From the NCBI GenBank assembly GCA_977020255.1, contig CDROCS010004352.1, forward strand, positions 1 to 62,604: a DNA stretch of 62,604 bases, in the 5' to 3' direction. Made by a program: the position numbers and the translations under genes. How positions within the stretch are numbered: position 1 is the stretch's first letter; each line of letters opens with the position of its first letter. This DNA is from Obrimoposthia wandeli. Lineage: Eukaryota. Under the pieces are notes generated by a model that was given only the letters and a program-made list of their open reading frames with translations, had not been told where the DNA came from and did no database searches. This document shows positions 1-62,604 of this stretch, piece after piece.

Positions 1-89
1 ATGACTGTGCTTAAATGTTTTGATGAAAAATATGCATCAGTGAGAGAAGCTGGAACAAATTCCAAGTTCCTTCACAATGCATTAAAATA

Positions 90-1200
90 AGTTCATTTCC
101 GACGAATCTGGACAGTCAAAGCATGCGAGAAGTATTTCATTCCAGTCTAACTGCTCTTGGTACGAGGCAATGGTTCCTTCATTGAAGTTGCACGATTTGA
201 TACAAATGCCACTGGGTCATTTGTGGCCAGCAGATTCAAATCACCAACAAGCTTCACAACGGTTTATAATTAATCGCAACAAATTCATCTTCTAAATCGA
301 TAAAGACTCCAAACTAAATATGAAAATCTTGTACAAAAATGTGACCTTACAACATCTTTTGGCCAATAAAATTGTTTACAGAAGTTTGATTACATTTTCT
401 AAGTTTGCTGCCGTATTTAATGATTTACATGTTCACTGGATACGCAATGCATAAATCTAAATACGCAAATAATGCCCCAACAATTTATCTGTTCATTAAA
501 AACCAATCAGAATAATTATCCAATTTAGTTTTTGTTTAGGGGCATTTTTAGAAGCAAAATTAAATTTCTGCACTGTGTCGCTATTTTGCATTGGTGCAAA
601 TTCAAACCCATTTCCCGGTAATTGCACGGGAAAGTTGACGTGGTCATTATTTATTTGCACATAGAGTCTCGGAAATTGCTTCAGCCCGCTGCCTCATGGA
701 GGATGTCAAAAAGTTCAGTATCTCTCGGTTGGAAAATCGGTCACTTCACCGGGTCGCAGTTGTCTGCACGGTTCTGGAGCACAATATGACCATGAGTCAG
801 ACCCTTGTTAACCAGCCGCCCTTATTGCCATAAATACAAAGAGTTGTGTATGACCACGACTTTCCGTTCGTATTATAATACGACTCATGCGGTGCAGGGC
901 ACATTAGAGGAAGTTTGATGTGACGACATTGATCCCTTGTGTCCCAGGTAGCGGTAGTTGGGGGTGCTGGGTAACCTGACCAACAACTGGCAGCTCCTGC
1001 TTCTGGAAAGAAGGATCTATGGAGACTGGTTGTCTATGAATGCCCAAAATTAAAGGTAACAATGCCAACTGAGCCGGCTGTCATCTCCCTTGTTATGCAA
1101 CAGATAACCTCAACAAATGTTCCCACAATTCCCAAGTAACATTTTATTCTATTTTGCAAGTGTTACAAATAAATATGAATGGTTAACGACAGATCATAAA
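90..1200. repeat. Dispersed block A; inverted, diverged copy of 32600-33695; GC-richer and probably a decayed coding region of unknown identity
   Basis: gttcatttccgac...gcatgcgagaagtatttcattccagtctaactgc at 91-160 is the reverse complement of 33630-33692; similarity continues to cagatcataaatgac (~1200 vs ~32600). Confidence 0.85.
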
Positions 1201-1489
1201 TGACAAGGTGGATTTAGGAGCTGGGTTTGGTAGAGCCAGCGAAGTAGGAGATAATACGGAAGAAATCACTGCATCCTCTATCGATTTTCACTACCCAATT
1301 TTAACTGCACTCGCATACACACATTTTATTTTAAGGCTTCTATCTGTGCAGTGGCAACCAATTTACGTGCAATCTGCAAATTTATATAATGTCACTTGGG
1401 ACAGAAATATTAACATAAAAATGTTTCACATAGAGAGATTTGATAAAATTTCTAAAACTAATTTTTAAAATTACTACAGAAAAGAACGA

Positions 1490-1800
1490 TTGTTGCTGAT
1501 CATATTTATTACTGTTATTGCAGAAAACAGAGAATATTACTGACCATATTTATTATTGTTATTACAGAATACAGGAATTATTGCGGTTATTACAGAAAAC
1601 GATACCGAATTATTGCTGATTATAATTATTACTGTTATAACAGAATTCAGTAATTATTTCTAAACATAATTATTACGGTTATTAAAGAAAATCGAACTTA
1701 TTGCTGACCAATATTTTATTGCATTTACTGATTAAAATAAAATTTTAACCGATCATTATTTTATTGTTATTGCTGAAAATATAATGATCATTATTTCTCA
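1490..1800. repeat. Degenerate ~40-50 bp tandem repeat
   Basis: Recurring ttattactgttattgcagaaaa...gctgatcat-like units. Confidence 0.6.
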
Positions 1801-1815
1801 GCGTTCAGCATTAGT

Positions 1816-2400
1816 GTGAAAAAACTCGTTGAGGTTATGATGAAAAATAATGTTAGCAAAAATGAGCTGACTGACGCTTTCATTAAAGATAGATTAAGAA
1901 GTGAAAAACTAAAGGAGCAGTTTTTATTAAAAACCAAAGATGCCAAAAGAAGAAATAGAAGCGTTAGCAAAGGTGTACAGCGAAATCGAGAAAAATAATA
2001 CCGTGATTGCACAATTTCATAATACGTATGCGAATACAGTAAAAAGAGAATGCAACCGTCATTTTGCAAACAATACGAAGAAACCAGCATCAGTACCAGT
2101 ATCAGTCCATCAGGAATAAAGAAATTATGGTAATGAAGAAAAAATATACATAAATAGAGACGCCCAAAATCAAAATAATAGGACACCAATGTCAAGGTTT
2201 TCTTTAAAACAAATAGCTAAAAGACAATATAACTTAGCTAAGGGACTGCCTGACACGAAAAAGGAATAAATTCAGCCAGGAGCATGTTTTTGTTGTGGTG
2301 AAAAATATCATTTCATAAATCAATGTCCTCTCAATCACCAATGTTTGATTTGCGGAAAAGAAGGTCACAATTTCAACAGCTACTATATTTTAAAGAACCC
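1816..2400 (+). pseudogene. Retroelement gag remnant with two CCHC zinc knuckles (second degenerate)
   Basis: 2278-2385 translates GACFCCGEKYHFINQCPLNHQCLICGKEGHNFNSY; surrounding frames are broken. Confidence 0.7.
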
Positions 2401-2589
2401 GCATCAAACTTCAAGAAAACTTTGTATAACAGAAGAAGTGAAATAATCAAGATTTAGAAGATAGTAATAATGACGACATGATAATACATGATGGTAATCA
2501 GGGAAACGTGATCGATCCCATTGCTCACATTTCGTCGGTGGGATAGAGCATATAGAACCAAAGCAGAATGAAAATATGTATATATATAT

Positions 2590-3830
2590 ATATATATATC
2601 ATGTAGAATACTAATCTATTCTTAATTTCATTTTAACATCTAAGATTTCATAGTTTCTTTAGAAAGCATAGTATGTTGAGATGTGGAGATAAGATGAAGT
2701 GATGTCTACATTTTAAAAAATATCTTGTTATGATGCAGCAAAATCATAAATACTTGTAACCATAAAAAACATATATTTGAATTTGCGGTCATTGAAATTG
2801 ATGCATTAAGGCAAAATTTTGATATAATAAAGTAAAATCACTATTTATGATCATGTAATTAGATAACTGGTAATATACATAAGCTTTATTAAACATATAC
2901 AAACTTACACATACATACATGATTAAATTTTACATACAAACACACATATTATTTCATTTTATATGCAAACACCATTCAGTTGCAACATATGTGCAAGTGA
3001 TGTCATGTGATTTGTTAATCTAGTAATCAAATATGCTCACATACATACAAGATACATAAATTTAATTCTATATTTATTAAATCGAAGTAACTCATGTATA
3101 AATACTTATAGAACTTGATTTATTTTAGTTACTCAAAAAATATAAGTAAACTATTTAAAGTAGTTTTAATTTTAATAAGATATTTCTAAGCGTCAACATC
3201 TGTCTAATAATTTACATGTCTGAGTGAAGTAACCAACTGACAACATCTATATAATTATTTACACACACATGCATGAATGATGTAACCAAGTCGAAAACAT
3301 AGAAATATATCAGATGGAAGTTACATCATCATCTTTGATGCAGTAAAACAAATTTTAATTAACAATGGATAATATAATTTCGAATTTAACACGTGATATA
3401 TAATAACCTAGATATAATTTATATTAAATGAGTTTAAATAATATGAAATTGATGTATTTAAACAAATAAATTTTCAGGAAATAAAGTTTTGAACAAATTT
3501 CAGAGGCAAATAATTTCATGTAAAAAAAGTGTTTTTGGTGATAATGATGTACAAGTGATTTAAAAACGTTTTAATTTTGGCGCAAAAAATTTTGAAAAAA
3601 AATTTTTTTTCAACTTTTTGGTAAAATTAAATTTTTGAAGGTTTTTGACCCCTGAAAGTCCACGCTCGAAGGTATGATCAAAGTCAGATCAAGCCTAATA
3701 TACAAAACTTTGAAAAAAAGAAATATAAATATTTTGAAGGTTTTGAACCTGAAGGTCTGATCAAAGTATTATATATAACTCTGAAAAGTAGAAAAAATAA
3801 AATTTTGAAGGTTTGGACGCTTGAGTTTTT
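2590..3830 (+). repeat. Non-autonomous interspersed repeat family X (older copy) with CATA microsatellites and subterminal tandem units
   Basis: Collinear with 58600-59650 and inverted relative to 44225-44860 (e.g. gaaattgatgcatta, gaaggtttt...gatcaaagtcagatcaa). Confidence 0.8.
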
Positions 3831-4039
3831 ATTTGTTTTTTATTCTACTGCTGTGACAATTTTGAGTAAGTTTTATTTTTATTGATTTAATTTCAATATA
3901 TGTTTAACAGACATGATAGTGGGACAAATATCTATTGATTGTTGTCCTTCTATTGTGTTTTACAAACATTATTTGAGTAAACATCCTATGTATTTTATAC
4001 CTTTTAGCTGGTATGATTGTGTCTTTCAAGACAAAGGCA

Positions 4040-4400
4040 TGAGCTCATAGTCGGCACATGAGCTCATGACCTAGACCATAACCTTGAGCTTATGGTGAGC
4101 ACATGGGCTCAAGGGATGAGTATAATAGAACAAAGGACATGACCTTGAAATATCATGCGTACTCGGGAGAAATTTGACCTACTTATGACGTAATGTGATC
4201 TCGTGAGGTGACATGACCTTGAGCTACATGTGACCTGGAAAAAATAGGTGTACTCGGGAGATATTTGACCTACATCACATGACCTTAACCTCATGTGACC
4301 TCATGAGGCCACGTGATGAGTCATGTGCACTTTAGGAGAACAAAGGAAATGAGTTATAGTCTTTGTTCGATAAGTCATCAATGAGTCACCTGAAAGTTAC
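4040..4400. repeat. Cluster of short catgacct/gagctcat motifs, likely an end of family X
   Basis: Partial inverted match at 43310-43380; tactcgggag occurs twice here and again at 55181. Confidence 0.5.
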
Positions 4401-4469
4401 AACAAAGACAACTTGTCCTCGGGGGGGGGGGTTGGTTCCAGAAGTCATACATCTACCTACTCTCCCATA

Positions 4470-4958
4470 ATAGATTTTCCCAGGCGAAATAGAAAATGTA
4501 TAATTGATACAGACGCAAGCTTTGGTGCGATTCGGGCAGTATTGAGTCAACTGGATGAATTAAGAAACGGAAAAGTGATTGCATACACTTCAAGACATTG
4601 AGGAGTTTATTTATTTTCTAAATTTGATTTACGATATACCAGAATAGTCTATCATAAAATTGAAACTATTGCTGATATAATTTGTCAAAATTCTAAACGA
4701 CAACCAATGCATTTAGAAAACCAAGTTTATGAAATGATTGAAAATTTACTCAGAGTGAACGTAATTAGGCGTTGTGAAAGTCCTTCGATCTCGCCATTGG
4801 TCATTATGAAGAAGCCAGACTATACGATTCGAATATGTGTTGACTACAGACAATTGAATGCTGTAACAAAAAAGTTTACGTTTTCCATACCGGATGCACA
4901 ACTCCTGTTCGATTGTCTGGATGGTGCAAAACGTTTGACGACACTAGATAAACTATAA
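4470..4958 (+). pseudogene. Ty3/Gypsy pol fragments: RNase H piece followed by RT N-terminal piece
   Basis: IIDTDASFGAIRAVLSQ...VIAYTSR (RNase H) then SPSISPLVIMKKPDYTIRICVDYRQLNAVT...LDGAKRLTTLD (RT). Confidence 0.85.
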
Positions 4959-5099
4959 ATATTTTACTAGCCATAATTTGTTTGATAATTTATATTTAAA
5001 CCTGTATAACATAAATTGTGTGGTGAAATCTTACTTAAAATTATGTCTACGTTAGAAAACGTAACTTACACTATACAAACTGGTAAAAATGTCTCTTGT

Positions 5100-5840
5100 T
5101 ATGGGAAAATGATCTGCCACCACAAAAAAAGTTGGAAGCTGGACTGAAGGAGTGAGAAAGATTCTGACAGGAGAAAGACAATGTCACAGATGTCATCCCA
5201 GGACAATGTATCCAACATGCTGATGCCACTCTAGTTCCAAATACAAGCTCTGTCAGACGGTAGAAGAATTAAGAGCTTTCAGCAAAGACTGAGTCTCAGA
5301 ACTGCCAGTTCATGAACAATTATCACGATATGAAGACAATATTTGACACCCTAATAAAAGGTTTGTCGAAAGAACCAAAGAAGAATGCTCAACAACAGTA
5401 TATTGTATGATGTTTCTTTTGTTGAGACTCCCTTCTTGATCCAGGATCTTCCCTGAACTGTAATGAGGGGAAGATTTAGCTAAAAATTCAAATTTTGAAG
5501 TCAATTTAATAAAATTGTCCACTTTGAATTTCATTTTGTTATTTCATTTGATTAATATTTAATATTTTAAAAGTACAATCTTAAACATAGATGAAACACG
5601 TCTTAAATATTTGGCGTGCAATCTGCTCGAGGCCAAGTTCTTCGTTCAATTTTATGTTGCAAACACAGTGAAGACTCACCCCGGTCCGCGATGATCCACA
5701 GCTGGGAGACAAGCAATTCTCAAGGAGCAGTGGGGGGAAATGTCGATTAGTCATGGATAAACAATGAAATAATCATTCAAAATTCATAAGAATAAACTTC
5801 ATTTATCAATACAAGTAAAAGATTGGAGATTATATATTTC
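5100..5840. repeat. Dispersed block B; inverted copy of 30995-31720
   Basis: gaagactcaccccggtccgcgatgatccacagctgggagacaagcaattctc (5671-) is the reverse complement of 31108-31160; the match extends over ~740 bp. Confidence 0.85.
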
Positions 5841-6029
5841 TAAAAATGGACTCTCCCCAGTGATATTCTACTTCTTTTTTTATTGATTTTAATAATGGCT
5901 GAGCCACCCACACATCGAATATTTATTTGTCTATCCCCAGTGATATTCTAATGCACCATGGAGTTTCTTTAATTTCACAAATTTGATTAAATTTTTACAA
6001 TTTTATCCATCTGCTGACAAAAGTATTTG

Positions 6030-6185
6030 ATGAAATTTGATGAAACTGTATCAACAGTAAGTAAATCTTTCATCCATTTATTCAACTCTTCCACATCATA
6101 CATCCACTTAAAGTTGAGTTATAGAGGTTGAGTAAGCGCCCACCCATACAAATTATTAATGTCAATGTACAGAATCTCCGTGGGC
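6030..6185 (-). pseudogene. pPolB: Polinton pPolB fragment (motif A region)
   Basis: TEILYIDINNLYGWALTQPL*LNFKWMYDVEELNKW; homologous to 48520-48650. Confidence 0.85.
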
Positions 6186-6189
6186 TTTC

Positions 6190-7780
6190 TTTTTGAATTT
6201 TCCTCTATCTTTGCGACAAGCTTCTTAATTTAAATAAATTCCATTTTTTTAAATAATGAAATGACAAAAAAAGGAACATATTTATATAAATTTGAAATAA
6301 TTTTAATCCAATTATAATCTTTATAGGAATTAATTTTTAAAAGTAATATTAAAGTAATTAACTTCAGCTAAATATATGTAGATAAAATTAGTAATGTTTT
6401 AATTTAAAATAAATTTTAAAAATCACAAATGAAAAAAATACTAAATGTTACTTCTTAAAAATTATATTTTGATGAAAGCATTTGATAAAGTCATAATCAG
6501 AATCAATCTCATCGATATCTCTCTGACTTAGAGGACGTCTTCCACCTGACCGGCATCCAAAATGAATAATTAATTTTATTTTTCTAAATAATTTACCCGA
6601 ATATTATCAGTGGATGCCAGATATCGGAGTTGAATCCTTGGAAACGTCTGGCTGTATTGACTTGCTTTGATATCCAGTTCTAGCAGTCTCACCACTGAAG
6701 TCAGTGACGGTTCCATATCAAGTTGAAGTTTCTGTAAAAAAATTAAATTTAATAAAATAAATAATCCAACCTTAGCCGTTGCTTTTATTCGCCTGAATCG
6801 TCTCACGGGAGTCTGGTCTTCGGAATACTTCAGGCATTGTATCGACTACAGTTGGAGCCGGAGTAGAAGAAGGGTGAGACTGTCTCATTCGTTTGTGAAG
6901 AGATGTCATTCATATTCGTCCAATTCAGCGATGCTTGATTCGTTTGGGGCTGGAGCGCTGCTGCTTATAGGGAGACTTGGGATGTCTCACTCGTCGATGA
7001 AAGAAGTGAGATCTTTGTCCTCATTAAACTCGACCATAATACTGTCGCTGATTTGTCGGGCTACAGTATTGCATGGAGACATGAGTAATTCCATGAGTAA
7101 TGAAAGGAGTCATATCCTAGTTCTGTGTCGGTGATATCAAGCTCGTATCATTCTCCGTTGGTTCATCGAATAAGTTCTAATCAGAGTCTGAGCGACGATT
7201 GTCTCCGGCTAAGACAACGGGATCAAATTCCATGGGCGTTTGATGCTTGCCTCGATATTGTCCAATATATTGCTCAGTCTCATTGCTGCTTCCGCCAAAG
7301 TTGATGGACGAGCTACTTCATTCTGTCGCAGAGTGCAGTCTTCAATCGACTTCTAACTAATCAGATCGATATATTGGGATATCCGTATTGTTATTTGGTT
7401 CTCTCAGAGTTGAAGTGACAAGATGATCGTTTATAAGCTCACCTTGGTTCACTATCGCTGAGTCTTGACTAAGTAAGTCAATGTACTGCGACGGTGGTGG
7501 CGTTCGCTGCTGTACTGTAGAGAGATATACATACAGTTGGACCTCAATCTCTTCGTTCAGAACAATGAAATTTCATTTATGAAATTTATGAAAAATAATG
7601 AAAAGAGGTCTCCTGTTATACAAACTAACCTTCTTTCATCGTCCAATGAGAGCGTGTTTTTCAAATAATTTATTTTAAAAATCCATACTTTTTGACTATG
7701 TCTATGTTCAATTAATTTATTCAAAAAATCGAGTGTGTGTTGAGTTAAAATAACACTTATACAATTCTTAAAGTCATATA
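6190..7780 (-). pseudogene. Spliced accessory gene Y, copy 1 (unknown function), between a TIR and a pPolB fragment
   Basis: Direct diverged homolog of 28680-30970; 39-nt GT-AG intron at 6732-6770 matches 29976-30014. Confidence 0.6.
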
Positions 7781-8199
7781 TAGGTATTACGTGGCAGTGG
7801 AATGGTACTGTCGGCACACGTGCGGGGAACCAGGGAATTTCAGAAACTAAATGGTAAACCAAGAATCGTAGAAATCGCTGTTCATGGAATTCAAGTATTC
7901 TATGCGCCTAGTCTTAGAATTTCATTTCCTCACCTTGACCACCGTACCATCCACTACCAGTAAACTGCTCTTTTGCAGTTGAAAAGTGTATGTATATCTC
8001 AGGACATGTATAGATTTTAATATACATGTGAAGTTTGAGTAGTACAGGGAGGTGTATGTGAGTGTAGACGGATATAGTTAAAGAAAATACTGTCGTGATT
8101 TAGAGTAGTGCAATGAGTATGGGTAGACAGATATAGTTAATGAAAATATTTTTGCGCCCGAAGGGTGTTTTGTTGTTGTTGTAGTAACCTTTTTTGTAC

Positions 8200-8387
8200 T
8201 TTTGTTCACCCAGAGGAGTGCGTTAGGTGGGCCGGGTCGTCCTTTAATGGTGATTGTTGGGGGCGGCGTATTTAGACAGGACACACATGCGCAACATTTT
8301 TCACCACACAGAAATGGACGGCTTTAAAGGACAGTGGTACCTCACGAGATAGAAGGGGATGGATTAGACCGGACATATCCACCTACT
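8200..8387 (-). mobile_element. Polinton terminal inverted repeat end (element lies to the left)
   Basis: Minus strand from 8387 reads AGTAGGTGGATATGTCCGGTCTAATCC, the same terminus as 13559, 38234 and 45503. Confidence 0.8.
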
Positions 8388-8689
8388 TATGTGAAAAAAC
8401 ATTTGATCACATGTTCATATTACAAGAGTTTTGTTTACGTTGAGTTGGAAATAACATATTTCATGGTATAAATAACTGAAATTTATATTTGTCATTGATA
8501 AAATGAATTCCGATGACAAAGTTGAGTATATTGTTGCTGAAATGTTATGGCATACGTATCCTGTCCAAAAACCTTACGACATTGCCTTAATATCAGGCAA
8601 ATTGTTTGTTCTCACACGCATCGAATTCTCAAATATCGTCCACAATTTATAAACTTAGTCAATCTCGAAATGAGTCATTCAATCTCCAT

Positions 8690-9070
8690 CATAGGTTTAA
8701 TCAAGTTATTCAATTATTTTGTGGGATTTCTGCATTTTTAGGTCAACCCTATATTGTACTAAACCATTTAAAGATAATTCAAGTTTTTAATGAGAAATTT
8801 TGCAAAATCTGTTGGCATTTTGGTTGTATTTCTGAATCAAGTTTAACAAAAACTGAACTAGGTAAACTGAAATCGATCACATTTTTTATTTTTATGATGA
8901 ATTATGGTTAGATTGACTGCAATCTAATGATGTTATTGTTATTGACGATTTGTATCAAAATTCTAATAAAGAGTTAGGTTTTAACGACTTGTTTACAAAG
9001 ACTACTAGACATACCAACATTACAGTCACATTTATTGTTCAAAACCTTTTCATAATTCTGGTCAACATCC
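8690..9070 (+). pseudogene. Polinton packaging ATPase remnant
   Basis: ICWHFGCISESSLTKTELGKLKSITF and DELWLD*LQSNDVIVIDDLYQNSNKELGFNDLFTKTTRHTNITVTFIVQNLF; aligns with 34904-35551. Confidence 0.8.
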
Positions 9071-9499
9071 TATTAGACAATATTTAATTGACATCTAAAC
9101 CACATAGTTTCTTTTTTCTAGATTTTTCTCACGATTATCCCAATGAGCCGCGTTAGATAGGTCTATAAATAAAGAAATATGCCACCTATAATAATTCCCA
9201 AATAAAAATATGGTGATTCTAACCGTTATGATGAGAATTGTTTGTTTAGAAGAAATAATAATGTAGTGAGTGTACAGCAGGGGTTTAAGGTTGCAAAGTC
9301 ATTACTGAGGTGAAGAAAAATCAAGTTAACCGGACATGGTTACTTAAACCAGTTGAAGGACAAAAATTGAACAAGAGTCCAGATGCAATTAGTCGCTGGA
9401 CGGTATTCAGAAAATGGCAAACTCTGTTATTCCATACATTAAGACTCTACTGAAAGCTCCTCCGTCATATATATAACAAATTCTGAAATCGTTTCCACC

Positions 9500-9736
9500 T
9501 TTTGTATTTGATAGATTTGGTAAAATTATTTAAATATTGTCAAATGAAACGTAATTTCGGCAAACACAAGTCGAATCTTGGGAAACATCGTACGGCTCAC
9601 TTGATATTGTCAATGTAAAATATGCTACTAATAAGCGTACGATTTTTCTAAGCAGAAGGAAAGTTTCATTGGTGCACTCATTCTGTTTGTTATGACATTG
9701 CTGGGTCCCGTACTCGCAACAGCAGCAACTGGTTAA
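9500..9736 (+). pseudogene. Polinton small basic/hydrophobic protein with GGF-type motif, degenerate copy
   Basis: NIVK*NV...KRTIFLS/KQKESFIGALILFVMTLLGPVLATAATG*; homologous to 27370-27580. Confidence 0.65.
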
Positions 9737-9769
9737 TAAACCGTCCGTCCATTTAGTAATACAATAATG

Positions 9770-10150
9770 GATACCAACTTATAGAGCATATATTTTAAAA
9801 TAACATGTTGTAAAGGAAACAAAGCGGAATTTATCCAAAAGACGAAGCTGGATACACTTATAATTGATTCGTGCTATATGTTTGAATGGGTGTAACAACT
9901 AACGATATAATGGATATGTGGCAAACACGCAATCAAAGATTTAGTTGTTAAATCAAAATTAAACATCCGTGGCCAAGTCCATATTTGTAATTTACAGGAT
10001 GTCCTTTTATACAAGTTCCTAATCAAAATTGGAGCGATGAAGTATTTCAAATACAAAAAGTGCTGATCTTGTAATATATTTCATTACTGATATTGATGAT
10101 AAATTGCACGGTGTACAATTACGGCTTATTCATGTACCTGATATATTTTT
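9770..10150 (+). pseudogene. Heavily deleted Polinton integrase remnant
   Basis: MDMWQT and PFIQVPNQNWSDEVFQIQKVL match the WQxD and NWSxEVF segments of the 26400-27319 integrase; same order after the GGF protein. Confidence 0.6.
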
Positions 10151-12464
10151 AAACGAAAATATCATTAAATCTGAAGGATGTGGCAAATATGAACAGTATC
10201 TAGTAGAGGAGTATGATTATTCTATGCCATCATGGATCATTGAGACCTTTACGTGTGTTTACCATCAAATAGTTGTGAGGAAGCCAAACCTAATAATAAT
10301 ACTACAGATTGTGCTATTGATTAGGATAATGCTGTATAACGTCATGATAATTGAACTGTTACAATAACTGAATTCACATCAATTACAGATGTTACTGAAT
10401 CGTACCGTAATGCACTTGTTGACGTTAACTGTGTAGAGCTGAATCGCAAGTATAAATTTGTATATAAACTTTCAGATAATGTTAATTTCAAATATACATG
10501 TTTTTTAGAAAAAGTAAAATGAAAATTAAAGATTAATGTTACATTATTTTTAATCTTACGATAAATAAACTAAATTAAAAAACTTGCTCAAAAGAAATGA
10601 AGAAATTACATTTATAAAAGAAACTTTTGAGAAAAAAAATTGTTGAGAATAAAAATTTTAAATAAAATAAGCTTGAGATTTGATTTCTCCCGATTATGAT
10701 TTTAGAAATGTAACTGATAGAGCAACAAAAGTAACATGCCAAACTCACATGCAATATCTGAGTGAATTAATCAACACTGCCGGTTCAATGAGACTGTTTT
10801 AACCTTAACTTTGAGTACAAAATACATTTTCAATCACTGATTCAATATATTCCTAAACAGGTGCAATCCAGTGTCAAACAGTGTTTACAAATCCTGATTA
10901 TAATATTATTTATCACACAAAGTTTGGTATTCGTGATCAGATATTAAAGTGATCACGGACGTCATTAAACTGGTATAGTCGATTATTTCTTTTTGTTCTC
11001 GTTTCTTGTTTTCATTATTGAGAAAATACACTCCAATTCTAAGATACATTCTTTGAGTTATTGTGCATATTGTTCTGGTCTATTTTTGTGGTTGCTTAAA
11101 TATTGCGATGCACTACTGCTAAAAATGCACATGTAAATCAATTCTCATTCTATTTCTAACATTTACTATTGCCCGTGATTCCACCAGTGATTTGGATATT
11201 GTCTTGTACGAAGCACCGGCCATATTGGATAGTTTATAAGTATAAAGATTGTTTGTTGTATTTTGGATACAAGGCATCAAGAACTCAATTTGCTATAGAC
11301 TTTCATTTTATTATTGAGTTCACCTGTTCTGGTGGAAGCAAAATTGCATTATATTTTAATTTGATGACAGAGAAATACGGCGATGAAGGGATACAAAAGG
11401 CTGTCTATGACAAATGTTTCATCAACACATAGAAACACGTTGAATTGAATAATTGAGGCTAGATGGAAATTGAATGAGTCTGGTGGGGATTGACAAAGAT
11501 TTACAAAACTGCCCTTTGAGATCCCGATGTCTGATATCGCCACGGTTGGATTCTGGCAATCTCGGTCAATGTTCGAGGAGGAGAAGTCTCCATTCATTAT
11601 TTCCCCGGCAAAATGCTCAACTTCAACATCAAAATCAATTTTTGTGAAATAGGAACTTCAGATATTTATGCCCTTCAATCTGATATGTCCGATCGACGAA
11701 ATGAAATTCTCGCAATATAGACTTGTATTAAGGTGTGATAAACATTTAAGAAAGTTTTTTACTGTCCACGTTGAGAAAATACGAAATAAGAATAAATTTA
11801 CAAAACTGGTCAAATCGTACTTGAAGCGATAACCTTCTGGTTTGCCTTCATTTATACAATTTCCCCTTTATAAATTAACATATTTCTCCTTATTTAGATT
11901 ACTGCCGATGAATGACACTTCCATAAATCCAGCGTTTATAAATCCATACTTTATAACCTTTCCGGAATGAGTTTTCTGCGTCAATTATTTGTTCTCGGAA
12001 AGCATAATTTTATCCCAATATACGGGTCCTTCCACAATGATCTTCCTTGAGAAAAAATCATTGTTAATTTATGAACGTATTTAAAATTTTTAAATCTTCT
12101 AATTTTTTACATTGTTGAAGGAAACAATTTCTTAAATTTCACCTAACAGTATTTTTAACAATTGATTTCTTTGCTTCTTACATTACATCGTGTTTTGTCT
12201 TTTAATCATATTTTCTTAACGTGCATGTTTTTTCAGATCTTATCCTTAATTATTTTGCGCACTAAGATATTTTCTAAACGTTTGGAGTCTTTTACGTTTC
12301 TTTTCAATTACATAATTTACAACATTTCTTCTTGCTTCAAACTTTTATTTTTAAACATTCTTCTTCCAATAATCAATAATTTTACTAGGGTTATAAGTTT
12401 TGGATAATTTTAACTCTCAGATATTGTAATTTCCTGAATGATTGAAAACGGTCCAAACTCTTGG

Positions 12465-13135
12465 AGATGCGGATATGTCACGAGATGATGTGTGGATTGT
12501 GTTGTCTGTAATAACAGTTTGGCTGTGTCTTTAAGTTCACTGATGCTCAAATTGGGGATCCTTCCCGATTCCAATGTTATTTTCTCGTTAATAGTTCATT
12601 TTAATAAAAGTTGGTCGATATCGGCAAAACAAAGTGTGGGAAGCTGGTCCTAGACATGGGATTATCCCTCTGGGATTTTATATCCCCAAAAGATTCCAAA
12701 TAAACATTTTGTCGACATACACACTGCAAAAATAGTTAATGAAGTAATGTACATAAAATTTAGTTTTGCATATTAATTTGATATTTCCCCAATTATTTTG
12801 CTGAGTCTCTCTACGTTAAGAAGCATTTTATTAAGATTAAAAGTAGTCGGTACCTGGAATATCCCGAGAAGAAGAAGCATCGATTTAGACATTCTGAAAC
12901 TCCTTGTAGATTCCATTGAAAAGAAATTTGCAGTCAAATAATTGTCTAGGTCACTGAATATTGAACCGTGATTAATTTACACAAGACACAGCTTCTTCAT
13001 GAATTACTTATGCAGATATCGGATGTGATATTTAACTTAGTTTAGCTCGACAGTTGATGAATCTACAGGAAGTCGCATTCATAAATATGGCGGTGTTGAT
13101 ATTTTCCATTTTGCAGTTAACCTTTCATAATGATG
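12465..13135. repeat. ~660-bp inverted repeat, left arm (right arm 15400-16072)
   Basis: Near-identical reverse-complement match, e.g. gtcggtacctggaatatcccgagaagaagaagcatcgatttagacattctgaaac. Confidence 0.9.
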
Positions 13136-13558
13136 TCCTATATTTGCTTACTTTTTCAGTACGATTATTTTACACTGCATTATATTATACATCATACTTC
13201 GGTGCCAGTTTAAGATTTTACGCATTTTACAATGTTCCAGGATTATTAAGATGTCAATTTGGGAATGATTAGGAAAATTACCATTACCACTGAGTAGAGT
13301 GACAGATTATTAATCTTACTATTTTTGCTTTGTCTCTGAGGTTTAACGGGTTTATTTACATCAATTATAGTTTTTACTTGTTTAACATTATCATTAATTG
13401 CTTGTTTAGGTAATTTCATTAATGGGATGGAGATAAAGTTAATTATTTTTCGGTTCTTGCTTGTGGTTCAGACTTAATTTGTTTGTTATGTTTGCGAGTA
13501 TGATTTATAGGTTGATTTTCTCGAGACCAATGGTGCGTCTTAACAATAAGATATAGTG

Positions 13559-13760
13559 AGTAGGTGGATATGTCCGGTTTAATCCACACCCTCCCCCTCC
13601 CCTGGGGGCTATCACTGTCCATTAAAACCGTGCATGTGTATGGAGTGAAATTTCGTGCATGTGTGTCCACCCCACCCGAAGTAGGGGAGGTCGGTAGCCC
13701 CAAATTTTTAATATATTACTTTTACTATACAGCTAATCTTAAAGGTTATTAGAGAAGACC
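13559..13760 (+). mobile_element. Polinton left TIR end
   Basis: AGTAGGTGGATATGTCCGGTTTAATCCAC...aaaaccgtgcatgtgtatggagtgaaattt; downstream 13880-14040 is homologous to 45955-46110, which follows the 45503 TIR. Confidence 0.85.
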
Positions 13761-13989
13761 ACGGGAATCCATATTGACCCCGGTGGCTTATCACAGACGA
13801 TATTTCAAATAATATGATTATGTGAATATATTATTACTATTTTTTAAGAAAGATTTTAGATCATTAATTTATGAGAGAAAAAAATAGGTCAGATTTATAT
13901 AATTTATAGGAGAAAAACAAAATACGAGTCAAAATAATTTTCAAAACATGTATTAAATCAAACATAAAACACCATATTGGCTTCACTCA

Positions 13990-14960
13990 AAGTCCAAAAG
14001 CATTTTCCCGTCATCAGCATACATATCCTTATCAGATTCTTCAAACATTTCTAAATCTTCGTCGCTGCTTAATATCCGTTGGATAGAAACATAGAAAAAA
14101 TGAATAAAACCGATTACAATTTATTACATGCAAAATGAAAGAAAAATGTTAAAACATAAGGATATGAGCACGTTCAATTTTCTACATAGGTAACTTTGTT
14201 CCCATTTCATCTTTCTTGTTCCCATTTCATTTCATAACCATGAAGTTGAATTGTTACAGTCCATTGCTTCTTTTTTGGAATCGCATCAACATCTATTCCT
14301 CTTCCATAGTCTAGAAATGCGGCATCGGCTCCTCAGATACAAAATTCGTTCTTATTGAAAGTAAAATTTGGAACTGCTTTTTCAAGTTTCTGTTTAAGAT
14401 ATTGAAAATCTGGTTTTTGAATATTTGATAGATAATAACTGAACTTTCTTATTTCAATTGTCACATGATTTACTAAAGCAATCAGATGAGCCTTCTTCAA
14501 GAATCTGACTTTGTATTTGAAATATTGAAATACATATATAAAGAAGAATTTATAGAATACAATTTTAGTATAATGAAACTCGTAACTATAAATTATAAAG
14601 GTAGAATAGAAGATGATGTTTCGTACTTATCATTCAATGAAAATAACGTAGAGAATATTGAATAAGATTGATCTATATCACTACTCGAGTCGCAATCTTT
14701 GCATTTCTTTGGTTTGTTAGGTCTATCATACAAACGTAGCAGTCACTGAGATGGGGATACCACAGCAAATGACTCTACTCTGCCCTCCCAATCAACTTTC
14801 AAGAGTTCTAAAGCAGTGGTCTCAAATGACATTCTGGTGCTCAATGTTTTTCTTAATCATCGAGTGATATTTCAATGTTTACATACATGGATACCATTTT
14901 TAAAACAGTTCCATTTAGTCTTCTTTGAAAAGAACTTGCCACACACTTAACATAATTAAT
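13990..14960 (-). pseudogene. Decayed TIR-proximal gene Z (unknown)
   Basis: Acidic C-terminus EDLEMFEESDKDMYADDGKMLLDFE* shared with 46050-46110; internal pieces GADAAFLDYGRGIDVDAIPKKKQWTVTIQLHGYEMKWEQ and VCGKFFSKK. Confidence 0.4.
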
Positions 14961-15399
14961 TCGAGGAATATGTGAAACCCCGAGCAACCATAAGAATAAC
15001 ATTGATTTTAACAACTCCTTAAAATTTATTCAATTAATATTTTAATATAAAAGCTAAATTTATTATTTGAAAATACTTTGTCAGAAAAAAATACAAACTC
15101 CAAAAAAGATTGTTCAAACATTGATGAAATTTTAACAAAAATGTCCAAGATGCCAATAGATAATAATCAGATATTTTGAAGCAAAAGGGTTCAGAAAACC
15201 AAACTCATTCTCCATTTAATTGTATTTCCTTTTTGTTGCACGGTGTATTAATTTGTTAAAATTGTCTCTGCAAATAACTAATATAAATTTATAATACATT
15301 TCATTTTCTGTCGTAGAAGCTGGAACCGGAGATTTTTGCAGCTATTTATGGCTCCTGCTTCCGGTTCCAGCTCCAATGGCAGAATTTGCAGTTAACATG

Positions 15400-16072
15400 A
15401 CACCACTATGAAAAGTTGACTGCAGAATGGAAAATATCAACACCGCCATATTTATAAATGCGACTTCCTGTAAATTCATCGACTGTCGAGCTAAACTAAG
15501 CTAAATATCACATCCGATATCTGCATAAGTGATTCATGAAGAAGCTGTGTCTTGTATAAATTAATCACGGTTCAACATTCAGTGACCTAGACAATTATTT
15601 GACTGCACATTTCCTTTCAATGGAGTCTACAAGGAGTTTCAGAATGTCTAAATCGATGCTTCTTCTTCTCGGGATATTCCAGGTACCGACTACTTTTAAT
15701 CTTAATAAAATGCTTCTAAACGTAGAGAGACTCAGCAAAATAATTGGAGGAAAATCAAATTAATATGCAAAGCTAAATTTTATGTACATTACTTCATTAA
15801 CTATTTTTGCAGTGTGTATGTCGACAAAATGTTTATTTGGAATCTTTTGGGGATATAAAATCCCAGAGGGATAATCCAATGTCTAGGACCAGCTTCCCAC
15901 ATTTTGTTTTGCCAATATCGACCAACCTTTATTAAAATGAACTATTAACGAGAAAATAACATTGGAATCGGGAAGGATCCCGAATTTGAGCATCAGCGAA
16001 CCTAAAGACACAGCCAAACTGTTATTACAGACAACACAATCCACACACCATCTCGTGACATATCCACATCTT
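15400..16072. repeat. ~660-bp inverted repeat, right arm
   Basis: Reverse complement of 12465-13135. Confidence 0.9.
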
Positions 16073-16778
16073 CAACCATTCATCTTCTAAACGTTGTGAA
16101 GCTGTTGGAATAAAATTATTTTGTTGATTTTGCGGGTAAATTTTGATAAAAAAAGAAGTTCATTAATTGAAAATTGACTTTTTGTCTGTAGGGGTTTCTA
16201 AATTCATGTCAAATGTCTCTGGTATCTAGATCTGCTCACTCGTCTTCATAGGTCACTTCTGCAGTTCCAGACATATATATTCCCCTTCACAGACAATTTC
16301 AAAGTCTTTATTTACGATATTTTCCGAATAAATTTCGCTGAAGTGTTGTTTAATTATCTAACTTAAAAATTGAGATGAAATTATCCAAAAACGTTAACCT
16401 TAGTAAAATAATTTTAAAATGTTTTTAGCATGGAAATAAATATTTATTAAATACACCCTACAACGGTTTAACATCTTAGCTTACCAAATAATTATGGAAA
16501 ATATCTCAAAGTATGCATGTATTGAGGTTTAATACTTAGAGAACTTCGTAAGTTAAAAGTAAAAATAAACCTTGTCAGAACGTGTTTAATTAATTAACCA
16601 AAACGACAGCAGTAAGGATAATAATGTCTGTAAGCGGCAATTGTTTAAACCGTAAAGGTTGATTGGTCCAAAAGGTTGAAGGGTTTTGACTTGAGTCTTT
16701 GCTCGTAGAAACCGGTAAAATAAAGTTTGTAGTCGGTAAACTGTAATTGATTGCACCGTACAGATTGACGATTGTCGA

Positions 16779-16955
16779 TTGCTGTTGGGCTTGAGGCTTC
16801 TGTAATGAAGTATTGTAGGTTTGGAATGATGGATTGTTGATTGTTGTTGAGCTTCGGAGTTGTCGTTGCTGTTGGGCTTGAGGCTTCTGTAATGAAGTAT
16901 TGTTTGTTTGGAATGATGGATTGTTGATTGTTGTTGAGCTTCGGAGTTGTCGTTA
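16779..16955. repeat. 87-bp tandem duplication (2 copies) in a Q/N/T-rich decayed minus-strand frame
   Basis: gctgttgggcttgaggcttctgtaatg starts at 16781 and 16868. Confidence 0.85.
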
Positions 16956-19439
16956 CTGTTGGTTGTTGTGGAATTTATTTCTTTGATCTTTCTTTTGAAT
17001 TGTAATTGTTATGGGTTATCTTGATTTATTTTTCCTGCTAATTTCATTAGCAACCGTATATTTAGGAATTATGCCTCACTGGCAATCAATAATCATTGAT
17101 CCAAAAATTCCTTATAATGTAATATTAATAAATGGTGTTATCTTCATCATCATCATCATCACCACTCTCATTACTTTTGTATTCAAATTCATTTGATTTT
17201 AGTTAATATTTTGCATTGCTGTGGTTTGAATTTTGAGTACCACCCACCCACCCCTCTGACCGATGACTAACTGTTTAATTGGAAACATGAAATACTTTTT
17301 GACAATGAGAATGAGTCACGACAGAATGTTACAAGAAGCAAAAAAACCGTGTGGCATTTTCACAAAAATGTTTCCTTAAACAATTTTTAAAAACTCGAAA
17401 GATTTTTAAATGACGTTCACAAACGATCAATGTTATATTTCACACGGAAGATAATTTTAGAAGGACCCAGTTAATGGGACATCCGGTAGCAAAAATGAAC
17501 GATACAGAAAACGGCTTAAATACGAAAGATTTCAAACGCTTTTAGACCTCGCTTAGGATCAGATGGATATGATTATCAATAAATATATTTAGTGATGTCC
17601 AACATAGATGAGAATATTAATAGGAATATGTTAATTTGTGTACAGATAAATTATGAATGAAAGCGTGCCAAAAATGTTCTCGCTTCCAGTGAGATATTTC
17701 AAGGTTACAAATTGCTAAATTTACTGTAACTTGGCTAAATGAAAATAAAAATATCTTATAAATTTTTGTCATGCATGTCACCAAAAATGTCAAAGAAAAT
17801 ATTTGGGAAATTTTAACAAATAAAATTTGTATGAATAATTCGAATTATGAAGACTTGAGTCTCAATCGTGCATATTTTAAAGAATTGAATACGTTCATAG
17901 AAATTTAATTTTTATTAATATGGTTAAACCAAACCTCGATGAAATTTGTCTCTCAATAAACATTGACATTTGCGTTATCTCCGACATTTAGCGCAAATTG
18001 TAACTGGTAAAGTTTCATTCAAAGATTTAGAAAGGGAAATATTTTAGGGTCGCCGTAGAACTTCTCTTTATTGAATATTTCAACTATTTTTTGTAGCTGA
18101 TTTATCCAATGGCTTTGTCTTTCTAGCGATGATTTATTTGGGGCAATTCGATCATTTATCTTTCACAAATTCGGGGTTGAAACATCTTTGATCTACATAA
18201 AGTCCCAGGGGAGTTTCAATACTTGGCACACCAATTGGCATGTCATTAGTCACTGAATTAATCTTTCTTCTACCTCAGCTCATTCTGTTTCTGTCGTCTT
18301 TCTCACCACAATTCGGGTGGCGCATCCACCTTCAGATTTGCTAATAATATTGATATCGTATGAGATCTCTAACAGCGCATTTATCCTCTTTTCTTTCTGA
18401 ATAAAGTTTTTGTGGATTAATAAATTTGAACCACGGTTATGATATTAGCGAAGCTTAGGTCAGGAGCAGTTTTTATAAATACATCTTTGTTGCCTGATAG
18501 CGGTCTTCTTAAACTTTCAATACCCATTTAACATTTATCGATAATTCCATCAACATCCCCTGATCACTCGGCCTATTCTGTGTAGCCCTTCAGCATTCCT
18601 CGAAGAAGAGAAATCTTCATACACTGCCCCTTCCTATGTATGGTAACCAACATGGTGCACTTCTCAAACAAGTTGACAAGAGACGAGAGCAGAGTCTTCC
18701 ATCGCTGGGAGTAGGGAATAGGCTCTGTTCACGTTTCATGTTGGCCATTTTAAATGGAACCCTATAAAAGCGGCCATTTTGTTCTCCTGTTTAAGAATGA
18801 ATATTCTCCATTACTGAAGTGATAAGTCGCAATCTGGAGAATGTTTTTACGAATGTTATTAACTTGAGATATTGTGTGACGTTTTATTTTCCATGTTTTC
18901 GGGAAATTTCTCTGCCAATTCCAATTTTCATTTGTTTTACTGAAACAAATTTTTAACTGCTTTAGAATTTAAAAAAAGGTTTTATCCTTGAAATTGTTAA
19001 AGACCATTTACATACATTTTTTTATACATTTTTTTATACATTTTTTGCAATTTAATTTGTTGCATTGACCTAGACATTGTCCTATATAGTTGTATGTGGC
19101 CATGACCTTGTGTGGGTATCTTTCCTACATTACAATACAGCGATGCACAAGTTAATAATAACTTAGATGTTAATTTGGCCATAAGTCATAGATGCTCAGA
19201 CATTTTTCATCATATCACTTCAGTGCGACTCTATTTGCTCACCATCGTCCAAAGTTGCTTGTTGCGACTTAACATCCGTGTTGGCCAATACTAAGCGCTA
19301 CATCCCTTTCAAACAATGTAAATAGTGGCGTGGTTAATATAAGTTTGAAGTAGAGAAAGATCGTTAACCGTACAACTTGACCTCCAAAATTTCTATAAAG
19401 TGGATTATTCTTTTCAATTCGTGAAACATTTTTCATATG

Positions 19440-19760
19440 CAGTTGTAGCTACAGCACGACCTTCTAAGTTAAAGTCGATATAATTATTGGTACACGAATT
19501 AAACATTCAGAAACCGTAAAGGATAAATTTAGTGTTATGTGTCAACAATTTTGAAATTTTTGGGTCAGGAGAACACTCTCATAGCACTCTGCTCTAGGTA
19601 AATCATCAAGGTTATCATGTAAATTAGCTGGAATAGACAAGTCAACTTTCAACAAGTGCACATATTTTTAACAACTTATATCAAATATGTTACGGTCAGA
19701 GTCCCTCCCAATTATAAGCTCATCAGGTACAGCTGAAGTCGGTATGAAACAATGGCTGAC
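19440..19760 (-). pseudogene. pPolB: Polinton pPolB fragment
   Basis: LKVDLSIPANLHDNLDDLP matches VEVDIKIPPNMHDKLDDLP of the 47415-50040 copy. Confidence 0.7.
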
Positions 19761-21789
19761 TCAAGGCCCAACAATTAGGATTATTTATACAAATAAAGAG
19801 AAGGAATGCACCATCATCATATTTAATATTATTATTAATGAAATTAATTCTTCATAGTATAGACGTTTTAAACATATTATTAATTTTGGGGTCTTAAAAT
19901 AATTCTATATCATCAACTGATACCAGGGATACTAAAGAAATTGATGGTCTTCAGATTTTCCTTGCCATTTACATTCCATCTGAAAACTGTAATACTGTCC
20001 ATATCCTTTTAGTCTCTGCAAGTTGATTATCAATAACATTAGACTGAAACTCAGATTTAGGTGGTAGAGACGTTTCTATTAAATCAACTCTACTGCTAAT
20101 GTACTCATAAGAGAAGTGTAAAGTGTCGGTTCTAAAACAATAACACACAAATCTCGTTTCAAACAGGAACGAAGAACAAAAGCACATCTGGAATTCGCTT
20201 TGTTCTTCGTTCCTTGTTCGGAGGTGGGGAGGGGGGTAGTTCTTTGTGTGCTTTTCTTTTGAACTGACACTTTACACTTTTCATAAGGGATTATATATAT
20301 ATTAGCAACAACATTCAGTATAAGGAGATTTCAATAAAAGACTCTACAAAAGAGTCAAAATTAGCCAATACCGTCATGAGGTTACCCCAGATTTTATATA
20401 ACCTATCTTAGACTATAGTGTCCATATGCAACGAATTTGTTTGTCTCAAACCAAATCCTTTTGTCGTCATAACACCTTAACACACTTTTTATCATTAAGC
20501 ATTGTAAATAATTGATGGTTACGTGATAAAATATGCGTCTGACCGGCAGTTATAATTTCATCATCGACATAACACTTTATGTAATGCTCATGTCTGATTT
20601 CGGTTTATTTATGGGAGATACCCTTAGCCCTCATACTCGTTTTCAATGAGTAGCATTTAGGTTTCAGAAATACCCATTCATCATAAAGCACTGTTCCTGT
20701 GCTTTTATCTTTAAACTTTCCAATCACATTTCAATGAGAATTGTTAAATAACTCATGTATGAGCGGGAAATAGTAGTAAATAGTGTCAGTACAACGCCAC
20801 TACGTCACCCCACCACCCGGAGGTGAGGGTGAGGCGGTGGCGCTGTACCAACACTATAGGGGCTAAAGATATGTCTAAATATAGTCAATTTTAGTCAAAA
20901 TGACGTTAAAATTGCTTAAAATGACTCATAAAGTCTCGAAATTCTGCATACAATGTCAGGTCTCGTTTGGCGTTGTATGTAGGGGTCTGGCGTTGTAACC
21001 AGGATTTAGTCAGACGTTGTTACCTGGGGTTACACTTTACTGCAAAACCATTTTTGGTGCAGTATGCATAATTTCATAACCTTTTTCAAGTATCGCGTTA
21101 TTTCTTACCGATTAAAACAAAAATTGATAATTTTAAGTAGATGATTTTAAGTGACCGAAGTCTCCTTTGTAGAGCCTCTTAAGAGGGAAGCCCTGCACGA
21201 CCGGACAGCGCCTTTGGTAAGGAATATATTTAGAATACTTTAGTTTATAGTAAACCTTTAAACCTTGAAAGTTTTTAAATAAATAAGTAATTAAAAATGT
21301 AAAATAATAAAAATCATTTATTCATATGATTACAATACGGTGTCTCATGATGATAGTAGTATTGAATGTCTCCCATAGCTTTTAAATTTATGTTAAATTT
21401 TTAAAAATAAAGCCTTGCTTAGATGGTAATGAAAACGTTCTACTATCCTTAATTCGAAAAGTTCCGGAGAACAATATATTGAAATATATTGCGATGTATA
21501 TAGTTTGAAAATGTCTTCTTTAAGGTTGGTGCGAAGAGCACATAACATGTCTAAAGTACTTAAAGTCCTAATGATGAAATGATTTTAAAACTAAAGTGTT
21601 TCGATTATGTAAAAACCTAACTTCAATATAATTAGTCAACTAATCAAAATAATCCTATATAACAAATAACGCGATTAAACACTTAAGTTGTATTATTATA
21701 TACAAATAATAATATACATTAAAAACTAATAATAACAACAACAATAACATAACTATATATCTTATTTTAAAATTATTAAGTTAAATTAA

Positions 21790-24110
21790 AATGACCATAA
21801 GCAAAACTTTTATTCCTACTAACCTATGTTCTTTTATAATCAAAATATTTTAAAGCAACTTTAGAAGTAAATTTTGTCTGAAGCTGAATGTTAACCGATG
21901 CTATACGTGACTGGTTAACACTAATAATTTCTTCATTTTCATAACTACTGAGGTAGTTTTGATATCTGAAGTTAGTTTGTTTTAAAGAAATACCCTTAGC
22001 CCTTAATTTATTTTGAAGTGAATAACATTTTGGTTTTAAGAAAACCCATTCATTATAATCAGTACTCTCACTTTCATATTTAAATTTTCCAATTACAGTT
22101 TTAAAGTTTTCTGAATACAAGGTATGTGTTTTAGGATAATTACTCGTATCTAAATACCCATGTGTAATCATTTCTTTGAGTAATTTATCCTTATTAATAT
22201 TCACACACTCGAGGAAAAATAATCTGTGTACATAGCTATCATTTAAATACTACACTTAAAAGCTTGCCTATACCGTTCAACATATTGTAATTGATACATT
22301 CATAAACTAGATATATCAAGTACAGCTTGACAGATATAATAAGTCTAATCTAAACATATCTCCTGTTTCTGCATTAAAATTAAATTTAAATCATAATTTA
22401 TTTGAGTATAGCGTTTAAACCAAGGACTCGAAACTAATTTTTCAAACCGTTTATTTTTATTATATTATCTAATATCAAGCCCCCTCATAAGATTCTCAAA
22501 CGTTTAACCGTAAATATAATTATTTTTTAATTTGTAAAACTCATATTCAAAATTATTACACTCTAGTTTGAATTAAAATATATATATTGTTTTAAAATGG
22601 GTACTTTTTTAAACTCATAGCTCTATGAATTGTTAAGATTTCAGCACCAAGAAAAACAGAATAGTAGTAAATAGAAATGAATTACATAATGTGTTATCAT
22701 TATGTGTTAAAAGCTATTTAGGAGTTTTTGAGTTTGGTGGACACATCTTATGTGGTCCAATAATGAAGTCATCAACTTTATTATGTTTACGATTCGGAAT
22801 ATGTAAGTCTACTTCAACAAGAAAATCCCATACGATTTTAATCAAATCCTTATCACTTCCAACTTAATTCAAAATATCATCAAAATTATCATGCACTCAC
22901 TTAAATTCCATATGGGGTAAAGGTTGACTTAAAGCCCATCCGTATAAGTTATTCACATATATATATAGAATTGATGTACTATCATCAGACTTACAATAAT
23001 GTTTATTGACAAAAGTCATACCTCCTTTAATACCTGCTTCAAATAAATTATACATTTATGGATCATGTATCAAGTATACTTTATGTGTTGATGATTTTAC
23101 TGCACTACACCAACTAAGACTGGGAATACTAAAGAAATTAAGAGCCTCAAGATTATCATCAGATCTAACTTTCTGTCAAAAAGCCTCAAATATGTCACAA
23201 AGGAAGTATACATCAAGACGCATATATTCCATCATAAAGTATTTAATATTAGTGTAGCTTAGTTTTGTCCACATTGTGTGAACTAATTTATATTTATCAT
23301 CTGTAAGTCTATCAGAAAATTCACATTTTAGAGGCAATTTATCTTTATATAACTTAGATTCACTGGAAATATATTCATAGAGAAAACCCCTTTACTAGAT
23401 ATCAAATCAGTGCTAAAATCTCTCGATGTATCCGGGGAACTGGGAAGATAACTAACTAACATAGATTTTTAAGACTAGTTGTTGTAAAATGATATAAATC
23501 TAAACATTTCAAGGTTCCAGCCGATAATTTTATTTTTAGAGCCATACATTTTTCATTAAATTTGAATATGATTGAATAACTTTTTACTTATCATTTTGGA
23601 AATTTTAAAATATTATGAATTAAGTTTTGAAAAAGTATTAATAACATAGATATCTTACCAAATCTACGAGATAAATTACATTTATTACATGCTGAAACAT
23701 GATCATAATCACGTACTAAATCTCTAGTGATTTTATAACAAAGGTACGACTCTCTCGAAAAACTACCCGATTTTCATTTGTCATTATTAGTGGTGCTTGC
23801 AAATTATTTCTTTAAAAAAGTGCAAGAATTTCATCAAGAATTTCCGTTAATTTATCAATAAAGTTGGAAGCACAATCTAAACCGAAATATGAAAAGTATT
23901 CTATTGTGTCAGTAACATTATTTTTCAACAACATTCCAACTGCAATGGGATTATGTATAGGTTTAACTATCACATCAGGTTCTAAAATACTTTCAAAATC
24001 AGCGTAAACTACAAAATGAGGTTGAACTGACTTTGACCAATCTGTAAATTAACAATATTTACCATCCGATGTAGTGAATAAAGTTGTAGTATCACTAATA
24101 AAATTACAGT
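21790..24110 (-). pseudogene. pPolB: Polinton protein-primed DNA polymerase B, degenerate
   Basis: VVYADFESIL; VRDYDHVSACNKCNL (EndoVII-like); GIKGGMTFVNKH...YVNNLYGWALSQP; IGKFKYE...LKPKCYSL...RAKG; AYGH terminus. Confidence 0.9.
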
Positions 24111-25384
24111 GAGTTTTTAAGAACACCACAATAATGATAAGTTTCTTTTTACTATGAACAAAAGTATTCTAAATATATTCTTTGCCAAAAGTGCTGTCCG
24201 GCCATGAAGGGTGTTTGGGTATGGACAAGAGCATAATAACATAGGGCAAGAATAAATTTTATTATTCAACATTAAAATCTCAGTTTCATACATAAAATCG
24301 ATAAAAATACAAATTTGATAATAATACCTTGGCAACTTTTTCTGTTTAGTTTCCGACCACCTTAGTAAAACAATAATAACTTTCCATATTACTTTCCGTA
24401 AACTTTTATAAAAAAAACAACATTCTTCACTACCTTCACTACCCACCCATCGCCATTTCATTAATAGTCAACTCTTCGACAAAGGGCTTCCTCTTAGGAG
24501 GCTCTGCAAGGGAGACTGGTAACTTAAAATCATCCTCAGAAATTATACTATTTAAACGGTGGGAAATAGCACGATATTTGAAAAAGTCTGGAAATTATAC
24601 ATATGACGTCAAAAATAGATTTTCAGCAAATAGTACTCCCAGGGAGACCTATTGCATTGAGTTAGTATGCAGGAAGACAGGGCAGCAGTTTTACCATTAT
24701 TAATAAAATTTAAATTATTTATTATAATAATAGAAACAATAATCGTCAGAGTCCAACAATAATAACACAATATATAGAGAGATAAAGAGTCACAATAATA
24801 GGATCAGTAGCTTTCTTCTTCAATTCAAACTAAACAGTATACTTGGCATAAACTTGACAATCAACTAAACTTCAAATGAATCTAAGAATAATTCTGAATT
24901 TTTTTTAAAATCATCATAAAAAATTACCTCAAATAAAAATCACTCAACAGGAGCGACCATTAATGAAAAATGAATTCGTTTATATCAAAATAAACGCCTA
25001 CAACGTGATATATTAAAAAAAATATTTAGAATTATTTTATTTTTAACATCTTTAATTTTATTAAAAAAATATTGATTTTTAATAAAACTCATTACAAAAT
25101 TTAAATTTAAATAAATTTCAGATTCTAAAAATGTAAGAAATTTTAAAAAACTACTTTTTAGTTTATTGTTTTATGTAATTTAGTATGATCATATAGCAGT
25201 TTTTAGAATTTTTAAATTTTCAATAAAAATTTTTAAATGTTGAAATAAATTTATTTTAATGAAATAATTTGCAAACATTTGTAAAACATGTATTTATAAA
25301 TTTATTAAAAAATTTACTGAAATTAATATTTATAATCTATATAAATCTAATTTTTATAAAATAAGTCGTTTAAATTTGTAAATT

Positions 25385-25739
25385 TTATTGAGAAACTTGA
25401 TGATGCAACCATAAAAGACATAAAGGACCAAAATTAGTAGTTAACGGATTTTGCATACGAGTTTTATTGTAGAATATATGGTATTTCCATTGAGTTTCCA
25501 CATTTCTGATGACTGTTGACGGATAATAAATTCTTAGAGGATCGATTATGTGTACATTATCACGTCTCATGAATAGTGCAATCCAGTGTTCACCAGGTAA
25601 ATTACTTGTATGAGTATTTACAACATATCCTCCAGGTTTTAGAGTCTGTATTTTATCCATAGGAAACACTCATTTGAATTTATGTTCCATTAATTGAATT
25701 CCCACAGTATTAACCTGTTTAGAACAACACTTACTTCAT
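25385..25739 (-). pseudogene. Polinton adenain-like cysteine protease, with a remnant intron after ATG-AA and one premature stop
   Basis: NTHTSNLPGEHWIAL...IIDP...MQNPLTTNFGPLC (catalytic Cys replaced by F); ATG at 25739 overlaps the capsid stop codon. Confidence 0.85.
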
Positions 25740-26249
25740 CCAACAATTGCACGTTTGCCTTTAGGTACTTGAATTTCAGTATCGAAAACACCGCAAATTA
25801 TTATGCTTGATGGTGTTCTAATCCCGAGAGACGGTCAATACAAATTTAAAAAATGGATAACGTTCCTTAAAATAATCAAATGTTATACCTATGTTTATAT
25901 TCTTTTCCAATAATTCCATGTTTCTAATCTGTGATTGAATATACGCAAACATGAACTCATCTTTTTCAAAGTTTGTAGTGTACGTTTCAACAAAATCAGT
26001 GTTTCTACAAAGGGAAATTGAACCGACATTACAATGATCAAATTCTGAAGTGTATGTTTCACTAGACCCGTCCATTTTAAGATTATCTTGAAATGTAACC
26101 AAAACAAATTTAGGTAATTGCTCATCATCAAAAATAGGCAATTTATAAAATTTTGTAGCACCTTTAGGTAGTGAATAATGTACCACTTTTCTACGTATAT
26201 ATGGATAAACCGCATTTTGAGTTTCCAAACCAACATTATGAACCATCAA
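25736..26249 (-). pseudogene. Polinton double-jelly-roll major capsid protein, C-terminal part
   Basis: YPYIRRKV...LPKFVLVTFQ...NVGSISLCRNTDFVETY...GVFDTEIQV; homologous to 46204-46758. Confidence 0.85.
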
Positions 26250-26399
26250 TACTGATATTTAGGTGGTTCAAGAAAATCCGATTGAATTGAACCGCACAAC
26301 TCAAATTCATTAGATTTTTCTATCCAACCTTACTGACATAACCAATTGAATCCAATGAAATACTTTTCGTATCTTTGCTATAATTAAGCATATATTCAA

Positions 26400-27319
26400 T
26401 CAAAGTCTAGTGAGCATAATTACCATTTCTTGCTCATAAAACTTTACTTTTATTGGACTTTTATTCTCATCTATGATGTTATACATTACGGGATTGGAAT
26501 GTAAATTAAATTTTGATATTTCAAATACTTAATTACTCCAATTTTTAACGAAATTTTTAATAAAAGATGTTGTACTCAGTCGTGATATGCGAACAAAATC
26601 TCCAACTGTGTATTTGGGTTTCTTTGTTATTAATTTTTACGAGAAATCAAATTCAATAAATTTTATTACGAGAAAATCAATCATCAAATTAAATATATAT
26701 AGGTTTCTTACTACCTAAACCGCAATGTGGTGAGTGATTATATGAAATTAATAGTTTAGATAGTACCTTTACCCATTTCTTTGATCCAATTACAACAAAA
26801 TGTTTCTTTAATTAATCTCTTAATATCCTATTAAATCGTTCAACCAAAGCCACTTTAAAGTGTGAAAACACAGAGTAATGATTTACTTCTAATTTAAAAG
26901 TTGCTTTAACATGTTTGTTATAAAACTATTTTCCAGCATCTGTTTGTACATTATCGGGTACAACATCAATCATATTTTTGATGGCAGCATCTATATCTTT
27001 ACCGGATTTTGATTTTACGGGTTCAGCACGCCTAAATCTGGTAAATACATCAATACATGTTAACATATATTTTATAACCGCTAATTATACACTCATAAGG
27101 TATCATTACCATCAAATCAATTTGTCATAAATAATTAGGACCATTAGTTTTGTACTATCGTGTTGGGAACCTTTTCCGCATCGATTTGTTGAGACTGTAC
27201 CCTAGTTGATTGTTCAGCCATGTTTGAGTTTTCTTTTGGCTCGACTTTGTGTTTGATGATAGAGCTCCAACGCCGCTGTATCCAACTGGATCTTCGGGGT
27301 CGTATCATCTCGTTTCCAT
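26400..27319 (-). pseudogene. Polinton RVE (retroviral-like) integrase with stops
   Basis: QIDL...GYKYMLTCIDVFTRF...VQTDAGK*F...VERFNRIL...SYNHSPH...KYTVGDFVRIS...NWSN*VF...FYEQE. Confidence 0.92.
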
Positions 27320-27369
27320 TACAACACCTTATTTTAAAATAAAATTTTGCAAGTTGTTGCCCTTACAAT

Positions 27370-27580
27370 TTAGGCAACAGCTCTAGTTAGTAGAGGAACT
27401 AATAAAGTTGCAATTATCAGTAAAAGTGCACCAATAAATCCCCCTTTTTGGCTCAATACTATTTTCCTTCGATCAGAACCACTTGTGTTTTGTAACTTTT
27501 GACTTAAGTTTACTGAGATTGACTTTTCCTTTAACTATATTTAACTGAATTTCAACTAAGTTATCGATAACAAAAAGGTG
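27370..27580 (-). pseudogene. Polinton small protein with QKGGF motif followed by a hydrophobic helix (adenovirus pX-like)
   Basis: LVEIQLNIVKGKVNLS...DRRKIVLSQKGGFIGALLLIIATLLVPLLTRAVA*; one internal frameshift. Confidence 0.7.
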
Positions 27581-27789
27581 GGAATGACTTGAGAATTCTA
27601 GCTCTATAAAAAGCGTTTGAAAGTAAGGTAAAACGTTTTTAATTTATTATCTAAACTGAAAGTACATATATTGTTTATAGTCTTATTGAGAAAATGAATA
27701 AAAACCTCCTTTTTATTTTCCCTTTTATCAATTACAATCCAATTCTTTTGACTTTTTAACACTCTTCAAAGTACACTTTTTGTTTTTAA

Positions 27790-28040
27790 CACGTTTCTTT
27801 TTAGTACTATTGGAGCTTAATTAAATTTTATTGCTCTATGTACTTGTTTAATTTCTGCTTCCAGAAATAAGTAAAATTACAGTAGTTGTGAGTGTATGAT
27901 GTAATTATTTTTATCCTCATGGGTAATCAACAGCTTTGAGGTTTTGAGCTGGGAGGGAATTCTCTATTAGGCGCAATCGGTAAGTCATCAAGTTTATCAT
28001 GGATACTGATTGGTATGTAAATCAACCTCCTACAAGCATC
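27790..28040 (-). pseudogene. pPolB: Polinton pPolB fragment
   Basis: HDKLDDLPIAP...KLLITHEDKNNYIIH...VHRAIKF. Confidence 0.8.
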
Positions 28041-28413
28041 CATGTTCTTTAAGACTTAAGTCCTTAAGTTCATGAATATCCTCTCAGTTAAAAGCTCTCA
28101 AATATTTCCTTGCTTGCTACAATTCTTAGGTTTAGGTATTGTGTAGTATAAGGATAACTTGGCAAGTATGAAACTAAGGATTCTAGACTTGATGTTGTAA
28201 AAAGATGGCGATCAATGAATTTCAATGTCTCCATCTTCATCTCTATACGGAGGGACATGAACTTTTCACTTGATTTAGGGATAAATGAAAAAAACCCTTT
28301 TAAGTCGACATTCTCTTATATATAAATTGTTGATAATTTGTATTTTTAATTTATTCAATAACAAAATAATAACAGCGATAAATAAACTCAAAATAAATAT
28401 ATTTTTAGAAAAA

Positions 28414-28608
28414 TTATTTTTTAGCCGTAGGACCCTCTTCACTTTGAATTTGGAGAATCGTTTTTCTTTCAGCTCTGCGTTTATCTTCCATATCAATCTT
28501 TATTTTTTCTACCAATTGACGTTTCTCCAATTCCACCTTTTTATTCCAGTCCAGGACCCTTCTTCGTTCAGCAATTCTCCCGTATTGAATCTCCCCTTTC
28601 AATTCCAC
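28414..28608 (-). pseudogene. Charged coiled-coil-like ORF end, homologous to 39545-39760 (+)
   Basis: WNKKVELEKRQLVEKIKIDMEDKRRAERK vs EWNKKFELENMELIERRKVKMEEKRRARR. Confidence 0.55.
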
Positions 28609-28955
28609 TTGGACGTGACAGCAGCATACAAATTTTGATTCAAAAACTTAATTTGTAAGTTTTTTTCTTATTACCTTCTGAATATTCTCCTCTATCTTTG
28701 TGAAAAAATGCTTCAATTGAATAAATTCCATTTTTAAAATAATGAAATGATAAATAAAGTTGAACTTATTTATATAAATTTGAAATAATTTTATTTCAAT
28801 TAATATCTTTAAAGAAATTATTTTTTAAAATTAACTTTTAAAAGTAATTTTAAAGTAATTAACTTTAACTAAAATATATATAATTAAAAATAGCAATGTT
28901 TTATTTTAAAATAAATGTAAAAAATCAAAAATAATTAAATGTTACTTCTTAAAAA

Positions 28956-30780
28956 TTATATTTTTATGAAAGCATTGACGAAATCATCATTGGGATCATC
29001 CTCATCAATATTCCTCCTACTTAGAGGGATAGGTTCTGGTGATACTGGCTGCTTCTTCTTTGGACGACCAGTTTTCTTTTTCGATTGCGCAACTACTGAT
29101 GCAGTAATTATTGTTCCATACAATTTTGGAAGGAATTTCCGCAACTTTATGTAGATGGCCCACCCGATGAAGCCTTCTTCTTTTTCTCCTTCTCACACTA
29201 CAGCAGTAGTGCTACTGCACCCTGTTGTAGGTGGAAAACACGATACATGTCCGGTTGCTGTGAAGTCTCCAGTACTGCCAGAAAATTGTCCAATTCAGCA
29301 TTGAGCCAGGCCCTCTTCAAATTCTGGCTTGTGCATGCCACATGGAGAGGAGATGTAGCCTCCCAAGCTCTCGCCAAGTTTGACTGATGCTTGATGACTT
29401 CTGAATGACCGGTGGTGGTGACAGATTAGAGTTGACTAGCAACGTTTCTCTCAGAAGTTGGTGGCATTTTGTAGAATCTCCTGCTTTCCAATCGCCACCT
29501 CGATATACTTGAACTGACTGGTGGTCACCTTCCTCATTATTTTTTGTGTACCACCGCCCGCTGCTTGCACCTTGATGGGATAAGAGTAGCCTTTTCCAGC
29601 AAGTCCTCCAGTAGCTGCCCTGATCTGGTTCCTGCATTAAAAAACATTTATATTTTTTAAATATGAAAAATTTACCTATATTATTGATAGTTTCACCTAT
29701 TTCATATTTTTGCTTTGTATGATTTTTTTTTGTTTTCTTGTGTCTTCTGTACAACTGCTTGTTTCCGGTCAACCGGTAATATATGAACCACCTCTTTCAG
29801 CACGTCGGCTTCCTTTATGAATAATTAATTATATTTTTCTAAATAGTTTACCCAAATATTATCGAAGGACGCCAGATATTGCAGTTTAGTCCTTGGCAAC
29901 TCCTAGCTGGCGATGATCTCCAGTTTCAGCAGTCTCTCCACTAAAGTCACTGATCGTGCCATCCAGTTGAAGTTTCTGTATAAAAATAAAAATAAATTAA
30001 TTAAATAATCCAGCCTTATTCGTTGCCTTTATTCTTCTGCCTCGTCCTTTGGAATACTTCAGGCATTGTATCGTCTGCAGTAGGAGTAGCAGAAAGGATA
30101 AGATCATCCCATTCGTCTGTAAAGAGACGCCATTCATCTTTGTTCAACTCATTGATGATAGATTTGTTTGTGGCTGGAGCACTGCTGCTTACAAAGAGAC
30201 TTGGGATGTCCCACTAGTCGATGAAAGAAATGAGATTCTCGTTCTCATCAAACTCAACCATGATAATATCGCTGATTTGTCGGGCTACAGTGTCGCATAA
30301 GAGAACCAAAGTCATGCCGTCCCATTCGTCGATGAAATGAGTCAGATCCTGCTCCTATATCGGCGGTATGAAACTTGTATCATTCGCTGTCGGTTTTTCG
30401 AAGAGGTCCTCGTCAGAGTCTGGAGCGACGATTGTGTCCCGCTGAGACAACAGTATCAACTTCCACGGCGTTTGATGGTAGCCTTAAATGGTCAAATAGA
30501 TTGGTCGTTCCCCTTGCTGCTTCAGCTGAAGTTGATGGACGAGCTACTGCACTCTGTTAAGGAGTAAAGTATTCAATCGACACCTTACTATTCAGGTCGA
30601 TATATTGGAATCCACTTGGTTCTCTTGGAGTCGGAGTGGCGAGAGTATCGTTCATCAGCCCACCTTGGCTCACCACCTACGAGTCTTGACTAAGTAAGTC
30701 AAGGTACTGCGACGGTGGTGGTGTTCGGTAATGTACTGGAGAGAGATCTTTATACAGATGCACCTACATCTCTTCATCTA
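28956..30780 (-). pseudogene. Spliced accessory gene Y, copy 2: acidic N-terminal part, three short introns, AT-hook-like C-terminus
   Basis: Introns ~29976-30014 (39 nt), ~29813-29851 (39 nt), ~29632-29675 (~44 nt); KKKTGRPKKK near the end; FxDEWD three times. Confidence 0.6.
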
Positions 30781-30994
30781 GGTCAACGTTGTTGTAAAAT
30801 GGCATTTTTGATTTATGACAAATAATGATAAGCAATCTCCTTATATACAGACTTTCATCTTCTTTCACCGTCCAATGAGATCACGTTTTTAAAATAATTA
30901 ATTTAAATATCCATAGTTTTGACTATGTCTATGTTCAATTAATTTATTCAAAAATGGAGTGTGTGTTGAGTTTTAAAAAACACTAACAGAAAAA

Positions 30995-31720
30995 TATATT
31001 CTCCAATCTTTTACTTATTTTGATAAATTAAGTTTATTATTTTGAATTTTTAATAATTATTTCATTGTTTATCCATGACTAATCGACATTTCTCCCCACT
31101 GCTCCGTGAGAATTGCTTGTCTCCCAGCTGTGGATCATCGCGGACCGGGGTGAGTCTTCACTGTGTTTGCAACATAAAATTGAACAAAGAACTTGGCCAC
31201 GAGCAGATTGCTCACCAAATATTTAAGACGTGTTTCATCTATGTTTAAGATTGTACTTTTAAAATACTTTTTAAAATCAAATGAAGTAACAAAATGAAAT
31301 TCAAAGTCGACAATTTTATTACATTGACTTCAAAATTTGAATTTTTAGCTAAATCTGTCTTTCATTGCTATTCACGGAAGATCCTGGATCAAGAAGGGAG
31401 TCTCGACAAAAGAAACTTCATACAATATACTGTTGTTGTCTTTGGTTCTTTCGACAAACATTTTATTAGGGTGTCAAATTTTATCTTCGTATCGTGATAA
31501 TTGTTCATGAACCGGCAGTTCTGAGACTCAGTCTTTGCTGAAAGCTCTTAATTCTTCTACCGCCTGACAGAGTTTGTGTTTGGAACCAGAGTAGCATCAG
31601 CCTGCTGGATACATTGTCCTGGGATGACATCTGTGACATTGTCTTTCTCCTGTCAGAGCCTTTGCCACTCCTTCAGTCCACCCTCCAATGTTGTTTGTTG
31701 TGGCAGATCATTTTCCAAGA
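30995..31720. repeat. Block B', inverted copy of 5100-5840
   Basis: Reverse-complement match. Confidence 0.85.
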
Positions 31721-32599
31721 TCAGGAGCTATTTAATTAGCGCTTCAAGAAGTAGACTCGAAAGATGGGCCCCTTTTTGTGGACTCTGCATCGAAGAGGTT
31801 GCTGGAATAAGTCAAATGTTCCTTTTTATTTAATACTACGGGATCAGTTTCACTAGCTTTAAATTGCTCCAATTCAAACTTGTTTTCGAACTTTTAGGGG
31901 ACGACATCCTGAGATAGAAATTGATAATCCAAGAAAGGTACGGAATAACTCATAAATATTGTTTAAAAAAGTTTAAAAGTTTAATTCTGATGTAACATAC
32001 AAGAACCACATACAAATGTAATCACACAACAAATAAAGATTCTTTTAAATGTGGAATTTATGCTTGAACTTTCCCATGAATTTCAGAGCGTTACTCTCTA
32101 CACATTCTCAACCCAGTGGCATTTTACTGTTACACGCCTTTTAAAATTAACGAGCACGAAAAATCACAGAAATGAAAACAGCAATCAAAGTTAAACGCAT
32201 TCTCTCATTTATGGTGTGTTATTTTCTTATCGGTATCTAAAATTTTTTTGGAATTTTTGGAGAGTTTAATTTCAATATATGGGCAAAACTAATGGCTTCA
32301 TTTGGAGATTCTTGAAAATGATTTGGCCTTCAGTTCGGAATGGATCGATATTTCTGGGAAATAATGCTGAATTCTTTAATAAATTCGTAATAGTCCTTGA
32401 ACTGTGACACTACGCAAATTATTCCTATTGTCAGGTGAAATGTAAAAAGTGCAGTTGTTTAATTTGAAAAGTAAATATGCGTGTCAAGCCGAAAGTATAT
32501 TCAAATTTATTGTAAAATGAGTAAATATGAAGTACATATTCCACAGTATATACTGCTGCTCCCTCTTTGAAAACCCAGCTCTAGGTCCACCTGTGTCAT

Positions 32600-33695
32600 T
32601 TATGATCTCTCGCTAACCATTCATATTTATTTGTAACACTTGCAAAATAGAATAAAATGTGACCTGGGAATTGTGGGAGGATTTGTTGAGGTTATCTGTT
32701 GCATAACAGGGGAGATGACAGCCGGCTCAGTTGGCATTGTTACCCAATCCCTCAATTTGGGCATTCATAGACAACCAGTCTCCATAGATCCTTCTTCCCA
32801 GAAGCAGGAGCTGCCAGTTGTTGGTCCGGGAGTTGCAACACCCCAACTACCGCTACCTGGGACTGGGGATCAATGTCTACACAGCAAACTTCCTCTGTGT
32901 GCCCTACAAGACAGATGAAAAGTCGTGGCCGTACACAACCCTTTGTCTTTCTGGCAATGGTGGCAGCTGGTGCTCGGGGTCTGACACATGGTCATATTGT
33001 GTTCCAGAACCGTGCAGACAACTGCGACCCGGTGAGTGGCCGATTTTCCAACCGAGAGATACTGAACACCGCAACATCCTCCATGAGGCAGCGGACTGGA
33101 AAGGCAATTTCCGAGACTCTGTGTGCAAATAAATAACAGCCACACATCAACTTTCACGTGCAATTACCGGGAAATGGGTTTGAATTTGCACCAATGCAAA
33201 ATAGCGGCACAGTGCAGAAATTTAATTTTGCTTCTAAAAATGCCCTAAACAAAAACTAAATTGGATAATTATTCTGATTGGTATTTAATAGAAAGATAAA
33301 TTGTTGGGCATTATTTGCGTATTTAGATTTATGCATTGCGAATCCAGTGAAAGTGTAAATCATTAAATACGGCAGAAAATTTGGAAAATGTAATCAAACT
33401 TCTGTAAACAATTTTATTGGCCAAAAGATGTTGTAAGGTCACATTTTTGTACAAGATTTCATATTTTGTTTGCAGTCTTGATCGATTTGGAAGATGAATT
33501 TTGTTGCGATTAATTATAAACAGTTGAAGCTTGTTTGTGATCTGAATCTGCTGGCCACAAATGACCCAGGGGCATTTGTATCAAATCGTGCAACTTCAAT
33601 GAAGGAACCATTGCCTCGTACCAAGAGCAGTTAGACTGGAATGAAATACTTCTCGCATGCTTTGACTGCCCAGATTTGTCGGAAATGAACATTTT
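32600..33695. repeat. Block A', inverted copy of 90-1200
   Basis: Reverse-complement match; both copies read GLTHGHIV(F/L)QNRADNCDPV on the sense strand of A'. Confidence 0.85.
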
Positions 33696-34903
33696 TTATT
33701 CAAAAGTTTATTAACAAACAATTAAAATAATACAACGTAATAATAAATCCATAACAATTGATTTAAAATAATTAGAAATTTACATAATTTATATTTCAAC
33801 ACACACACACACACAATCGATGCATTTTAGTTTTCATTTCATTTCTCACAGCAGCCAACGCCAACCATTTCCCCACCATCGCCATCCAAAGTTACCTCTT
33901 TAGTTATTTATTCTATTTTTTAGCTAAATTTAGTTTGAGTCACGATCACCTTTCTTTCTCCAAAACCGCAGGCCAGAACAGACGATGTAAAGGATATTTG
34001 AATTTCAGCTCTTCTCACATGCAGATTTCTCGTCAAAACAATTAATTCCAGTTTTATAAATATTTCATTATTTAATCAGGAAATTCAAAATTAATTTTTA
34101 GTTCTAACGCCTTAAATCAATACTTGAAATTCAAATTCTTTGCTAGTAGTATAAATTGAGGACTCAGTGGAATGTTAGCACAACAAAGAACGGGGTTGTC
34201 ACATGAGGACTTATGATTCATGCTCCACAAAGTCGTCACTTTTTCACAGGCATAATTGATTTTGATTTTTAGAATTTTGCCATGATTTCAAAAAAAAAAA
34301 TTTACAATGAATTCAAATTTAAATTCAAAAATCCAATATGTCACGAATTTTAAAAAAATTTAAATTAAATTAGTTTTATTGAAGTGAAAAAATTCTACTT
34401 AACCCAAAATAATATGCATATTTCAAATATTTTAAACACATTTGGATATCAGTTCATTAAAACAAAATATTTTTTCATTAAATACATTTAAAAAAATTCA
34501 ATATAGACCAAATATTATACTGATTACAATCAAGTTAACTTAATTCATCAATAAAATCAATTTACAATTTTTATAACATTTATTCAAATATATTTGCTAA
34601 TTATTTTTTAATGTATTATACCGATTAAAACTTTCTTAACTGAAATTTTGTTTTGAATTCTAAGTTAAAATCAAAAATATATTAATTCAATTCATTCATT
34701 TCAATCTTTTTATTAAAATAATTCATTTCAATATCAAACAATATCAAACAATCAATTTATTTTAGTCCATTTAAGTTTTTTTTTATTTTTAACTACAGAT
34801 TTGATTAATTTTTTCACTTCTTTTTTCTTAATGATTCTTTTTTTTTGATTTCTTAGAATTTACTTTACGTTTTACTATCAATTTTGTAAAAGGCATTGCG
34901 AAT

Positions 34904-35551
34904 TTATTTTTTATAATTGTTCTCTATTTGTTTATAAACAGTTACTCCCTTAAAATTAAATATGTATGTTAAAACACGTAAATCATCTGGGCAAGCTTGT
35001 GTAAAGTCAATAAATATATACCCATGTGCTTGTTTAGCAGCATCGTGGAATGAATCAACTAGAAAGTTATTATTTTGAGGAAATGCCTGTCTGGCTACAA
35101 AATCAACAACTGTTTGATCTCTAGGATTTTTAAATAAAACTAAGTAATGTACATTAAGATTTCTTGTTCTATGGTGACCTCCTTGGTGAAACAGATTTTG
35201 AGTGATAAATATAACTGTAACTTCACGATGTCTTGCAATCTTTGTAAATAAATTATTAAAGTCCGATTCCTTGTTAGCCTCATCATACAAATCATCAATT
35301 ATTATTACATCTTCTTTTTTCAATCTTTCACACTAATTTGCATCAAATCCTTCAATAAATTTTATACCCTTCAACTTGCAAACTTCTGTTTTGGTTAACC
35401 CGCTTTCCCCTCGTCCACCATGATGCCAATAAATATTTTTGAAACTAGATTTGAAAAGAGATTCATTTTGCAACAATTTACATACGAAATGTGTCTTTTC
35501 ACTTCCACTTGGGCCAACTATTTGAAATACAGCATTATTATTTAGCTCCAT
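34904..35551 (-). pseudogene. Polinton A32/FtsK-like packaging ATPase; one in-frame stop (W to *) and Walker A G-to-E change
   Basis: GPSGSEKT; IIIDD (Walker B); ARHREVTVIFITQNLF...RNLNVHYLVLFKNPRD...GYIFIDF; the two track ORFs are in the same frame across a single TAG. Confidence 0.93.
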
Positions 35552-35588
35552 TGCATATACTCTTTCATTTTTAATATTGTTTATATTA

Positions 35589-35861
35589 TCATAGAAGTTT
35601 CCTTATTGAAATGTACAATGTTAGAGCTATTGTAGATGAAATACAAAAATTAATTAATGAATATTTGGCTATAATTTTATTTATTTGTGTACGATTTCTA
35701 AATTCTCGAATAACGTGTGATCTAACCAATATTTCAATGTTATCTCTTGTTATATCATTATTTTTTAATTCTGATAAAATTTCTTTACCCCTAATTTTTC
35801 CAGAAAATATTTCATCGGCAAGCCGATCCACTTCATTGTTTCTATTTATAGTATTATTCAT
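35589..35861 (-). CDS. Uninterrupted ~90-aa ORF between the TBP-like gene and the ATPase
   Basis: ATG at 35861 overlaps the last codons of the TBP-like ORF; stop is 38 bp before the ATPase ATG. Confidence 0.5.
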   Translation of the reverse strand: MNNTINRNNEVDRLADEIFSGKIRGKEILSELKNNDITRDNIEILVRSHVIREFRNRTQINKIIAKYSLINFCISSTIALTLYISIRKLL

Positions 35862-36480
35862 TTGAAACAATAAGTTTAAACGGGGTTTGTTTATAGAAAA
35901 TAGATAACAAGATGTAATAAGATATATTTTCTAAAATCAAATCAACTATGTCTGGATAATCAAAATTTGTCAATCCCAATATCATAACTTTACCACTGGA
36001 AAATATATTTACACATAGCGGTTTAAACTTCAAATAGCTGAGAGCAGGAAAAATTTCTGGTTCAAACATGCATTCTTCTTTCATTTTCTCTGCAGTTTTA
36101 AAAAGATTTATCTGTTTTCCGAGATTAGCCGAAATCGTGATTGATTGTATTGCTGGGATTTGAATTCCAAATGGCAAATTGAACCCAAGCATTGGTATTT
36201 TGCATCCCATAACACGACAATTTCCATGCAGCCATCAGTGGGAGTTTAGGGTGTATGGCCATGCAGTCATCAGTGGGAGTTTAGGGTGTATGGCCATGCA
36301 GCCATCAGTGGGAGTTTAGGGTGTATGGCCATGCAGTCATCAGTGGGAGTTTAGGGTGTATGGCCATGCAGCCATCAGTGGGAGTTTAGGGTGTATGGCC
36401 ATGCAGCCATCAGTGGGAGTTTAGGGTGTATGGCCATGCAGCCATACAATAATACAAATGGTCGGTACTTCTAGAACAAC
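35854..36480 (-). CDS. TATA-binding-protein-like gene; second repeat intact, first repeat interrupted by a minisatellite
   Basis: IQSITISANLGKQINL...FEPEIFPALSYLKFKPLCVNIFSSGKVMILG matches TBP repeat 2 (IQN...YEPELFPGLIY...IFVSGKVVLTG); PTICIIVWLHGNCRVMGCK aligns without gaps to PKTTALIFASGKMVCTGAK once the array is removed. Confidence 0.85.
36224..36445. repeat. 35-bp minisatellite, 6 copies
   Basis: g(c/t)catcagtgggagtttagggtgtatggccatgca starts at 36231, 36266, 36301, 36336, 36371 and 36406. Confidence 0.97.
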
Positions 36481-37304
36481 AAAGATTTTTTATATTGTAA
36501 ATTAAAGCGGTTTTTTATATTTCATTACCTTTTTTCTTAGTTATTGGTCTAAAGTAAAATTTACAAATAGATGTATCATTGTTGACTGGCTGCATTGTCT
36601 GGCTTGGGTCAGTGGAGCTCCTCTGCCATGACAATGCGGCAGCAGTCAGGCACGGCCAACACCCCTCCAGAAGTCGACACGGATGTTTACAACACTCCGT
36701 CACAATTGAAATGCACACAAAATTTGCATTATCTCAGTGTAAAACAATCTCATATTTATATCTCCACACTGTTCTGGATAGAGTTGATTGTCGTCCTTCG
36801 TAGACTTATTTATGTGTATCACTGAAATTCCTGCACATGCTGTAGCTGTGGAATCCATCAGTCAAGAGTGAGGGCAGGTCAAATAATCACAGCCACCTGG
36901 TTGACCTTGAAACATAGAATGATATTTTATTAAATTAAAGTAACATAACAAATTATTTATTGTAGCGTCAATTTCTTAATAATTGTAAAACATTTTTATT
37001 CAATATTGATGATGAGCTGTGAAACTTGTCAGAGGTTTGAAATAGATACAACATCATATGCGGATGTACAATTACATCTGAAAGAGCTCCGAAACTGTGA
37101 CAATCGGCTGATGACCAGACAAATTCCGTAATGGATCATTTCAAGCTCAAAGATCGAAGATGCAGACAAGAATCAAGGCTGATAAATTCACCCTCTTGAA
37201 GAGATCATTTTATGTTAGTTAGAGAGGAAGGCCTAATTGAATCATCCTATCAAATGGCTCAGCCCATGCAACTTCTTGAAACATGTGTAGCCGAGAAATC
37301 AGGG

Positions 37305-37360
37305 GGATGTGTCCGGTCTAATCCACCAACCCCCTACCCTGGGGATAACACTGTCCTCGA
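37305..37360 (+). mobile_element. Truncated Polinton TIR fragment
   Basis: ggatgtgtccggtctaatccacc...cctggggataacactgtcc. Confidence 0.65.
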
Positions 37361-37932
37361 TACGAATCCAGAAGTTCCGAGTAGAAAGGAAATAATTACA
37401 GGTATTTTAAGGCAAGTAAAGTAAAATGTATCAAGTTATAGCCAGATTGTTGGGAAATCAACCGACTAGTATCAAACTAATCAAAGCGATGACATACTTA
37501 AGTATTCAATTAACAGAATGAACAAGTCAACCGAATGAAGTCTAACAAGGGAAAAGCGAAGCAATGTTTCTAATTTAGAAAGCACTGTAACAACGTATTG
37601 ATGAGAATGGTGCATAGATAAAACTGAGATATTATGGTGAAATATTTATGGAAGTGACAGAAGACGATGACGAACAAATTCATGAGAATCGTCAAAGAGA
37701 AAATAAACAATACCGTCCGAAAGAAAGAAAAATCAACCAAATATGTCCACAACAATGATGATGATGTTAGTCATGTTCATGGGAATACAACATTTATCAG
37801 CACTAGTAGCAGACAATTGTCAAAATGTGTTTTTATGCACAAATTTTAAAAAATTGTAAAAATCGTTAAATTTTGATCGTATTTGATCGATTTTGGTAAA
37901 ATTTTGAGGTCATGACCTTATGAGGACACGGC

Positions 37933-38234
37933 AGTACGTGGAAATGTACGTTCTAATCCACCCTTTTAAATACCACTGTCTTTTAAAACCGTGCATGTGT
38001 GTAGAGTGAAATTACTGAAAAAAGCAAGAAAAGGGAGGCGCAAATTGGGGTCGTCCGGAGGAGCGTGTTAGGGCGGCCGCACCACCCCCATACCCAAAAA
38101 AGGGGCGAAATTTATTTGGGTGGGGTACCCTTCCCCCTTTTGTTGTTTCTTTCAGAAATTTCACTCCACACACATGCAAGGTTTTAAAAGACAGTCCTAG
38201 GGGGAGGGGGTGGATCCAGACATATCCACCTACT
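37933..38234. mobile_element. 302-bp non-autonomous mini-Polinton (MITE-like) with 6-bp TSD CACGGC
   Basis: CACGGC at 37927-37932 and 38235-38240; termini AGTA...TACT; internal inverted arms ctgtcttttaaaaccgtgcatgtgtgtagagtgaaatt / aatttcactccacacacatgcaaggttttaaaagacag. Confidence 0.88.
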
Positions 38235-39544
38235 CACGGCCTTTTAAGGTCATGGCTTTTTAAGGACACTTCTATTTTTTTTCTATTTATCTTTCTATCT
38301 AAAAGTGGTATTGACATGTGGTCTTCACCAATGAATACCTAAGAGTTCCGACCATGGTTGTCCTTCATGAGATTTTGAGGGTTGGTTCAAGGGTAAACAT
38401 TTTCAAAAATTTTATTTTTTCCAAAAAGTCAAAAATATATTTTTGTAAAATAAATTGTTTTAATTTGCAACAATTTTCAAAATCTTAAAAAACTTTATAA
38501 CTTTAAAACTTTCAAATATTTCAATTTTGTATTACTTTTAATTAGAAGTAACAAGTATTTTATCAAAATTTAATTTTAATGTTTTATAATATTATCCAAA
38601 GGAAACGAAGACTCCTTTCATCATAAACACTTTTTGTTCAAATAAATCCATTTACAATATATTATTTGAACAAATGTGATCTAAAGAAATGATAATGCAT
38701 TACATAATTTTAATCATGTCAATGTATCTAGGTTATTATGTGTATTTTATTAAAATAGGAATTTTATAACATTATCCAATGTTTTTTAAAATATAATTTG
38801 TTTTAACGCATCAATGAAATCAATTAGGCCGAAAAGAGTATATAAGAGAATTTTTAAAGTTTCAATTCATTATTTATAAAATGGAATACAAGATAGAAAT
38901 TTTTTGAAGGAGCTCCTGAACGGCGCAAAGCACTATCTAGCAGAAAAGTGCTATCTCGCATAAAGGTTGATGTTCCAGGAGTCTCTTGAAGTAGAAGAGA
39001 TCCCGGGTTTCATTGATTGGTCTCCAAATGGTCAACCACTCATACTGCCACATAAAGACTGGTAGTGAGTCCTTTGCATGCATGCACAAACAAGTCCTCA
39101 TTAGGCTACATAAGAAAGGAATGGGAGGGACTCTAAGTTTTCACTAGAGTTTTTTAGGGTCTTAAAATGTTGTATAGAAATTTTTTTTAGAACTTCAGCT
39201 ACTTACTACTAAAAGTATCTAACTATCTACTGATGAAAAAATTCATTTCTAATTTCATTTAAATACGCATCAAAATATGTACATATGTATATAATTTACT
39301 AAACTTTATCAAATACATTTTATTTACCATTGTAAACAAAAATGTGTTTTAAGGCATCAATAAAATCAATTAGACAGATAAGACTATAAAAGAGAATTTT
39401 TAAAGTTTCATTTCATTTTAAAAAAAATGGAATTTCCAGAAATGAAGAAAATTTTGGTACGGATAGAGAAGAAATATAAAATAATTTAAGGAAAGGAAAT
39501 CTGCACAAGCAAGTTTTAAATCGTAATTTGTATGAAACCGTCAG

Positions 39545-39760
39545 AACATAGTGGAATGAGAAGCTGAAACAAGAAGTATCCAGGAGTGGAACAAGAAGTT
39601 TGAATTAGAAAACATGGAATTGATTGAAAGAAGGAAGGTGAAGATGGAAGAAAAACGCAGAGCTAGAAGAATGGAACTGATGATATAGGGTATGCAACAT
39701 GAGGTGCAGAAAAGGACCCTACACTATCAAAATGAAAAAGAGCCTTCTACTAAACAATAA
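39545..39760 (+). pseudogene. Homolog of the 28414-28608 ORF end
   Basis: EWNKKFELENMELIERRKVKMEEKRRARR...EKEPSTKQ*. Confidence 0.5.
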
Positions 39761-40229
39761 ATATTTGTTTTTAAAATTGCTGTCTTTTGTCTTTTAAACT
39801 ATGTAATGAATCTTTAAATATTACTAGATGAATTAGTAAATTTTATATTATTATTTTTCGTAAGGATTGGATGTTTTCTTATTAATATTTAAATTTATTA
39901 GACTAAGTATCAACATGACATAATTACCATCTGCCATGTGTAAGTGTAATTATATATCAATTTTCTTACATCACTAATGCATGCATGTGTAGAATACTCT
40001 TAGTAACAGATTGTGATTACATCGCTAGTGTATTCGTTCGTGTTTGTAGCTTAAGTGTTATGTTATTACCAACAGCAGTCGCATGTGTGCATGGTACATG
40101 TTTTTCTTACACGACAGCTGTTATTATGATGAAATTATTAATATTATTATAGGAATAATAAATTCTTTCAAAGTTTTTAAAAATTAAATTCAAAATACAA
40201 ATAGATTTTGCACAACGACCAGTATTACA

Positions 40230-40980
40230 CCTTTAACCGACTACCTACGGGCCTCGGGCAAGCCCCAGCTATTTTACTAAGATTCTCGATATACTAAGGA
40301 AACAGCACAATCCGTGGTTTATTCATGTGTATGTCGATGATATCCTCATCATAGCAGAACCTGAGAATAAAATCTTTACCAACCTCCAAGAATACTTACA
40401 ACAGTGGATAGTGCAGATTAATGAAACCAAATCTCAACTTACACCCGTTTCTGTCTTTAAATTCTGTGGAATAAAAATTAACCTTGACCAATAGTTTCTC
40501 ACGGTTACAAAAGAAAGGTGGGAAATTTCAGAATAAATTATCAAGCATAATTTGTACACAGACGAGGCTCTGGGCCAACTCCTCTACATGTGTTCGGTAC
40601 TCAAGTGGCCATATGCTATGTGATATCTGCCTAGCCCTGATCGATGGGAACTGTTTTCTTATCTTAAAAAATATGCGGAACATTGGATTTGGTAGCCTGG
40701 AGAAACACATAATGTGTGGGCCTTTGACGCTACAACAAAGTCGATAGCAGGGATCGAGTTATTGCCTCTCAGACAGGTGCGGTTCGTGCTGCAAACCAAC
40801 GAGGCTCCGATCGTGCACCAGTAAGCCATTGCGGCGCAGATCTTGGCAAGTTCAGCCCCATGCGATGCTATGCTACTCTGTGACAATTCGGCACTCGTGT
40901 GGCAGGCAGAGACTGGTTGGGTAATTATCAAGCAATTATCCAAGCCAAGATACAAACGCTGCAATACAAACCATCTGCAC
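40230..40980 (+). pseudogene. DIRS-like reverse transcriptase / RNase H remnant
   Basis: FNRLPTGLGQAPAI(fs)TKIL...VYVDDILII...INETKSQLTP...FCGIKIN; later AIAAQILA...LLCDNSALV. Confidence 0.7.
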
Positions 40981-41772
40981 AAAACCCAGCGGATGAGCCA
41001 TCAAGATAGAAAAAATTGCCTAAAATATGTTGAGAAAAACTGATTTAGTGTCTTCAAACCCCCTTTTATGCCTTTGTTTGTGTCTATGTTACCCTTCGGG
41101 GTCTTTCACATCACTAGTCACATCACCTTGCCTACCAACTTTTTTAAAACTATCTTTTCGTAATTATCTTTCTCGGCTCTTTTTCACATTTTCGTCTTCC
41201 TTAAAACATATTTTATGACCTTTTCAAGGTTTCGAATTACTTTAACATTTCATATTTCAACTCGTTTTAAAAAAAAAAATTAATTATTGTTTAAATTTTG
41301 ACTATCTAAGATCAAATTCTTACTATAAAAACGTATTTTATAATTTCCCTAATCTAACACCTTGATGATAAGTAAAGCTAAGATGTAGAACCCTCAAAAT
41401 TATCAATGACATTCTTTGCAATTTTAACTTAAACAAACTCAAATGACAAATATAACTACAAATCTTTATAAAATAAATATGTTGCGTTGAATGTACATAA
41501 TCGTTGAATGTACATAACCACAAATAAATAATTTATATCTGTTTTATAATTATTTTTTAACATTATTTTAATTAATATTTCTACTTATTTTTATTAATTA
41601 ATTAGATACGAGAATTTAAATTATAAATTTTAATTTATAACTATAAATATTTAATTTTTAAAATAAAAAGTTTTTAATTTTAATGATACAATATCTTTTT
41701 ATAAACATTTATTAATTTATCATTTGAATCTTTAATATCGAATGTCTTAAAAAAGAAGAACAAAATATTAAT

Positions 41773-42105
41773 CTATTTATTTCTACAGATAAGTGAATTA
41801 TGACATCTTGCATTGCAGTTTAAATTCATTTTTACACATTTACATCGTCTTGTAACACATTCTCCCTTGCAAAAGCATTTAATGTACCCTTGGCCATCCG
41901 TTCTCGACTGCTCTTTTACAGCCGATCTTAAAGAAATGACATTTCCAGGTACATCTTCAAGCTCAATCAGTCTATTGTTACATTTCTTCTAAAACGGCTC
42001 TTTAAATGACCACTAGATGTAGCAATTTCATAACTTCCATCAATGACCTTTGAAACGACTCCTATAAGATTCCGGGATCACTTCTTCTATTCGTATTGAC
42101 ATAAC
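41773..42105 (-). pseudogene. C-terminus of a Ginger2/KRBA2-like integrase (Cys-rich tail)
   Basis: LIGVV...YEIATSSGHL...SLRSAVKEQSRTDGQGYIKCFCKGECVTRRCKCVKMNLNCNARCHNSLICRNK*. Confidence 0.75.
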
Positions 42106-43934
42106 ACAGTATGTACCAATTATTTATCTGTGATTATGTACATTCAAGGCAACAAATATAGTGAGCAAACATTTTAACAAATTAAATATGAGAAGATCCA
42201 TTAAGAGCAACAAGAATAATGTACTAATTAGTTATTAGGTAACTAAAAGTTCTCAAAACTATGGGAAATACTAACGTGACTGTTGTGTTTTATTCAAGTC
42301 AAAATGGAATGTTGGGAAAGAGACCGAATAAGATAATAAAATCAAAAAGTTTAATTGTTATAAAAATGTTTTGTAAATATAAAATCTCAAGTAAAAGTTT
42401 CAGATTCCTGAAATAATTCTCAAAAATCTCGAAAATTAGGAATTTCTCCGAGGCAGAAAAATCAGAAGGAACAAATTGAGCATATGAAGAGCAATCAATG
42501 GTTTGGCGCAGACAATGTAAACTGGGTCAGTGCTCTTCTCGGTCATGATCGTCATTGAAATAGAGCGGTTCTGAAAGGGTCGAGGGAATAAACATTTTTC
42601 AACATGGGACATTAGTGAGGTCCCAAATTTAGATGGTCTAGTCAACCGAATTTCCGCCCCGACCCCGCAATAAACCCCCAGTTTGTTTTTTTCGTTGTGA
42701 TGATTCACAAATGAAAATAGTTCCATTTCTAAAATAAGCTTAACGGTTATAGAGTTTTTCCAAAAGTTTCCAAGTTTAATTGTTAAAAAATAACTTTCAA
42801 TGCAAATTTCAATGTATTAAATTTTAGATAAAAAGTTCACAAAATGATCAGAATTAAGGAAAAGAACACTTCAGAGGAAACTCGTGAAAGGTAATCCAAG
42901 TCCCGAAAATGATTATATGGAACAATTAAATAAGCGATTTATACATAAGGCGTACTTCAACTGTAATGAAGATTCACTATGGAAATTAAGAACTGTTCAG
43001 AGTGGTGCGAGTCATTGTCTAAAAATGAGAGTACAACCCGATATTGAGAGTGCACTCATTTCTGCACTAGGAGATTGATTGCAGGGCAAATGTCTTTCTA
43101 TCTCCCTCCTACCCGGACTTTGAGGTAGTATGATAACTTTAGGACATCATCGTTTATCGGGGTAGTCAATTTTAGATCTAAGGGTTACTGTGGATAAATT
43201 AAAACTGCTACAAAATGGGATTCTTATGAGCCCTGAAATATTTTTTCATCATTTCTTTAGGAGTTAAGTGATCTTATGACTCCTTGATGTTTTGTTCGGA
43301 ATTGAGCAGATTGAGCTCATGTGCTCACCATGAGCCCAAGGTTATCACAAGCTTCATGCTCACTATGAGCTCATGTCATGAAAGACTGACATCTAAGCAC
43401 ATCATCATCTAAAAGGAATTATTATTATTCAATTATAAATCGAAGATTATTCAAATAATGTTTGAAAAAACACAATAGAAAGACAATAATCAATAGATAT
43501 TTGCTCTTTTATTGTGTTTTCTAAACATATATAATCGAAATAATAAAACAATAAGCCTTACTTGATATCGGGAGCAGCAGCAGCAGCATAAAATATAAAT
43601 TTACCTGAATACTGCAGCTAAATCCAATTCAGCAGCAGCAGAAGCGATGACATTTACTGCACACATAGTTCAATACAAGGCAGAGAAAATCTCTGCCTTG
43701 TATTGAAGTGTACAGTAGAGAAGAAAAATCACACACACTTACACAGATGTGATTTACAAATAATTACAAATAATTACCATTATTTGCAACATTTGTACAC
43801 GTGACGTGCTTTGTCTCTTTGTGAATTATTTCTTTTCACATGTTGGGGACATGAGTCTTTCAAGACAACGACTATGAGTACATGGTTACTCACTCTTGGT
43901 GTATCTTCTTTGAGCAGGTTAATTGAGCTGATTC

Positions 43935-44160
43935 TTTAAGAAAGTTATTTGAGTTGCTTCTTTTAAGGAAGTTATTTGAGTTGCTTCTTTTAAGGAAGTT
44001 ATTTGAGTAGCTTCTTTTAAGGAAGTTATTTGAGTAGCTTCTTTTAAGGAAGTTCTTTGAGTTGCTTCTTTTAAGGACGTTATTTGAGTAGCTTCTTTAA
44101 ACGAAGTTCTTTGAGTTGCTTCTTTTAACGAAATTCTCTGAGTTGCTTCTTTTAAGGTAC
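43935..44160. repeat. 27-bp minisatellite, ~8 copies
   Basis: gagttgcttcttttaaggaagttattt units at 43951, 43978 and onward. Confidence 0.92.
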
Positions 44161-44224
44161 TTATTATTGCTATTTCTTCGAGTTGCTACTTTGAGCTTAT
44201 TCTTTAATATGATTATTCGAATAG

Positions 44225-45502
44225 GGTTCTCTCAAAGGGTCTAAAACCTTCAAAAGTGAACCCTCAAGGGTTCAAACCTTCAAAAAAATTATTTTTTCTA
44301 CTTTTCAAAGTTGTATATAATAGGCTTGATCTGACTTTGATTAGACCTTCGACGGTTGACCTTAAAGGGTCCAAAACCTTCAAAAATTTATTTTTTTCCA
44401 AAACGTTTGAAAATTATTTTTTCAAAAATTTTTGTTTAAATTTTCAAAACATTTTGGCGCCAAAATTAAAAAGTTTTTAAATCACTTATACATTATTTTC
44501 ACAAAAAAATTTTGATTTTGACACGTGCAAACAGAATTAAATGTATGTATGTATGTATATGTGAACATATTTGATTACTAGTAGATTAACAAAGACATCA
44601 GATGACATCCCCTGCATGTATGTATGTGTAACTACATCATATCAAAAATTTGTTTTAATGCATCAATTTCAATGCCCGAAAATTCAAATATATGTTTGCT
44701 ATGGTTACAAGTATTTGTGATTTTTGCTACATCAAGATATATTTACTAAAATGTGGACATCACTTCATCTTATCTTCTCATCTAATGTTTTCTAAAGAAA
44801 CTATGTAATCTTAGATGTTAAACTGAAATTAAAAATAGATCAATATTCTACATGTTATTGATTACAGATATTAAATCTCGATTAATATATTGATATTTTA
44901 ATGTACACTGGAATGTCTTCTGATTGTTGGTAGATTGCTTGAGCAGGGAATAGTGAACTTAGACTATATTAATATGTGTGTATGTATGAATACTTACAAA
45001 AATTTACAAGCTGACAGAACAAGAAATAGAGACTATTGGGTGTATGTATGCATGCATGTCTGAATACTTACAAGAAATACAAGGTATATATTAAAATCTA
45101 ATCATAAAACATTCCATCTCTATATTTTTCAATTCCACATCGATATTGTTTATTATAATAACAACTATATGTTCTATATTATGTTCTAAAAGTATTAATG
45201 TTTTGAGGAAATTAATGATATGTTCAGGAAATTTACAATATTTTGATGATTCTAAAGACTAAATTAATGATATGTCCATGAAATCTATGATATTTAGGAC
45301 GTTCTAAGGAAGAAATTATATGAGATTTAGTAATATTGATTAGCATTGCTTGGAAGTTTTCAGTTGATTGAATAAATTTAGGAAACAGTATACATTGATA
45401 GAGTGTGTATAAGAAAAAAAAATGTGTGTGTGTGTATGAATACTTACAAAAATATATGACAAATATACCTAAGTAATATTGTATGTGTGTGTATGTGTGA
45501 AT
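44225..45502 (-). repeat. Family X copy, interrupted at 45502 by a Polinton TIR
   Basis: Very close reverse-complement match to 57940-59400; the match stops exactly where AGTAG begins. Confidence 0.9.
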
Positions 45503-45730
45503 AGTAGTTGGATGTGTCCGGTCTAATCCACACCCCCCCTAAAAATTTTTCGCGCGAAGGGCTCTGGACCGACATTGGTCACAGATGTACGGATATCGTT
45601 CTCATATAGGTCACAGACTAGCTTGGCGATGTACGGATATCTCGTTCTCATATAAGTCCCAGACTAGCTTGGCGATGTACGGATATCTCGTTCTCATATA
45701 GGTCACAGACTAGCTTGGCGATGTACGGAT
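45503..45730 (+). mobile_element. Polinton left TIR followed by a 46-bp minisatellite running into the gap
   Basis: AGTAGTTGGATGTGTCCGGTCTAATCCAC; unit gatgtacggatatctcgttctcatataggtcacagactagcttggc, at least 3 copies. Confidence 0.85.
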
Positions 45731-46203
45731 NNNNNNNNNNNNNNNNNNNNNNNNNNNNNNNNNNNNNNNNNNNNNNNNNNNNNNNNNNNNNNNNNNNNNN
45801 NNNNNNNNNNNNNNNNNNNNNNNNNNNNNNNNNNNNNNNNNNNNNNNNNNNNNNNNNNNNNNNNNNNNNNNNNNNNNNNNNNNNNNNNNNNNNNNNNNNN
45901 NNNNNNNNNNNNNNNNNCTCCGCTTCATTCTTAATCTACAGGCACGAAAAACATCGGTCAGATCTATATAATTTAGAGGAGCAAAAACAAAATACGAGAC
46001 AAAATTATTTTTCAAAATATTTATTAAACATAAAACAACATATTGGCTTCACTCAAAGTCCAGAGAGGCTGCATTGTCCCGTCATCAGCAAAATATCCAT
46101 TCAGACGTATTGAGATATTCCATAGTTCTTCATCTAGAATTGGAGCAATCAAATATCCTAGATCATCTTTAAAATCACACAGTTTTAATGGCATAATATA
46201 GGA

Positions 46204-46758
46204 ATGGAAAAAAACAATGCTTGTTATCCTATTAGAGAAACTAAACTTATATCTTATTCTTTAGATACGGGTACACAAGCTTTTAATAAGGATCAAATTT
46301 TTGGTGATGTAAGATTACCGAAATTCATTTTAATTTCTTTTCAAAAAACTGCAAAGTTTCTAGGAAATTATACGACAGATGCAACTCAATTTGACAATCT
46401 TAATGTTGGTTCAGTGACACTTTCAAGAAATACTGATTATCGTGAAACATATAAAACAGATTTCGAAGGTAACGCTTATGCTTTGGCTTATACCCAATCT
46501 ATTATTCGAAATTTGGGTCAACTAGATAAAAATATAAACAATGGTATTTCTTTCACTGACTTTAAAAACAGCTGCCCGTTCTTCACATTTGTTTTGGCAC
46601 CAGACTTTGATATAAATCAATGCCAACTACCAAAGGATGGAAATTTACAACTAGAAATTAAGTTCAATGCAGCTTTAACAAATCCTACTACGGTGCTTAT
46701 TTACGGAGTATTTGATTCCGAAATACAAATCAATAAAAACAGAATTGTCATATTATAG
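46204..46758 (+). CDS. Polinton major capsid protein, C-terminal half (5' part deleted)
   Basis: YPIRETK...DQIFG..RLPKFILISF...FTFVLAPD...KDGNLQLEIKF...LIYGVFDSEIQINKNR. Confidence 0.9.
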   Translation: MEKNNACYPIRETKLISYSLDTGTQAFNKDQIFGDVRLPKFILISFQKTAKFLGNYTTDATQFDNLNVGSVTLSRNTDYRETYKTDFEGNAYALAYTQSIIRNLGQLDKNINNGISFTDFKNSCPFFTFVLAPDFDINQCQLPKDGNLQLEIKFNAALTNPTTVLIYGVFDSEIQINKNRIVIL

Positions 46759-46759
46759 A

Positions 46760-47139
46760 ATGGAGTAAACATATTTTAAATTTATATTTATTAATTTTTA
46801 TTTAGTTCAAAACAAGTAAAAAAATCAGCAGAGAAGGTCCTGGGTGATAAATTCAATGGAGTTTATCCTATTGATATGATTCCATTTTTTCAACCTGGAG
46901 GTTACATTATCAATACTCATACTTCGAATTTACCAGGAGAACATTGGATAGCTATTTATGTTAGAGAGTGGACAATACATGTATTTGATCCACTTGCAAT
47001 GTATTATCCACACAAACTTGTTTCAACTATTCAAAAAGGCCGAAGAAGAGTATTTTACAGCAAGATACAATATCAGGATCCTGCGACGAGAAACTGTGGT
47101 CATTTATGTATTTTATGGTTATTGTTGCAAAACAATTAG
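46760..47139 (+). CDS. Polinton adenain-like cysteine protease, apparently intact, with a 41-nt intron (46765-46805)
   Basis: ATG GA|gtaaac...tttag|T TCA gives MDSKQVKK...; NTHTSNLPGEHW, VFDP, YQ and NCGHLC supply the His/Asp/Gln/Cys residues. Confidence 0.9.
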
Positions 47140-47414
47140 TGTGTTATAAAAATAAAAAATTTAAATGTTTTATTTTGAATTATTTTTTAAATTTCTAAAA
47201 ATATAAGGGTAAAATAATAAAAGACATAAGACAATTTTTTTTAATACATTTATTAATCACAACATCACAATGAGATATGTCAGCAAAGATAAGGCATAAT
47301 AAATAAGGTCCATCCTAAAAAGGTATTGAAATAACAAATAAGTTAGAGTCTAAGTGCCATAAGGATCTAAAATTTTAAAAAACTAAACTAAAAAAATCAA
47401 AAAATGAAAACCGT

Positions 47415-50040
47415 TTAAATTCTGAAGTGTCCATAAGCCAGACTAGCGTTCTTTTCTACCCAAAAGCACTTGTCGTCATTACTACTCAAAGCGATTTTGG
47501 TTGATTTATGGGAATACAGTTGATGGGCTCTTGAAATAAATCTAGTTTGCTCAACGCTTTCAATACACCCAGTATCATAAACTTTCCGGTAGGCTTCATG
47601 TGTAAGATTGTTTCTTCCCACACCCTTTGCTCTCATTGAACATGTATTATTAGATGCATGTAAACTGTAGCATTTAGGCCGTAGGAAAATACAATCATCA
47701 TACGAAACCTGTCCCTCGCTTTCATCCTTAAATTTCCCGATAATGTCCTTTAAACTCATAGAGTGTTGAGGATGGTTAGAGGGATATTTATGGGTATCTA
47801 GTAAGTTGTCCCTAAACATTGCTGGTAATAATTGATTATTTAAACTAACATTCCTACATTCTAAAAAGAAAGAGTCAGTGTCCCCAGCTGCGATTTTAAT
47901 CTCACAAAATAATTTTGTCGGTATTTCTCCAATTCTATGTATTGAAGCTCATACATTCTGAGTTTAGAAATGTCTAAAACCGTTTGACCTATATAACTCG
48001 GTCGATCGAGACAAATACTCTGTTTTCCTAATAACACTGCTACCAAGTCATCTGCAATTGTAAAACTACGCTTGAAGTTGTACTTGCTAGTATATGTTAT
48101 TAGTTTACGCTCATCATTGCAAAACCGTAGACAAATACGTTTCCGCAAGTCCTCTACTGTTTTTCCAAAGAGACTATTACTTTTAACTTGTAAAAATCTC
48201 GATCGAATTTGCTAGTGGCCAAATTACGTTTTCTTGAATTCTTCTCAATATAGTCTTTAAACACAAAGTTTTGACTGAAGCTTATAGCACGATGAATTCG
48301 ATTAACTTTCGCTCCCAACTTTAAGTAGAATTGAAGAAGCCGCCAATGCACAACATAATTCAACTTGTCTTCATGGGTTAACAATAATTTCTTAACCTTT
48401 GAATTAGGTAGGCATTGATGAACAGGCGCTACTGGAAGATCATCTAATTTATCATGCATATTGGGAGGGATTTTTATGTCCACCTCAACCAAATAGCCGA
48501 CGTCGGATGAAACTGTATCAACATTAGCCAAATCTGTCATCAACTTATTCAACTGATCCACATCATAAACCCACTTAAAGTTGGCATGAGGTAGAGGTTG
48601 AGTAAGCGCCCACCATACAAATTATTAATATCGATGTACAGAATCTCTGTGGATTGATTTTTGACAACATGATGTTTGTTGACAAAAGTCATTCCACCGC
48701 GTATACCATAATCATACATTTGATACATAGCAGGATCTTGCAGTAACTCGATATTAATTTTAAGAGTTTTTATTGCTGTTGCCCATGAAAGACCAGGTAA
48801 ACTAAAGAAATGCATGGGATCTAGCCCATCTTCTGCTAAAGACTTTACACAAAAGGACTCAAAAACATCAGCTAAAAGATAAATGTCTAACTTCATATAA
48901 TAAAGCATATATTCGAGAAGATTTCGACAATTATTCACCCAAAATGTACGGGCCTCATTATAGTCTTGAAGACTTACACCCTCAAATTCAGTTATGGGTG
49001 GGATTTCAGTTGTATTTTCTAAATCTGCGAAAGTTTTCGCAAATTTATACGGAAAAATCCCCTTATCGTTAACCGAAGCTGGGAACACTGACTGTGTAAT
49101 TGGCCATGCATTTAAAGATGCCGTTAAATTTTAAAGACTGCTCAAAAACTGCAGAGAATCTATGAATCTTAAACTGCAGAATTCAGTTTATGCAGTTAAA
49201 GATAAATATTTCTCTGACGTTTTAGGTATACATGAAATTTCCCAAGAGCTTAATGTACCCAACGCATATTTAAGTATATGATGCAAATCATATCCTTTGA
49301 GGTTATGAAACACGATGGAAATGCGTGGTTTTTTAGGGAGACGACAGCCAAGGTTACAAAGGTTGCACGCCGCTCCCAAGTATCACCCCGTAACATGATC
49401 GTGATCTCTGACTAACTTAGACTGGGTTCCACACAAATAACATAATCTACAAGAATTAAAATTAACCCAGTCTATGCCTGTCATGATCATTGCTTGATGA
49501 GCATTGAGATCATACCACGGTTTGACAATTGTTGTTCCTAATTCCTCTAATTTTAACATAAAATCTAAAACACAATTTGAACCGGAAAAATTTATGATAC
49601 TGGGTAATATTGGGGCCTAAGAATAGTAGTCCTGCCGAAGCCGGTAGGTGAATACCTCATACTGGTCGTGCAATGCTAAAATTGACTCAAAATCTGCATA
49701 CACCCTGAATTCCACGGGTATGCATTTTGCCCAATCCCTGAATTTTAAATCCTTATCCTTAGGCATGCTATATAGCGTATTGTCATCAGGATTCAGTGAA
49801 CATAATGTCAGATGTTTGCTGTAAGAGAGCTCGGATCGGAACCCATGCAAACATCTATGACACCACTTACACCTTATCCTAACCGGTAAGGCTCCATTAT
49901 CTAAATTTAGAAGACGATCTAAACTGGGAATTGCAGCATAGTGTAAATTATTATTATGTTCGAGCAAAATTAAGTTGATCGGTGTCCCCTCATTTTTGCT
50001 CCTATAAATTAAATCTACGAAAGGATTTAATTTTTTTTCT
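47415..50040 (-). pseudogene. pPolB: Polinton pPolB with EndoVII-like insertion; several stops and frameshifts; 5' end cut off by the retrotransposon array
   Basis: CHRCLHGF; VYADFES; CYLC...VRDHDHVTG*YLGAACNLCN; FHNLKGYD; FIDSLQF; KGIFPY; YIDINNLYG; SLFGK; GDTDS; GKFKDE; LRPKCY; RAKG; LAYGH. Confidence 0.96.
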
Positions 50041-50044
50041 CTCA

Positions 50045-50715
50045 GTATTATATTTATTTTATTTATTTATTTATTTATCAAACATTTATTAATGTGAACG
50101 CAATCAATTTCTCAAAGGCCCCATAGGGGCCTCTTCTACTTTACGTAGATCCGGGTCTCAATATGCTGCTGGTCCTCGGTAGCAGTAACAGTAGCTGCTT
50201 GGGGTCTCGGTTTCGTCATTGGAACTTTGAGTAGGTCCGCGTACTTTTTCAGTACTCTTACGTCATCGCCGGGTACAGTTTTGGGCCCCTCGGCAGTCTC
50301 GATTGTAGCGGGGCCACCTTTTCGGCCATTACCCGTAACCGACCGCAGGTCGGTTTTCGGGTACGATTTCTCCTCCTGTCCATGTCGAGATTTCGAACTC
50401 TGACCACCACTATTCAAATCTTCCAACAAATCTGTTCGATTGTTGATAAAAGGTCTCTTTCCGGCATACGAATCTGCTGCTTCCTCTAGACTAATGTTGT
50501 TCTTTGCTATTACAAATTTGTCGATAATACCAGACAGTATCTTTGCGCACTCCTCGTTGACATCATAGTTTCGCAGTAACCCAAAAATATCGTCTTGGGC
50601 CCCCTGCAGGAGATTATAATTACTCCCGTTGTTTACCTGCGCTTCATTATTTCTCTTCCTGACCATGTCGAAGTTTTCAGATCTTATTATTTTTATTCAG
50701 ATATTAATAAACAAT
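50045..50715 (-). mobile_element. Internally deleted derivative of the NeSL-like element (176-aa in-frame fusion ORF 50136-50666, 3' hairpin, (TAAA)n tail)
   Basis: KVPMTKPRPQAATVTATEDQQ matches the repeat linker at ~54280-54340; the end IETRIYVK* is homologous to IEAWNYVK* of the RT ORF; AGGCCCC-TAT-GGGGCCT hairpin. Confidence 0.75.
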
Positions 50716-50848
50716 TTTTTTTTTTTTTTTGGATTATTGAAAAAAGGCTCATTTTCGGCACACGAATCTGATGTTGTTTGTTGGTTGTTGGTTGTTGGTT
50801 ATTGGTTGTTGGTTGTTATTGTTGGTTGTTATTGTTGTTGTTTTTTTT

Positions 50849-53800
50849 TTATTTTACGTAGTTCCAGGCCTCAATCTTCTCCAGCTCCTCGGCTGACAAC
50901 TTATCCAGGATCCCAGTTGTATGACTCGAGAATTTAGCCCACGAGGCCGCTGTATGTTCGATGGTTTTCAGGGTTAGTCGGATCTTGATATCCTTGATCT
51001 CCTTTGCTTTAAAACCAGCATTTGCAAAGATCCGGTTATTGATTTCAGGCCAGAAGCGCGTAGAGTTGCACGAGTTTTTCTGGGTGGCGGGTCTTTAGCA
51101 TTTCAACGAGCTCCGCGTATTTGGACATAGTTTCGGTGAGCCTCAGATCAAATGACATGTCAGAGTCAAACGGGATCTTGATCTCTATCAGCATCACCTT
51201 ATAGTCAGTCTCGATCGTTATGTCTGGTCGTGGTCTGCAGCTGTTTCCGTTATCGTCTACACATAAGTGGGTCAGCTCTTGAGTTACCTGTCCTGGATAT
51301 TTTAGTTCCATGACCATTGCAGTTTCCCGGCAGATCATGTCGTGTCTTTGAATTCGTAGTTTTGCTATGAGCTTACAACCAACGATTGCATGGCTCATCG
51401 ACTCTCGCTCCTGGCATCCCTTCCTGCATGGGGCGATCATATCAGTCCTGGGGCCTCGTACCTTCATGCGCCCGCACCTTGCGCGGTGGATGAAGAACCA
51501 CCCTCGGTACGTCAGACGGCCCTTCATGATGGCCCGGTTAATGTCTGTGTCTGATGTGGCGTTCTTATATATTGGACTCGCTAGCTTGTCTTCGAGAACC
51601 TTGTGACTCTGGCTGAGTTGCACAATGTTATGCATCGCCTTACTTGTGGCCTTGTAGGTCTTGAACTGCATGAGAAAACTGCCTCCATGGTCACTGAGTT
51701 ATGAAAAAGATTGTGGGCTTGGTTCTTCTCAATCAGTTCTAGTTTGATATTTAGCTCATTCTGGAATTTGTTGGCCGCGTGGAACAGCCGCGTCCAAAGT
51801 CCCGTATCTTTCATGTTAGTGGCTAGGGTCCCTTCATTAAACCCCTGAACTGCTTCGGAGAAGGTCATTGGCGGATTAGGAAACTTCAATTGTTCGGTGA
51901 GCTCACGCCTAAATAGGTTCTTCAGGTCCCTGTCGCGTGCATTTGCCATCTTTATCGTCTGGATGATGGACTGATGTTATATTCGTCCTCAATCCTTGTC
52001 AGCCCAAGACCTCCACGGTCCTTGTGCCCATAGAGAACTCCGATAGGGCTGTTTGCTAAGTCTAGTCCCGCGATTGGTTTTATGACTTTCCTTAGGAGTC
52101 CTTCAAAGCCCCTTTTCGTCTATTCGGTTGCAGGATAAGCGGAGTGTACCAGGTTTCCCTGTCTGAATACAAATATCAGCTTTGAGTGAATGAAGGTATT
52201 GTATGCGTCAGTCTTTTGATACGGTCTTAGTTCGCTTTTTGCCACTGCCGTGGTCAGTCGAAGCACCTCAGCCAACAGCTCCTCGCAATGTTGCTTGGCG
52301 TTTGCAGTCTTTTCGCTGCCATGGTATCGGTATGGCATGTCCGCAGTTACCTCTGGTATTTTTTCTCCTCTCAGCATGATATTGTCAGCTAGTTTGTCTT
52401 TCCTGTAAGGTATTCAGGACAATCTGGGCCGAATGGCAGCTGTAGCTCGCAGTCTTGTCTGGTATTGATCGGTCCTTCTTGAGCTTTGCTTCATGCCAGG
52501 GTCCGGATTTCACCTGTTTCAAATCTGTATCCTGAGCCATGGCTTTGGTTTGTGGCCTCTATTACCGGATTGATGCTCATATTAAATAAGAGCATCGATA
52601 GTGGACACCCTTGTCGCACTCCTCGTTTTATTGGGATCCGGTTGATTTTCCTGTCACCGCAAACAATGTTGGTCATATTCTGCTTATATACATCTTCAAG
52701 CAGTCTGATAGCGGCTGGGGCCACGTTAATTTTTTCCAGCATTCCCCAAATGAAGGAGACTGGCACCGACCCAAAGGCATCGGCCAGATCTAGGAAGGCG
52801 ATGTAGGCGCAGCCTTGGTTCCTCTTTCGCAATACTTCCGAGGTGATCAGGCTAATCACCGTGTTGTGCTCATAGCACCCCTCGTAGGCACCAAGGGATT
52901 TTTGTCGTGGATACAGTATTATATTCTTCCAGGCCCAATCACTCATCCGTATTGTGATGATTGACGCAAATATCTTGTAAACGCATGACATGACTGCGAT
53001 AGGTCGCCAAGCTGTGATGTCATCGTAGCGCTGTTTCCTAGGTTTTGGGATGAACTTGGTCTTGAAGGTTCGCCAAGAGTCGGGAGTCCGTTGTTCGTCA
53101 ATGCATGCATTGTATAGGCCTGCCAGTTTGTTACCATTATCGAAGCTGTGTAACATGTCCCTATATGTTACTTGGTCCGGTCCTGGGGCACTACCAGGTG
53201 CTGCTCTCAGCGCTCGAGTCACCTCCTCTGGAGTGATGTGGCTGATCTCGAAGGTCTCTGGTGCTTTTCGGAAAAGGTTATCGGGAACTGCATCCCAGTC
53301 AATTGGGGTTGGTTCAGCGCTCTTGCTTGTAAAGAAACCCCGTATGTTGTCCTCGTTTGGGCATGCTGTTGTCTCGTCGATAGCGATCTCCGTGATTTGG
53401 TCAAATGCTGCTTTTTTTGAGAAGGCGTATAGCTTGTTAATTACAATATTCTCCTTGTTCTTGCCGTGGTTCCTTGGCTTGAAACAAGGGCTTGATCACA
53501 ATCCAGTTTCTCAGTAGGCAGGCTGTGGTCACAGCCTTTCTATTGCGTTCACGTCCTTTCTTTCCTGCCGGGGGTTATTGCTCAGCACAATGGCCAAGGG
53601 TTCAGATATATCACCCTCCCCATTTCCCGGCGATGCTGAGCAACTCAGTTTCCCGACTTGGAAAGCTGAGGCTGATATATTGTTCTCCAATTCTGTCTTA
53701 TTCTTGTTGTGTGATCTCAGCTGTCTTTCATTTTGGCCTTCCCTACCTGGAATCATGTTCGGTTCACCTGAGGTCGATGCAGTAGGATCTGCATTTAGAT

Positions 53801-54799
53801 CAGTTATTGCTTCGGTCTCTTTGAGGATTGTCGCCTCTGGGATTGTCTTCTCAGCGATTGTCATTTCACTCTCCGTTACGTTGGGTACAACGTCATCCTG
53901 GTTACTGATGTGTCCTGTATTGACAGGGTTTGGGTCCGCTATCTGCGGCATCTTACCTTCAAAGAATTTCTTCTCGGTTTCTGCTGCACTGTTTCGTATG
54001 CCAAACTTTATTTTTTTGTCTGTGGAGAACCACTTTTTGAGCTCGTCCGATTTTTCAATGAAGCCACCATTTTGGCCCATAATGTTAGTTACATTCGCAG
54101 TTCCGTCTTCTCGTCTCTGTACGTTTGCTTTGATGAAAGTGCCACTGATTAGAAAGGGAGAGGTGCCTTTTTTGTTTCCGCTGAGTATGTGCCGTTGTAG
54201 GAGCTTGACTTTAGTTTGTTTGTTATCCATGGCATATCCATATCCTTGGTTGCGTTGGTAGAAGAGCACGTATAGTTGCTGCTGGTCCTCGGTATCAGTA
54301 ACAGTAGCTGCTTGGGGTCTCGGTTTCGTCATTGGAACTTTGATTGTCTCCTCAGTGATTGTCGTTCCTCTCTCTGTTACGTTGGGTACAACGTCATCCT
54401 GGTTACTGATGTGTCCTGTATTGACAGGGTTTGGGTCCGCTATCTGCGGCATCTTACCTTCAAAGAATTTCTTCTCGGTTTCTGCTGCACTGTTTCGTAT
54501 GCCAAACTTTATTTTTTTGTCTGTGGAGAACCACTTTTTGAGCTCGTCCGATTTTTCAATGAAGCCACCATTTTGGCCCATAATGTTAGTGGCATTCGCA
54601 GTTCCGTCTTCTCGTCTCTGTACGTTTGCTTTGATGAAAGTGCCACTGATTAGAAAGGGAGAGGTGCCTTTTTTGTTTCCGCTGAGTATGTGCCGTTGTA
54701 GGAGCTTGACTTTAGTTTGTCTGTTATCCATGGCATATCCATATCCTTGGTTGCGTTGGTAGAAAAGCACGTATAGTTGCTGCTGGTTCTCGGTAGCAG
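50849..54799 (-). mobile_element. NeSL/Utopia-like non-LTR retrotransposon (RT, CCHC, RLE endonuclease), decayed; 5' part runs into the gap
   Basis: SAPGPD, WRPIAV...YKIF, GCYEHN, AFLDLADAFGSVP, GVRQGCPLSMLLF, GGLG, CRKGC...ESMSHAIVGC, RHD, PDI...IEIK...KY; YADD segment missing; frameshifts present. Confidence 0.92.
53873..54799 (-). repeat. In-frame 501-bp (167-aa) tandem repeat in the retrotransposon N-terminal ORF
   Basis: Matching positions 54276/54777 and 53910/54411; only a handful of substitutions between units. Confidence 0.95.
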
Positions 54800-54974
54800 N
54801 NNNNNNNNNNNNNNNNNNNNNNNNNNNNNNNNNNNNNNNNNNNNNNNNNNNNNNNNNNNNNNNNNNNNNNNNNNNNNNNNNNNNNNNNNNNNNNNNNNNN
54901 NNNNNNNNNNNNNNNNNNNNNNNNNNNNNNNNNNNNNNNNNNNNNNNNNNNNNNNNNNNNNNNNNNNNNNNNNN

Positions 54975-55055
54975 GTACATCGCCAAGCTAGTCTGTGACC
55001 TATATGAGAACGAGATATCCGTACATCTGTGATCAATGTCGGTCCCGAGCCCTTG
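54975..55055 (-). repeat. Inverted copy of the 46-bp minisatellite and its flank
   Basis: Reverse complement aagggctcgggaccgacattgatcacagatgtacggat... matches 45557-45630. Confidence 0.9.
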
Positions 55056-55207
55056 AATTTAAAATTTTGAATTTGGCGCCAAAAATAAATTTTGAATTTG
55101 GCGCCAAAAATAAATTTTTAAAAGCGCAAAAAATGATGCATTTAAACAAAAGAATGGAATGACCTTGGAATTACCTGGCGTACTCGGGAGAATTGGTTGT
55201 GGATAAA

Positions 55208-55312
55208 GGTTAGGGTTAGGGTATGGCTTAGGGTTAGGGCTATGGCTAGGGTTAGGGTTATCGTATGGCTCAGGGTTAGGGTTAGGGATATGGGCGTGGT
55301 TAGGGTTAGGGT
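55208..55312 (+). repeat. Interstitial telomere-like TTAGGG array with TATGGC-type spacers
   Basis: ttagggttagggtatggcttagggttagggctatggctagggttaggg... Confidence 0.9.
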
Positions 55313-55489
55313 ACTTTATAATTTGAGTTTCATTATGTCTTATTCATATATCCTTATATAGAACTCACATGAGATATAAACAAAATCAGTAATAATAACA
55401 TGCATTCATGAATACAACCAAACAAATCCTCAACCAATCATGTGAGGTTAGATAGAATATAAACAATTCAGACATTATTTCTGATCACA

Positions 55490-55930
55490 ATGTTGATAAA
55501 CATCGAGAAGAAGATAGCAATATCAGTGAAGAGGATCAATTCCATTGCATTGAAGAAAAGAAGCAAGAAACAGTCTATGGATTTTATTCAACAATTAGAT
55601 ATCTTCAATGATGTCATCAAATTGAAGAAACCGAAATTTCAAGATCCTTATCATAAATTCGGATGGGATATGTATTTACTTGAAAATCCTATAACATACC
55701 ACTTCTCCAATCATGTCAATGTAAGGAAAATCAAGTTTGACTATATCATTAGAGATATCTATGAAGGAGATGTTATACAATTGAATGAACTCATGCAACA
55801 ATTGGATATTGAATATAAAATCCATAGAAATTCTATATTGGTGAGAGCTGATGAAGGTATTTTTGCAGATTATTGGTATGTTGAAAAGGATATGAAAAAT
55901 GGAAAATGGACTCTATTCATAATGATTTAA
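55490..55930 (+). CDS. Uninterrupted 146-aa orphan ORF
   Basis: ATG-to-stop ORF with globular-looking composition in very AT-rich DNA; no motif recognised. Confidence 0.5.
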   Translation: MLINIEKKIAISVKRINSIALKKRSKKQSMDFIQQLDIFNDVIKLKKPKFQDPYHKFGWDMYLLENPITYHFSNHVNVRKIKFDYIIRDIYEGDVIQLNELMQQLDIEYKIHRNSILVRADEGIFADYWYVEKDMKNGKWTLFIMI

Positions 55931-57487
55931 GGATGTATGACCAAATGTGATGGAAGTTTAAAACCTATATGGAAGATTACGAAGGATGTATAATGTTATA
56001 GAAATTAATAATAAATATTGATGTTTTATCTTACGAATTTATGTCCAAATATAGACATGTACACATGTACCAACTTCCCTTGTTCTTGTTATCCAATTAG
56101 AAGCTTGCAATATTTAGTCAATACTTGCATCAACCAAACAGAACATGGACATCTTTACATATATTATGTGCAAATATGTTCAGCAACTCTCCATAAACAT
56201 CTTAACCACCATGAGATTTTCCTCTTCTTAACCCTATAAAATAATCTATTTTTAGTAACATTGTATCATCTATTCTTATTGGTTAATCTGAGTCTCAGTT
56301 TTATATAAACAAAGATATATTTAAATAAACATGTAAGCTGATTTATAGCAACGTCATCATATTATTCATGGAAACTCAATGAAGAAAAACATCCAATATT
56401 ATGATGTCATTTTCCGGAATATCAATGGATCAATGTCTACCCAACCGAATTACAATGGAATATACAAGATTGCATCCTGTGGCTTAGTGACTTCTGTTTG
56501 GACTCTATGGAATTAAATAATAAAGGTACGTATTTTCTCCTTTATATTTATTAATATTTTATAAGAAGTTCGAAAGTTAAGGATATATTGATGTGAATAT
56601 TGATATTCATTGAATTAGATGATTTATGAAACGTTAGTAATGAATAGTAATATCTTAATAAAATGGTGAGAAACTATGCTATCTTTTAGACATATTGAAC
56701 ATTACCCCTAGATTCAATAATCAGTAGCTACTTGATAGAATAGATTAATCAATAAAATAGTTATTATGAATTATTGTTAAGGTTTTATTAGGATTTACAA
56801 CATGTGTTATGATATAGATGAAATATGTGTATTATCGATAATTTTGGTATAAGATTCTTTGTATGCGAGCTTGTATGATAATCAAAACATCTAAGTCTTC
56901 TCTATATTTAACTATATTATTCCATTTCATAGTCTAAATCTCAATGACACATTAGAAAAATCATTATTCATATTATCAACCACTTTATGATGGTTGATGA
57001 TAGTGAGATTAGATGTTGATAATATTGATAAGTTCAGTTTTTTAATAATCAATATGTATGGAAATATATGAATTTATGGTAATTTCTCTGAAAGTTAGGG
57101 ATGAAAGTTTTTGAAAGAAGATTCATGATAGAGATGTTAGAAGATATGGATATGTCTCGATTTATTGATTATTAGATTCATTCTTATAAAATTTCCAATG
57201 TTTTCCTTTACAGCCTAACCTGATTATCTAACTCAAAAGTCTTAATATCTTAGTTTTTACAAGAAAATGTTTAAAGTTAAACAACTACAACGTAGAATAT
57301 TTTAAACAACTGCAAGGTGGAATATTTCAATCAATCAACATTGATGTATAAGTAATGTTAAATTATGTATGTTATTTAAAAAACATCCATCTATGACTGC
57401 TTTAATGAAAGAGGTAGGCTTGATATTGGTCTGATTCTATGCTATTCTTTCCTTAAACCCTAATACGTGTTATATTTTTTCCTCCTG

Positions 57488-57820
57488 AAACCTCTCAACT
57501 TCCATGAGATTTCCCTAACTTCCATGTTATTTTCCTCCTTAAACCACTCAACTTCCATGAGAATTCCCTAACTACTGCAAGATTTCCCTAACTTCCATTA
57601 GATTTTCCTAACTATCATGAGATTATCCTAACTTCAAACGTTATTTTACTTCTTAAACCACTCAACTTCCATGAGATTTCCCTAACTTCCACGTTATTTT
57701 CCTCCTTAAACCATTCAACTTCTACGAGATTTCCCTAACTTCCATGTTATTTTCCTCTTTAAACCATTCAACTTCCATGAGATTTCCCTAATTTCCACAT
57801 TATTTTCCTTCTTAAACCAG
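57488..57820. repeat. 53-bp tandem repeat built partly from 20-bp subunits
   Basis: Unit starts at 57488, 57541, 57655, 57708, 57761 and 57814; three extra acttccatgagatttcccta-like subunits lie between 57541 and 57655. Confidence 0.9.
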
Positions 57821-57829
57821 TAAACTTTC

Positions 57830-59657
57830 ACAAACTTGTATTTCTTGGAAGTATTCAGACACATATGCACACACATACCCAATGGTCTCTATGTTCTATT
57901 TTCCTTGTTCTCTCAACTTGTAAAATTTTGTAAGTATTCACACATACAATATTACTTAGGTATATTTGTCATATATTTTTGTAAGTATTCATACACACAC
58001 ACACACATATATATACACACAGACATATAATATTACTATAGTCAATTTTCTTATACACACTCTATCAATGTATACTGTTCTCTAAATTTATTCAATCAAC
58101 TGAAAACTTCCAAGCAATGCTAATCAATATTACTAAATCTCATATAATTTCTTCCTTAGAACGTTCTAAATATCATAGATTTCATGGACATATCATTAAT
58201 TTAGTCTTTAGAATCATCAAAATATTGTAAATTTCCTGAACATATCATTAATTTCCTCAAAACATTAATACTTTTAGAACATAATATAGAACATATAGTT
58301 GTTATTATAATAAACAATATCGATGTGGAATTGAAAAAGATAGAGATGGAATGTTTTATGATTAGATTTTAGTATATACCTTGTATTTCTTGTAAGTATT
58401 CAGACATGCATGCATACATACACCCAATAGTCTCTATTTCTTGTTCTGTCAGCTTGTACATTTTTGTAAGTATTCATACATACACACATATTAATATAGT
58501 CTAAGTTCACTATTCCCTGCTCAAGCAATCTACCAACAATCAGAAGACATTCCAGTGTACATTAGAAATATCAATATATAAGTTGAGATTTAATATATGT
58601 AATCAATAACATGTAGAATATTGATCTATTTTTAATTTCAGTTTAACATCTAAGATTAAATAGTTTCTTTAGAAAACATTAGATGAGAAGATAAGAAGAA
58701 GAGATAAGATGAAGTGATGTCCACATTTTAGTAAATATATCTTGATGTAGCAAAAATCACAAATACTTGTAACCATAGCAAACATATATTTGAATTTTCG
58801 GGCATTGAAATTGATGCATTAAAACAAATTTTTGATATGATGTAGTTACACATACATACATGCAGGGGATGTCATCTGATGTCTTTGTTAATCTACTAGT
58901 AATCAAATATGTTCACATATACATACATACATACATTTAATTCTGTTTGCACGTGTCAACATCTGTCTAATTATTCACACACACACATGTATGAGTGATG
59001 TAAGCAAATGAAAAACATATAAGATGGAATTTACATAGCTTAATTTAGGTAAATAAATTTTGTAAATTTTTATTACTTTGTTTTAAAAGTAATTGATTTT
59101 GAAGTAATAAAGTTTTGAAGAAAATAAATTTTTGAAGCAAAGATGTTTTTGAAGAAAATAAGTTTTGATGAAAAAATTTCAGAGGCAAAAATTTTCATGT
59201 ACAAATTTTTTTTGTTGTGAAAATGATGTATAAGTGATTTAAAAACTTTTTAATTTTGGCGCCAAAATGTTTTGAAAATTTAAACAAAAATTTTTGAAAA
59301 AATAATTTTTAAACGTTTTGGAAAAAATAAATTTTTGAAGGTTTTGGACCCTTGAAGGTCAACCCTTGAAGGTCTGAGTAAGTTCTGATCAAGCCTATTA
59401 TATATAACATTAAAAAGTAGAAAAATACATTTTAGAAGGTTTTGAACCCTTTAAGGTCAACCCTCGAAGGTCTAATGAAAGTCAGATCAATGCTATTATA
59501 TATAACTTTGAAAAGTAGAAAAATAATTTTTTTAAGGTTTTGAACCCTTTAAGGTCAACCCTCGAAGGTCTAATCAAAGTCAGATCAATGCTATTATATA
59601 TAACTTTGAAAAGTAGAAAAATAAATTTTTGAAGGTTTTGAACCCTTTAAGGTCAAC
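57830..59657 (+). repeat. Family X copy with 98-bp subterminal tandem units
   Basis: aaggtcaac at 59355, 59453, 59551 and 59649; reverse complement of 44225-45495. Confidence 0.9.
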
Positions 59658-59895
59658 TGTTAATGCTGTCTAGTAGTGCACAACCTTGCTCCAAAAATAT
59701 TTATTCTTAAAATACCTAAATTTGAAAAGTGTATTAACTAAATAAACTTCCTTCATTTAGCTCAAATGGTTGTTAGAGCCATTATGGTATGGGGAACCTC
59801 ATTTAACTTCAGATGAAAGAGGAAGGGGAGCCTGATCAAAGCTGTGGGAACATTATAACTTCCTCTCTCCCAAATGGGACAATGTTTGATCTGAC

Positions 59896-60034
59896 CTGTC
59901 GTTGGACCATGAAGTTCCGGTGCCGTCGCAAGGCCATGACAGTGTCGTATATGTTGATATCTTGACCACCCCTGATCAGCTGCTTGATGATGCGGTCGAT
60001 GCAGATCAGAGTGCCAGTTCTGCCAACCCCAGCG
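59896..60034 (-). CDS. Protein tyrosine phosphatase exon (P-loop to Q-loop)
   Basis: cag|C GCT GGG...: AGVGRTGTLICIDRIIKQLIRGGQDINIYDTVMALRRHRNFMVQRQ|gtcag; 139 nt. Confidence 0.92.
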
Positions 60035-60227
60035 CTGATTTGACAACAAATGGATCAAGGTCATTATCACCTACACACACACAGAAAATGTTAAAATATA
60101 ATCTAAAACACAAATAATACTACAATACAATTTTAAACGAGAAGAAACAGCACATAACAAAGCACTGCACATTTGTTCCAACAACAAAAACAACTGCCAT
60201 TTAATTCTGTCAACAGAGTACTACAAG

Positions 60228-60620
60228 ATGCCAATGCTTGTTCTCACAATCCCTCTAAATGAAGACATGCCCATGCAGTTGTTATTGTACTGTTCCCCAA
60301 TGCTTGTTCTCACAATCCCTCTCATTGAAGACATGCCCATGCAGATGTTATTGGACTGTTCCCAATGCTTGTTTTCACAATCCCTCTCATTGAAGACATG
60401 CCCATGCAGATGTTATTGGACTGTTCCCAATGCTTGTTCTCACAATCCCTCTCATTGAAGACATGCCCAATGCTTGTTCTCACAATCCCTCTCATTGAAG
60501 ACATGCCCATGCAGATTGTGGACTGTTCCCAATGCTTGCCCGCTCATATTGTTCTGTTCCCAATGCTTGTTCTTCTCCTCTCATTGCATGCCCACAAATA
60601 CATTGAAGACATGCCATGCA
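60228..60620. repeat. ~65-bp tandem repeat inside the PTP intron
   Basis: ccaatgcttgttctcacaatccctctcattgaagacatgcccatgcag units at 60231, 60297, 60362, 60427 and onward. Confidence 0.92.
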
Positions 60621-61130
60621 CAAATTGTTAATGTTCTGCTTGTTCACAGCATCAATGACCTATGGTCTATCTGGTAGCGGATGCAACACGAAGGTTGTAT
60701 GGGGTTTCAAACTTCTGATTAATATGCGATTTTTGTAACTGTATAAGGATAATTGTGGACATTGGGCTTCTTTTTATATATGCTTTGAGCTAAAAGAGCT
60801 AATTCAATGTTTGCATAATATAGCTCTAAAATGTCGAGTCATTATGGCATATCCACAATCGTACTTATCTATTCTGACAATAATCAATAAATCAGTTTAC
60901 ATTAATATTTTGTACTCGACAGTTCAATCTGACATCGTCAAGCAAGGATTATTTCCATTGAACATGTATGGTCAGACCTATCAAAGATGATCTACATTGA
61001 TACCCCATATCATCTAATATGGGCAAACAATTATTTATTTTATCCAAAATTTGTTATAATATGAATTTAATAAGATTACCATCATTATCCGGTGTGTATG
61101 TTACCAAAGTTTTAGCATATGTATATATAC

Positions 61131-61282
61131 CCGCAGTGGATCATGAAGGGGTTGATCGCAGACGCAGCCGTTAACTGGTGGACTCTGGAGAGGAGCTTGT
61201 CGAAGAACTCGAGATTCGGAGCTGAGTGCTCAGGCCAGGTATGCACGTGCAATTGCACAATATCGCGCTCTGTCTTCGTGGT
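61131..61282 (-). CDS. Protein tyrosine phosphatase exon (WPD-loop region to HC)
   Basis: cag|TTKTERDIVQLHVHTWPEHSAPNLEFFDKLLSRVHQLTAASAINPFMIHC G|gtatat; 152 nt; its phase-2 end joins in frame to the 60034 exon. Confidence 0.9.
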
Positions 61283-62604
61283 CTGCGATATGAAACTACA
61301 CCGATATTCTTAGAACAAACAAATAAACATAGCTAATAATAACTTTTACATTTTATTTTAAAAAATAACATATTAATAAACATTTTTATATTGTCAGATA
61401 TGTTTTTTATTCTAATTAGTTCAATTGTTTTACATTTTAAGGTTTGTACATATTCGATTCTTAAGTTATACAGCTGAAATTTATGTAAAGTGAAAACTTT
61501 GTAATAAAAATACAAATACTAAAATAAAGTTTTATATTTAAATACACCGATCCTAATGTCCAGATATAAGGCCTTTTGCTGTATCCGGGATCCAAGGTTT
61601 TCCAGGACTGCAAAATTTCCTTCTTCGTTCCAATTTTGATTGATATCATTCATTTCCTTCATATATTTTTGTGCTTCCGCGCCCACATTTTCATTTTCAA
61701 TCCACCAAGCTTTGAACTTTGAGGAGGCAAAATGAAAACATTACAGTTTTATTTCTGAACCAATTATCAGCTACTTCCAGATCTTTGACAGGCGCGAGTG
61801 TCACCTGAAAATAATTGTTTGAAGTTGATAGTTGGAATAAATTATTTCGGACCATTGACGATCCTACAAACACTTTTTCGTGTCACCATTACATGAATAA
61901 TCCCAATATCATGACAGAATGTAATTTTATAAAAAACAAATTTGTAATGTCTGTCAGACCACACAAATAATTTCCATAATTGTTTCCAGTGTTTTCCACT
62001 TGTATTTTTGTCAGAATATTTATATTTTTACAATTCTTAAGAAAGAAGATAAATTTCCCATCTGGAGTTTTAATCTTTTTAAGACGATTTGTGTGATCCT
62101 CTTTTATAATTTCACAAATTTACATCATTGCACAAGTTATAAATATTCATAACTGCATGATTGATGACGGTAGTCTTAGATCAGTCCAGAATTGAGATTC
62201 AGTTTCTTATTTGACAAATAGGTTTCATACCCATTAACGGCAAAATGCACCACCTCAACATGTATTTCTTTTTCACACTAGCTTGAAATAGTACTTGTCA
62301 ATGAAACATGTGTCAAAAATGACAAGCGGAGTTAAGTTTAATTGTATTTTTGCGTAATATTTCCATTATTCTACACGGCAACTCTGAAATTTATTCTCTA
62401 CAACGATTCTCACTTCTTTCCAAAGTTGTTTGTCGTTATCTTCAACTGTAGCCCCTGATATCCTATCATATGCATGTGTCTTGAGACGAGGGTCAGTTTT
62501 GTAGCAATTGTAAATCGTGATAGCCACAAATATGGTTATCAAATTTGAAGTCGCCTTTGGGCAAGGCCTTGTTCCCAACGTATTAACTAATTATTTAGCG
62601 GAAT

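Follow-up and report, generated by a model that had tools for sequence, protein, structure and literature searches.

In cellular TATA-binding protein (TBP), the N-terminal repeat of the saddle covers the 3' half of the TATA box, helix H2 docks host regulators, and the acidic C-terminal stirrup contacts TFIIB. Giant viruses, among which TBP-like proteins occur as well, often bring their own RNA polymerase. Regarding promoter recognition, the second phenylalanine pair of TBP intercalates at TATA positions 7-8 according to the available text of PMC1935006, and C-G pairs in TBP-TATA structures go Hoogsteen, avoiding a leucine clash (available text of PMC4402545). In beta- and gamma-herpesviruses, a viral TBP mimic (KSHV ORF24/EBV BcRF1) is proposed to guide host Pol II, by way of a variant TATA word, to the late genes; according to the available text of that source, an additional N-terminal domain of ORF24 serves to recruit Pol II, and five more viral proteins are needed (PMC7498053). 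For Mavericks, eight core genes are reported from vertebrates, which are described as intronless and do not include a TBP as far as the available text goes (PMC8097293). 'TBP' does appear in the Fig. 5 legend of Starrett 2021 (PMC8502044) for MELD viruses with adintovirus-like PolB, without analysis in the available text, and is absent from one supplement of that paper. Likewise, neither 'TBP' nor 'TATA' is found in the main text of PMC8097293, PMC10748475 or 10.64898/2026.10.13.758929. Beyond Starrett's legend, no study of a Maverick TBP protein, its intron or its promoter word was found in the literature searched (figures, bioRxiv supplements, Repbase and subscription papers were outside its scope), and the timing of Maverick capsid and integrase expression is not addressed there.

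Here, a TBP-like gene of Mavericks in Obrimoposthia wandeli, termed mini-TBP, is described. The gene is real, element-borne, conserved and TBP-like; its product is a TBP-fold homologue, but neither a canonical TBP nor the host orthologue. The starting point was a 62,604-nt stretch of DNA (the window), in which element DNA around the TBP sequence amounts to 1,459 bp only, comprising TBP exon 2, ORF90 and the ATPase. The features are as follows.

34767..36225, minus strand: family-A Maverick/Polinton fragment, both ends cut, 97-99.7% identical to other copies
35854..36224, minus strand: mini-TBP exon 2 (last strand of repeat 1, short linker, complete repeat 2, stop)
35854-35856, minus strand: TBP stop codon
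35888..35895, minus strand: TATAAACA word, predicted late promoter, 34 nt upstream of the ORF90 ATG and within the TBP coding tail
35589..35861, minus strand: ORF90, 90 aa, no Pfam family above cut-off
35578..35585, minus strand: TATAAACA word, predicted late promoter, 34 nt upstream of the ATPase ATG
34904..35551, minus strand: A32-like packaging ATPase whose reading frame is interrupted by a stop codon at 35333-35335
34929..34936, minus strand: TATAAACA word within the 3' end of the ATPase; the next 130 nt contain no assigned gene start
36224..38200, no strand assigned: unrelated repeat abutting the TBP exon, not element DNA, beginning with a minisatellite
36224-36445: minisatellite of 35 bp x 6.3 at the edge of this unrelated 2-kb repeat
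45922..50028, no strand assigned: second family-A piece in opposite orientation, internally deleted, without the TBP region

The original prediction had placed a TBP gene reaching 36480 within a Polinton gene cluster. Element sequence is indeed present, but the cluster is not intact, as only 34767-36225 matches the element. Both peptide stretches on which the TBP assignment was based (FEPEIFPALSY...IFSSGKVMILG and GNCRVMGCK) lie in the frame 35857-36234(-), and this frame matches Pfam PF00352 with E 8.9e-12 (45.1 bits, cut-off 22.9), repeat 2 alone scoring. As predicted, TBP, ORF90 and ATPase are all found on the minus strand, with the TBP stop overlapping the ORF90 ATG (by 8 nt), while the short gap between ORF90 and the ATPase ATG at 35551 measures 37 nt rather than 38. 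The proposed upper boundary had to be abandoned, since TBP sequence stops at 36224/36225. The element is broken one base before TBP exon 2, and 36226-36480 is not TBP because the 35-bp minisatellite repeat cuts the element off. Reading 36446-36480 as TBP repeat 1 was rejected; that stretch belongs to the unrelated 2-kb repeat, which is also present on further contigs that do not show its junction with the element. The window lacks exon 1, intron and promoter of mini-TBP. A long N-terminal extension is missing from the intact gene too, as had been proposed, but in the window its absence is due to truncation, other copies having an exon 1 and an intron. The window copy, with its truncated TBP and an ATPase carrying a premature stop, is thus a dead fragment and not a complete element with intact genes; neither this state nor the intron had been noticed originally. 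Its ATPase further differs from most copies in the Walker A motif, and an unbroken copy of the ATPase matches PF04665 (E 4.5e-7). ORF90 has a homologue in family B with about 37% identity.

The window itself is a mosaic of nested repeats. In the second family-A piece, left-end DNA is fused to the capsid C-terminus, protease and pPolB, and further Maverick fragments are located at 21827-22249, 25388-26258 and 14143-14527 (pPolB, family-B-type protease and capsid, orfB). Besides, a non-LTR retrotransposon remnant lies between inverted repeats at 50139-54980(-), displaying a reverse transcriptase (PF00078, E 5e-17) and presumably a restriction-like endonuclease domain.

A copy search of the organism's own 1.35-Gb genome yielded at least 150 matches, all with 96-100% identity. 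Among five 40-kb regions with family-A copies examined, two hold whole elements (C2335 and C3752) and the other three one element end only. One whole element measures 17,073 bp, with AGTAG ends and a TGTTAC target duplication; the second displays matched ends and a CATGAA duplication. Hence, the TBP gene is neither single-copy nor a chance neighbour, but is part of complete Mavericks that have AGTAG ends and 6-bp duplications. The gene order is orfA and orfB (reverse), TBP, ORF90, ATPase, PM-like, integrase, minor-capsid-like, PW-like, major capsid and protease, followed on the other strand by pPolB and five accessory ORFs, for none of which a Pfam family scored above cut-off. The PM, PW and capsid labels are in part tentative. 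The integrase matches PF00665 (E 6e-10) and pPolB matches PF03175 with 26.1 bits on a window piece, while the C-terminal pPolB piece of C2335 gave no match. Capsid (PF21738, E 0.006) and protease (PF00770, E 0.025) both score below cut-off, and both occur in the expected place and order. With Mavericks/Polintons/adintoviruses as described in the available text of PMC8097293 and PMC8502044, family A has in common the inverted ends starting AGTAG, the 6-bp duplication and the genes for pPolB, an RVE-chromo integrase and an A32 ATPase, to which its candidate capsid and protease genes may be added. The two ORFs beside TBP, orfA and orfB (L003 73-1084), are paralogous, and orfB homologues accompany mini-TBP in most families. 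The atlas points weakly from orfB to the poxvirus I3/DUF2738 family of single-strand binding proteins, at a score of 0.85-0.87 and thus below 0.9.

The structure of the mini-TBP gene was read from 19 loci other than the window copy. In all of them, exon 1 comprises 130 nt, begins at the first saddle strand and is preceded by a TATATAAAG box; it is open in 18. A GT-AG phase-1 intron of 35-40 nt (38 nt in family A) follows in 17 of the 19 loci, the remaining two showing one changed acceptor and one overwritten intron. At the very same codon, a 40-nt GT-AG intron of different sequence is present in a metagenomic relative and a GT-AG intron also in family B, while other relatives read through this point without an intron. 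Such recurrence of a GT-AG intron at one position in distant relatives suggests that the gene is spliced, unlike the reportedly intronless genes of vertebrate Mavericks. Among the 15 joints listed of 482 (contigs, four runs, one sample), none falls at the TBP intron, a result with no bearing on splicing or expression. A 200-aa read-through of L015 was considered as a splice product and rejected, its intron being overwritten by 27 nt of local sequence. The predicted product has 153-166 aa, with the length set by the tail. Of 12 family-A frames, six end as in the window, four stop 13 codons earlier, one stops earlier still and one continues into ORF90; because of this variation, the 8-nt overlap of TBP and ORF90 is not fixed. 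By eye, further short GT-AG introns are possible at the starts of the protease, the zinc-finger-like gene and orfA of C2335.

AlphaFold2 models of P0002 (pLDDT 96.9) and of the natural L015 frame (pLDDT 94.8) predict a TBP saddle in which the N-terminal repeat is devoid of helices. Both match TBP along their length, with Z 13.3 and 13.8 over 149-152 residues; the best fold match is human TBP 7egb_P (Z 13.8, rmsd 2.5 A, 149 residues), with the next unrelated fold at 6.5. In neither model does repeat 1 (before residue 86/93) hold a helix of at least four residues, so that the canonical helices H1 and H2 are missing. Residues were counted in 107 mini-TBP alignment rows in comparison with cellular TBP, the positions facing DNA or contacting TFIIB being known from TBP structures. 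Of the saddle and the DNA-intercalating phenylalanines named by the original prediction as points to check, the saddle is predicted and three of the four phenylalanines of canonical TBP are kept (second, third and fourth in 106, 106 and 107 rows), but the first is replaced, namely by Gln in 61 and Met in 38 rows. On the sequence level, the stirrup Glu residues are conserved in 97 and 105 rows. New near-invariant residues occupy predicted DNA-face positions (Arg in 106, and Met, Asn and Ser/Thr each in 107 of 107 rows). The linker, which has about 32 residues in cellular TBP, does not exceed 22 residues in 65 rows, and 28 rows have 26 or more; because the latter retain a long linker, loss of the repeat-1 helices marks a subgroup. 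Overall, mini-TBP resembles cellular and archaeal TBP (PF00352; 7egb_P, 1cdw, 1mp9) in the two-repeat saddle, the three phenylalanines, the acidic C-terminal stirrup and the central Asn of repeat 1. It differs in being mobile-element-borne, about 150-166 aa long and only 21-28% identical, in lacking the first Phe and, in the models, the repeat-1 helices, and in conserved polar residues replacing others at its DNA face. As predicted from the models, one half of the protein has kept the TATA-reading surface and the TFIIB stirrup, and the other half has lost its helices and one intercalating Phe.

A candidate target of this protein is the word YATAAACA. It occurs at 13 sites in a whole family-A copy versus 3.5 expected, with a maximum of 10 in 100 simulations. 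Its core ATAAACA is the top 7-mer of this copy and is present within 130 nt of 10 of 15 gene starts (0.83 expected; matched by 0 of 5000 random draws), for a word chosen on the same element on which it was first scored and for starts picked by the analyst, that of pPolB not being located. YATAAACA precedes ORF90, ATPase, PM-like, integrase, minor capsid, PW-like, major capsid, exonuclease-like and orfA genes, at 34-42 nt from the ATG for six of them and at 68-101 nt for three, leaving four of the 13 sites without an assigned gene. In contrast, TBP, orfB and three accessory genes of family A possess plain TATA boxes 38-64 nt upstream; the family-A protease has neither signal within 130 nt. In held-out elements, the wider word YATAAACR displays sense/antisense counts of 9/1 in family E, 8/1 in C (the two being non-independent for this purpose), 8/1 in B and 8/0 in L049, versus 2/2 in 17 kb of host loci. 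In C, E and L053, the variant word is once more missing ahead of TBP and orfB, and the metagenomic L043/L044 have one or two sites only. Within coding DNA, eligible Ile-Asn pairs spell the word in 9 of 15 cases near gene ends but in 2 of 18 elsewhere (Fisher p 0.008). Read with the T that stands before it in nearly all cases, the word becomes TATAAAC, which departs from TATAWAWR at position 7. Since no TBP-free Maverick was found among the own-genome families opened (with a second capsid type and PF03175 as baits), the link between word and protein stands without a control.

Mini-TBP is not confined to family A. Families B, C, D (one locus) and E of the same genome, reached via another capsid, another TBP and the pPolB profile PF03175, all carry it. 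A word-indexed search retrieved seven homologues with 47-55% identity, and a profile search returned 50 clusters at E<1e-30, rising to 271 at E<1e-10, the best 150 of which are nearly all short proteins alongside a few cellular TBPs. Matches of mini-TBP in the atlas are TBP clusters only; scans of IMG/VR with the TBP alignment and the ATPase gave no relative. At 4 of 23 metagenomic loci a core Maverick gene lies next to TBP, and 13 of the 23 have some neighbour homologous to a family-A gene, the other 10 being shorter than 2 kb. TBP-like proteins of giant DNA viruses (BFVD matches, E 1e-8 to 1e-4) share the viral TBP fold but are only 9-20% identical and mostly longer. Host TBP and TRF-like genes were found as separate loci. 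In a quick IQ-TREE tree of 115 rows, which exclude giant-virus TBPs, a branch with SH-aLRT 99 parts 106 mini-TBPs from eight cellular rows and an unassigned two-repeat protein. Mini-TBP thus stands apart from host TBP/TRF. Pairwise dN/dS ratios of 0.12-0.26 in six diverged pairs indicate purifying selection; one close pair of partly decayed copies gave 0.44, and another pair was saturated. The three outcomes named beforehand as contrary to a TBP assignment (a chance neighbour in single copy, a host TBP/TRF gene, no TBP profile match) were all looked for and none was found, so that the assignment is supported.

With the word deviating at position 7 and the protein being rebuilt in the repeat that covers this end, an early/late switch suggests itself: in intact copies, mini-TBP is probably the late-gene switch of the element, reading a private TATA-like word. 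The original prediction that mini-TBP might redirect Pol II to element promoters is backed by the strand-biased TATA-variant word ahead of structural genes. According to this model, host TBP/TFIID would transcribe the plain-TATA early genes including mini-TBP, whose short intron would be excised by the host spliceosome. The conserved C-terminal repeat would then read TATA, while the rebuilt N-terminal repeat would accept the C at position 7, which cellular TBP may handle only via a Hoogsteen pair. Through its acidic stirrup, mini-TBP could recruit host TFIIB and hence Pol II, with loss of helix H2 freeing it from host regulators docking there, and the late genes (capsid, packaging, integrase) would fire once mini-TBP has built up. 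Such a protein would be a late-gene TBP mimic with a variant TATA word like that proposed for herpesviruses, yet of separate origin, without an N-terminal Pol II-binding domain and reading TATAAAC instead of the TATT that the available text gives for herpesvirus late genes. Unlike many giant viruses, a Maverick of 12-17 kb has no RNA polymerase of its own. The broader picture, namely a widespread animal Maverick lineage with a true early/late programme run by a single 150-aa TBP that reads TATAAAC, recruits TFIIB and escapes host regulators, is put forward tentatively, its chances lying just short of even.

Mini-TBP might instead be a decoy which binds host TFIIB or other TBP partners and damps host transcription or silencing, leaving the word to host TBP. 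Near-invariant acidic stirrup residues in a protein that has lost one intercalating Phe would fit this role, and cellular TBP can bind a C(-25) TATA variant, as in the solved structure 1qn3. Three of four phenylalanines and new invariant polar residues at the DNA face, however, imply a selected DNA-reading surface, and the split between plain TATA (TBP-orfB) and variant word (structural genes) recurs in A, C, E and L053, leaving the decoy an unlikely explanation. Equally unlikely is the word as a host-factor site, for instance for a forkhead protein providing tissue or germline timing, with mini-TBP acting elsewhere, e.g. in bending DNA at origins or in packaging. ATAAACA conforms to the forkhead consensus as well, the distance to the ATG is 68-109 nt at some sites, and the TBP gene often adjoins the ATPase or orfB with its weak single-strand binding protein lead; but the strict sense orientation and the spacing peak at 33-45 nt agree better with a core promoter than with an enhancer site, as does the T that nearly always completes TATAAAC.

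Several word sites coincide with the end of the gene ahead of them or lie close to it, and one even overlaps the stop codon of that gene, as would be expected of a polyadenylation or termination signal, in which case mini-TBP would be a general helper without specificity of its own. Many sites, though, are internal to the coding sequence upstream, with 14-75 codons left before its stop, so that cleavage there would truncate the product, and others precede genes without a close upstream partner, which makes this reading very improbable. Finally, a captured host TBP fragment or chance neighbour without a role might be suspected from the truncated, dead window copy and the spliceosomal-type intron. 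This is refuted by copy number, the fixed place in whole elements, purifying selection, the 271 clusters at E<1e-10 (some of them cellular TBPs) and, in the quick tree, the branch that sets 106 mini-TBP rows apart from the cellular TBPs, those of the host included.

The value of the finding lies in the family, the window's own copy being dead. A dedicated TBP with a matching promoter word offers a concrete model for Maverick expression timing and a sequence marker for late genes, and as a natural minimal TBP, mini-TBP may show which saddle parts can be dropped and how TATA specificity can shift. If the late-gene switch is true, no orthogonal TBP-promoter pair in nature would be smaller, and the system would have converged on the late transcription of herpesviruses; it would also argue strongly that integrated Mavericks still behave as viruses.

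Some observations on related loci may be added. Family E is a compact 12.3-kb Maverick (G000:C477, about 147581-159856; L134-L135) with an open pPolB frame of 1,255 codons and the order TBP, orfB-like, ATPase, PM-like, integrase, capsids, protease and exonuclease-like. The right half of family C is about 96% identical to it, while the TBP has diverged, which suggests module exchange. In L049, TBP and ATPase are separated by a RING-finger ORF (PF13920, 1665-2168), and the promoter word occurs 33 nt ahead of this ORF. L043 and L044 (5 kb each) combine mini-TBP with an orfB-like gene and, by eye, a phosphatase-like ORF; no core Maverick gene was found on either 5-kb contig. These loci represent an early region or else a different type of virus. 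In the host, two TBP paralogues are arranged head to head about 1.2 kb apart (L064/L065, G000:C238:871792-873993), and two intronless TRF-like genes (L066, L067) as well as a split gene (L068, L069) are located elsewhere. The host TFIIB family comprises several BRF-like paralogues and one TFIIB (L149) within L145-L152.

What the first reader, a model, noticed from the sequence alone, without database searches (positions are those of the whole stretch)
53873..54799. RLE non-LTR retrotransposon with a tandemly duplicated cold-shock-domain-like module
Seen: a 167-aa in-frame repeat (at least 2 units) ahead of the RT. Its core VLFYQRNQGYGYAMDNKQTKVKLLQRHILSGNKKGTSPFLISGTFIKANVQRREDGTANVTNI lines up by eye with the CspA pattern V-K-W-F-N-x-x-K-G-F-G-F-I...D-V-F-V-H-x-S-A-I...L-x-E-G-Q-K-V-x-F-x-I...A-x-N-V. 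RNP1 is retained as QGYGYA; RNP2 is degenerate. Established: N-termini of R2/NeSL-type elements usually carry zinc fingers, Myb or a Ulp1-like protease. Inference: an OB-fold nucleic-acid-binding module may act in RNA chaperoning or target recognition, an architecture I do not know from this group.
Basis: partly seen in the sequence, partly recalled or inferred. Interest (0 to 1): 0.8.

Follow-up and report, generated by a model that had tools for sequence, protein, structure and literature searches.

The report
Jumping gene with repeated orphan protein module
A young, very abundant jumping gene of this animal genome carries a 167-amino-acid protein module of unknown fold that is present once, twice, three times or in long arrays in different copies. 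The module is real and conserved, but its proposed likeness to cold-shock proteins could not be confirmed.

Summary
On the minus strand, two in-frame 501-bp (167-codon) units, 97% identical, lie at 54342-54799 (cut by the N gap) and 53841-54341, upstream of an RT and a restriction-like endonuclease (RLE).

It is not an assembly artefact. The genome holds thousands of copies, and at least 20 have an intact 973-984-aa ORF2. Full-length copies carry 1, 2 or 3 units, and some loci carry arrays of at least 6 and at least 24 units.

The module lies in a separate ORF1: a 165-aa N-terminal part, then n units, then a tail. ORF2 (RT+RLE, NeSL-like) is in the -1 frame behind a conserved U_UUC_CCG heptamer and a stable hairpin. 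The 125-aa core is basic, aromatic-rich and under purifying selection close to that on RT (pN/pS 0.35 vs 0.26). It has no homologue among 1.84 billion protein representatives.

The cold-shock/OB reading is unproven:
- Pfam, PDB and language-model searches found nothing.
- Profile comparison is marginal (P 0.005-0.016).
- Both AlphaFold models are poor (pLDDT 31 and 50), and the better one puts a helix where strand 3 should be.

In passing: the family inserts at a fixed site in the Polinton pPolB gene, usually head-to-tail with an internally deleted partner. The scan had already noted that partner in this window (s1-247255).

The parts
54342..54799 (-). Upstream 167-codon unit, cut at about codon 154 by the N gap. 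It carries the 'first-unit' diagnostic residues (..ATEN|QQQ.., DNRQT, ..ERGTTITEETIKV).
53841..54341 (-). Downstream (last) 167-codon unit. Its 125-aa basic core is about 53910-54284, followed by an acidic linker.
54800..54974 (.). Assembly gap (N). It hides the 5' part of ORF1, so the unit count of this copy cannot be read. It was not filled.
53667..53840 (-). ORF1 tail after the last unit (low complexity, fast evolving).
53652..53666 (-). ORF1/ORF2 overlap. This is the remnant of the -1 frameshift heptamer context GCTTTCCCGAAGTCGGG. The window copy lacks 2 nt here, which fuses ORF1 to the ORF2 frame.
51045..53651 (-). ORF2, broken in this copy: a stop at 53529 and further frame changes. The RT domain is at 52491-53222. 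The CCHC motif and the RPD...ExK restriction-like endonuclease are at 51045-51671.
50687..51044 (-). 3' UTR: an A-rich stretch, a (CCAACAA)n microsatellite (50772-50842) and about 85 nt ending ...GAATAAAAATAATAA.
50056..50686 (-). Head-to-tail partner 'X', an internally deleted copy. It has the exact 5' end (ATCTGAAAACTTCGAC+ATG), the ORF1 N-terminal 170 codons, the last 9 codons of ORF2 (HIETRIYVK* vs KIEAWNYVK*), a short 3' UTR and an (AAATA)n tail.
47415..50055 (-). Polinton protein-primed DNA polymerase B gene downstream of the insertion site (the target flank ..AAATATAATACTGA..).

Best explanation
The repeat is the central module of ORF1 of a young, very abundant two-ORF RLE non-LTR retrotransposon whose RT is closest to NeSL-type elements.

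Architecture. ORF1 has about 165 N-terminal residues, then n copies of a 167-aa module, then a short tail. Each module is a basic, aromatic-rich core of about 125 aa plus an acidic linker of about 42 aa. ORF2 (RT, CCHC, PD..ExK endonuclease) has no start codon of its own for about 190 codons. I infer that it is made as an ORF1-ORF2 fusion by -1 ribosomal frameshifting at U_UUC_CCG, ahead of a strong hairpin.

Function. The core is a lineage-restricted orphan domain. I infer that it binds nucleic acid. One possibility is the element's own RNA, as other ORF1 proteins do. The other, in the frameshift fusion, is the target DNA, because there the module sits where R2/NeSL proteins carry zinc fingers and Myb.

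Copy number. The number of modules changes by unequal recombination or template slippage between 501-bp units. The one-, two- and three-unit forms are all transmitted by retrotransposition, so extra modules are tolerated. Long arrays are local, satellite-like expansions.

Shown: the repeat, its frame, its family-wide presence, the variable unit number, purifying selection, the orphan status and the ORF layout.
Inferred: nucleic-acid binding, frameshifting, and the way units are gained.
For: Repeat and frame.

Family-wide presence: more than 150 scored hits of 2034 candidates at 84-100% identity. There are 4287 candidates for the ORF2 C-terminus, with at least 20 open 973-984-aa ORF2s among the best 150.

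Architecture from intact copies: ORF1 of 717 aa with 3 units (L034), ORF1 of 378 aa with 1 unit (L012), ORF2 of 973 aa (L032).

Unit counts: 1 unit at 8 loci, 2 units at 4 loci, 3 units at 1 locus, at least 6 at C1161 and at least 24 at C2294. The four two-unit loci, the three-unit locus and the window share unit-specific diagnostic residues, so the duplication was inherited through retrotransposition.

Selection between two subfamilies (pN/pS): core 0.35, RT 0.26, N-terminal part 0.69, ORF2 pre-RT 0.65, linker plus tail 2.8. Nucleotide diversity by codon position is 0.038/0.0375/0.055.

Composition: core pI 9.8-9.9 with 13-14 aromatics in 125 residues; linker pI 4.4.

Orphan status: no true hit among 1.84 billion representatives. 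Nothing was found for the N-terminal part either.

RT/RLE: RVT_1 at 1e-28, no APE domain, CCHC and RPD..ExK motifs visible. The best relative, P0002, is 30% identical over 88% of the query and has an N-terminal Ulp1 domain, as NeSL elements do (PMC4640811).

Frameshift: ORF2 is in the -1 frame. The heptamer context is exact in 34 loci. The downstream fold is -42.2 kcal/mol, z -2.5.
Against: There is no direct evidence of nucleic-acid binding, and the fold is unknown: AF2 pLDDT is 31 and 50, and all fold searches fall below noise. No RNA-seq run was found, so expression is unshown. The family is young, so the selection test rests on two subfamilies and on non-independent pairs. The heptamer has CCC in the A-site position, which is not a canonical eukaryotic slippery codon, and frameshifting is untested. 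Multi-unit copies may be tolerated rather than advantageous: single-unit copies were the commonest in my small, biased sample.
Confidence: 0.6

Rival explanations
1. One reading: the N-terminal 70 residues of the core form a diverged cold-shock domain (a five-strand OB barrel) with an RNP1-like GYGY strand, acting as an RNA/ssDNA chaperone or in target recognition.
For: Only 3/200 and 1/200 column shuffles reach that score. A CSD HMM gives 6.7 bits, reached by 11/2000 shuffles. AF2 run 1 placed strands at 8-14, 18-24, 31-38 and 55-59, where CSD strands 1-4 would fall. A second KWF..KFGIRN stretch (unit 88-107) also resembles CSD strands 1-2. The beta-rich half is basic, pI 10.3.
Against: hhalign probability is only 3-7%. 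The test is post hoc, on a likeness that was picked by eye. The HMM signal comes from the first hairpin alone. Pfam reports no CSD hit even at E up to 10. The CSD HMM found 120 other sites in this genome and none in the thousands of units. PDB profile search gives nothing, and language-model searches give no CSD. The better AF2 model (pLDDT 50) has a helix at 29-40, where strand 3 with RNP2 should be. CSD chains appear only as noise-level Foldseek rows (E 0.8-1.2, TM at most 0.39).
Confidence: 0.2
2. The core is a non-canonical RRM-like or other ferredoxin-like alpha+beta domain, as found once or twice in most known ORF1 proteins. GYGYAM would then be an RNP1-like strand.
Confidence: 0.2
3. 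Multiplication of the 501-bp unit is selected at the DNA level. With a 5' UTR of only 16 nt, the promoter must be internal or borrowed. The units would act as promoter/enhancer monomers, like the 5' monomers of mouse L1, and the protein repeat would be a by-product.
For: The 5' UTR is 16 nt. The unit number varies from 1 to at least 24. That mouse L1 promoter strength scales with monomer number is from my own knowledge and was not checked here.
Against: The core shows protein-level constraint (pN/pS 0.35; third positions most variable). The unit length is a multiple of 3, and the frame stays open over 1601 aa in one array. Most full-length copies in my sample have a single unit. Promoter activity was not testable here. 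This reading does not exclude a protein function.
Confidence: 0.15
4. The duplication is meaningless: an assembly artefact at a contig end, or a neutral satellite-like expansion of a dead copy.
For: The window copy abuts a gap and is itself broken. Long arrays with frameshifts exist at C2294.
Against: The same two-unit structure with the same diagnostic residues lies at four other loci, inside open ORF1s of 555-565 aa. A three-unit ORF1 of 717 aa is open.
Confidence: 0.05

Closest known systems
NeSL-clade RLE non-LTR retrotransposons (NeSL-1, Utopia, planarian R5/LIN families)
   Same: RT followed by a CCHC motif and a PD-(D/E)xK restriction-like endonuclease, with no APE domain. The best database relative (30% identity) has the N-terminal Ulp1 protease typical of NeSL. 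Insertion is target-specific, with a precise 3' junction and ragged 5' junctions. Planarian LIN/R5 families belong to this clade (PMC4640811).
   Different: Utopia and NeSL families generally encode one protein with N-terminal zinc fingers, with or without Ulp1 (PMC4640811). Here there are two overlapping ORFs, no zinc finger, Myb or Ulp1 was detected, and an orphan module is present in variable copy number. Clade membership by RT phylogeny against Repbase references was not tested.
R2 elements
   Same: RLE-type enzyme, site-specific insertion, variable 5' junctions and head-to-tail tandems. End-to-end template jumping by the R2 RT is from my own knowledge.
   Different: R2-named proteins match only at E about 1e-25. 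R2 has a single ORF with N-terminal ZF/Myb, targets 28S rDNA, and is processed by a 5' ribozyme. No Rfam ribozyme was found here.
ORF1 proteins of APE-type LINEs (LINE-1-like, Jockey-like, esterase type)
   Same: A separate upstream ORF encoding a basic multidomain protein that is presumed to coat or chaperone the element's RNA. Known ORF1ps have 'one or two' RNA-binding domains (PMC3905857).
   Different: No RRM, coiled coil, CCHC knuckle or esterase was detected. The domain is an orphan. The module number is polymorphic within one family. ORF2 overlaps in the -1 frame.
Cold-shock domain proteins (CspA, Y-box, Lin28)
   Same: An aromatic GYGY strand after a hydrophobic strand, a basic surface, and a marginal full-length profile alignment.
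   Different: No significant profile, HMM, structural or language-model match. No VFVH-type RNP2. The better model has a helix at strand 3. About 55 extra residues with two predicted helices follow.
Mouse L1 5' monomer arrays
   Same: A variable number of tandem units at the 5' end of a LINE within one family (from my own knowledge).
   Different: Those monomers are about 200 bp, non-coding promoter units in the 5' UTR. Here the unit is 501 bp, coding and under protein-level constraint.

Membership tests
Cold-shock domain / OB fold (Pfam PF00313) | Significant match to the family profile | tested here: not met
   No Pfam hit at E up to 10. The PF00313 six-frame scan of the genome hits 120 sites, none of them in a unit. 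My own CSD HMM gives 6.7 bits. hhalign probability is 3-7%, P 0.016-0.0055.
Cold-shock domain / OB fold (Pfam PF00313) | Five-stranded antiparallel beta-barrel | tested here: inconclusive
   AF2 pLDDT 31, with four strands in CSD-like positions. AF2 pLDDT 50, with a helix at 29-40 in place of strand 3. Fold searches are below noise.
Cold-shock domain / OB fold (Pfam PF00313) | RNP1 (K-G-F-G-F-I) on strand 2 and RNP2 (V-F-V-H) on strand 3 | tested here: inconclusive
   An RNP1-like Q-G-Y-G-Y-A is invariant in 30 units. The RNP2 position reads K-L-L-Q-R-H, with no aromatic residue.
RLE-type non-LTR retrotransposon (R2/NeSL group) | Non-LTR RT domain | tested here: met
   RVT_1 at E 1.2e-28 in intact ORF2 and 2.8e-17 in the window. 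The relatives are non-LTR RTs.
RLE-type non-LTR retrotransposon (R2/NeSL group) | C-terminal CCHC motif plus PD-(D/E)xK endonuclease, and no APE domain | tested here: met
   C-x3-C-x..H-x4-C and RPD-x11-E-I-K are visible in ORF2 and in window ORF 51045-51671. There is a weak match to a PD-(D/E)xK family, L_protein_N. No PF03372/PF14529 hit.
RLE-type non-LTR retrotransposon (R2/NeSL group) | Target-site-specific insertion with a precise 3' junction and variable 5' junctions | tested here: met
   The empty site is ..AATGTATT|CAAATATAATACTGA.. in pPolB (L033). The 3' junction is the same in 19 loci. Five different 5' junctions show 0-43 bp of target loss or 5' truncation. L061 has both flanks. 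Other copies lie elsewhere, so specificity is not absolute.
NeSL clade | RT phylogeny grouping with NeSL-1/R5/Utopia references | not tested
   No Repbase references were available. The only support is that the best relative carries Ulp1.
Known ORF1p classes (LINE-1-like, Jockey-like, esterase) | RRM, coiled coil, CCHC knuckle or SGNH esterase domain | tested here: not met
   No Pfam family was found for ORF1, its N-terminal part, its core or its tail. The classes are as described in PMC3905857.
Programmed -1 frameshift (gag-pol type) | X_XXY_YYZ heptamer in the zero frame followed by a stable structure | tested here: inconclusive
   The U_UUC_CCG phasing is right and exactly conserved in 34 loci. 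There is a downstream hairpin of -42.2 kcal/mol, z -2.5. YYY = CCC is non-canonical. Frameshifting itself is not testable with these tools.

The most novel reading that the evidence does not exclude
The 125-aa core is a previously unseen nucleic-acid-binding domain, possibly an extremely diverged cold-shock/OB domain. It would replace the zinc-finger/Myb module of R2/NeSL enzymes. Through a -1 frameshift fusion it would sit N-terminal to RT, and it would both coat the RNA and guide insertion into the Polinton polymerase gene. Its copy number (1-3) would tune activity within one active family.
Probability: 0.2. Interest if true: 0.7.

Novelty: new variant of a known kind. Interest (0 to 1): 0.45.

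Why it matters
RLE-type LINEs such as R2 are studied as programmable gene-insertion tools, and what is known about how they bind target and RNA rests on zinc-finger and Myb modules. This is an active, high-copy RLE family that lacks those modules. In their place it has a conserved orphan domain, in a separate and probably frameshift-fused ORF. That offers a natural experiment on how such enzymes can be re-equipped. The within-family polymorphism of 1, 2 or 3 modules allows a direct test of how module dosage affects retrotransposition. Its fixed target inside a virus-like Polinton would also make it a case of one mobile element parasitising another. If the domain proved to be an OB/cold-shock fold, it would be the first of that kind in a LINE ORF1. 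On present evidence that is unlikely.

Tried and rejected
- TRF did not report the repeat, because the period of 501 exceeds its limit.
- phmmer of one unit against 1.84 billion representatives gave a single hit. It is an unrelated 70-aa-repeat protein that sums seven weak stretches, and I rejected it.
- A word-index search with the ORF1 N-terminal part found nothing.
- Pfam on every ORF1 piece found only noise below cut-offs (Hydrolase_3, DUF3715).
- PDB sequence and profile searches found nothing.
- ESM Atlas feature searches reached at most 0.85, with phage hypotheticals and T4 RegA, which is noise level.
- Two AlphaFold2 runs on alignments of near-identical copies gave pLDDT 31 and 50.
- No RNA runs were found.
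- Rfam found no ribozyme at the 5' end.
- My early reading that the N-terminal part was captured from pPolB, or that 'X-polB' was one chimeric mobile unit, was dropped. X ends with the last codons of ORF2, and L033 proved to be an empty target site.
- My early reading that the 5' flanks are all different, and hence that there is no site specificity, was revised.

Full report
**1. What is in the window**

The feature is on the minus strand. A direct repeat with a 501-nt period covers 53841-54298 and 54342-54799, at 97% identity. The upstream unit runs into the N gap at 54800-54974. 501 nt is 167 codons, and both units lie in one open frame. The other five frames have stops in each unit.

Further along the minus strand, toward lower window coordinates, come these features:
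- an RT domain (RVT_1) at 52491-53222;
- a CCHC plus RPD..ExK endonuclease region at 51045-51671;
- a 3' UTR with a (CCAACAA)n microsatellite.

**2. The family**

The host assembly is 1.35 Gb. It is an animal genome with TTAGGG-type repeats and many Polintons. Earlier notes of this scan point to a flatworm, which I did not check.

A six-frame search with one unit gave 2034 candidates. All 150 that were scored are 84-100% identical. The ORF1 N-terminal part gave 3879 candidates, and the ORF2 C-terminus gave 4287. At least 20 of the best 150 ORF2 C-terminus hits lie in open frames of 973-984 aa. This is a young family that was active recently.

Intact copies show the architecture:
- a 16-nt 5' UTR (ATCTGAAAACTTCGAC);
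- ORF1, made of about 165 N-terminal residues, n modules and a tail;
- ORF2 of 973 aa.

The linker that ends the N-terminal part (..KVPMTKPRPQAATVT..) is the same as the inter-unit linker. This is the 79%-identical repeat D2.

**3. Unit number**

Among the loci I held, full-length ORF1s had:
- one unit at 8 loci;
- two units at 4 loci (C2157, C4894, C4033, C288);
- three units at 1 locus (C1901).

C1161 has at least 6 units. C2294 has at least 24 units over 12 kb, partly frameshifted but with one stretch open for 1601 aa.

The two-unit loci, the three-unit locus and the window share position-specific residues. The first unit reads TATEN/DNRQT and the last reads TDTED/DNKQT, and both have ANV. 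The duplicated form was therefore copied by retrotransposition. It is not a local accident.

By these markers the unit at the window's gap is a 'first unit'. The window copy is therefore probably a two-unit element. The gap hides this, and I did not fill it.

**4. Is the module a real protein domain?**

Between an older one-unit subfamily and the main subfamily, pN/pS is as follows:

| Region | pN/pS |
|---|---|
| 123-codon core | 0.35 |
| RT | 0.26 |
| ORF1 N-terminal part | 0.69 |
| ORF2 pre-RT region | 0.65 |
| Linker plus tail | 2.8 |

Across 70 distinct core DNAs, third codon positions are 1.45 times as variable as first and second positions. Variants shared by five or more copies show N/S of about 0.55, whereas singletons are near neutral. 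The pairs are not independent and the family is young, so this is moderate evidence. It does agree with a folded, constrained core joined by a free linker.

The core is basic (pI 9.8-9.9) with 13-14 aromatic residues. The linker is acidic (pI 4.4) and has none.

**5. The cold-shock hypothesis**

Negative results:
- No Pfam hit for any ORF1 piece, even at E up to 10.
- The Pfam CSD model run over the whole genome found 120 sites. They are mostly bacterial-type Csp genes on what look like bacterial contigs, plus Y-box genes. None is in a unit.
- No PDB sequence or profile hit.
- No relative among 1.84 billion representatives.
- No CSD among language-model neighbours.

Weakly positive results:
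- I built a 20-sequence CSD profile from this genome's own CSD genes.
The score is 17.5 (P 0.016) with alignment A1 and 19.1 (P 0.0055) with A3, and the probability is 3-7%.
- Column shuffles reach the score in 3/200 and 1/200 trials.
- An HMM gives 6.7 bits, reached by 11/2000 shuffles, and that signal lies only in the first hairpin.
- This is a post hoc test of a likeness chosen by eye, so a P of about 0.01 is only suggestive.

Structure prediction:
- AlphaFold2 with 30 near-identical copies gave pLDDT 31 for 167 aa and pLDDT 50 (pTM 0.45) for the 130-aa core.
- The better model has E6-16, E19-25, H29-40, E54-62, E68-75, H84-93 and H105-113. That puts a helix where CSD strand 3 should be.

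Verdict: the fold is undetermined. I put the CSD/OB reading at about 0.2.

**6. ORF layout and a likely frameshift**

ORF2 is in the -1 frame relative to ORF1. It overlaps ORF1 by about 50 nt and has no ATG for about 190 codons.

In the overlap, the zero-frame sequence GCU_UUC_CCG holds a U_UUC_CCG heptamer. Its 25-nt context is exact in 34 loci. It is followed by a fold of -42.2 kcal/mol (z -2.5). I infer a gag-pol-like -1 frameshift. The CCC A-site codon is non-canonical, and the event is untested.

The window copy has lost 2 nt here. The copy then has a stop at 53529 and further breaks in the RT.

In a frameshift fusion the modules would lie N-terminal to RT, where R2 and NeSL proteins carry zinc fingers and Myb. 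No such domains are detectable in this element.

**7. Classification**

The best relative of ORF2 is P0002 (E 2e-110, 30% identity over 88% of the query). It has an N-terminal Ulp1 protease, the NeSL hallmark (PMC4640811). R2-named proteins match only at about 1e-25.

Kojima and Jurka place planarian R5/LIN families in the NeSL clade. They describe these elements as encoding one protein with N-terminal zinc fingers (PMC4640811).

Known ORF1 classes use RRM, coiled-coil, CCHC or esterase domains (PMC3905857). None of these is detectable here. A full-text search found no paper linking cold-shock domains to LINE ORF1 architecture.

**8. Context, beyond the finding**

Directly after the 3' end (..GAATAAAAATAATAA) comes a second exact 5' end, at 50686. 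This partner, 'X' (50056-50686), keeps the first 170 codons of ORF1. It then jumps to the last nine codons of ORF2 (HIETRIYVK* against KIEAWNYVK*), a short 3' UTR and an (AAATA)n/(AAT)n tail. It is an internally deleted copy, as another first-reader note says (s1-247255). More than 100 of the 150 best N-terminal hits have this 186-codon open frame.

X abuts the Polinton protein-primed polymerase gene (DNA_pol_B_2) at the same nucleotide in 19 loci. L033 carries the uninterrupted site ..AATGTATT|CAAATATAATACTGA... L061 shows both flanks with a 3-nt overlap. Five loci have different 5' junctions at this site: full-length copies with 9 or 24 bp of target lost, and 5'-truncated copies.

This is the R2-like signature of site-specific target-primed insertion, here into a Polinton gene and in the sense orientation. 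New copies usually land between the upstream target half and an existing X, which gives head-to-tail pairs. Other copies sit elsewhere in pPolB or outside it, so specificity is not absolute.

**9. Limits**

- No expression data were found.
- There are no homologues from other species, so no deep alignment and no confident model.
- My samples of loci were chosen by best score and are not a census.

**10. Verdict**

The repeat is real, coding, conserved and family-wide. The RLE retrotransposon call is right. The cold-shock label is an unproven resemblance.

The element is a new variant of a known kind: a two-ORF, probably frameshifting, NeSL-like element that targets a Polinton. Its ORF1 is built from an orphan, basic module in polymorphic copy number.

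Noticed in passing
window 50056-50686 (-); L033:3585-3705; L061:431-550 and 2010-2150: The family inserts at one fixed site of the Polinton pPolB gene (..AATGTATT|CAAATATAATACTGA..), in the sense orientation. The 3' junction is constant in 19 loci and the 5' junctions are ragged. Most occupied sites hold a 5'-truncated or full copy head-to-tail with the internally deleted partner X.
   Followed up: partly
L032:2128-2240 (+); window 53560-53666 (-): A conserved U_UUC_CCG heptamer in the ORF1/ORF2 overlap is followed by a hairpin of -42 kcal/mol, so ORF2 is probably made by a -1 frameshift. The window copy has a 2-nt deletion exactly there.
   Followed up: partly
L031:1-10000 and L032:1-2000 (G000:C2294:210500-222500): About 12 kb of uninterrupted 501-bp units (at least 24 copies) lie ahead of an intact 973-aa ORF2. 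This is a satellite-like expansion of a coding module, with one stretch open for 1601 aa.
   Followed up: partly
window 44266-45417 and 58046-59451: An inverted repeat of about 1.1 kb (97% over 900 bp) brackets the pPolB, protease, jelly-roll capsid genes and the retrotransposon. These are likely the terminal inverted repeats of the host Polinton.
   Followed up: no
window 55062-55134 and 55208-55313: A 25-bp tandem repeat and a degenerate TTAGGG-like array lie just beyond the N gap. No pPolB upstream flank is present there, so the sequence across the gap may not be contiguous with the element.
   Followed up: no
G000 contigs such as C4085, C5499, C1827, C253 (4.68 Mb): The assembly holds about 100 bacterial-type cold-shock genes in 66-97-codon open frames, some on a contig the size of a bacterial chromosome. 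It therefore contains bacterial (symbiont or contaminant) sequence.
   Followed up: no
window 50772-50842 (-) and the same place in L036-L064: The (CCAACAA)n microsatellite in the 3' UTR varies from about 70 to more than 330 nt between copies.
   Followed up: no
window 53578-54261 (+) and 54340-54762 (+): The antisense strand of the units is open for 140-227 codons, with only one stop per unit in one reverse frame. I judge this a by-product of composition. It was not tested further.
   Followed up: no
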